A stretch of DNA of 64,000 nt from Podarcis vaucheri (Eukaryota): assembly GCA_965113315.1 (NCBI GenBank), contig OZ220372.1, one strand, 5' to 3'. Position 1 is the stretch's first letter, and each line of letters begins with the position of its first letter. The position numbers were made by a program, and so were the translations under genes. Positions 1-64,000 of the stretch are shown piece after piece. A model generated the notes under the pieces. The model was not told the origin of the DNA. It did no database searches and worked only from the letters and a program-made list of their open reading frames with translations.

Positions 1-45
1 ATAGTTCTTTTAATGCATACCCTCCAACATTTCTCGGATGAAAAT

Positions 46-470
46 TGTTGTTTTAGTCGTTTAGTTGTGTCCGACTCTTCATGACCCCATGGACCAGAGT
101 GCACCAGGTAGTCCTGTCTTCCACTGCCTCCCGCAGTTTGGTCAAACTCATGTTGGTAGCTTCAACAACACTGTCCAACCATCTCGTCCTCTGTCACCCC
201 CTTCTCCTTGTGCCCTCTATCTTTCTCAGCATCAGGGTCTTTTCCATGGAGTCTTCTCTTCTCATGAGGTGGCCAAAGTATTGGAGCCTCAGCTTCAGGA
301 TCTGTCCTTCCAGTGAGCACTCAGGGCTGATTTCCTTCAGAATGGATCGGTTTGATCTCGCAGTCCATGGGACTCTCAAGAGTCTCCTCCAGCACCATAA
401 TTCAAAAGCATTAATTCTTCGACGATCAGCCTTCTTTATGGTCCAGCTCTCACTTCCATACATCACTACC
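46..470 (-). mobile_element. BovB (RTE-clade LINE) 5'-truncated 3' fragment
   Basis: VVMYGSESWTIKKADRRRINAFELWCWRRLLRVPWTARSN (BovB ORF C-terminus); (CAA)n-type tail; TSD ATGAAAAT at 38-45 and 471-478. Confidence 0.92.
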
Positions 471-509
471 ATGAAAATAGGGATGTCCTATTCAACAACA
501 AAAGCAACA

Positions 510-830
510 ATAAATTTATTATTTATACCCTGCCCATCTGACTGGGTTGCCCCAGCCACTCTGGGCGGCTTCCCACATATAAAAAAACATAATAAAACAT
601 TAAACATTAAAAAATACCCTTCCCTCTGCATGGCCGCCTTTAGCAGTGGCAGAGCTACACGCTCTGGGAGCGGAGAGCAGGTCGGGGCATGGCTGGTGCA
701 CGTCCCAGGGGCCGTGGTGTGCGTCCTGGGGGCGGCCGCAATGGCACCCCACCAGGGATGGCACCCGGGGTGTCCCGCTCCCCCTGCCCCCCTTCGTCCG
801 CCAGTGGCCTTTATATGTCTTCTAAAGACT
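510..830 (-). mobile_element. L2-clade LINE 3' end, interrupted by a hAT MITE
   Basis: CCCATCTGACTGGGTTGCCCCAGCCACTCTGGGCGGCTTCC...ATGTCTTCTAAAG matches the copies at 30742-31020 and 47036-47650. Confidence 0.75.
644..806. mobile_element. GC-rich hAT-type MITE
   Basis: Termini CAGTGGCAGA and TCCGCCAGTG; 8-bp TSD GCCTTTAG/GCCTTTAT. Confidence 0.75.
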
Positions 831-1227
831 GCATAGTTAGTTACTTATCTTCTTAGCTCTTGGAGTGGCTGTTTAATGCTACCTGTGTAGTATTTGGCAG
901 TAAGGAGAATTTTAGATAAAAGCTCATTTTTTGGTTTTGTTTCTCCAACTTTCAATTGTTTTGAACCACTCTGAGATCTACACATAAAGAGTGGTATAGC
1001 AAATAAATAAATAAATCTTCTTAAGCATACTTAATTGCAATGAAGACCCATTGGATTTTACTAAGCTTGTCAAGGGTTGCAGCTGCAGCTGCCTCTGCTT
1101 GTAATGTATAATTGGACATGCATTTCATTTCACCGTCAGAAAACATGTCAGTCTGCAATGCAAACCACAACTACATTTTCACGGCAACGTGCAAAGATGG
1201 TAAGAAATTTAGCAGAAGGGAATTCCT

Positions 1228-1427
1228 NNNNNNNNNNNNNNNNNNNNNNNNNNNNNNNNNNNNNNNNNNNNNNNNNNNNNNNNNNNNNNNNNNNNNNNNN
1301 NNNNNNNNNNNNNNNNNNNNNNNNNNNNNNNNNNNNNNNNNNNNNNNNNNNNNNNNNNNNNNNNNNNNNNNNNNNNNNNNNNNNNNNNNNNNNNNNNNNN
1401 NNNNNNNNNNNNNNNNNNNNNNNNNNN
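1228..1427. other. Assembly gap (200 N)
   Basis: Run of exactly 200 N, typical of a scaffolding placeholder. Confidence 0.99.
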
Positions 1428-1899
1428 ATGGCAAACTGTATTCTGAAAGCCTGCACTCTGTGGATCCAAGAGATTCTGATGTTTAATGCAGTGTACACAG
1501 TTGTAACAAATAAGGGGCCCAGTCAATAACTTCATGCACACAGGGGCTTCACATTTCCCTCTTACAAAGGGGCAGCGAACTGCCTTCACACTGCAAAGCC
1601 CTTGCATGAATCTAGACTTCTTTTTCTGAAAGAACCATCACACCTTCCATCCCACAAAGCAAACTGCTTTTGAAAGCAAGGGAAGTTTCAGATCAGTGTG
1701 CAATGTTGTGTGTGGTTCAAAGGGAGGGGAACCCCTCATTGGACTATCACGTCCTTGGAAACACTTTTAGATACCAGCCCTGGTCTTTAAATGTTATTGT
1801 GTCCTTAGACAATTTGAGGGCACAGGATTTTCATTTGGGAAGCCAAAATTATTTCTCTGGAGACTTCCATCTGATAGCACTTTCAACTGAATGCATAAC

Positions 1900-4800
1900 A
1901 GGAATGAGTCACGGACATAATGCATTAGCCATGAATCGTAATGAAAGCTTATATACATAAACACAAACTCCCAAACCTACATTATATACAATAATACTTA
2001 CAATATATACACACACAGTTTATATACAAAGGCTACCCATAAATACTGAAAAATAGGTTTTAACTTCAACAGGTTATTGTTCTATAAATAACATGTTACA
2101 TTTTATGAATGAAATAACATGGAAGACAGTAATTTAAAAATTAGGTGACAAACAGTGGTTTAATTTAATACTGAAACTGTGACCTGCGATGAAAGCTCTA
2201 AAGAGACAGGTTTACAACAGACACTAGAAATCAATATAGCCTAGTGGTACACAGCAAGGTCAGGCAGGAGACCTCTTTAGTTACTGAATGACACTAAACT
2301 GCATGATTCACAGTGTACTGTCGAGGTATCTCTGATCCAGCAATGACTCCTTTGAAATGCAACAGTTAGTACAGTCATGTAATTTCTGTTACTTTTGCCA
2401 CTCTTCCAGCTGTTGAGATGAACCAATGAACTTAGCTTCTTGGTTACAAACGCTCTTCAGTGTGTTCAGAAAAAATGGTCATTTGTTCCCTGTACCATTC
2501 TGATATCTTGACGGTACTTGGGAATCCTAGTCTTTTTTACAAGAACCACATGAATGGTTAAATTGGAAGAGCTGCCATTTTAACATGAGAGGCTCATCTT
2601 ACCAGCTTTCAGAAGTATGCAAAATATGAAAGCCAAGTACCACTAGACTAGTCTAATTTGCAGGGAAAGAGAGATGTCATTTTCATTACACCATGCACAC
2701 ATGTATAATGGATTACACCGAAGCCAGTAGTGGTTCTCAGATATAAACCAAGCCATTGCTTTGAAAATGATTGCTTTTTGAAAACTCAAAGATGGTCTCT
2801 GTTTGGGTGTTTTAAGTACAGACCAAAGCAAAGTTTCACATATGGGTGTGGCTGTTGGTTACCTGGTTTCTCTGAGAACAAAAGAGATTATCGGGACTGT
2901 TATTCAAGTACAGTTCGTGTTGCCCTGCCCAGGACAATGGCTTGAGTTCAAAATGTCAAGCCATTCGTAACTTGTAAAGGAAAGAAAAGTAGACACTTTT
3001 CAGTAAGGCAGGTTTCTCTTGATACGGACCTCCATGGAATCAAGATTGCAGCCTTAGAGGATGGCAGTTGCCATGCAGAAATTACAAAACAAAAAGGTTT
3101 GCATTGCCAGATTGTAAAAACCTGGGACAGAGTGGCAGTAATCTGCCAACTATTTAAAAATGGACCTAAACTTTTTTTCAAAGAAAAAGGAAAAAAGCCA
3201 GTGTTCTTTAGCTAATTGCATGCCACGATTTGATTCTTATAACTCAACTACTGCTTGAAATCAGCTAAATTAGATTTCTAAACTATTATGCCAAATGAAC
3301 ATAGCGGAAAGCCATCTAATGAGGACTTCGCTGTTAAAACTCTGCCTGTCTTTATTCTTTCAGACTGTCCTTTCCAGCAGCATCTGTGTCTGTTAAGTGG
3401 TGCTGAATGTGCTCTTATGAAAGTACAACATCTCTTCAGCTGGGGATGGAAATAATGCAGGGAACATGCATAGTAACTAAACAGTGTATGATCCTTACCT
3501 ATGCAGGTGTAGTACCAACACACAGATTTATCACCATGGAGTGTTAATAAGAGCACAGTTATTCTCCCCACTCAGCAAAAGTGCTGCCCAGCAATATACT
3601 TGTAGGGAAAGATGGGAAACGGAAAGTCTGTACAGATGTGAATTTAGGGGGGCACGACTGGTTTGGTTGCAGTGCGTACCATGTTCTTCTTATATACCCT
3701 GACCTAATTTAGAGGGGCTGGACGGGATATGGTAAGTAAATGGAAGAATTTCCAATTCCTGTAATATCCCCAGTATGCCAAATGCACACAGAGGAAGGGC
3801 TCTTTAATGCTCTATGGTGATCTCTTTGCAAACAGGGAAGGATCAAGCACTCAGTGACCACGGAATTACCACCTCCTTTTCAAAGCAAACTACTTAAGGC
3901 TCAAACAGCACATGCCTATATCAGAAAAATATGAGATGACAGTGTAGTCCCATCAAGGTCTTAATAATAATAATAGTAATTTTAAAAGACTGCTGTACAA
4001 AATCCGTTGCATTAGGAATCCCAGTTGCCTTATGAAGAGAGCTTTTGCCTTACACACCAAATCCTGGCGTACTATATGCAATTAGGAATATCACATTGTC
4101 AGAGAGGAACAAAAACATAAAATAATTTAAAATCCAACAATGGATGAAAACTGGTTATTGAAAAACATCGTACAGTGTGTGAATACTGTTATACTGCTAG
4201 TAAACGATAGTAGGACCTCATTTTTACTTGTTTCAAAAAAAACAAAAACAAAAGCTAAAATGTGTAAAATTGTCGCTGGATCATGTGAACTCCACATTAA
4301 TGGCAAATGACCCAACATGATTTGGTTGGTACCTGCAACTGAATAATAATAATAATAGCCCATTTGTTTAATATAATTGCACTATTGAGTACCTCAAGAA
4401 GAAAAATGCTTAGGATTGTACTTTCAGTAATTTGCCAAATACTGCTCCTATGCATCCCTCATTAATTTCAAGGGTCTTGTTTGGTTGTAGCACTAATTGG
4501 ATTGGTTGCTACGTTTGCTACATATAAATTGTTTTAATACATCATCCATTCTAATGGTATGAAATCTTTTTTAAAACATGACAATTTGAGTAAATAGCTA
4601 CTTAAAAGAGTGTGGTGGTTTATGTTGGTTGGATTAGAAATATTGCCATGGGGTTGTCTTAACATATTTGTTTGGTTTTAGGTTAGAATAACTAAGTTAT
4701 GTGTAGAAATCATTAAACAGTTTTGAGTCTTTCAAATTAACCAACCTTTCACATAATAGGTTTCAAAAATAATTTCATATGGCCAAAAATATACTTTTAA

Positions 4801-5389
4801 GGATATGCCTCTATAGGCAGGCAAAACATGTTGAATTTAGAACTCTGCTTAAACAGTTTTACGGATTTTCTTTTTACCCTTATTTGGATCATCAACTTAC
4901 AAAACATTTTCTTAAAGTCAAAATAGTGCTTTTGAGGTCCATAAAATTTTTGGTACAAAAATAATAGTGTTTTTCTCATTCACTTTCAATGGTTAGCTTA
5001 CCCTCCTGATGTAAACTAACTTATTTCTCACATCAATTGTTTCCATTAGGCACATTCAAGTAAAACGATAAAATATCCAAGTAACAATGACAAAAGCCAA
5101 ACATGGCTTGATAAAATTTTACAGAGAGAGCTGTCCATTCTCTGGAATGGAATAAATAGTCACTTCCCTCAGCCAAAGATTCAGGTGGTTTGATGTTAGT
5201 ATCGATTCCCATAGTGCAGAATAGTATCTTTTTTAAAAAAAAGTTCACCTATCCTCCATTCAGAAGAACCAGAAGAACCAGCATCAAAGAATCTGCATTT
5301 CGAAAGGAAGCAGAATTGCAAACGTGGGTAAGAAGTTCTGTTTTTTTTCAGTAGATGGTTTTGTAAGCACTGGAGTCCAAAGCAGATAG
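1900..5389 (-). other. SLC38A2: SLC38A2 3' UTR (distal end uncertain)
   Basis: About 3.5 kb of TE-free, AT-rich sequence after the stop codon. Candidate poly(A) signals on the minus strand near 3351 (AATAAA), 2159-2169 and 1482 (ATTAAA); the true end cannot be fixed from sequence. Confidence 0.6.
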
Positions 5390-16556
<11,167 letters not shown>

Positions 16557-16744
16557 GATGAGATCCAGGATGCCTTTTTTGGGGGTACCGGATTAAAAGC
16601 AGGCAAATCAACTATTTGGGATAGTGGCAGCAAGCCTGGGCTCCTCTTGATCTTTTGTCCTTGGCTGCTGGACTTGCCTTGTCTGTGAAGGTAAAAAAAA
16701 AAAAAAAGGGAAACGTCAATACTGCAGTAGTCCTCCCGAATTGG

Positions 16745-16754
16745 GTCACGTGAG
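16745..16754. promoter_or_regulatory. Palindromic E-box / CLEAR-like motif (GTCACGTGAG)
   Basis: TCACGTGA palindrome in the GC-rich part of intron 1. Confidence 0.45.
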
Positions 16755-16959
16755 CAGCCGCCGCCGCCGCTTCTGCTCACCGCGGCTGATTCATAGGCAG
16801 CCAGGCGAGTGGAAAAGTACCAGCAGAGATGGGAGGGAGGAGGGAGATGGCAAGGGAAGGAAAAGTACAAGAGAGTAGAACAAAGATAATCTCCAGCTTC
16901 GACACGGCAGCCCCCGCCAATGGGGAAGATCTGCGTGTGAAAGGCAAGGGGATGCACTG

Positions 16960-17027
16960 CACAACACAACGCAACGCAACGCAACACAACACAACACAAC
17001 ACAACACAACACAACACAACACAACAC
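16960..17027. repeat. (CAACA/CAACG)n pentanucleotide microsatellite in intron 1
   Basis: Directly visible tandem pentamers. Confidence 0.95.
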
Positions 17028-17283
17028 ATATCTGCCCAACAATCCATTTCGACCTATACATCACTTGCTCTCCACTCACCCCCCACCCCCCCGCAAGTCA
17101 TTTAAAGGTAGTCATTTTAATTATAAGGGTTGACTTCTTAAAGGGTAGACTAAACCAGGAGAAACCCCAAGTTGCAAAGGTTAGTTGAAGGTTCACGAAA
17201 ATCGACTTGGGTCCAACCAGAAATGACACACTGACACACACAAACCTCTGTACAGGTTTGGGCGGCCAGCCAACTCCACCCCG

Positions 17284-17323
17284 TCGGAACGGAAAATGAT
17301 GCAACCCCGTCGGGCGATTGTCA
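17284..17323 (-). promoter_or_regulatory. Intron-1 amino acid response enhancer: CAAT box, AARE/CARE (ATF4-C/EBP) and purine-rich box
   Basis: Minus strand reads TGACAAT-cgcccgacggg-GTTGCATCA-TTTTCCGTTCCG; TGATGCAAC at 17297-17305. Same order and intron-1 location as the described mammalian SNAT2 enhancer. Confidence 0.8.
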
Positions 17324-17720
17324 CATTCCCTTTCAGTACATTAACCACCCTGCCTTGCTCGTTATCCTTTCCTTGACCATTCCCTTCCACCCTTCCTCAT
17401 AATAATAGTAATAATAATAATAATAAAGAGGGGTCCCTGCATTTTTAAAATGGAAAAAATGCAAATCAGTCACAAGACTGCACCAGCAGCGCCTGTTTTC
17501 TAGTAGGTCTTCTCCATCCCAAGCTCTCCAAAGATGCAGCAACGGTGGCTGGGCTATTTCTTTTTTTTTTTTTAACACCCAATCTTACGTAAAGGAACGA
17601 TTTGGGGTTTTTTTTGTTGTTGCCATGCCTTCGCTACCACAGCAGCAAACCAGCCCCCTCCCCATGATCACAGATTCCCCCCCCCAACCCCCTGAAACAG
17701 CCCAAGAAGATTTTTTTTAC

Positions 17721-18255
17721 CTCGATCAGTGAAGCCTTGGATATTCCGGATCTCCTTTCCACCCCACAAAAATTAAAATTCAAAAAAAATGCTGAGATCT
17801 CCGCGATTTAATTCGCTTCTTCAACGGAAGCAAAAAAACGACGACAAAAACCCTCAGATATTAACAATTAAAAGGCCCAGTAAGAAATATATATATATGT
17901 ATATATATATATACACACAAATTAAAATATCAGCAATAGGTTTTGTTTTAAATTGTTTCGTAAAAAAAAAGCCGGTATAAAATAATAATTTATGGTTCTT
18001 TTATTAAATAAAGCAAGAAGAATCACGACGAAAATTCTGGAGGCGGAGAGTGAGGTATGCGGCTTGGACGCTTGGCGAGGTGGTTGGTTTTTTGTGTTTT
18101 TCTCTATTGTGAGCCGCCGAGCAGAAGGCGCAGCATCAGCTCTAGCGGAACGTCGCGCTCAGGTCTGGGGAATGTCTGGCGATGCCTCCGCTTTTGAGGG
18201 CGGAATGCGGCGACGTCAGAGAAGGGGGAGCGGCGGAAGGACAGGGCGCGGCTTC
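17721..18255 (-). other. SLC38A2: SLC38A2 non-coding exon 1 (5' UTR); TSS approximate
   Basis: Donor CGAG|GTAAAA at 17721/17720. CpG-rich start followed by a U-rich tract, resembling the mammalian SNAT2 5' UTR. TATA-like TATACAAA (minus strand) at ~18280-18287 places the TSS near 18255. Confidence 0.7.
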
Positions 18256-18460
18256 CCCTCGACAACGTGCAGCCGCTTCTTTGTATACCAACACGGAGCT
18301 CCGCCGCTCCGCCCCGGGAGCTCTTCCGACTCCGCCTTACGAGGCCGCTCCGGGGACGCTGTTTCACCCTCGGGAGGAGCCAACTCTTTCCCGCACAAGA
18401 AGCGGATCACGAGGCTGTTACTTAGCAGCCGGGCGAAACTTGACGCCGGCGATTCTTCGA
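18040..18460 (-). promoter_or_regulatory. CpG-island promoter of SLC38A2 with TATA-like box, GC boxes and CRE-like site
   Basis: Dense CpG; TATACAAA at ~18280-18287 (minus); GC box CCGCCCC at ~18309-18315; TGACGTCG (minus) at 18211-18218. Confidence 0.8.
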
Positions 18461-18876
18461 AATGATGGAGGCTTCAAATTACAATGGGGGCAGGGCTTTG
18501 CTTTTGGATCCTAAGTTTTTTTTTTTCCCCTGGGTCCCGTGGATGCCTTCGGCCTCAGTTTCCCCATCTGCAAAACCAGAACAACACAGTCTCGTTTGCA
18601 GTGCCGGATTTATGCATTAGCTGAAGAAGCTATTCAAGTTCTTGAAACATTTCATTCCAAATTTGCTAAACAGAGCCAGACAGAGGATGATGGCAGGTGG
18701 GTGTCCTTCTGCCCCCAACACAAATCAAACCAAATTGTAAATTATACTAAATTGTACAGAACACCCTCTGGACACAGTAATGTTTTCTGAAATGCCACCA
18801 CAGCTCACTAGTCTAATTTTTGGTCCACCAGCTGCTGATTTCATAGATAAATGTAACATCACTGAATTATCATATG

Positions 18877-19033
18877 CAGTGCTTTTTTCCATGGGGGTAC
18901 GCAGGGGTGCACATATTCTTAAACATTTTGTGAAATTAAGTTTGGCCTCATTGAGGGGCAGTATTTCAATATGAGTAGGAAAATGAGAGTACCCCTAAAC
19001 ATTTTTAACCTTTTTTAAAGAAAAAAAGCACTG
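18877..19033. mobile_element. hAT-type MITE ~600 bp upstream of the TSS
   Basis: TIR CAGTGCTTTTTT/AAAAAAGCACTG; perfect 8-bp TSD ATCATATG. Confidence 0.88.
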
Positions 19034-20216
19034 ATCATATGTATACAACCACAGCATCTCCTAAGTCCTGAGATGTTACCAAAACTGATTGATAAAACCT
19101 ATGGTTTTAAAATGCTTAGATGAGATGGGGTATGGGTGAAAATGGTGCCAAAAAGAAGACTTCCACCGTGGGAACACTGCATCTGAAGATTTTGTGTGAC
19201 TCAGTAAAACCAAAACAAAACATTTCCAACCTTATTTAACTCATGTTTTCTTGTACCACCAAGGCTGCTAAAACTTTTGTCTAATAAGAACAAAAATTCT
19301 GCTTATGGTATACGGTACTGTATTAGATTTTGAGGGTATGAATTCAGGACTCAGGAGTCATTCTGTATTTTTAACCACCTAAGTCACAATTTCCAGTTAA
19401 GTCTAGGATACTGTTAATATCACATGATAATGATATAACATATCCAGGAGGAAAATTATATGAATTGCCCTGACTTGTGTGCATGCCTTTAATGAGTATT
19501 ACTCATTCCTTATGTAACTGTGGTGCTGGGCATTTATAGATACACTTTATGGAAACTCTGCCAGAATTAAACAGAATAACCAAGTAACAGAATCTACCCA
19601 AGCCTGACAAACATTTTTAATTCATAGATGTATTTTACAATTCTTTCACCCTGGGAAAAGCAAGATTTTCTTTCAACTCCTTGCATTGGGTTAGGAAGAA
19701 ATAAACACAAACATATAAAAGAAATATCTATAAATAAATAAATTTCATTCCATGAGTGTGTTTCTATGCTCTAGTGTGTGTGTGTGTTTTTAGCTCCCCA
19801 TCCCCAGCCTTTTAAATACAAAAATAAATATTGTATTTTTAAAATTTTCCTCTGAGCCAACCCATCTATTAATGAAAGATTCAGGAAAGGGATAGAGGGT
19901 TTTCAGAACAGAGGCAAACAACCGTGCTTCAGTAACCTTTGTGCTTCCCACAAACGTAATCTAGGCAGCATAGTAGTAAGATCACAAGTGATTCTATTAT
20001 ATTGGAATATGTCCCCCCCCCCCAAGTTTGCTGTAGTTCATTTCTTTGTTTTGCTCCTGTATTGTTTGGAAGCTTTGACATCTGCCAATGCTTTCTGTAA
20101 GTGGCATGTTTTTCTTTTGAAGGAGGGCTGAAAAGTACATTTGGGAAACTCTTTGAGAGCAATTTAGTAAGTGTCAGTTCTCTTCCTGACTTGACTATTT
20201 TGATTCCTAGGACTAC

Positions 20217-20641
20217 GGTTTTCCCAGTAGTGATGTATGGAAGTGAGAGCTGGACCATAAAGAAGGCAGATCTCTGAAGAATTGATGCTTTTGAATTATG
20301 GTGTTGGAGGAGACTCTTGAGAGTCCCATGGACTGCAAGAAGATCAAACCTATCCAAGGAAATCAGCCCTGAGTGCTCACTGGAAGGACAGATCCTGAAG
20401 CTGAGGCTCCAATATTTTGGCCACCTCATGAGAAGAGAAGACTCCCTGGAAAAGACCCTGATGTTGGGAAAGTTTGAGGGTACAAGGAGAAGGGGACGAC
20501 AGAGGACGAGATGGTTGGACAGTGTTCTCGAAGCTACCAGCATGAGTTTGACCAAACTGTGGGAGGCAGTGGAAGACAGGAGTGCCTGGCGTGCTCTGGT
20601 CCATGGGGTCACGAAGAGTTGGACACGACTAAACAACAACA
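20217..20641 (+). mobile_element. BovB LINE 3' fragment
   Basis: RVPWTARRSN...SLEGQILKLRLQYFGHLMRREDSLEKTLMLGK; (CAA)n tail; TSD AGGACTAC. Confidence 0.93.
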
Positions 20642-23600
20642 AGGACTACACCCTGTGCTAATGGGGAACAGATTCTCTGAGTGTGGCTCCATATGTAGCT
20701 GAAATTGGACCAGTAGGCTTGGGGGAGCCCCAAAGTTAGCAGAAGTACACACACACACACAAATGACACCACGTTGATAGGAGGGGAACCCAGAGAGGAA
20801 AAAGGCATGGCTGGCTGCCTGGACCCCCCAACATTTTCTTGCAGGTGCCCCTAGTTTCTGACCAGTTGTAAACAGCAGTGTCAGCTGTACTTGGTGACAG
20901 CATGAAAGCTAGTCTCATTCTTGAATACAAATAGCTATCCTGGAGCAATACTCTTTGGATTTGTAACTGAACCAGGGACAAGTCAAGACATTTTGCAGCT
21001 TGACATATGCCCCTTACCCATTCCATGTACAAAAGCTGGCTGGACAAGCTCTTGAATCTTATTTTAATTGCTTGTGACAGGATAGCATCCACCACACCTG
21101 AGACTGCAGGCCAGATTAGGGGACCTAGAAGTGGTCATGTGGCAACAGAGGGAAATAGCTGAGAAGCTCAGGAGAAACAGTCAGAGAATGCTGCCGCTGC
21201 CTCCAACTTCTGCCAGCTGGGGTGGTTGTCTCACTGTTTCTAATGGCAGGACCAGTCCTGACTTGACTCCCAAATATTAGAGCTCATAATAGCATGATTG
21301 AAAGAGATGAGTAACAGCATGGTTAATTTAATTGGGTTTACTCCCAGGTAGGTGGGGTAGCCTTATTTGGTGATCCTGTGTTCACTCACATGGGAATAAG
21401 TCCCACTTGAGTCCCACAGAAAGAAACACAAACAACACTTATTATAATCATTTCAGTATTAAAGCAGTATTAAATTGATGTAGTTCCAGGAGCTGTAGTC
21501 ACTTTACAACAAAAACTGCCTAGGATCATGTTGAGCATGAAGACACCATCTTATGAAACACTAAGTGCCACCCTATGCATGCCTATTCAGAAGTCAGTCC
21601 CATTGAGTTCACATTAGGGGTATAAGATTGCAGCCTAAGTTTTTCATTGGCTTCTCAAACTGGTTTTTGCCAAGACAAATCTCAGCAGTAAAGATGATGA
21701 TGAACAGATACAAAAATGAAGATTTGGTGTACATGTGGTTCCACACAACCTAAATGCTTGGATAAAATGAAAATGGAACTTTCAGTTCAGGACATAGAAT
21801 CCACAACCCACTGGAGAACAACCAATGAAATGTATGCTGTGTGGCCATTCACTTTTCACACTCTCAAACCAAGCTTGGACTGGAGAAGTAGAAAGAACTG
21901 TAATGTTTGAAAAGGAAGTCTTAAAATAAATTTCAACACAGTGGAGCGGTGTGCAAGTTCCCCTTTCAAATGCTTTGAACAATCTTCAAATTGGAGAAGG
22001 AGAAATTCTACTTGGCAACTACAAGGAAGACACATTTATTTACAGAATGCAAGATGTTTCTTCAGGGGAAGGCAGACTTCAGTCCTGCAGGGTCCACTTT
22101 GTTTTGCTTTCACTAGAATCCCAAAGCCCTCTAAGCAGAGTCAGGTGCTAAATAGTGGCTGGGATGGTGGAGGCAGGCAACACCCCCTTAGAATAAGGAC
22201 CCAGGGTATATCTGAGCACTTGCTCAGCCCAGTTTTTATTCCCAGAACTGAATTCATAGTCCTATCACAAAAAACGCACACTCCCAGTTCCTTCCTCCCA
22301 TTACCTAGCATCCAAATTTGGAGTGTGTTTGTATGTGCCTTTTTGTTGTTGCATTTGCAAATTAATTGGGAGTCAGAAACCTTGTTGAACTCTTGTTGAA
22401 TATGCACCTTCTGCCCACCCCTGCTTATATAAGGGGTAGCCCAACCAAGGCTGAAAATATTCCAGTCCCCCTTGAACTATGAATAAATTTCATTTCTCAC
22501 TGATATAATGGTAGTTGTAATGGGACAATGTTTCCGTAATGTGTGGGTGTTACACGTAGTGTTTGAACTGTTTAATTGATAAAATGTGCTCTGTGCAGGA
22601 CAAATGAAAACTTGAGTGAGAGCGGGGATGCACATTTCAAATCACTCTGAGGTTCACTTAATGAGGCTGAAATTAGTTAGAAGTTCTTAGTTCTATAATC
22701 CAAATTTCCATGAAAGCAGTCTCAAAAAGGAACCAGTGCTTTGTTTATATGCAATACGCCATCAAGTGCACTGAGCCCACAGCAATAATTGGCAATTTAT
22801 GTCAAAATGGATACGTTTTGGGCCATCCTAAATAGTACTTTGAAAAGTGCCCTCATTGAGACACCCTAGCATTAGCTCCAGTCCACTGCCTTCCTTTGCT
22901 GTAGGATGCTCAGTCTAAAGCATACTGCCCCATACAAAAATCTACCAATGTGTTATTGGCATGGAAACAATAAGTTTGGTGCCGCCTTGCACCACAACCA
23001 AAGTGTTAGGCTGGATGCAATGTTAGGTCAACATGTAGAAGGCGGCACACTCCTGGAATTCTAGGTGTGTGTTTTGTTGTAGCCCAAATCTTAGTCTGGC
23101 ACACACACATACACAGTTCATTATTCATTAAGCAATTGTCAGGGGGCCAGGGGCCTTGATAGTGAATTGAGCAAAAGAAAAGTGTTGGGTCAAATGTGAT
23201 GCTAAAATTCCTCATAGAGGACACACTTTAAGGAATGGATGCATGCTTTATTTGTATCTTGATTACTGGCATGGGGCAGGAGCTTCACAATGTGTTGCAC
23301 CAAAATGAAGTATTCAGATAGACATGAATGGGGCTTCTTGAACAGGACACTCTCCAGGAGGTGTGGATGGATTATTTGTAGCAGCCCAAAATTCAGTTTG
23401 GGATGCACAGTTCCTTATCTGTAAGGGTTCTTCGGAGTCACTGCACATAAAAGTGCTGCACAAAACCAGTGATTTTGATTGGAGAGAATGATTGTGCATC
23501 TTGGAAGATATCATTCCCACAGTCATTGTAATACCTGAAACAAAGTAGCCCAAAGCCTTATTTTGAGATGCAGGGGCTTATAAACTTCAGTTCCAGCTAA

Positions 23601-24949
23601 TTCAGCTGCATCAAACTTTCATAGAAATAAGGACTTGGGAAGCAGCTAATAACCAGGTTTAGTCTTGTGGCAACTTGCACATCTTTTATATTGCGTTTAC
23701 TTACATTCCTGCAGAGAGTTTCTGCCAACATTGTAACTAAATGGAATTCAATCATACATAGAAACGTAATGTGTACAAAAAGGGCACATTGCCAGAAGTT
23801 AGTTCACCACCTTTACCCTACTTAAAAACACAAATAACCATGCTGTGCCACAGACATAAAGGTTTACGGCGCCCTCTCTCTTTGTTTTCCCCCCTCTGTA
23901 GATATGAGATGCCTCTTTCTTTTTGTTCTCTTAGCTACTAGTATCTATTACATGTAAACTCTTTTCCTGCCAGGAAGTTCAATATAGATAGGGTTTTGCT
24001 ACATTTTATTCTCACACCAACTCTGTGAGATAGGTTAGTCTGAGAGAGCGATTGGTCCAACACCCCCCAGTGATATTCAAGGCTGAGAATTCAAAGATGG
24101 GTTTCAGTAGATCTAGTTTGACATCCTGCTATGCTATGCTATGCTATGGTATGCTACACCACCAGCTAACCATCAGGTCCATCTGAATCTCTCTTGCCCT
24201 TATATTTCTCACCTCATGGTGCACTCTATTCCACGGCTCACCCTGCATTTAGATATCTCAGATGTTTCAGTGTACAAGTCATTATTTACTTCTTACCATC
24301 ACCCCAACAGAACCCCATTGACTCTTCACACCTTGTATTACTTCTGAGAGAGCATATTCCAGGAACTCTGGAGACTGAGGCTGCAGTCATATATATATAT
24401 ATGGGAGTACTGTAATTGAAAACGGGACTAACCACTGTATAGGCATGGATAGGATCGCGCTGTGGGCCACCTTGAAAAACCGGGGCGGTGGGGTTGACCA
24501 TGCATCTGTGGTGGGCTTCCATTGGTAAGATATCTCTCAGTCCGCCTGTAGGAATTTTTCAACAGAACAGAACTATCAACAGAACACTGAAGCCACTCGA
24601 AAATAATGAGAATAACGTCTGTATATTTTGCCACATATCCCAGGTGCTATCAATGGTCGAAACCCATTTGGGGTTTCTATTTTCAAATAAAAGCCAGGAT
24701 TTTATGGATTAGTCTCACAGGCGGGAGCATGGGATTTATGTTGTGGGGAGAGCAGGGCACCCACCTGCCCTCATCCTCTGCCTGGCTCTGTCCAGCAGGA
24801 CAGGTCTCAACAACAGTTGTTTTAAATCACTTTGTTTTGACCCCAAGTGCTCAGAAAAACTTGTCGAAATCTTTCTACATTTTTTACTTTCAGTTAAGCA
24901 TCTTCATTTATTTCACTTGATTGGGGGTGGGGTAGGCATCCGCCCCCAA

Positions 24950-25780
24950 GGGTGCCAACTTGAATAAAATATTGGAGCGGGGGGGGCAGGTAATGCCCCA
25001 CCTCGCATAATCGATCGCATGACACACGGCACACACGCGCCCCGTTTTTGCTCCTGAAGGGCTCTTTTTGCGCGGTCCAGAGGAGACCCCGTTCTGCGCA
25101 TTTCAAGGAGGGGGTTTTGTTTCCCGCCGTTTCTGTGCTAAGTGCGGGACGGAAGCTACGGCGCCAAGCAGCCCCGCTTGGGTGGGTGAGAGGAGGAGAC
25201 ACAGCACGAGAGAGATGCCGGTCTTTCCCCACAGCTTGGCGTGTGTGTGGGGGGGGGATGCCTTTGCAACAGCCCCTACCGCGCGCTCGGGCGCCTCGCT
25301 CTTTTTGGCGCCTTCATTGGTTTCAATGGGGGAAGCCATGCCGCGCGCTTCCAAAACAGAAAGCCCTCAGCAGCTCTCCCCACGTTATTCGGCGTGGTTT
25401 ACTCGGAAGTAAGCCCTACCAAGTACAAGGGCGCTCACTGGAAAGGCGCCAACCCCACCCCTCTGAGGCAGCGCTGTGTTATGGCTCCAGGAGCCGCTCC
25501 GGAAATATCTCTCCCCCCCCCCCGTCACCGCTTGACGGGAATGTTCTAGAGATAGAGAAGTGATAGCGGCGTATCCTCAGCTGCGCGCGCATCCCCGAAA
25601 AGACTGAAAATTTTCCACTGCTGCTGCTGCTGCTTCTACCCTGATAGCGGAGCGCGTGGCCGCCGCCCCTCCCGGTCACATGACGAGGCGTTTAGTCACC
25701 TCTCTTCGCCCAGGGCGGGGCAGGCAGGGCAGGTTGGTTCAAAGCATCCGCGCCGAAGCCGGAGCAAACACAGCCCGTGA
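24950..25780. promoter_or_regulatory. Orphan CpG island ~7 kb upstream of SLC38A2 (promoter- or enhancer-like)
   Basis: High CpG density; ETS motifs CGGAAG (~25150, 25404); GTCACATGAC E-box at 25675-25684; GC boxes; no convincing coding ORF. Confidence 0.7.
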
Positions 25781-26137
25781 CACAATGCAGTGGATGTTAC
25801 AATGGCGAGAAGAAGCAAGCTCCGGCTTGTGTATGCGCTGGGTTGGCTTTGCCCACAACAAAGCTGCCTTGCTCTGCACACATCCTGCGTGTAGGAAAGG
25901 GATTGAGGCCGATCAAGATACGGAAGGCACATGATGTGTGATGGAAATGGGATATGTTTGAAATGCATAACAATGCGGTTATATGCGAGGCGCGTTTCAT
26001 CACTGAGAATTTAGTTGCTGACCCACTGTTGATTCCCTCTTCTCTCGTCCTGGCTATATTGAGGGGGGGGGGAGAGGGTAAGGGGGCAATTGCTCCCCAC
26101 TCCATGAACCATAACCCCCAGATTTTATAGTGCCAAA

Positions 26138-26582
26138 AATCACAGAATCCTAGAGTTGGAAGGGACCCCAAGGGTCATCTAGTCCAACCCCCGGCAATTG
26201 CAGGAATCTCAGCTAAAGCATCCATGACAGATGGCCATCCAACCTCTGCTTAAAAACCTCCAAGGAAGGAGAGTCTACAGTCTCTCAGTGACGACCTTTC
26301 CATTGCCCAACGACTCTTACCGTTTCTCCATATGTTTAATGGGAAACTCCTTTCTTTTTAATTTTAAGCCATTGGTTTCAACTCCTACCCTCCACAGCAA
26401 GAGAAAATAAGTGTGTTTCTTCTTCCATGTGGCAGTGAATCGTTGAGATATTTGAAGATGGCAATCATATCTCCTCTCAGTCTTCTCTTTTCCAGGCTAA
26501 GCATACCCAGCTCCCTCAACCGTTCCTCATAAGGCTTGGTTTCTAGACCTTTGATCATCTTGGTTGTCCTCGTCTGCACACA
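26138..26582 (-). mobile_element. CR1 LINE 3' fragment
   Basis: TKMIKGLETKPYEERLRELGMLSLEKRRLRGDMIAIFKYL (CR1 ORF2 C-terminus) plus CR1-type 3' UTR and tail. Confidence 0.9.
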
Positions 26583-28486
26583 TTTCATTCAAAGTTTCTA
26601 GCATTTGTAGAACCTCAGATGCAAGATGAAAATGTGCAAGCATTATTTTTGTGAGAAATTAGCCTGTTTCCCTCTTTCAGTGTTTTCTTTACCCAACTCC
26701 AAATCCCCGCCCCTAGCAGTCACAATCCGCCACAATCTGCTTCTCCTGTCCCTATATTTACCATCTGTTACTATGTTCAGGATAATGTCTACTTTGACGT
26801 GTCTTTACATATGGAGGCTTCCAGTGTGATTAACAATCCTAATTATCAAGGGCTGTAAGTAACAGCAAAGGCAGGGGCAGGTAGTAAGCCATGACATTGC
26901 GGGTGGGGCTAAATGTTGGCTGTTTCTTCCATTAACACAATTATGCATACACACAAGTAACATGGGAAGAGGGCTTAGGTTGTATAGAGTTCATCATCTC
27001 CTTCAGTCTGGGCTCCGGAGCTTGGGAAGCTTTTATTTCGAACTGCAACGATTACATTTCTTAAATTAGTAAATAAGCCGAAGACCTAAATAACTAGTGT
27101 TATATTAATCGCATGGCTCACAGCCACATCAGGGGATTTGAACAATTAAATCTTAGAGGTGTGCGCAAATTCTATTGAGACTAATGAGAGCTCTTTACTG
27201 ACATTAATTGCAGTGCAGGGCAGAGGATATTCCATCAGGATGGTGACTGGGGAGCAAAAGCTGAAACTTATCTGTGTGCTGTGGTCAAGTTGGAAATAGT
27301 TTTATATGGCTGACCATCAAGAAAATGCCATACACTCAGTAACACACGTTGCCCCTCCTGTACCTAGGATTAAATGTTTAAAATCCCCTTGCATGGCTGT
27401 GAGCCATGAAATTAGCCTAACATGTGCTTAAGTCTCCAGACAAGCTTGTTATTAACCAGTGCCTTTTTAAAAAATGAAGAAATCTCAGATCTTTTTCACA
27501 ACTGATGGATGAGGGTAGAGGCTGTGTATATTGTCTCATATTTAGGATTTGCATGAGTACAAGGGAATAAAACAGTAAAGATGTTTCATGAAGTCAGCTA
27601 AACAAATATGAATAAACACAAGGCATATCCATATTTCATAACTTTGGCTGCACAAATCAGAATACATGAATTAGCATCTTAGGCTGCAGTCCTGAACCCA
27701 TTTACCTGGGAATAAGGTCCACTGAAATTTAATGGGTGTTGATATTAATTTTGGAACTTGTTGTTAACTGTGGTCCAAAATCTTGCTTTTTCCAGGCAGG
27801 CACTCACATTTTAAGCAAATTACTCTTATTTCATGTAAGTCTGGTCAGACTGACCTGTTTGCTTAGATATGCATGAGTGCTGTGATAGAACTAGTAATAA
27901 GAATAATTAAGTATAAACGGTGCCTTTTTGGAGAAATGTCCTATTCTCTGGAAGGATGCATCTGGGATATAAACATGATTGTTTTATAGGGGAAAGACTG
28001 TGATAGCGCCTATGTCAAGATAACCTTTGTGCTTTTGAAGGTAATTGCATGCCACAGGCATCTGGTTGGCCACTGTGAGAACAGGATGTTGAACTAGACA
28101 GACTATAGGACTGATCCAGCAGGGCTTTTCTCATTTCACATTAAGTTCTTTACTTAAATTCATTTCACTTTCAAATGTTCAGTTCTGCCTTGAGAAAATA
28201 ATTCACTATGCTCCTTTCTCCATTAACAAATGCCTGTGGCCTGCTGTTTTCAACATGCCCTTATTTTGCTTCCCAGAAACTTGCAAGCAGATGCACCAAT
28301 TCAAGTATATTGGTAAGTTTCAATTCAATTGAACTGTAAATGGAACTGAGTGACCCTCGTAGTGCCATTTGGGTAGTGTGGGAGCTAAGTATTTGCCTGT
28401 GAATTGGATGAAACAGAGAACCTTTCACGGGCCTTGGGTGGTAGTCAACTAAATTCTACTCTGAGTGGACATACTGTATTTCATGG

Positions 28487-29505
28487 GGATGCGGGTGGCG
28501 CTGTGGTCTAAACCACTGAGCCTCTTGGGCTTGCCAATCAGAAGGTTGGCGGTTTAAATCCCTGTGACGGGGTGAGCCCTTGTTGCTCTGTCCCAGCTCC
28601 TGCCAAACTAGCAGTTCAAAAGCATGCCAGTGAAAGTAGATAAACAGGTATCGCTGTGACGGGAAGGTAAACGGCGTTTCCATGCACTCTGGTTTCCATC
28701 AGAAGCAGTTCAGTCACACTGGCCACATGATCCGGAAAGCTATCTGTGGGCAAATGCTGGCTCCCTTGGCCTGAAAGCGAGATGAGTGCCACAATCCCAT
28801 AGTTGCCTTTGACTGGACTTAACCATCCAAGGGTCCTTTGTTGTTGTTGTTTAGTCGCTTAGTCGTGTCCGACTCTTCGTGACCTCATGGACCAGAGCAC
28901 GCCAGGCACTCCTGTCTTCCACTGCCTCCCACAGTTTGGTCAAACTCACATTGGTAGCTTTGAGAACACTGTCCAACCATCTTGTCCTCTGTCGTCCCCT
29001 TCTACTTGTGTCTTCAATCTTTCCCAACATCAGGGTCTTTTCCAGGGAGTCTTCTCTTCTCATGATGTGGCCAAAGTATTCAGGATCTTTCCTTCCAATG
29101 AGCACTCGGGGCTGATTTCCTTAAGAATGGAGAGGTTTGATCTTCTTGCAGTCCGTGGGACTCTCAAGAGTCTCCTCCAGCACCATAATTCAAAAGCATC
29201 AATTATTCGGCGATCAGCCTTCTTTATGGTCCAGCTCTCACTTCCATACATCACTACTGGGAAAACCATAGCTTTAACTATACGGACCTTTGTCGGCATT
29301 AAGATTGCTGGAAGAAATATCAACAGCCTCAGGTATGCAGATGACACAACCTTGATGGCAGAAAGTGAGGAGGAATGAAAGAACCTTTTAATGAGGGTGA
29401 AAGAGGAGAGCACTAAATATGATCTGAAGCTCAACATCAAAAAAACTAAGATCATGGCCACTGGTCCCATCACCTCCTGGCAAATAGAATGGGTCCTTTA
29501 CCTTT
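28487..29505 (+). mobile_element. Sauria SINE whose 3' tail is interrupted by a BovB insertion
   Basis: SINE body 28487-28839; tail resumes at 29491-29505; 15-bp TSD TACT(G/A)TATTTCATGG at 28472-28486 and 29506-29520. Confidence 0.9.
28840..29490 (-). mobile_element. BovB LINE with inverted 5' segment
   Basis: 28840-~29297 is the BovB 3' end on the minus strand; ~29298-29490 is BovB RT (IKIAGRNINSLRYADDTTLMAESEEE) on the plus strand; TSD GGGTCCTTT. Confidence 0.9.
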
Positions 29506-30741
29506 TACTATATTTCATGGACCTAACTTAGTCATGTTCATTTATTTCAGTGGGTCTGCTCTGTGTAAAATTTAATTTCATATTACCCAATGTTTATGGA
29601 GAAATAATGGTCCTAGTAAATATGTTTCTGGTTTTTGTTTTGTTTTTTATTTTGCACTGCAATCCTGCTTGGGAGTAAGCCCAGTTCAACTCAGTGGGGT
29701 TTACTGAGCAGACATGTTAGATCTTTCACCTGCTGCAACAGTAAAATATATAGCAGTGGTTCCCAAACTCCCTCTTGGCCCAGACCACTTCAAAATTGCT
29801 GATGGTTCTGGCGAACCACTTAATTATTTTTCTGCCAGTTGTAGCAATTATAACATGCTGTGCTAGTCACAGTATGATTTTAATTCTTATTCTCATTGTT
29901 CCTTTTATTTCTTATGTATTGTATTTTATTGCATTGCAACCTGCATTTCACAGAATTCATAATGTGATGGCAGGAGAAATAAACGAAGCAATAAAAATAC
30001 AATTAAAAATCAATGAGAAATGAGCACAAGCTGTGGACCACCTGAATGAAACTTGTGGACCACTGCTGTTTGGGAACTGTTGATATATAGCGTGATATCC
30101 AGTTGTGGCTTTCTGCTTGCACAACAGACTCCCAGTTATGCAAACAGGATTTCTCTAACCTCTGCTCCCCCAGCATACTTAAAACAGTCACCTTGACTTT
30201 CAGTGCCAGTTAAGAGATTTAGCTATGTCACTGTGATGAAGCTGGAAGCCTTCTGTTTTTTCTGTTAATTATTTATTTTGGCTATACAAGACCAAACTTC
30301 ATTTTACAGCGGGAGCTTGGATATAATAAAGGTTGACCGGCCTCTTTTCCTGTTTATACTACTGTACTTCTAACTATTTCTACAGTTGCTGTGTCATGCT
30401 TTATCCTCGTTAAGTTGTGCTCCACCCACAGTATTACTCAGCAAAAAATATATATCGACTGCAGTGAACATGAGAGAAGCAAGCTGACATGACATCGTTC
30501 TTTGGTTGAGCATTATAAGTAAGATAAACAAAAATGAAACTGCAAAAGAATATGAAGACACAAGGCTATGTTAATGATATAATACCTTTGAATAGTCACA
30601 TTCATGTATGCACAAAAAAGAAATAGTTTGCAATTATCCTGTACATTTAAATACTGCAATGTGTAGTTTAGCTCTCTTCTCCCTCACATGCTATTCAGAT
30701 TAGTTGTTGCACCCTAGCAAAATTGCCTGCTGTTATATACA

Positions 30742-30971
30742 GGGAACCAGGCAGAGGGGCTTCTCGGTAGTGGCACCTGCTCTGTGGAACACCCTTCCAC
30801 CAGATGTCAAAGAGAAAAACAACTACCAGACTTTTAGAAGACATCTGAAGGCAGCCCTGTTTAGGGAAGCTTTTAATGTTCGATGGATTACTGTATTTTA
30901 ATATTTTGTTGGAAGCCGCCCAGAGTGGCTGGGGAAGCCCAGCCAAATGGGCGGGGTATAAGCAATAAATA

Positions 30972-31020
<49 letters not shown>
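30742..31020 (+). mobile_element. L2-clade LINE 3' end with (ATT)n tail
   Basis: RGFSVVAPALWNTLP...TFRRHLKAALF (L2 ORF2 C-terminus), followed by (ATT)n and (ATC)n. Confidence 0.82.
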
Positions 31021-31022
<2 letters not shown>

Positions 31023-32141
31023 CATCATCATCATCATCATCATCATTATACCTGCCTGATAAATTTCTGGTTTATGATGCCAGCATGTAATTTATACTGA
31101 GGATTTACAGGGCATTTTAAGGAACATACCCCCCCCCCCCCAATTTCCTTCTTGAGATCATCAGGAAGGATTGTTTTCATAGATAATACTCCTTAATAGG
31201 AGAAAGAGTGAATATTCTACAGCAGTGGGTAAATAGAGTTGTAGAGTTGGAAGGGACCACAAAGGTAATCTAGTCTAACACTCTGCAATGCAGGAATTTT
31301 TTGCCCAATATGGGGCTTGAACCCTGAGATTAAGAATCTCATTAAGAGTGTCGTGCTCTGCTGGCAGAGCTATCCAGCAACTGACTGAGCTATCCAGCAG
31401 CAGGTAGATTTCCTGATCAAGTATATCAAATACATAAACAAAATAACTTTATAACTTTATAAAGTGCTTGTGATTCACCTTGTTATTAAATGAAGGATTT
31501 CCCTTTTATATACATCCCTCCCCCACCTATTAAACCTCTTTAGTGTAGGGATTATTTATTTCTATTTTTAGTTTTTAAGGGTTTGAGATAGCAATTATAA
31601 AACCAATCAAATGCAAATGGGTTATGTTAGAGGAAAGAGCAGAGGAATAGTTGAAGAGGAATGTACTAACATAAATAATATTTTTTACAGAAGAACAGAA
31701 TCATATGGATGTTAATGCTGATATACTCTGCAGAAATAACAGTGGGAATATTGATCCTTTGATATGCTGGTACAGAAAGCATCTCCAATGTATGAAGAGC
31801 ATTGGACTACTGTAGAGTTTGTGTAGTGTTTGAACATCACCTTTTGAAGCTGTATAGTTCAGACTTTGTGGAGATTCTATCTAGAAAGACCATGGAGGCT
31901 GTTAGGGGAAAGCTGTGTGTCAGGGATACTGAGCTCTATGCTACTTCTAGTCACTATCAATAGTATGCAGGGGTGATAAGGTCATGACCTGCACATGAGG
32001 TTAAAAAGAGATTATGTAACAGGAAAAAATATATCTATTTGCACAACTGTTATTTATGTGTTTACACTGGGGGTATCTTAGGTCTGCTTCCTATGTTTAT
32101 GCTTTTCTTACATGCAGAACACCTTTCTTTGCAGGCTAGAC

Positions 32142-32276
32142 CAGGCATAGGCAAACTCAGCCCTTCAGATGTTTTGGGACTACAACTCCCATCATCCATA
32201 GCTAACAGGACCAGTGGTCAGAGGGGATGGGAATTGTAGTCTCAAAACATCTGGAGGTCGAGTTTGCCTCTGCCTG
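32142..32276. mobile_element. Palindromic hAT MITE (same family as 14534-14659)
   Basis: TIR CAGGCATAGGCAAACTC; perfect 8-bp TSD GGCTAGAC. Confidence 0.9.
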
Positions 32277-32587
32277 GGCTAGACCATGAGATGGTTTCAG
32301 GTGACATGGTTTGCCCAGGTATGTAACCAGTCTACACCATCTCTCATAGTCCAGGGGCTCTAAACCCACCACTCATCACGGATCACTCAAACATTGCTGT
32401 GGGTTGTGGTGGGCCACTTCCAGATTTTTCTGCCCATTGTTGCAATTGCAATGTGCTGTGCTGGACGTTATAGGAATCATAGAACTGTAGAGTTGGAAAG
32501 GACCCCAAGAGTCATCTAATCCAACCCTCCATTTTTAATTGTGTTTTATTGCTTCTTTCCCCCTTATATATTGAATTTCATAGACTA

Positions 32588-32730
32588 CGTAGAAATGTAG
32601 CGTTGGAAGGGACCCTGAGGATCATCTAGTCCAACCCTCTGCAATGTGGGAATATGCAGCTGCCCCATACGGGGATTGAACTTGCAACCTTGGCATCATC
32701 AGCAGCATGCTCTAAGCAACTGAGCTATCT
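32588..32730 (-). mobile_element. tRNA-derived SINE with CR1-type 3' tail
   Basis: Reverse complement of the 62601-62741 element: tRNA-like head plus GGACTAGATGATCCTCAGGGTCCCTTCCAAC tail. Confidence 0.7.
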
Positions 32731-34592
32731 AGGCTGGCAGGATAGACAGGAGACAATATAAGGAATAAAAAGGCAATTAGAATACAATTAACAGTCCATC
32801 TGAATGTTTAACACAGTGGATGTGACGTCTCCTATCTTCAGCCAGAAATCTACAGACTTGTTGTGGGTCACCTGAATGAAGCTTGAAGATCACTGGTGGT
32901 CTGTGGACCACAGTCTGGGGAACCCAGTACTACTCCATATGACAGGGAGGAGATAGCAGGGGAGGGGTTAGCACGGATGTCAAATAAAAACTGAAAATTT
33001 GTGGTGAACATTCAAATCAATAACGTTGTGAAGGCTCCTCAGAGGAACAACAGGGAAGGAGTAGGGTGAGAACAGCAAGAAAGGTATTTCTTTGGGGATT
33101 AAATATCATAAATTCAAAGACTGGCAATAGAGATCTAGACAAGGAAATGTGTCAATACCTTGCCAAAAGTAACGAGTGAAAACGTTTGGACTCGCCCAAA
33201 GTGTAAGAACATAGTACTGTAAAATACAATCAGTGAGATATATACTGACTCTGTTGCACAATTGGCCAGTCATTTCCTGCGTGCTTTGGTCTTGTGGGAA
33301 TTTGGGGGTAGTTAGAGCAGTTAGGTTTGTTTGATTACATGCTATATATGTCTTTATTCCAGAACATCATGTTCCATAGAACATACTGCTTACCCCATAA
33401 ATCTACACTCTGTTTTTCCATGGCTGATCCACTGCTTAATATAGACTAGGAATGGGTGGACTTAGCCAAGGGAATTTTGCACAGTAATCTGTCCCATTTG
33501 ATAGCTGGAGTAAAAGGTTCTACAAAATTTTGGTAGACTGTTGGATTCCAAAAGGGATATGTACTAGAATCAGTCTGTGGCTCAGTCTCAGTATAAGTCA
33601 GTAGATATCATGACAAGCATTTTACATGTTCATACACATTGAGTGCATACACACACGCATATCTTTTAAAAAACAAATATTCAAATGGTACAATTGAACA
33701 ATTACATGCAGAGTGGGAGATTTCATTGCATTCAGTTTTGCATTCAGTTTTGCAGAAAAATGAGTGTTCATACCTTAAGCATTCATCTTTAATGCCCAAT
33801 TTTGGCTTGGGCTGAATTTCATTGGATTGGCTCATCAGAGTAAGGAAATCATATTCCAGAAGAAAGTATTTTAAGTAAACAGATAAGCAAAGAGCAAACC
33901 AGCTTGGTATTTATGATATCATTTAATAGTATAAATATAAACTTGTGAGGGAAGCAGGGGGGAATTGGGTTTTGGTTCTTTATAATGTAGACACAAAATC
34001 TTTGGGTGGTATCTCACTAGGCCATTCGATATCACCCACAAACTATATTTAATTTTCTAAAATAAGGCACTTCTTGTGTTGGGGAACTTTGCAGTCCTTT
34101 GTAAGAAAAGGAAGTGGTCAAGTTCAGTTAACTAGCTATCCATTTACTGAAATGAATATACAAAATCATGTGTACATAACCATGGAGTTTAATAGATGAC
34201 AAATTCCACAGTGAACTGCACTCTAATTGTAAAGTCATACCTGCTTTGCAGGTAGACCTCTAACCAGTCTGGTATCACTTCATTTGCTTCTATGCTTTTA
34301 TAATGGCCAAAGGTTCCTTTCAGCTTGCCATATTTGTGCATTCATTGTTAACATATATTGGGCTATGCACTGACAACCTTAAGAGTTTATTGTGCACTGG
34401 AATTTTGCACTAAATTTTCAAATAAAGATGCATCCAATATCAGTTTCTGAGCTTTGAAAACTACACTTGCATTATAGATAGAACCCTGCTTAAAGTTTCT
34501 GTTTTGCAGATGGGAACATGAGTCTGATATATTGTAACTTGCTGCTATGGAACAGGGGAGAGCTGGGTTTTGAACGCAGCTATTTTAAGTTC

Positions 34593-34920
34593 TTTGTCCA
34601 TGGAGTCCCATGGACTGCAAGAAGATCAAACCCATCCATTCTTAAGGAAATCAGCCCTGAGTGCTCACTGGAAGGACAGATCCTGAAGCTGAGGCTCCAA
34701 TACTTTGGCCACCTCATGAGAAGAGAAGACTCCCTGGAAAAGACCCTGATGTTGGGATAGATTGAGGGCACAAGGAGAAGGGGACAACAGAGGACAAGAT
34801 GGCTGGACAGTGTTCTCGAAGCTACCAGCATGAGTTTGACCAGTGGAAGACAGAAATGCCTGGCATGCTCTGGTCCATGGGGTCACGAAGAGTCGGACAC
34901 GACTAAACGACAACAACAAC
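34593..34920 (+). mobile_element. BovB LINE 3' fragment
   Basis: VPWTARRSNPSILKEISPECSLEGQILKLRLQYFGHLMRR; (CAA)n tail; TSD ATTTTAAGTTC. Confidence 0.92.
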
Positions 34921-35701
34921 ATTTTAAGTTCAGCCAGAAGAGTTTATCTGCTGGGCTTAACTACCTATAATTGCTTTGTATGAGCAAAGTATTAAGCAAT
35001 GGTTTGCTATAGTGATGTTTGCTTTTAGAAGTTTGAGCAGTGCCTTGTTCCCCTGCCCTGCTTGTTGTTAAGAGGCTGTCAGTTTCAAGTGGGATGTTGG
35101 AGCAGCACAATATTGCAAACCATGTTGTATGCAGCATAATGCAGACCGACAGGGAAGGGCTTTGTTCAGTGGCACAGCATCTGTCTCGCATGTAGAAGAA
35201 GCACCCAGATTCCATCCCCAGCATCTCTGGGTTGTTTTGAGAAAGTTTCCTACCTGAAAACCTGGAGAGCCACTGCTACTCAGTGTAGACAATACTGAAC
35301 TAGAAGGATCAATCGTCTGTGGTTGCCATATGTCCTCTTTTTCCAGGATGCACCCTCTTTTTCATGGGTAGAGTCATCATAGCAACCCATAGTTAAAAGT
35401 AGAAGTCAGCAAATGCTTCCTCTTTTTTGCTCTTCAAAATATGGCAACCCTAAGTTTGCTCCTATGCAATTTGATAAGGAAGTGTGAGAGTAAGGCTCAT
35501 CTAAGAGAGAGCTGGGCTGGAAGGTTTAAGGAAGGAGTGAAGGGGTTTGGACAGAGCAGAAACAGCAAAAGATGTAAGGTTGATCGTGATAGAGGTCTTC
35601 TGCTGCCACATTCACACAATACATGTAAACCACTGTGATGCCGTTTGAAGCAATCACGGCTTCCCCCAGAGACTCCTGGGAGCTGTAGTTTGTTAGGGAT
35701 A

Positions 35702-36053
35702 AAAAAGTAAAGGGACCCCTGACCATTAGGTCTAGTCATGGCCGACTCTGGGGTCGTGGTGCCCATCTTGCTTTATTGGCCGAGGGAGCCGGCGTACAGC
35801 TTCCGGGTCATGTGGCCAGCATGACTAAGCCGCTTCTGGCGAACCAGAGCAGCGCATGGAAACGCCGTTTACCTTCCTGCCAGAGCGGTACCTATTTATC
35901 TACTTGCACTTTGATGTGCTTTCGAACTGCTAGGTTGGCAGGAGCAGGGACCAAGCAATGGGAGCTCACCCCTTTGTGGGGATTCAAACTGCCGACCTTC
36001 TGATTGGCAAGTCCTTGGCTCTGTGGTTTAACCCACAGCGCCACCCGCGTCCC
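35702..36053 (-). mobile_element. Sauria SINE inserted in an older palindromic MITE
   Basis: Full-length reverse-complement SINE; TSD TTGTTAGGGATA. Confidence 0.9.
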
Positions 36054-38130
36054 TTGTTAGGGATACTGAGAGTTATTTGGAAACCTCTCACCCAAGATAT
36101 GATTCCCGGAGTGGTTGAACAATCCATTCTTCCTTCCAAGGAACTCTGGGAATTGTAGCTCTGTTTGAGAAAGAGGAGTTTCCTAACAAACTGCAGCTCC
36201 CAGAATTATCTGGGGGAAGCCATGACTGTTTTGAGTGGCTTCTTAGAGCTTTAACTATATGGTGTGAATGTGACCACAGAAACATAACATTGTAGAGTTG
36301 GAAGAGACCCCAAGGGCCACCTAGCTTAACTTCCTGCAGCACAAGAGTTACAGCTGAAAAATCCCTGACAGATGGTACATTTACATGGTGTGAATGTGGC
36401 CTATGTTAAAACTAAATAAAACATTAGTTGTTGGCTGACAGCAGTTTCCAGCTTTCTTCACTAATGGCACAATGAACAGCATAAGAAAGAATCAAAATAT
36501 TTTTATCATGGTATCAGCTGGCTCCAACTTACTGCACAAAGCACTGAATCAAATTGCTCAGTTGGCAGGAGAATCATTGTGTTTCTATTCCCCCTCAGCA
36601 ATCACACTGGTCTGCTATCAGGTCACCTGGACCCAGCAGGCAATTTTGACACTGTTTTGTTTCCCAAGGCTCTTAGCGAATCATTGCAATAAAGTTGTAG
36701 CCTTTTAACCCAGCAGAAGCTTTGTTATTTTTCTTGTAGTGTGCACCCTGTAGCAGACAAGCATACCATGAAAACTACAATAATATGGAACAGCCCAGTT
36801 CACACCAGTGCTAACCTGGGGGGGATTTTATACAAACTCTCAAAACACACCCCTTTTCAAGAGGAAGCAGCCGATACTGGTAAGTGCTTAAGTTAAAGAA
36901 ATATGTATTCAAAAAAGGAAGAGAAAGGTGTGTGAAAAGCAGAGCACATGGTGTTGTAAACGCCAGGCCACTTTAATTTTTTTTAAAATTGCAGGAAATG
37001 ATTCATAAGCGAAGTATGTGTACAGTAAATGCTTTGAGTACAAAAAGTCCTAATAACTGAGTGAAAGCAAAGGAAGTGTAGTAATATAAGAATTCAATTA
37101 TGTAATGCTTCCTCCCTTTTTTTACTATACACACAGGGTTGTTTTTTCTAGTACGTCAAAGACGGACCAAGCTACACCTTGCCAGACACAAAAATACAAT
37201 ATTGCCTCAACTTTACAATACTTCCTTAGGGAAAAGTATGTTTTTGGAAAGGTGTTGAACAACTCTATAAAACAAATGAAAGTAAATAAATACATGTATT
37301 TGATTGTAAGATTTTTGCATATTGTAGAGTGTGTGTTTTTATGTCTAGGCAATTTATAATTGGATGGCATTATGTCTTGTGGTAAATATATTTGAAAAAA
37401 GCAAACCTGTTTAGGATTTTATTTTGCCTACTGTCAAAGTGGGCTCCCTAACATAGCAAAGAATTGGGTGCTCTGTGCAGTATTCTTAATCTCATCGAAC
37501 CCTGACCTTATATTCCGCACAAACACAAGTTGGCAGAGTCTTTGCCATTGTATAAATTTTGAAGATCAAAGTGTCTCTGAAGTGTAATCTGGAGATATGT
37601 ACAAAAAACCAAAACAAAACCGCAAAACAAAATAAAACAGCTCTAGATCACACCAGAAGGCAGAGTTACACATGCCTAGTCTCATTAAGCCAGGCTGGTT
37701 AAAGATGCATGAATGGATGAAGGAATGAGAGCATAAGGCTGCAATGTGATACCTGCACATAACTTCTGTTGATTTCCATGGGATTTAAGCATGCCTGTTT
37801 CTGGGATAGTAGCCAATACCTATAAGGTTTACTCACAAACCAAGATTTGCGACATTCTGCTCTTCACATCGCTTTTACAATCTAACAGACCCCCACTGGG
37901 ACGATTATAGACCATTTTAGTTGCAGTTTTACATGATATCATTGTAGCGAAATGAATTGGAAAGGATTGGTATTTTCTAGTACGCAGTAGGTGAATACGG
38001 TATTTAGCTTAGTGAACATTGCAACAGTGTATTATTGGAAGAGAAGCTAGGGTTATAGCCTATGTCCCAGGAGTGGAGAATCTGAGGCTTTCCTGGACTG
38101 CAATCTCCATCAGCCCCAGTCAGCACGGCC

Positions 38131-38588
38131 GGTGCCAGATTTACGTATAAGCTAAACAAGCTATAGCTTAGGGCCCCAGTCTCTTGGGGGTCCCCAAAAA
38201 ATTTAAAGGGAAAAAAAACCTGGATGTACGTTTCCAAAATATAAGATAAAAAACAAATAGAATAAAACCTACATAACAGCAACAGTGTTTTGTGTTGTGT
38301 AGGCTCCTATGATGTAAGCAATGTGCCCTGCCTGCTAGCCTGCTCCCTAAAATATCACTGGTTTGCTCATTTCTATATATAGGGTGCCTACATTCTGCAT
38401 GAACCGGTTGCATGGCAACATGTGCAAATGGCTTTAGATACCTATTAGGTCCATAAATTACCATATAGCATATATTCAACACAAAAAACAGCGACAATTT
38501 GTTGTTGACAAAGGACAGCTGGACATATAAAGGGCTCCATTACCTTCAGTAGCTTAGGGCCTCATCAAACCTAAATGTGGCCCCAGGC
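38131..38588. mobile_element. hAT-type non-autonomous DNA transposon nested in an older MITE
   Basis: Degenerate GCCAGATTTA.../TAAATGTGGCCCC termini, internal AGCTTAGGGCC repeats, 8-bp TSD GCACGGCC/GCACAGCC. Confidence 0.65.
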
Positions 38589-39316
38589 ACAGCCAATGAT
38601 GAGCAGTGATGGGAGCTGTGGTCCAGCAACATTTGGATGGCCACAGGTTTCCTGTCTCTGTAACAGGAACAACAATAACAATAACAAGCCCATTATCCAA
38701 GTGCAGATTCTTACGTAGCCATAATTGTACCATCCAAGCAGAAGAGGGAAGTATCAGTGGGCTTGGGGAATCCCCAACATTTACAGAAGTACACTTTAAA
38801 AGAAATAAAGAAAAGAAAACACTAAAATAGATGTATGAGAACTGACCTTGTTTGATGGACATAGAATGTAGACTGATAGGGCAAGGGACCCAGCCTGAAA
38901 ACCAGGGGGACAATGGAATGGAATATCCTGGGAAAGGGTATGGCTGGCTAGAACTCATAACAGCAGCACTCTGCATCCTCCCAGCTGAGATCAGACAGGC
39001 CTCCTCCAGCACTTAGGGAAGGAATACCTTTTTATTTTAGCAAGCATTTTAGGAAGATTCCTTATTTCATGGTTGGTTTTCACTGATGTTTTGTCTTTTA
39101 AATCTGACTGTGCACTGCTTAGAGACTCCAGTGTTAAGTTGGTTGATGTGAACGATTGAAAAGAGTTGATCAGAAGTTTATTATGAAAGGCTAGTCAAAA
39201 GTACCAGCACTTTTACTGTTCTTTGTGATGTGGATTCTTTTTGTGTGTGTAAGTAGCTTCACATGCTGTGTAGACACGGTATTCATTTCTCATCTAGCTT
39301 TTTTATTATCTTACTA

Positions 39317-39559
39317 CAGTGGTACCTCGGGTTACATACACTTCAGGTTACGGTACATACGCTTCAGGTTACAGACTCCGCTAACCCAGAAATAGTGCTT
39401 CAGGTTAATAACTTTGCTTCAGGATGAGAACAGAAATCGTGCTCCGGCGGCGTGCAGCAGGAGGCCCCATTAGCTAAAGTGGTGCTTCAGGTTAAGAACA
39501 GTTTCAGGTTAAGTACGGGCCTCCGGAATGAATTAAGTGCTTAACCTGAGGTACCACTG
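39317..39559. mobile_element. Tc1/mariner-pogo-type MITE
   Basis: TIR CAGTGGTACCTC(G/A)GGTTA; TA target duplication; internal CTTCAGGTTA repeats. Confidence 0.9.
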
Positions 39560-40707
39560 TAGTGCCCACAGTCAGTACAGCGCGCACACACACACCTCCA
39601 ATGTTTGCTCATTTTGTTCATTTCACCATTAGGAATTATGGAGCAAGTTGCTAGCATGGTTATGATGCAACAGAGAAAGCAGTGGATGCAACCTCTGAGC
39701 ATTTGGAGGAGGGGAAGTCTTTACTCAAATACAAACAAAGGGATGGGGAGGCATAAAGAGGTGAATGACAAACAGGGAGTCTCTGATCCATGCAAGTGAA
39801 AGGACAGAATGGACAAATGGGTCAGTTTCCAAAGGCACAACCCATGTTTACTTTTCTATGACAGCGTGAGATAAGTGACAGGTCAACAAAAAAGCTATAT
39901 CCATGCTGTGGAACCAGTTTTCCTTAAAGCAGGTTGAGGCCATTTAACTAGTATGCAGACATGTCCTTAGATTAAATACTACTGGGAATGCAAATCATTT
40001 TGACTTGGCATCACAGAGCATTGCTCCTATGTCAGTTGTGATTGTGAAAAGTTGGTCAGAAGACCTGCTCAAAAGTACTTTTACTGTTCTTTGTTATGTG
40101 TGTATGTAGACCTTGGGCTTATGGCTATTGTGTGAATGAGAAGCATCTCATGGAATATGTTGTCATAATTAATCATCAAACTTTATTGTGGTCGCAGACC
40201 AGCATAAGATAAAAATATGCCAAAAAAAAAAAAGCTCAAAAGACTTAAAGAAGAAAGGGATAAAAGCTAATATGTAAAAGTGATTAAAACTCACATATAC
40301 TTAAAACAGAAAGAAACAAAAGACAAACAAAAGTGAGTATAAGGGAGGGAATCTAGTGACTGAGTATTTGACATCTGGGTTTTGTTGTCACGATTAATGC
40401 CCATATAACCCCGTTATTTAACTTATGTACAACAGCATCTAAGTGAGAAATAGAAGTACATTTCCTGCAAAGGACCTGAGATTGTCACTTCCCAATGTTC
40501 TGACAGTGAAACTTTCCCTTTTTTGTTTCTGAAGAGAGGAGCTTTTGAAATCATGACTATTCTTATGGCAGCAACACGATAGAAGTCTTCCAATAGTAAA
40601 GGGAAACATTAGAAGGGCAGCATGTTGGTCTGGAAGGAATGTAAACAAATGTCTTTTATTTAGAGTTCCGAACCTCATCTGAGAAGCCACATTTACACAT
40701 CACTTAA

Positions 40708-40711
<4 letters not shown>

Positions 40712-40746
<35 letters not shown>
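40712..40746. repeat. (GA)n microsatellite
   Basis: Directly visible. Confidence 0.9.
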
Positions 40747-40749
<3 letters not shown>

Positions 40750-41127
40750 GTAGGGCTTGTTTTCTTAGAGCATCCAATTTGTTCGCATAACTGATTGAAT
40801 GTTCAGTAAAAAGAAACAAAGTCTGAAAGTTAATACCCTAGGCGCCAAGAGCACGTCTGTGGAAGAGGAATGTAGCCAGACATTTCTGATATGCAATGCA
40901 TTAATCCCTCATAGGTTTATTCTCTTTTATAAAGAGCTAGATCATTATGATGCGACAGGAATCAATGGACTTTTAACATGCATGCATTAGCTGTCCACGC
41001 TTCTGCCCTTTGTACAGAAAACACTTGCTACCACGAGCTAGTTGACAACAGCTTGAAAACAATTCCTGAATCATTTTGTGAGCAGATCCTATTGGAGAGG
41101 GGCTAGGGAGGTGAGGAAGGTTGAGAA

Positions 41128-41475
41128 GTGTGGGTGGCGCTGTGGGTTAAACCACAGAGCCTAGGACTTGCCAATCAGAAGGTCAGCGGTTCGAATCCCC
41201 GTGATGGGGTGAGCTCCCACTGCTCAGTCCCAGCTCCTGCCAACCTAGCAGTTCAAAAGCATTTCAAAGTGCAAGTAGATAAATAGGTACCGCTCCAGCG
41301 GGAGGGTAAACGGCATTTCTGTGTGCTGCTCTGGTTTGCCAGAAGGGGCTTAGTCATGTTGGCCACATGACCTGGAAGCTGTACGCCAGCTCCCTTGGCC
41401 AATAAAGCGAGATGAGCGCTGCAACCCCAGAGTCGGCCACGACTGGACCTAATGGTCAGGGGTCCCTTTACTTTT
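41128..41475 (+). mobile_element. Sauria SINE
   Basis: GGGTGGCGCTGTGGGTTAAACCACAGAGCC...GACTGGACCTAATGGTCAGGGGTCCCTTTAC. Confidence 0.92.
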
Positions 41476-41777
41476 AGGATCTGCAACAGGGCAGGGCTAC
41501 CTTTTTATTTTCTGCTCAGGGATGCTTGGAGGGTAGTACGTCAGGGGCTGCATATTGACAGAGGACAGGGCTGGAGTCCAAATGAGTGATACCACCTCCT
41601 TTATACTCTTTCCAGCACCTCCATTTACCTCTCCTTGCCAGCTGCATGCAAGTAGAGGAAGAGGCACACAAATTTAGGCCTAGGTTTGCTCTCTCCTAGT
41701 CCCCACAGAGTGGCTACCTGTGCACAGGGTTGTAAGACTGGATGGTGTATGAGCTTCCTTGCATACTTCTGAAAGTA

Positions 41778-42019
41778 CAGTGGTACCTCAGGTTACATAC
41801 ACTTCAGGTTACATACGCTTCAGGTTACAGACTCCGCTAACTCAGAAATCATGCTTCAGGTTAAGAACTTTGCTTCAGGATGAGAACAGAAATCGTGCTC
41901 TGGCGGTGTGGCAGCAGCAGTAGGCCCCATTAGCTAAAGTGGTGCTTCAGGTTAAGAACAGTTTCAGGTTAAGAACAGACCTCCAGAACGAATTAAGTAC
42001 TTAACCCGAGGTACCACTG
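41778..42019. mobile_element. Tc1/mariner-pogo-type MITE (second copy of the 39317 family)
   Basis: Same TIRs, TA TSD and near-identical body. Confidence 0.9.
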
Positions 42020-43203
42020 TAGTCAGAACTTTGCAGGATCAGAAAAGTGAAGAGACATGCATGCCTTGCACAGTTCCCCACTTTTAAAGTCTAGGGCGTA
42101 CATTGATTTTGCTGAGGGGCTATTTGTTTTTAAGGGTTCATACACAGGTTGTAGGGCAATATAATGGCAGCCATCACTAAAGCAGGAACAATGCCCGACA
42201 GAATGGTCCTTTCTCCAACTGAGCTCATTCGTCAGACTGAATAATGCGAGCAAAGGAATTTACACAGTAACTCAGCTTGGCTGTATTTTTCTTCTACTTG
42301 TGCGAGAGAACATCTAGGCTGATTACACATCAGGGTGTGTACTAAAACACAGATGGGGCTGTTGGTGCTTTGCGTTATACCGGAGGAAGTGTGCCCGTAG
42401 GTGTGCTGGGGCCATTGTAGCAGTGCTGGAAAACTCATTTATGACAGTCCACACAGGTTACGCTTTTGGAAATGGACCTGCCTGCCTATTATGTCCTTTA
42501 AATTGGAAGCAGCTGGAGTAGACCAGACAGAGGCTGGAGAAAACTGTGAGCAGAGATGTGGTCTTTTCCCATCCTTGCCCCACCCCCTGGAAACTCACCA
42601 AACTTGCACTTGGACAGTGATGGACTTTGGGCTCTCAAATTTTAGTGGTGCCTTGTGCAACACTAAAATTCTGCACCCTCACCTCTCACGCTCCATCCCT
42701 GCAGTGTGGCCAAACTGGTCATGCTCCCCTAAAACCACCTCTGACTATTCTCTGACTATGGCTATTCTCTTATTATAATCACCCACTTGAAGCACTTGTC
42801 AGCCATGGAAGGACAAACACATATGGCTAATAGCAACAACCTAAAACAGACCAGCTCATAGTTCGCATTGTCAGTGCCAGACTTTAGCACAGAGGTGTCT
42901 GGATTTATTGTTTTACCGCTTTTTGAAGGAATGCATTCCTAGGAAATCCAAATATTGTACGGACTTAGTTTTATTGGTTTTGCTTTCAGCACAGTTTCAG
43001 GCATTGCTTGGTTAGGCTGAGGAGCTTATGTCTGATGCAACACTTCAGCGGCATTTCAGCAGAGCAGTAAGCATTTTTAGGCCAGTTGGTTTCATTCAAC
43101 TTACGGTACATATTCTTTCACCTGTGGGTTTTGGCCTATATTAGTTGAGTATTGCAACAAGAACTTCAGGAACTCATATCCCTGTTTGATAGCCATGGCT
43201 CCT

Positions 43204-43239
<36 letters not shown>

Positions 43240-43241
<2 letters not shown>

Positions 43242-43412
43242 TTTCGTAGATTTTCACGGGTATAGGAATGCAGGTTTTGGTGTCTTCGGGTGTCTTCCCG
43301 TGTAAGAGTCGGGGTGTCTGTGCGACGAGAGGATCTCTGAGACCTCGTCGAAACGTCGCACAGACACCCCGACTCTTACACGGGAAGACACCCGAAGACA
43401 CCAAAACCTGCA
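43240..43412. mobile_element. Penelope-like element terminal fragment in inverted-repeat form, within (TA)n
   Basis: 60-bp perfect inverted arms (43268-43327 and 43354-43413); same sequence as the 48700-50004 elements; (TA)n on both sides. Confidence 0.8.
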
Positions 43413-46400
43413 TATATATATATATATATATATATCCCCTCTAACTAGTTTACTAAGGGTGCTGGGAATTGTAGCTCAGTGAGAGATCCTCTCAGCATCC
43501 TTAACAAACTACATTTTTCAGAATTCTTTGGGGTGAAGCCATGGCTATTAAAGCAGCATGGTACTGCTTAGTAGCTGTCTTTTATCAGCAAGACCCATCT
43601 TGACTTGATTAGATATCTAAGAACCACTAAAATGTAATAAGGAAATTCAACTCTTTAACAAAATTGCTGCAGCTATAAACTTATTGCCTCCCAGAATGAA
43701 CATTATTTTTCTCTGGGGAGTGACAGAACCTCACCCCTCAAGAGAGCCACCAATCAACTGTGGGATGTTGCAGGGTTTTTCCTTTGATAAATGCACATCA
43801 TGAAACAGTGAGGCCCAGGGTGTTGGCTCTCAAGGTTCAGAGAAGTGTTTGAACTTTTTATTTACCCACCTGCACATTTAAAAGTGAAAGGTCAAATCTT
43901 TGCTGGTATTTTTTTAAAAAACAAAAATGCACAAAAATGAATCCTGCTTCATGGCAGCGCATTGGTTTAAATGGCATTTTGAAACTCTTCCCATCTCCTT
44001 TGTGTCTAAAATTGTAGAAAACCATTCTGATAGGTCCCCCCCCCATTTTACCTGTGATGATAAAAATCTGATGATAAAATCACCTCACTCCGATTCATGG
44101 TCCTGGAATTCCACGAAATGGATTGCACAGCCTTCATTTCTTCTGAATCACAGACACATGTCGAGTCATGAAATGGCAGGACTTTGGGAGCAGACAGGTT
44201 TAGAAATAAGTCATGTCTGGACAGAGATACCTCTGAAATATTCTCCTCAATTTCTTTTTTGACTTCGGTGAGAAATCTCACAGCCACAACATTCTTCACT
44301 TGCAGCAAAGTTGTGCAACTCCCATGGGATCTGTCCTTCATGCCCTGACAAGGACCAACTGCGTATTCTTTGGAGAAGACCCCCAGGAATTGGTTTCCCC
44401 TGGGACAGTATGTCCTGGGGAAAACCATATAATTAATTGGGTGATTTGGATTGGCAGTGGAAAACGGTCCATTTGGGGGAATGGAAGATAGGGATTTTCT
44501 TGGTCAGATCTTCCAGTTAAACTAACAGTAAAAGGGAATAGCTTTATTTATTTTGAAGTGATGTAAATTGGACTCCCAGTAAGTCCCTTCAGTTGCCTGC
44601 GTCCCAGAAATGCACAACATTTCCTGTGCCTCCCCCCACCCCGCCACTCCTTATATCAGGTGACTAATTCTGGAACATTGCTAAATGAACTACACCAGGT
44701 ACCGGGTATATATTTCTGTTTACTATTTGCAATAAAAGTCTCAGAGGATTCTCTCTCTCTCTTTGAAAACAAAAACGAAAAACCCATCATACTGGAAGTA
44801 CATGTGAATCAGCCCACAGAAATAGATTGCCGTTGTGCATTGATGGACTCTGAGGGTTGATTTGAATTTATGATTGGGGCTACCAGTGTAAACATGAGCA
44901 AATAGTTCAATATTAAGGGCACAAACACTTTAACGATTATATTTAGTAGCCCCTGTTTTCAGAGAGGGGCCATAGATATGTTAGAGTTCATCTTTTGTCT
45001 GCAGAAGATTCAGCACCTGCCATATCCTGTTAAACATAACTCTGAGAGCAGGTATGGCTGAATCTGTCGATTCTGATTTCTCTCTCTCTCTCATTTTTCT
45101 ATTCTTAAATTCAGTTGTTCACATTTCCATATCAGTTCATTAATCCCCCTTTCACTAGCATTTCAGTGAAAATTTCTCCAAAATTATACATGTTTATATG
45201 CAATTTTGCTTAATATATAGGGGTTGGGTTTTTTTTGCAAAGTAATTTCATCTAATATAATGCATTTTTGTTTTCAGTATTATATGCATTTTTAAGCACA
45301 CTTTACTCCAGTATATGAGTTTTGGAACACATTACTTGGCTGGAGAAGTGCACTTCAAAATTCGGAGAAGTGCAAATTTTGAAGGTGGCTGTGTTTCAGT
45401 TTTCAGGTTGTGTTGGAAAGTGCGATTGAGGCCGATTTGCCTTTGGATGCAAATCCCTCTCCTGATCTGACATCCTGGAGAGTTGCAGCTTGGCAGAGGA
45501 GACAGTACAAAGCAAGATGAACAAAAAAAAAAGTCTGACGTGGTAGGCGGCAGCTTCTTAAGTTCTTGGCATATCAACAAGTTCACACAACCACTTTTTA
45601 GCACCTGTGTGTGGGACGTATGTAAGGTTTAAGCAGTTTACCAAGCACTTTCTTGCACTCCAAAACATTGCACCATGCTGCAGTCAAGTGACTAAATTAT
45701 GACAACAATCCGCACAATCAGAGATCAACATCTGAAGGGTGGAGGCTCATTATGAATGAGCAGGTTCTCCACTACTCGCAGGGAAACAATTCTCTGCTAT
45801 TGTGCCTTTTGTGCCATTGTGCTCTTAACACTTAGCTCTTTGTTAATTGTTGCACACGAAAGGAAGCCTTGGAGTAGGTTTGAGTAGTTGCATAAGAGAA
45901 GCGAAAGTTGTTTAATAGGCTAGTAAGAGGGTGCAGAGACCTTTCATCCGGATTGTATTTTGCAAGAGTCTGGGTGATGAAACCGTATAGACGCAAGTGA
46001 ACCTGGAAAATGAGAACTCTGTTAATGATTTATGAATGAAGCATACGTTGTACTACCTTGGGAGTATTTGCAAAACGGTTACAGTCCACAAAGCTAGAAA
46101 GGAATGTTTGTTTTATTTACTCATTGAAAACCAGTGTTTAATTTCTAAGACGAGAGATGTTGGGGCTCAAGCACAACTAGAAATAAATGGTGTCTACCTA
46201 CTTAACTGCAAATTACAGGGGCTGGTTGCAGCTGCTTGATGGCAAGACACTTTGCATATGCTCAAAATCACACCTATTGCATAGATACCAGGACTCAGTC
46301 GTAGAATTGTTAACTCACAAGTCTTTGGGTTCAGCTTAAGACTTGATTCAAGACAGTTGTTTTCAGTTAGATATTATCTTGATTTTTAGTTTAGGATTCA

Positions 46401-46696
46401 TTCAGTGTAACTAAGCGAACATATTTAGTTTTCCTATTAGGCTCTGTCTGCACAGGACTCTGTCTTTGTAAAAAATGCCAGTGTACTTATTGAGGAATGT
46501 AAAACCATGAAGTTCACTAGAGCATGGGATAGTCATTGTTTGTTGTTGTTGTTGTGAGGCTACAATCAGGAGGGGGAGGAACCATCTATGCCACCTTGAG
46601 TTCCTTGAAGGAAAGGCAGGGTATAAATGCAATAGTAAGGTGTGTGTGTGTGTATCCTTTGATATATCCCTAATTTCCCCCCTATATTTAAATGGC

Positions 46697-46786
46697 TGTT
46701 GTTGTTGTTGTTTAGTCGTTTAGTCGCGTCCGACTCTTCGTGACCCCATGGACCAGGACCAGAGCTTGCCAGGCACTCCTGTCTTC
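46697..46786 (-). mobile_element. Very short BovB 3' end
   Basis: (GTT)n-TAGTCGTTTAGTCGCGTCCGACTCTTCGTGACCCCATGGAC. Confidence 0.85.
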
Positions 46787-47035
46787 AGGAGTGATTTAAA
46801 TGATTACTTAGGTTTTTTTCTTTGGAAATGATCTGCTAAAGGAAGAAATCCTTGGCAGCCTTACTCTGGAGTAAGTTCCACTGAGTTGAATAGAGCTTAC
46901 GTCTGAGTAAATGTGCTTTGAAGTTGCAGGCAGCTTCAGTATTTTTCGTGACAAGAATGATTAGGAAATGGAAAGTATGTAAATATAGGACTTTTTATGA
47001 GCATGGTTTAAAAAGCACAGTTCAATCTTGCAACA

Positions 47036-47650
47036 ACAACAACATTATTTGTACCTCGCCCATCTGACTGGGTTGCCCCAGCCACTCTGGGCGGCTTCCA
47101 ACAAATATAAAATCATAAGCAAACATTAAAAACTTCCCCATACAGTGCTGCCTTCAGATGTCTTCTAAAAGTTGTCTTCTAAAAGTTGTCTTCTAAAAGT
47201 TGTCTAGTTACAGGAGGGCATTCCACAGGGGGTGTACCACTGCTGAGAAGGCCCTGTAACCACACTTAGCACAATGAGGGAACCGCCAGAAGGCCCTCGG
47301 AGCTAGACCTCAGTGCCTGGGCTGAACAATGGGGCTGGAGACACTCCTTCAGGTATACCGGGCCACAGGAGTGCCAGCTTGGCTCTGTGACTATGGGTGC
47401 CCAGCGCTGTGGGTGACATGCAGCGTGCATGGCCTTGGTGCTGAAAAATATTGGTGCCTGGCCTCTTCATGGGGAATTTTGTGGGTGCTCAGGCACCTGG
47501 GCCCCCAGGGAGCTGACACCTATGCCAGGCCAAGGCTGTTTAGGGAGGTCAGCACCAACAATTTGAACTGTGCTCGGAAATGTACTGGGAGCCAATGCAG
47601 ATCCTTTAGGACCACTCCCAGTCACCAGTCTAGCTGCCGCACTGTGGATT
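47036..47650 (-). mobile_element. L2-clade LINE 3' fragment with nested hAT-like MITE (47366-47524) and a 14-bp triplication
   Basis: L2 3' end motif; GTCTTCTAAAAGTT x3 at ~47160-47201; MITE flanked by CC(G/A)GGCCA. Confidence 0.75.
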
Positions 47651-48651
47651 AGTTATAGCAATTATTTTATCCTTGACTCTCATCAGTATTGAATTTGTCT
47701 GTATCATACCCTAAAGACAAAGCTTGTGATGACCTTGGCTCTGAAGACTTTGATGCTTGTTTCTCCTATGTAAGTGGAACTTCCTGACCTTGGCCGTGAC
47801 CCAAAAAGCCTCTCCATGCCTTGTTTCCTCCTCAGACTCCTTTGTTCACTCCCTAATTCTGCACAAGCTTATCCATTGTTGCCTTTGTTTGCTTCCTTTC
47901 CCCACTCTTGCATCTGTGCTTTCTGCCATGCAGCACACTCCTGTGTGGGGCCCTGCTGGGCTGACACAGCCTACCACCAATGCAAGCGCAGCCAGCCTAA
48001 GTCCCAGCAAACCCCGGGGATACCTGGGAACCATGAGATCACATGACCCAGTGGCCCTCCAGCAGCCACGGCTGTGCAGCTGATTGGAGCTGGGAGGTAG
48101 AACAGAGAAGCTGTCTGATGCCAAGTCAGACTAATACACAGCATTACATGGTGGAACAGGCCAATAGTCCATCTAGTCCGTGGTCCTGTTCTCCAAGCGA
48201 AATACATAAACCCATACAATGAAGGGGAATGGCCTCGTGCCATTTAAAAGATGGTGCAGGAGAGGGATGCCAGCAAACTCTCCCACCTCCTGACTGCGAT
48301 ATTTTCCATGGCTCCCCACTTTTCATTTTGAAATTCTAACTTGCCGCATGTCGAGAGGCAATTTACATTCTGTGAAGCCACCAAGAATAAATCCAAAAAC
48401 GCATTATAAACAAAAATGTTTTTTAAAAAATGCCCCATAATTTAATTGCAGCCTTTGAAATTGAACTTGGCAACTTACAGTGCTAATGGGGGAAAACCAA
48501 CAACAGGCTGGCTTAGGCTGTGGTGTGTCCCCAGGGAAATAAGAAAGCTTTGCTCAATTAATTGAATAACCTACATAACATTGTTCTGCATTGTATTGCT
48601 TGGGTTGATTGTTTTAATAATTGGTTGTTTTGGAGTGCTTGTATTATTGCA

Positions 48652-48702
<51 letters not shown>

Positions 48703-48753
48703 GGTTTTGGTGTCTTCGGGTGTCTTCCCGTGTAAGAGTCGGGGTGTCTGTGC

Positions 48754-48787
48754 GACGTTTCGACGAGGTCTCACTCGCCATCTTCAG
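48754..48787 (-). ncRNA. Minimal hammerhead ribozyme core (PLE type), antisense copy
   Basis: CUGAAGA-U-GGCGAG(UGAGAC)CUCGUC-GAAAC-GUC; the A>G change keeps stem II paired as G-U. Confidence 0.6.
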
Positions 48788-49177
48788 GCTGGTGCTTTCG
48801 GCTTCTTGTTACTGGAACAGAGCAGAGTCTGGTGTTTGAGTTCCTATAAATACTGTTGAGGGGTGTGGTGTATAGCCTCCAACGTTCTGGGCAGAGAGGA
48901 AGTTCCTAGATTAGTGTGCCTTTTCTTCTTTTGTTCCTTAATTACTTGAGGGATATCTTGGGTGATTTCATGAGTGAATTCAGAATATCACTCATGAAAT
49001 CACCCAAGATATCCCTCAAGTAATTAAGGAACAAAAGAAGAAAAGGCACACTAATCTAGGAACTTCCTCTCTGCCCAGAACGTTGGAGGCTATACACCAC
49101 ACCCCTCAACAGTATTTATAGGAACTCAAACACCAGACTCTGCTCTGTTCCAGTAACAAGAAGCCGAAAGCACCAGC

Positions 49178-49211
49178 CTGAAGATGACGAGTGAGACCTC
49201 GTCGAAACGTC
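49178..49211 (+). ncRNA. Minimal hammerhead ribozyme core (PLE type)
   Basis: CUGAAGA-U-GACGAG(UGAGAC)CUCGUC-GAAAC-GUC. Confidence 0.65.
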
Positions 49212-49919
49212 GCACAGACACCCCGACTCTTACACGGGAAGACACCCGAAGACACCAAAACCTTCATTCCTGTACCCGTGAAAATCTACGAAAGCAAATA
49301 TATATATTTGCTTTCGTAGATTTTCACGGGTACAGGAATGCAGGTTTTGGTGTCTTCGGGTGTCTTCTGGAAATTAGCCCTCCCCACAAAAACCGACACC
49401 AGAACCAGAGGCACACAGAACGCCGTCACCAATCAACCACACCAGACCCAAACCCAGACCCTCTCCACAGACATATTACAGACTCCATCCAGTAGCCAAA
49501 CTATAGTGGCACCTCCGGATGCTGCACCCCCCTGCAATCCCTACACAGATCTGGCTGGCACAAGGCACAAAATCACAGCTCGCCCCTATACACGAAGCCA
49601 AGCCAGAGCACAACTAAATGCAGCACAGCCATCTTCTCAGAAAAACTCTTCACAAGCTCAAGAGGTCAAGACACGAAAGCTTTAGCAACTAATCTACACT
49701 TAATGACCCACCCAGTGGTATTCAGAATACCACTCATGAAATCACTCAAGATATCCCTCAAGTAATTAAGGAACAAAAGAAGAAAAGGCACACTAATCTA
49801 GGAACTTCCTCTCTGCCCAGAACGTTGGAAGCTATACACCACACCCCTCAACAGTATTTATAGGAACTCAAACACCAGATTCTGCTCTGTTCCAGTAACA
49901 AGAAGCCGAAAGCACCAGC

Positions 49920-49953
49920 CTGAAGATGACGAGTGAGACCTCGTCGAAACGTC
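49920..49953 (+). ncRNA. Minimal hammerhead ribozyme core (PLE type), second tandem copy
   Basis: Identical core to 49178-49211. Confidence 0.65.
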
Positions 49954-50599
49954 GCCCAGACACCCCGACTCTTACACGGGAAGACACCCGAAGACACCAA
50001 AACCATATATATATATATATATATATGGTTAGCTATTTGGGAGTTCCCTCTTTCTAAATCTCAGAGGCTTAGAAAAAAAAAACCAGTGCCAGGATGGTAG
50101 ACCACCTGGGAAGGTGTATAGCGTAGGAAAGGACAAGTCATGGCCCTTGTGGTCTATTCCAACTCTATGATTCTGTGATTCTATGATTCTATCTATCTTC
50201 AGGTGTTTCCTGCTTGGCAGGGGGTTGGACTCGATGGCCCTTGTGGTCTATTCCAACTCTGTGATTCATATATTGGATGTTGGCTGGGAAAGACACAGAT
50301 TTAGTTGAATTTCCCTCTTTCTGTTCTGCTCTATGACTTATGTTGGTGATAATCACACACACACATACACATGAATATTAGATAGAAACCAGTAAGTGAG
50401 GGGCAAATGGGTTTCATCAATGTGGGAAGATAGCTCATTTATTGTAATTTTACTGGTGTTAGCTACCCTGAGCCTGGCTCTGGCTGGGGAGGGCGGGGTA
50501 TAAATAAAATTTATTATTACTATTATTATTATTATTATTATCTATGAGAAGGAAAATTCTGGTCCTAAACCTCCACTGCATTGTGGGATATCTTCAGGT

Positions 50600-50856
50600 G
50601 AAGAAGAAGAAGAAGAAGAGTTTGGATTTGATATCCCGCCTTTCACTCCCCTTCAGGAGTCTCAAAGCGGCTAACATTCTCCTTTCCCTTCCTCCCCCAC
50701 AACAAACACTCTGTGAGGTGAGTGGGGCTGAGAGACTTCAAAGAAGTGTGACTGGCCCGAGGTCACCCAGCAGCTGCATGTGGAGGAGCGGAGACTCGAA
50801 CCCGGTTCCCCAGATTACAAGACTACCGCTCTTAACCACTACACCACACTGGCTCT
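50600..50856 (-). mobile_element. tRNA-derived squamate SINE (Squam3-like) with (CTT)n tail
   Basis: Minus-strand head GCCAGTGTGGTGTAGTGGTTAAGAGC...GGTTCGAGTC (A and B boxes); (GAA)n on the plus strand at its 3' end. Confidence 0.8.
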
Positions 50857-51564
50857 CACCACACTGAAGAGAAGAAAAGGCTAGAGTAAACTCTACATAA
50901 ATCCAGAATGGAGTTCCTAACTGGGGTGGATTTAGCGGAACATGACCCTTTCCATCACACTGAGCACACAGCAAGGGAAGCCACAGCTATGATGTTGAAT
51001 GGGAGGGAAGAAGTGGGTGGGGGCTGTCACCAAATTTTGGTGTCACACAGGGCACCACTGAAATTTGAGACACCAAGGTCTGTCACTGTCTCTAAGATGG
51101 TGGAATGGCACCTTATATGCCTCCTTTTGGCTACTCCTGCAGCGAAGCTGGTATCAAACATATTGCTCTGCTTTCCTTTGGACCACACCAATGAAGCCAA
51201 GAGGCAGATCTTGTCGTCTGGGCAACCCAGGACCTGCATACACTCTGCCCAGGCTTGCGCCCCATGGAGGCCACTCTGGAGATGCCAATGCAGTGGTTTA
51301 ACTTCACCCCCAGAGGTACACTTCATGGTCTCTTGAGACAGACAGATGCCAATAACAGACAGACATGACCTCCGTTGTCTTGTTGCTGCCTATTGAAGAG
51401 TTTTGCCTTTCAACAAGCCTTTTGAGCTCTGATATTTTCAGAGAAAAACCGTATTTAATTTTGCTTGTGTAGAAAGTGGACAGTATTTGGCCCTTCTCCT
51501 ACAAACATTTGTACATGCTTCAACCTAGACTTGTATGTGGTAGGTAAGGAGATCGAAGTGTTAT

Positions 51565-51886
51565 GTTGTTGTTTAGTCGTTTAGTCGTGTCCGACTCTTC
51601 GTGACCCCATGGACCAGAGCACGCCAGGCACTCCTGTCTTCCACTGCCTCCCACAGTTTGGTCCAACTCATGCTGGTAGCTTCGAGAACACTGTCCAACC
51701 ATCTCATCCTCTGTCCTCTTCTCCTTGTGCCCTCCATCTTTCCCAATATCAGGGTCTTTTCCAGGGAGTCTTCTCTTCTCATGGCCAAAGTACTGGAGCC
51801 TCAGCTTCACGATCTGTCCTTCTAGTGAGCACTCAGGGCTGATTTCCTTAAGAATGGATAGGTTTGATCTTCTTGCAGTCCATGGG
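51565..51886 (-). mobile_element. BovB LINE 3' fragment
   Basis: RREDSLEKTLILGKMEGTRRRG...AWRALVHGVTKSRTRLND; TSD AAGTGTTAT. Confidence 0.92.
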
Positions 51887-54205
51887 TGCAGTCAAAGTGT
51901 TATACATTTGCTAAATCAATGCTTTTATGGATCAAAAGCCACATGCCCTGGCAGAGCTTGCCCGCCTTGTATTTTCTTTCATGCTCAAGAAATGTATTGG
52001 AAAGTTTGCTTAAATCCTTCAAGAACAACACCCCTGAAGGACTGTGATGTTTGGCCCTTGACATGTTTCTGGAGTCCTGGAGGAAGCTAGCTTTGGCCTC
52101 CTCTCCCATTCTTTGCCTGCAGAGCATGTGCTATGACAACAGTTGCATGCCTCTGAGATATCCATAACTCTCAGGCCATGGAAATAGATAGTTTAATTTT
52201 GATAGGCAATGAGAATGTTTGTTTGATCTCCTTTAATTTGCATCAGTCAGTCAGAGCCAAGTTACGCTCCATGGGAACAGGATTCATCATGCATTTGGGA
52301 GAAGGATTTACTGGATTCATTTCTAACGAAACTGGATTTGCTCTATCCTTTGATATCTCACTGTTTGAGGTGTAGGCACACATGTGAGTCCATGTGCATG
52401 CTTTCGGGTTCTGCTATGTAATCAGAGCAGAGATATTCTACCCTCCCCCTGCAAAAATCAAAATCAAAAATACATTGCTTGCTTTATTTTCTACTAAACA
52501 TTATTTTGTATATTGTTTTGGATTATTTCAAGGGTTTGACTGGGTGGGAAGAAAGGCAACAAGAGAATTTAAGATAGTGTTAGACTACTGTGAAAATGGC
52601 ATGCCTTTGCAGACATTCCTCTAAGACAGTTATGGGCAACGTGTGGCTCTTATTATGCTGTTGGACTGCAACTCTTGGGATCCCTGACCATTGTCCATAC
52701 TGGCAGTGGGGGATGGGGGTTGCAATCCAACAACATGGGGGGGTCTACAGGTTCCCCATCCAGGTCCTAATCTGCTGGGCCAGTTACCCAATGACTTGAT
52801 ATGACTACATCACGTCTCCAACAACAAATGATGTAGTCTGGAGAAATGCAAGTCGCGATGATGTCAGGACATGGGGTAAGCAATCCTACATATTTTTTTT
52901 AAAAAAAGTGGTTTTCCAGAGTTTCAATACATACATATTCTACATATTTGCCCCATCTATTCCCTTTGGGCTTCACAACCCACTCCGCCGTGGCCTCCTA
53001 TTTTTCCTTTTTATGCTGCGTATCCTCAACAACAAATTACCACCTGTTATCATTCTGTTGATTATCCTGGTTTGTAACTACTCTGCTTATACGTCAATTC
53101 CTACTTGTAGATTCATTTGGTTATTATGCCTCCCTTAGCTGTGTTTCTCCCTGGTCTCTAATTTTGGTTGTCATGCTGGCCAATTCTATGTACATAGAAG
53201 CGATCCTACATTTTATGGTGTGTGTGTGTGTGTTCACGATGGAATCTTTTAATATATGACATCTCACTTCAAACCAACTTAAATGAAGCCCCATATAGTG
53301 ACTGAAAACACTCCCCTGGAAAATTGTCCTTCACATTGTCCATATGTCATTTGAGAGTTCCAGCTGAAGAGCCAAATGCTTGAATTCCAGCATACGGATT
53401 GAGCCTATCAGACCATAGTGATTATAATAGTATCTATTTTGAGTGATGACATAGCTGCAGCGATGCTCTGAATAGGGGCAGAGCAGGATAATGGGAATAT
53501 GCCATATTCCTTTCCCTCTCCTGAATGAGTTGACCTGTAAGCAACACTCTCCACAGTCAATCTTGCAGGCAGCTCAGTGTTCATCTCCCCCTTGTTGAAC
53601 CTTTTTGTAAGTTGGATGAGTCACGTTTTTTGCAGGGTTAAGCAGAGGCCTCTGGAATCTTATTGGCTCTTGAAGGGGAGGGGAGGAAATTGGGCGGGCT
53701 CTGAGCAATGATCGTCATTAAGTGTTTGGACATGTTGACAGGGGATGTGGGAAATTGTGACAAGCTGAGCAGAGCTCAACCTGATAGGTAGAAGTAGTAT
53801 TATCCAGGTGGGCAAATTGCCCACAGATGCCCCAGACAAGTGGAGGAGTCTTGTAGCTTTCGGAGGGGGAGGGGTAGATCTGTGTGTACAATCCCTGGAA
53901 CATAAAATTGCATGTGGAGTGGACAAAACCAGAGTGATAATAACCACTAGTTTAGACAGTTTTAAAGAAGGACTATAGAAATTAATGGAGGGTGGATTTA
54001 TGAATGACTACTGTATTGTAGAAGTTCAGTGTTCAGAGCTGGGCACATATCTCTGAGTAATAGAGGGGACAGACATCAGGAAAGCCAGTATGAGGCTGCC
54101 TTCATGCCCTGCTTATGAGTTTTCCACAGACATTTATTTGGTTACTTTTGGAAACAATGCTGAATGTTTAATGCTGATGCCTATCATCTTGATTCACCAA
54201 GTCAG

Positions 54206-54718
54206 TGTCAGGGGTTGGACTGAGGAGGAATGGTGGGGGCTGCCCCCCTTCTCTTGAACCTTCCTGAGAACAGGAGAACAGTATAGATTTAGAACAGTGG
54301 TTTGCAGAAGGGCATAGTTCAGAGGCTGCAGAGAGGAGAAGCTGGGAAATACTGGAAGAGGAACAGGAGGAAGAAGGAGAAGCACTAGGGGAGAGGGAGC
54401 TGACAGACCCGGTGTCCTTGGAAAGCATTCCTGACCCCCCCCCCCCGACCAGGTGGGCATTGAGGGTATTAGAACAGAGAGCTCAGAGACAGAAAGTTCA
54501 GATCAACTGACGCAGGAATGACATCAAATAAGGGGGACATAGAGGGGTGGAACTTTACTTGGAGCAACACCATTATTAGGGAAGGTTGCATTCCTTCGTC
54601 GTTCTCTGTGAATTATTGAGTAAATTGCTTGGTAAGAACTCTATTATGGCTTCTCTGATTCTGGGCTGTGCCCATGGGAGGGAGCTGATTTCCCGAGGCC
54701 TGGCAGTCAGTTCTTATT
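54206..54718 (+). mobile_element. Probable solo LTR with degenerate acidic ORF
   Basis: Starts TGTCAGGGGTTGG; Glu/Trp-rich coding-like body similar in plan to 60786-61372; 3' boundary approximate. Confidence 0.5.
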
Positions 54719-56098
54719 TAGGAAACACTGGTGTGTGCATCATTCAGACAAGAGCTTTTGGTGAGAGCATGGGATGGCATGGGGACAATAGCTCAGTCAC
54801 AGAGCACATGTTTATATGCAGAATATCCCAGAAACAACCCACATTATCTCCAGTTGGAAGCACTCCTGTTTGAAAGTCTGGAGAACTGCTACCAGTCAGT
54901 GTAGACAATGCTGAGGGAGATTAACCAAAGTTCGTATAAGGCAGCCACATATGTAATACTTAACACTGTAACTTCTTGAATAGGAATAAGCCCCACTGAC
55001 TACAATGGGACTTACTGAGTAGGCATGCCATGTAAATGACTGGCCAGAAGTTGGGTAGTAGTACTTTGAATGCTAAGATGCAGGATTAGTGTCACATTAG
55101 GTTGACTATTGTGGAGATATTCAGCAAAAGAGGACAAATCTCAGTTTTGAGTTTAATATGATTTTGCCTGCCTCTTCTTTAATATAATATGAAAGTCCCA
55201 TGCTGCAGATAAAATATTTGGCAAAGGTAATGAATACCACTCCGTAAAAAAAAAAGCATTTAAAGTACAAAACAATTTATTTGCTCTTCCTACTCATCTT
55301 CCTTTGATTTCGTAGTCTGAGCCAATTTTTGCAAACTTCTATTAGATTGCTTTTATCCTAATCTTTTGGGAATTATATGCATTTGCTGTTCCAATCATTT
55401 TTTTGTTTTCACAAAAGTGTACAGATGGAGGCAGGATTAAAAGGCAAAAGAAAATACCAGTCAATGCAGATGTATAGATGACCAACGGCATACTTTTTCT
55501 TTTTCTTTTTTGAAGACGCATTCTATAGAATAGCATTCCTGTCAGGGTACAACAGGCACCGACTAATTTGCACTTCCGGAAACAACTGAAGACGTTTTTG
55601 TTCTGACAGGCATCCCTAGCTGGCTAGATGGGTCTTTCCCACAAGTGTGCACTTGTTAGGGTTTAGTTTAGTTTTAATTATACAGTATTTGTTGTTTATG
55701 TGTTTCAAAGTGTTTATAATGATCTTATGTGTAAATCGCCTTGAAATGGTGGTTAAAAGGCAATTAAAACAGCAGCAGCAGCAGCAGCAGCAACAACAAC
55801 AACGTAAAAATTGATTTAAGATCATTCTCATTTAGGGTATTTCAAGGAAGCTTTTATACAGGTGAAACCTAATGCCACCACACAGATCAAATTTGATGCC
55901 TCCACCACTTGTGGCTGCATGCAAATAAAAGTTCACAGAATCCTAGAATTTTGGAATTGGTTGGGAGCTTGGAAATGATCTTCTGCAACCCCCTGTTCAG
56001 CGCAAGGATTTCCATCATGGATCTCCCACATAATGCATACCTTGGTCCTGAATTTGCCCTGGCATAGATGATCGGTCAGTTGTTGTCATCAACACTTG

Positions 56099-56479
56099 CA
56101 TACCCTTCAACATTTCTCAGATGAAAATAGGGACATCCTATTCAATAAGAATAAGAATAAGAATAAGAATTTTACTGTTCCTACCACACCCATCTGACTG
56201 GGTTGCCACTCTGGGTGGCTTCCAACATAATAAAACATTAAACATTTAAAAACTTTCCTATACAGGGCTGCTTTTAGATGGCCTGGGGGTTGGCTAACTC
56301 CATACCCTCCAACATTTCTCCGATAAAATAGAGACCTCCTACCATGCCCTCCAACATTTCTCCAATGAAAATAGGGATGTGCTAAGGAAAAGGGGGACAT
56401 TCTAGGATCAAATCAGAAACCAGGACGGCTTCTGTAAATCTGGGACGTCCCTGGAAAATAGGGATACTTGGAGGGTCTG
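56099..56479. mobile_element. Non-autonomous DNA transposon carrying an internal L2 3' end
   Basis: Termini CATACCCTTCAA and TTGGAGGGTCTG; 6-bp flanking duplication CACTTG; three CCCTCCAACATTTCTC...AAAATAG subrepeats. Confidence 0.7.
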
Positions 56480-57313
56480 CACTTGTTCACAAATGGCACC
56501 ATTGCTCTCTGTAAGCGATTGTCTTTGGTTTTCCTGAATGTAATGTTTTGGTTTCCTGCAGATTCCTGGGTTGGAAAGAATGGACCAGATTTCATTCAGT
56601 GAGGCAATGCCAGACACATATGCCTTTGTTCCTAGAAATGACACAGGAAGCCACACTGAGGCCATTGTTGTGTATGATGCTAAAGAGCACCATGCGCCAA
56701 TGATGTTAATGTACTGGGCTAGAACACAGAAGTGATTTCAGATTGAAACTGCCGCCATTGCAATCACTTTATGAACCAATTTAAACCAAAGCGAATGTGC
56801 AAATAGTCACGAGTAACCTAGGGAATCAGTAAACCAGGGTCATCCCAATACATTTTGCTGCCTGAAGCAGACCAGCAGATGATACCCCTACACATGTCAA
56901 GATACCCAAGGCTAGTCATGTTTTGCATCCAAGTCAAAATACATATAGTAATAATAAACTAAATTATGAACAATTTGCTACTTTTTCACGACACTCAACA
57001 TTGGCTGCCTAAGGCTGCCTGATGGTAGGGCCAGTCCTGCAGTAATCTAGGCCATACCCCCACCATACATTTAAATTGCATCTCTGTGTTCAGTGTGCTT
57101 TAAATGTATAGTATGTGTGTGGTCCTTATACAAGTCAGGAGACTAGAGAGGTGTCTATACAATTAACAATGCCGTATAGGCTTTTAGCACCCTTCCAGTT
57201 GGTGGGTTAGATTTTATTCCAACAAGCTGTTAAATAATTTGCAGTATAGAACGTGTGTGTGTGTATAAAATTTCTGTACTGCTTAATCATACAGTAAGAA
57301 CCTCTAAGTAGTA

Positions 57314-57680
57314 AGGTAAGGTAAAGGTGCCCCTGCCCGTACGGGCCAGTCTTGACAGACTCTAGGGTTGTGCGCTCATCTCACTCTAGAGGCCGGGAGC
57401 CAGCGCTGTCCGCAGACACTTCTGGGTCATGTGGCCAGCGTGACGAAGCTGCTCTGGCGAACCGGCACTAGAGCAGCACACAGAAACGCCGTTTACCTTC
57501 CCACTATAAAGCGGTACCTATTTATCTACTTGCACTTAGGGGTGCTTTCGAAGTGCTAGGTGGGCAGGAGCTGGGACCGAAAGACGGGAGCTCACCCCGC
57601 CGCGGGGATTCGAACCACCGACCATGCGATCGGCAAGTCCTAGGTGCTGAGGTTTTACCCACAGCGCCACCCGTGTCCCT
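57314..57680 (-). mobile_element. Sauria SINE (different subfamily)
   Basis: Reverse-complement SINE; perfect 16-bp TSD GAACCTCTAAGTAGTA. Confidence 0.92.
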
Positions 57681-59609
57681 GAACCTCTAAGTAGTACTAT
57701 AAGGCATCAACCATTGTTTCTAGTGAATATATACAATGAGCATGAACTAGTTCACTGCATTATTTCCCCATCTTTGCAGTCATCCATGATTCCCCTTTGA
57801 CTAAAATGGATCAAATATCTGCCAGCCCCTCTAGACTAGAAATCATAAGCCTTCCTATTCATTCAGTGTTGTTTGCTTTCAGCACCTCCTAATAATAATA
57901 GTGGTAAAACAAAAGACTAATTCAGAGAGCAATGTTTTGTATCGTGGCTGTATTTCAAATGAAAATAGAAGAGACTTTCTTGTCCTCAAATGCTCTGCTG
58001 GGATGTGAAATTTTACCAAACCATAATACTGTAGGAAGTACTGGCACATTTGTTCAATAATATTATCTTGAGTGACAAGCAGAAAGCAGACACTAAAGGG
58101 GAGAAAAACATTAATCTCTGAAAATAAACATTTCAAAAGGGACTGGTGCTGAATTATAAGAGTGACAAAAATCTCTTTACTTACAGTGGAGAAATAGTCT
58201 GTTCAATCTTCTGCTGATTTTCAAACCTGCATTTTCACAGTGAATGTTAAATGCCTGAGTATTCTGTCTTCTTCTAAATTTGCTGCCCTTGAAACTTAAT
58301 ATAGTAACTAAGGTAACTATTCAAAAGACATTATTTAAAACTCCCTGGATGTTGGTCTATTGACACAGTTATGCAAGTTCGGCTAGCAGTTTCCTTAAAG
58401 GTACGGGTCATGACAGTGATTACCCATGGAAAATTCCACCCTTAAAGTATTAGGATGTTTTCCCTTTTTCTATTGGCTGAATGTAATCACTGCATTACCA
58501 TCAATTTATAAATCATCTAGTATTGTGCTAGGTGCTGTTCTCTGCTGTGACTGCCCCATAGGCAGTGCTAAATAAGTACATTTCCTGGATATTGGTGATG
58601 GTGGGATCCAGAACGTGTAATGTCGTATTTATGCCTTATTATCCTTTTTGTCTAGATTAGTTAATGTAGAGCAGGAGTGGAGAACCTCAGCCCCAGGGGC
58701 TGAATGCACCCACTGGCTTTTGTTAGGACCTAGAAACTCTCCTCAGGACACACTGGCTCTCCTTTGCATCCAGATTGTTTTGGCCTAGTTGGAACATGTC
58801 CTTGATAATGCCTCCTGCTTGTCTTGGATATATGATAGAGGGCTGTGTGAGTGTATGCAGAAATCAAAAAGTGACATTTACATTGTGTTCTGTCCACTTT
58901 TGTCATGTGGCCCCTGGAAGGTTGCCTAGGAGTGAATGTGGCCCTCAGACTGAAGAAGGTTCCCCACACCTGATGTACAGGGAAAACAATCCTCACAGAA
59001 TCTCCACATGATACTTTTCTTAAACCACAATTGAAAAAAAAATAACTGCTATTTATGTCCTGTCCTGTGTTCATGAAAAGCCGCCATGGTTCTTTAGGGC
59101 ATCACATTTGCTTGTTGTAAGGAATAGGTGGGGTGAGATGACAGTGAAATTCTTGGTAGGAAAAGTGAACTGGCCTCCAGCTACGAGAGTCCCCATAGTG
59201 GAAGGTAACAGTTTGCGTGCCAGCTGGTTTATAATATGCACACCACTCCTTCAGCTAGAATAAAATTGTGATTCTCAGAGCCTGGCTTTTCATTTTCTAT
59301 TCTTCCTATCCCTCCACAATGACTTGACCTGTGATCCACAGCTGCTGCCAGATTCAGCCCTGCTTCTGTGGGGCCTCTTTTAATAGAGGTCAGCATGTAG
59401 CCACCCCTCAGATGAAATCTCGAAGGCTGACCTTCAGCCTTCTTGCCTGCCGAAGGATCAGCTGGTTAGCAGAAGGGCTAGTCCACACTTGACAGGAATT
59501 CTCTTTGGGTTAGGCACACTGGTCATTTAACACAACTGATACGACTGTGACAGATGGAAAGGAACCATTAAAGCACAGTCTGACTGCAGTATGGTGATAA
59601 TGTTTTAAG

Positions 59610-59761
59610 TCAGGAGTGGGCAACAGGGACTCCAAGATACAATCCTCTAGATGTTGTTGGACTCCAACTCCCATCAGCCCCAGCCAACATGGCCTATGGT
59701 CAGGAGTGATGGGATTTGTGGTTCAACAACATCTGGAGGACCACAAGTTCCCCATCCCTGG
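59610..59761. mobile_element. Older palindromic hAT-type MITE
   Basis: CAGGAGTGGGCAAC...AGATGTTGTTGGACTCCAACTCCCATCA...TGATGGGA...CAACAACATCTGGAGG...CCCCATCCCTG. Confidence 0.7.
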
Positions 59762-59803
59762 TTTGAACAATAAAATCAACAGGTCATTGCCTGAATTTTC
59801 CTA

Positions 59804-59805
<2 letters not shown>

Positions 59806-59839
<34 letters not shown>
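59806..59839. repeat. (GT)n microsatellite
   Basis: Directly visible. Confidence 0.95.
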
Positions 59840-59843
<4 letters not shown>

Positions 59844-60279
59844 AAGCAAGCGAGAGAGATTTTTCTATAGTTGCCAATAGCTGCAATGTTTGGTTAGGGT
59901 GTCTGCTGCTGTAGGAGTGCATTTGTTTAACATTTCTCTCTCTGTGTGTTTGTTATTGTCATGCAGTACAGCTGAAAAATGGAGATACGAATGTGCGCTT
60001 TGTAAAATGACATGAATACTAATTTAAAGCAGGAGATAAACCTTACTGGCAAGAGGACTTTCTGTTAGTTTTCTGTTCAGGCGTTCGCAGCCAAATCAGG
60101 ATAAAATGCTTTCTAAGTATTTTTAAAACTCAGCACGTCATTTTAAAGTAAAATTTTATCTGGCTTTAAGAAACATTTTGATTAATTCTCCTCTTTCAGA
60201 GCGAAAAGAAGTGACTATTGTCTTCTGTGGCTTTTTTTGTTTTTGTCTTGGTCTGAAGTCTTTGTCGCTTCGGATTTTT

Positions 60280-60762
60280 CCACAGGTCTTCAGAGAGATA
60301 GCCAAATGCAATGACCCCTGAGAGATGCAATCTTCCCTGCTTAGACTATTGTTTTAGAATGCCAATTCATCCTACAATAATTTCACCTTTCATTCGCTTC
60401 CTTTGGCAGGGATTTATATATTATTTTGTCATTGCTTGTACATACTGCCAGCGATTCACAATGACATCATGGTGAACCACAGACCTTATGCATGAAAAAA
60501 AATGTGCTCTACCACCAAGCTATGGTTCATCCCCAGTGTTCACCATGATGTCATTGTGAATCGCTGGCAGTATGTACAAGCAATGACAAAATAATATATA
60601 AATCCCTGCCAAAGGAAGCGAATGAAAGGTGAAATTATTGTAGGATGAATTGGCATTCTAAAACAATAGTCTAAGCAGGGAAGATTGCATCTCTCTCCAA
60701 GGGGAATAGTAGGACCAGGGATGGGGTCATTGCATTTGGCTATCTCTCTGAAGATCCTGTGG
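60280..60762. repeat. Long inverted duplication (158-bp perfect arms plus ~39-bp outer arms)
   Basis: 60320-60477 is the exact reverse complement of 60538-60695; 60280-60318 pairs with 60723-60762. Confidence 0.93.
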
Positions 60763-60785
60763 GGAGAGGCTAAAACTTTTCCCAT

Positions 60786-61372
60786 TGTCAGAAGCCTGAG
60801 TCAAGCGTAGGCCAGCAGTACAAACACGGTGTCAGTTCAAAGAAACCAAAACAGTGCAGGCCTAGTAGTCCCAGCAACTCTTCCTTGTAGGTTTTGCCCC
60901 AATGAGGCAGTTGTGAGGACTGAAGTTGCCCGCCTTCCCACCACTCTCTAATGCTCCTCCTCTCCAAGGTCTAGCAGTCTCAAACTGTGTCTGTGCACAA
61001 CCAATCTCTGTGCTTTGCATTTATCTGCATGTTCTAGGAGACATGGGGGGAGAGGAGCAGGTCGCAGCAGGAGGGGAAGGCTTCCTGGATTCTTCAGTAG
61101 CCTTTCTCAACTCTGCCTCTTGGCCAACATCCTCTCCAGCCTCTGCTTCAGCCTCGGAGTCTGAACTGCTCTCTGCCACAGCCTCTTCCTGCTCATTAAA
61201 CTCTGTTACCTCTTCTGCTTCTGACACTGCCTCCTCCCAGTCTGCTCCTTGTTCTTCCTCTGGCCACTCATTGTTGTCCCACCACCAATCCCCAGGCTCC
61301 GATCCTTCTTCCCCCGGGGGTTCCTCAGTTGGTGCCTCCTGCCACTCTTCTGCATCCAGACAGCCCATGACA
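60786..61372 (-). mobile_element. Probable solo LTR (TGTCA...TGACA termini) containing an acidic ORF
   Basis: 5-bp terminal inverted repeat TGTCA/TGACA; imperfect 5-bp flanks CCCAT/TCCAC; open frame VMGCLDAEEWQEAPTEEPPGEEGSEPGDWWW...SPRTCR. Confidence 0.6.
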
Positions 61373-62600
61373 TCCACCAACACTGGTCTTTGCTGATAAT
61401 TTGAATGATATGTTCCCTTAATGAACATGTCCTGTTTAATCCCAGTTGCTGGTGTCTTTTTCTTTCCATCTGAGAGTTTCATACCTTTCTCTTTTTTAAA
61501 AAGAAAAGAAATCCTCAAAAGCAGAACGGTAAGCAAGAGCTGGTTCCACCTTCAGTTCAGTATTCCACAAGAAACCTTTGAAAGAATGTTCCCTCACCAC
61601 TTTTCAATGGAAAAACTTTGCCTGTTGGAAACAAAAACTTTGCCTGGTTTTACTGCTGTCGTCAAGAACAAACCAATCTCTTTTAGCTCACTACTGTGTT
61701 TTGGATTGCTTGGAACACTCCCAGCCTTGAAACATTCTTATGGCATAGAAAATAACTTGGGAAGCTGAGAAATTTCAGCACAAAAGATTGCAACATCACG
61801 GTACACCTGTGCTCAAATAATTACGCTTCTGCCCAACCCAAGGCCTGACGCAGGAATGTCAATGATAGGAAATAATAATTTTAAAAGTTGGAAGAGTTTT
61901 TGAAAGGTAGACATGACGTATGGGGTTTGTTGGGTGTAGCAAACGCTTCTTTGTGTTTCCAACGACCTCATGGCAATGTAATTATTTAACATGCTGAGGT
62001 TTAACTTCCTCTTTTCAATTCCTGGGAAATGTCACCTTTTAATTTTTTTTTAAGGTTAGGATAAAGTGTATATAGCAGCTAACCTGTCTCTCATGTCTAC
62101 GGCTCCCACTTGCATTATACAGTATCACACCACTTTAACAACACTGGGCTTCCCAAATCCTGGTAAGATGTAGTTTACTAAGGGTGCTCAGAGCTGTTCT
62201 CTTTTAATATCCATTTTAGCATACAAATAAAAGAAGAAAATAAAATGCACTTCCACTAGTCATGCTGTATACTGATAGCAAACTCATTATCCAAGAGCAA
62301 GTCATTCTGTAGCCAAGATGACAACAGCCACGCAAAAGAGGGAGGAATCAACAGGACTGGGGGAGCCCCAAGATTTGCAGGAGTGCTATTTGAAACCATT
62401 TACCGGTACTTCTAAGTTCTAGAGGGATAGCTCCAGGACAAAGCTACATAGGCAAAGAAAAAGCGCTTTATATGCATTGTATATGTATTATAACACTGTG
62501 ACACCAGATGGTGCTGTGGAGTTCTGGTTTTGCCAACCCGATTTCTTGTACAAAGTTTACGACGCGTTTAACTGAAGCGCTTCTTTGATGTGTCTAGACC

Positions 62601-62741
62601 CAGCCTCAGTTGGTTAGAGTGTGGTGCTGATAATGCCAGGGTTGCAGGTTGGATCCCTGTAAGGGACAGCTGCAAGTTCCTGCATTGCAGGGCATTGGAC
62701 TGGATGATTCTTAGGGTCCCTTCCAACTCTTTAATTCTATG
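62601..62741 (+). mobile_element. tRNA-derived SINE with CR1-type 3' tail
   Basis: CTCAGTTGGTTAGAGTGTGGTGCTGATAATGCCAGGGTTGCAGGTTGGATCCC head followed by GGACTGGATGATTCTTAGGGTCCCTTCCAACTCT tail. Confidence 0.75.
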
Positions 62742-64000
62742 GAAGTTAGTAACATATGGGGGCATGTGTAGCTAAGACTGCAAAAAATAAGAGCACAGCA
62801 CAGCACAGCACCACACCATTGCTGCACAAGTTCAAAAGTATATGAATTCCCGACCTCTACAGAAAAATCACAGTTCTGGACCATAAAACTTTGTTAACAG
62901 TGCAATTGCATGACTTGGATTCGCCTAGAACAGCAACCCATGTGGTTTGTGGGTCTATTGCTCTTTTGATACACATGGATTCTCCTGGGTCAACTCATAT
63001 GACAGTAAAACATGAATAGTCATTTTCTTTTTTAAAAAATCTCATCTTTAAAGCTGTTCTATATTAAGCAGCACACTTTAAAGCTTTGCTTGCTTAATTC
63101 ACACTGTCATTGTCTGTCCCAGCTGCTTATTTAGTACCTTTTCTGATGTAGCCTGGGAATGATTTCCTTTGGGCTTTCACATTATCGTATTACAACATAC
63201 AACCCAGACTATTTATACTGGTGGTTAATGACATTATCTCAGTGGAATTCACTGGACTTTATATATATATATATGCAAGACAAGATATGCTTGGTGTATA
63301 AATTAAGTGTTACATCATTCTTATTATTAAAATGTAGAGACCTTTATAGTTACAGTATTAGTGCTGCATTTTATTTTTTTAAAAAAATTGTTTTAAATCA
63401 CTACATTAAAAAAATTCTGCTAAAGATGGAGAGAGAGGCAGAGGGGAAGGAGGGAGAAAGGGAGAGAGTGAGAGCGAGAGAGACCCTTTAAAAATCTGAA
63501 AGTAGATACTAATTCCATTTGGCTAAATAAAGAAGATAGACAGATAGACCAAAATAGTTTTGAAGTGCTCCCAAAGGACGATGAGTGGCTAATCTAATAT
63601 ATTCCTGCTGTCTTTTCTGCTGAAGTTACCTCCCCCATACATTTTTTCAAGCTGACTACAGAGATTTCAGAAAAAATGGGAATTTTGACATTGCACTATT
63701 CAAAGACCCCTGGGATTAAAAAACAGATAAGAAATAACATGACTCATAAACATCTGACAACTGACAATAGTGCAAAATATATGTAATTACTGCAACATCT
63801 TAAACATGTCTTAGCCTCAGATATGTAAAGGAAACAGAGTAGTTTCTTATTTATAAATTGAATATATAGGCTCCTAATTAACCCTTCCCTTGACAGGACA
63901 ATGCTAGACATTTTTACTTAGGGATATCTGCGTTCAGTGGGGCTACTTGTCAGTAAGTGTGTTTAAAATTATAAATCAAGGGCACAATCTGCCATGCATT

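Follow-up and report, generated by a model that had tools for sequence, protein, structure and literature searches.

Does the stretch of lizard DNA analyzed here, a window of 64,000 nucleotides from Podarcis vaucheri, contain a retrozyme-like unit bracketed by two hammerhead ribozymes, or are these ribozyme motifs only what an ordinary mobile element leaves behind? Based on a pattern search, we recovered three hammerhead cores at the positions and on the strands already reported in an earlier note on this DNA, together with the cuts predicted after 49211 and 49953 and the spacing of 742 nt between them:

48754..48787, minus strand: hammerhead core A; its helix II has a G-U wobble created by a private A>G
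49178..49211, plus strand: hammerhead core B, predicted cut after 49211; holds the start codon of the element at 49184
49920..49953, plus strand: hammerhead core C, predicted cut after 49953; pLTR haplotype unlike that of core B

A loose core pattern matched the window four times, at cores A, B and C and at 18621, compared to 1.13 matches expected, and four or more were found in 2 of 100 shuffles. Each of the three cores sits in its own copy of a 280-nt block, and the three copies are 98–99% identical. Each has a helix II of 6 bp preceded by a bulged U, a helix I of 2 bp and a helix III stub consisting of a self-complementary 4-nt palindrome without a loop, and a single core is therefore unable to close helix III. 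The core boxes, the bulged base before helix II, the G10.1-C11.1 pair and the palindromic stub are the features given for minimal type I hammerheads in PMC4209133, and the cores lie in the pLTR of an element encoding RT and GIY-YIG. The initial assignment to Penelope pLTR hammerheads of the minimal type I, foldable only as dimers, is upheld. An Rfam search of positions 46000–53000 gave 39 matches at E ≤ 10 with no hammerhead model among them; the miRNA matches were discarded as perfect palindromes.

In order to place these cores in their family, we searched the whole 1.61-Gb genome with the exact 31-nt core and obtained 11,236 copies, against none for the reversed control pattern. In one natural copy (L054), two cores lie at a distance of 2,961 nt, and an ORF of 906 aa begins at an ATG inside the first of them. 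This ORF matches RVT_1 (E 6.7e-15, 55.8 bits) and, towards its C-terminus, GIY-YIG (E 0.0011), the latter with a visible motif and a score of 19.7 that stays below the Pfam cut-off of 22.6. A single ORF that combines RT with a GIY-YIG domain at its C-terminus, allowing for this sub-threshold score, is a hallmark of EN+ Penelope-like elements, as are the inverted 5' copy, the one-sided tail and the AT-rich target, all of which were found here. When the translation was read by eye, an extra Zn-finger-like motif was not seen in the linker of the L054 ORF, which by the criterion of PMC8557442 points, at the level of sequence, to the Penelope/Poseidon clade.

Further statistics are based on 81 merged segments (344 kb, 118 loci) containing 229 cores and 270 arms; the loci were chosen by pattern matches, lie mostly on two contigs and do not represent a random sample. 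Helix I measures 2 bp in 220 of the 229 cores, 3 bp in two and 0–1 bp in seven, and the ORF-intact copy L054 has the same helix I flanks as the window cores. The short helix I, which had raised the worry of decay, is therefore native to the family. A lengthening of helix I through splicing was also considered, and two AG sites upstream of the core, viewed by eye, offered no better pairing. The A>G change in core A does preserve pairing, as had been noticed before, by turning an A-U into a G-U pair; it is, however, private to the window (1/229 cores), so it is no covariation and is uninformative on selection. No compensatory pair was present among the 229 cores of this family, which is about 99% identical and was aligned in a single species.

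With the ATG as +1, the 3' ends of the arms fall mostly on two positions, +84 (128 of 270 arms) and +118 (113 arms), and an AT repeat follows 230 of them. Where two arms stand head to head, their outward-facing 3' ends combine one long (+118) and one short (+84) end in 92 of 102 pairs (p 9e-18; 105 pairs were counted and three dropped for odd ends). Among these long/short inserts, the longer arm is the short-end arm in 41 cases and the long-end arm in 19, with 22 equal and 10 censored; that either arm is able to be longer fits twin priming better than a simple fold-back. Element position -225 forms the exact end of 11 of the 270 arms, with a second start site, a splice point or a subfamily break as candidates.

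Applied to the window, the same piece map resolves the cluster as follows:

48654..48699, no strand: (AT)n target microsatellite, left flank
48698..48977, minus strand: inverted arm of insert 1, pLTR from the short 3' end (+84) back to about -196
48978..49301, plus strand: direct arm of insert 1, pLTR starting at -205 and reaching the long, tailed 3' end (+118); a single difference relative to the natural reference copy
49113..49120, plus strand: TATA-like box of the pLTR; transcription start likely at about 49142 (-41), a position with 640 cDNA 5' ends genome-wide
49212..49953, plus strand: 742-nt "unit", consisting of the insert 1 tail, (AT)5, the inverted tail of insert 2 and its ORF/pLTR arm; single copy
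49298..49307, no strand: (AT)5 target remnant between the inserts, long tail facing long tail; 124 such junctions genome-wide
49304..49367, minus strand: inverted arm of insert 2, from +118, the long 3' end, back as far as +55; without a core
49366..50004, plus strand: direct arm of insert 2, from element position +2402 through the ORF stop (49685) and the pLTR to the short 3' end (+79); 8 differences from the reference copy
49366..49685, plus strand: final ~106 codons of the RT-GIY-YIG ORF, which follow the GIY-YIG domain
50005..50026, no strand: (AT)n target microsatellite, right flank

The cluster thus comprises two 5'-truncated inserts that stand back to back with (AT)5 between them, each with one long and one short 3' end; the two arms of insert 2 are joined by a 2-nt overlap. 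This map matches the caveat of the earlier note that the tandem may simply be two adjacent insertions. It also changes the meaning of the "retrozyme-like unit" proposed there, since the 742-nt stretch is a single-copy chimera that spans both inserts, contains target DNA and an internal inversion, and carries 106 codons of the ORF. Its internal junction (49366–49367) occurs once in 1.61 Gb with one mismatch allowed, and the direct repeat within it covers only 285 nt. Among 75 same-strand core pairs, the spacing ranges from 119 to 2,961 nt and 742 occurs once, with no mode there; 21 of these pairs lack an opposite core in between. Measured against non-LTR retrozymes, we found no head-to-tail repeat with a hammerhead per unit (285 of 742 nt repeated, in two inserts) and no amplification of the unit as a family. 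Nor is the stretch non-coding: the ~106 ORF codons are coding debris, incapable of making protein. These results indicate that the 742-nt stretch is not a retrozyme family; it likely arose by chance when two copies landed next to each other, and not as a circular-RNA element.

Allelic differences agree with this division. The +31 allele is common to both arms in 89 of 95 pairs within an insert, compared to 32 of 52 pairs separated by an (AT)n junction (p 2e-6). At +31, and at four more pLTR sites upstream, core B differs from core C. Stacking as such is common: at a spacer of ≤ 30 nt, we counted 124 tail-to-tail junctions of the long-long type seen in the window, 332 mixed and 92 short-short ones, that is, at least 548 stacked junctions of this kind. 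Taken together, the cluster is a real and ordinary feature: two stacked inserts that carry Penelope pLTR hammerheads and work as any truncated Penelope insertion does. Very probably, its four pieces come from a young Penelope-like retrotransposon and were likely brought by two separate insertions into one (AT)n tract, with cores that are simply the standard motif of the family's end repeat. The two inserts probably arose independently and in succession; neither an allele with the empty site nor one with a single insert was seen.

A different history, in which the whole cluster was written at once, either through template jumping among several RNAs or because a stacked cluster transcribed elsewhere was copied again, appears very unlikely. 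Each half of the window cluster has its own pair of long and short ends and terminates in (AT)n, the haplotype is not the same in the two halves, and no source locus with this junction is present in the assembly. Genome-wide, however, mixed long-short junctions exceed the random expectation (332 vs. 273, p 4e-7), and some clusters may be single events or local duplications; palindromic junctions may also be under-assembled.

One such compound does exist in this genome. A copy of the same family (L055:5834–8723; G000:C1, about 1583830–1586720) shows ADAR-type hyper-editing fixed in the genome, with the hyper-edited compound at L055 6123–8400, the one place among 148 loci scanned. It carries 61 A>G changes in a plus-strand pLTR piece and 72 in the inverted arm that follows, without gaps; all changes are A>G on one strand and include the (AT)n spacer. 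At the edited sites, a 5' G is depleted both in the inverted arm (10/72 vs. 47/86, p 7e-8) and in the plus piece (4/61 vs. 24/52, p 2e-6), the preference of ADAR described in PMC4365171. An enrichment of 3' G is present in the plus piece (17/61 vs. 7/52) and absent in the inverted arm (21/72 vs. 36/86). The two arms of this copy have 66 differences in common, out of 68 and 71, and since both carry the same edits, both descend from one RNA molecule. Likely, transcription of a stacked cluster ran across the cluster's (AT)n junction, and the resulting RNA was edited in double-stranded form, copied through two cores and re-inserted. The source locus was not found in the assembly, in which only the two arms of the copy itself match. 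Our literature search for A-to-G edited retrotransposon copies fixed in genomes returned none for Penelope, although this search was thin and is no proof of absence.

The hyper-edited copy keeps the birth of a retrozyme possible in principle, yet it shows such RNAs edited and copied uncut. That stacked Penelope inserts serve as a nursery of retrozymes, with this locus transcribed from the pLTR of insert 1, cut at both cores with the help of the element's protein and the 742-nt circle copied again, is in our view distinctly improbable. If it were true, the hundreds of chance pairs and the one re-inserted edited cluster would mean that retrozyme birth is in progress in this genome. We regard as highly doubtful that the locus is itself a nascent retrozyme, in which the insert 1 promoter would drive an RNA through cores B and C and their dimer would release a 742-nt RNA that circularizes. 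Containing the +84/+118 start region, this RNA would be open to re-copying. Part of the evidence suits such an origin. A transcript starting at about 49142 skips the inverted arm with core A and meets no opposite-strand core between B and C, and helix II forms in both of its cores, with minimum pair probabilities of 0.71 and 0.62. Moreover, Xenopus retrozymes derive from pLTRs, with family lengths up to 972 bp (10.64898/2026.07.22.740005), and the hyper-edited copy indicates that another stacked cluster was transcribed and re-inserted.

The predicted folds, in contrast, speak against it. If the read-through plus-strand transcript with dimerizing cores that the earlier note had envisaged started upstream of the cluster, core B would be buried in a 280-bp duplex with the inverted arm, and the predicted dimer fold costs +73 kcal/mol. 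For the transcript from the pLTR start, the active dimer lies 15.7–15.8 kcal/mol above the free fold; among 14 other natural core pairs the cost ranges from 11.9 to 85.2 kcal/mol and is lower than that of the window pair in eight, with energies that ignore tertiary contacts and protein and a comparison made without a known active dimer as control. The unit is also single copy, part of it is ORF sequence, and an internal palindrome of 130 nt covers its start region. Previous studies point in the same direction: minimal hammerheads show low cleavage even as dimers (PMC4209133), one of nine predicted Xenopus dimers was cleaved in vitro (10.64898/2026.07.22.740005), and in Poseidon of Anolis cleavage was seen only with protein and was dispensable for insertion (PMC11167929). 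The back-junction from 49953 to 49212, put forward as a test for a circular RNA, is non-diagnostic, since its flanks are 98% direct repeats and the resulting T/A allele pair is found in 32 of 132 genomic cores. Finally, an assembly artefact caused by palindromic repeats has next to no probability, because the pieces carry distinct alleles, their ends obey the rule of the family and dozens of loci repeat this anatomy, even though the region is full of near-perfect inverted repeats and no public contig spans the whole stretch.

Under the two-insertion reading, the protein of the element would nick both strands of AT-rich DNA, and two cDNAs would be primed on the element RNA at the +84 and +118 start sites, as the Poseidon protein of Anolis does in vitro (PMC11167929). 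Both cDNAs would halt early and be joined in head-to-head orientation; (AT)n remaining at the edge of the insert would then be targeted again, giving rise to the second insert. The 742-nt spacing would simply add up the tail of insert 1 and the lengths to which insert 2 was truncated. Cleavage by the cores would be weak, restricted to dimers and probably dependent on help from protein; most templates would have been copied uncut.

The positions of cDNA ends bear on the last step. Of the 270 arms, 251 pass through the cut site and none ends there, whereas 40 have their ends between -41 and -36, some 30 nt below the TATA-like box. Genome-wide, the 640 cDNA 5' ends at -41 compare with 79 at the cut site and 13 at a control site (+35). 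Many of the -41 ends are symmetric head-to-head joins, and position -41 (49142 and 49884 in the window) is likely the transcription start of the pLTR. Of the 79 cut-site ends, 24 belong to 12 symmetric joins located at a GC dinucleotide; joins of this type are also found at -41 and -13. Among the first 100 of 433 ends listed between +13 and +36, a tally by eye, with the first 30 checked by script and 5/100 dropped as indels or duplications, placed 9/95 at the cut site (+29) and 13/95 at +33. The 79 ends at the cut site against 13 at the control may leave room for some cleavage in vivo. Two arms of one cluster elsewhere (L138 and L139; G000:C1 70424272 and 70425277) lack 3 nt directly after the predicted cut site, a loss that may reflect either cleavage followed by religation or mere chance.

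Among known systems, a close parallel is Poseidon of Anolis carolinensis (PAc; Frangieh et al. 2024, PMC11167929), in which, as here, the ORF begins at stem II of the hammerhead (28 nt between ATG and cut in the Podarcis vaucheri family, 26 in Poseidon), two adjacent reverse-transcription start sites define the tail (+84 and +118 in the Podarcis vaucheri family) and targets are AT-rich; both strands are cut and extended and uncut RNA is the main template, as would also hold here. The family of the window differs from it in being a separate sequence family with a 2-bp helix I and a strong tendency to stack in (AT)n microsatellites. Its core boxes, unpaired base before helix II, G10.1-C11.1 pair, palindromic 15.2-16.2 and long helix II are those of Penelope pLTR minimal hammerheads, many copies of which are likewise single or on opposite strands 100–700 bp apart. 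The 2-bp helix I resembles that of a Drosophila virilis variant rather than the 4–5 bp of Schistosoma, and no loop 3 is present here (PMC4209133). With animal non-LTR retrozymes (PMC7229834; 10.64898/2026.07.22.740005), the window shares two direct type I cores a few hundred bases apart and a pLTR origin, whereas the stretch between its cores is unrepeated, single copy, partly coding, inverted inside and interrupted by target DNA. Typical EN+ Penelope inserts have 5' truncation, an inverted 5' copy, microsatellite or AT-rich targets and a 30–40-nt tail, often at one end only (PMC8557442, including the legend of its Fig. 2; PMC3846280). Here the pairing of one long with one short end is quantified (92/102), and either arm may be the longer one.

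The locus itself carries little weight, since stacked inserts of this known type of element number in the hundreds. More can be learned from the family, which is young and has more than 11,000 near-identical hammerheads; its inserts record their own making, with two fixed 3' starts, one per arm, 5' ends where transcription likely starts and few ends where the ribozyme would cut. This record bears on a question named as open in PMC8557442 and PMC11167929, the role of Penelope hammerheads and the origin of the inverted ends, and the hyper-edited copy adds a molecular barcode that links both arms to one RNA molecule. The window also holds a second, small head-to-head insert of the same Penelope-like family in (AT)n at 43214–43433, with a minus arm from +118 to +25 and a plus arm from +9 to +84, neither of which includes a whole core.
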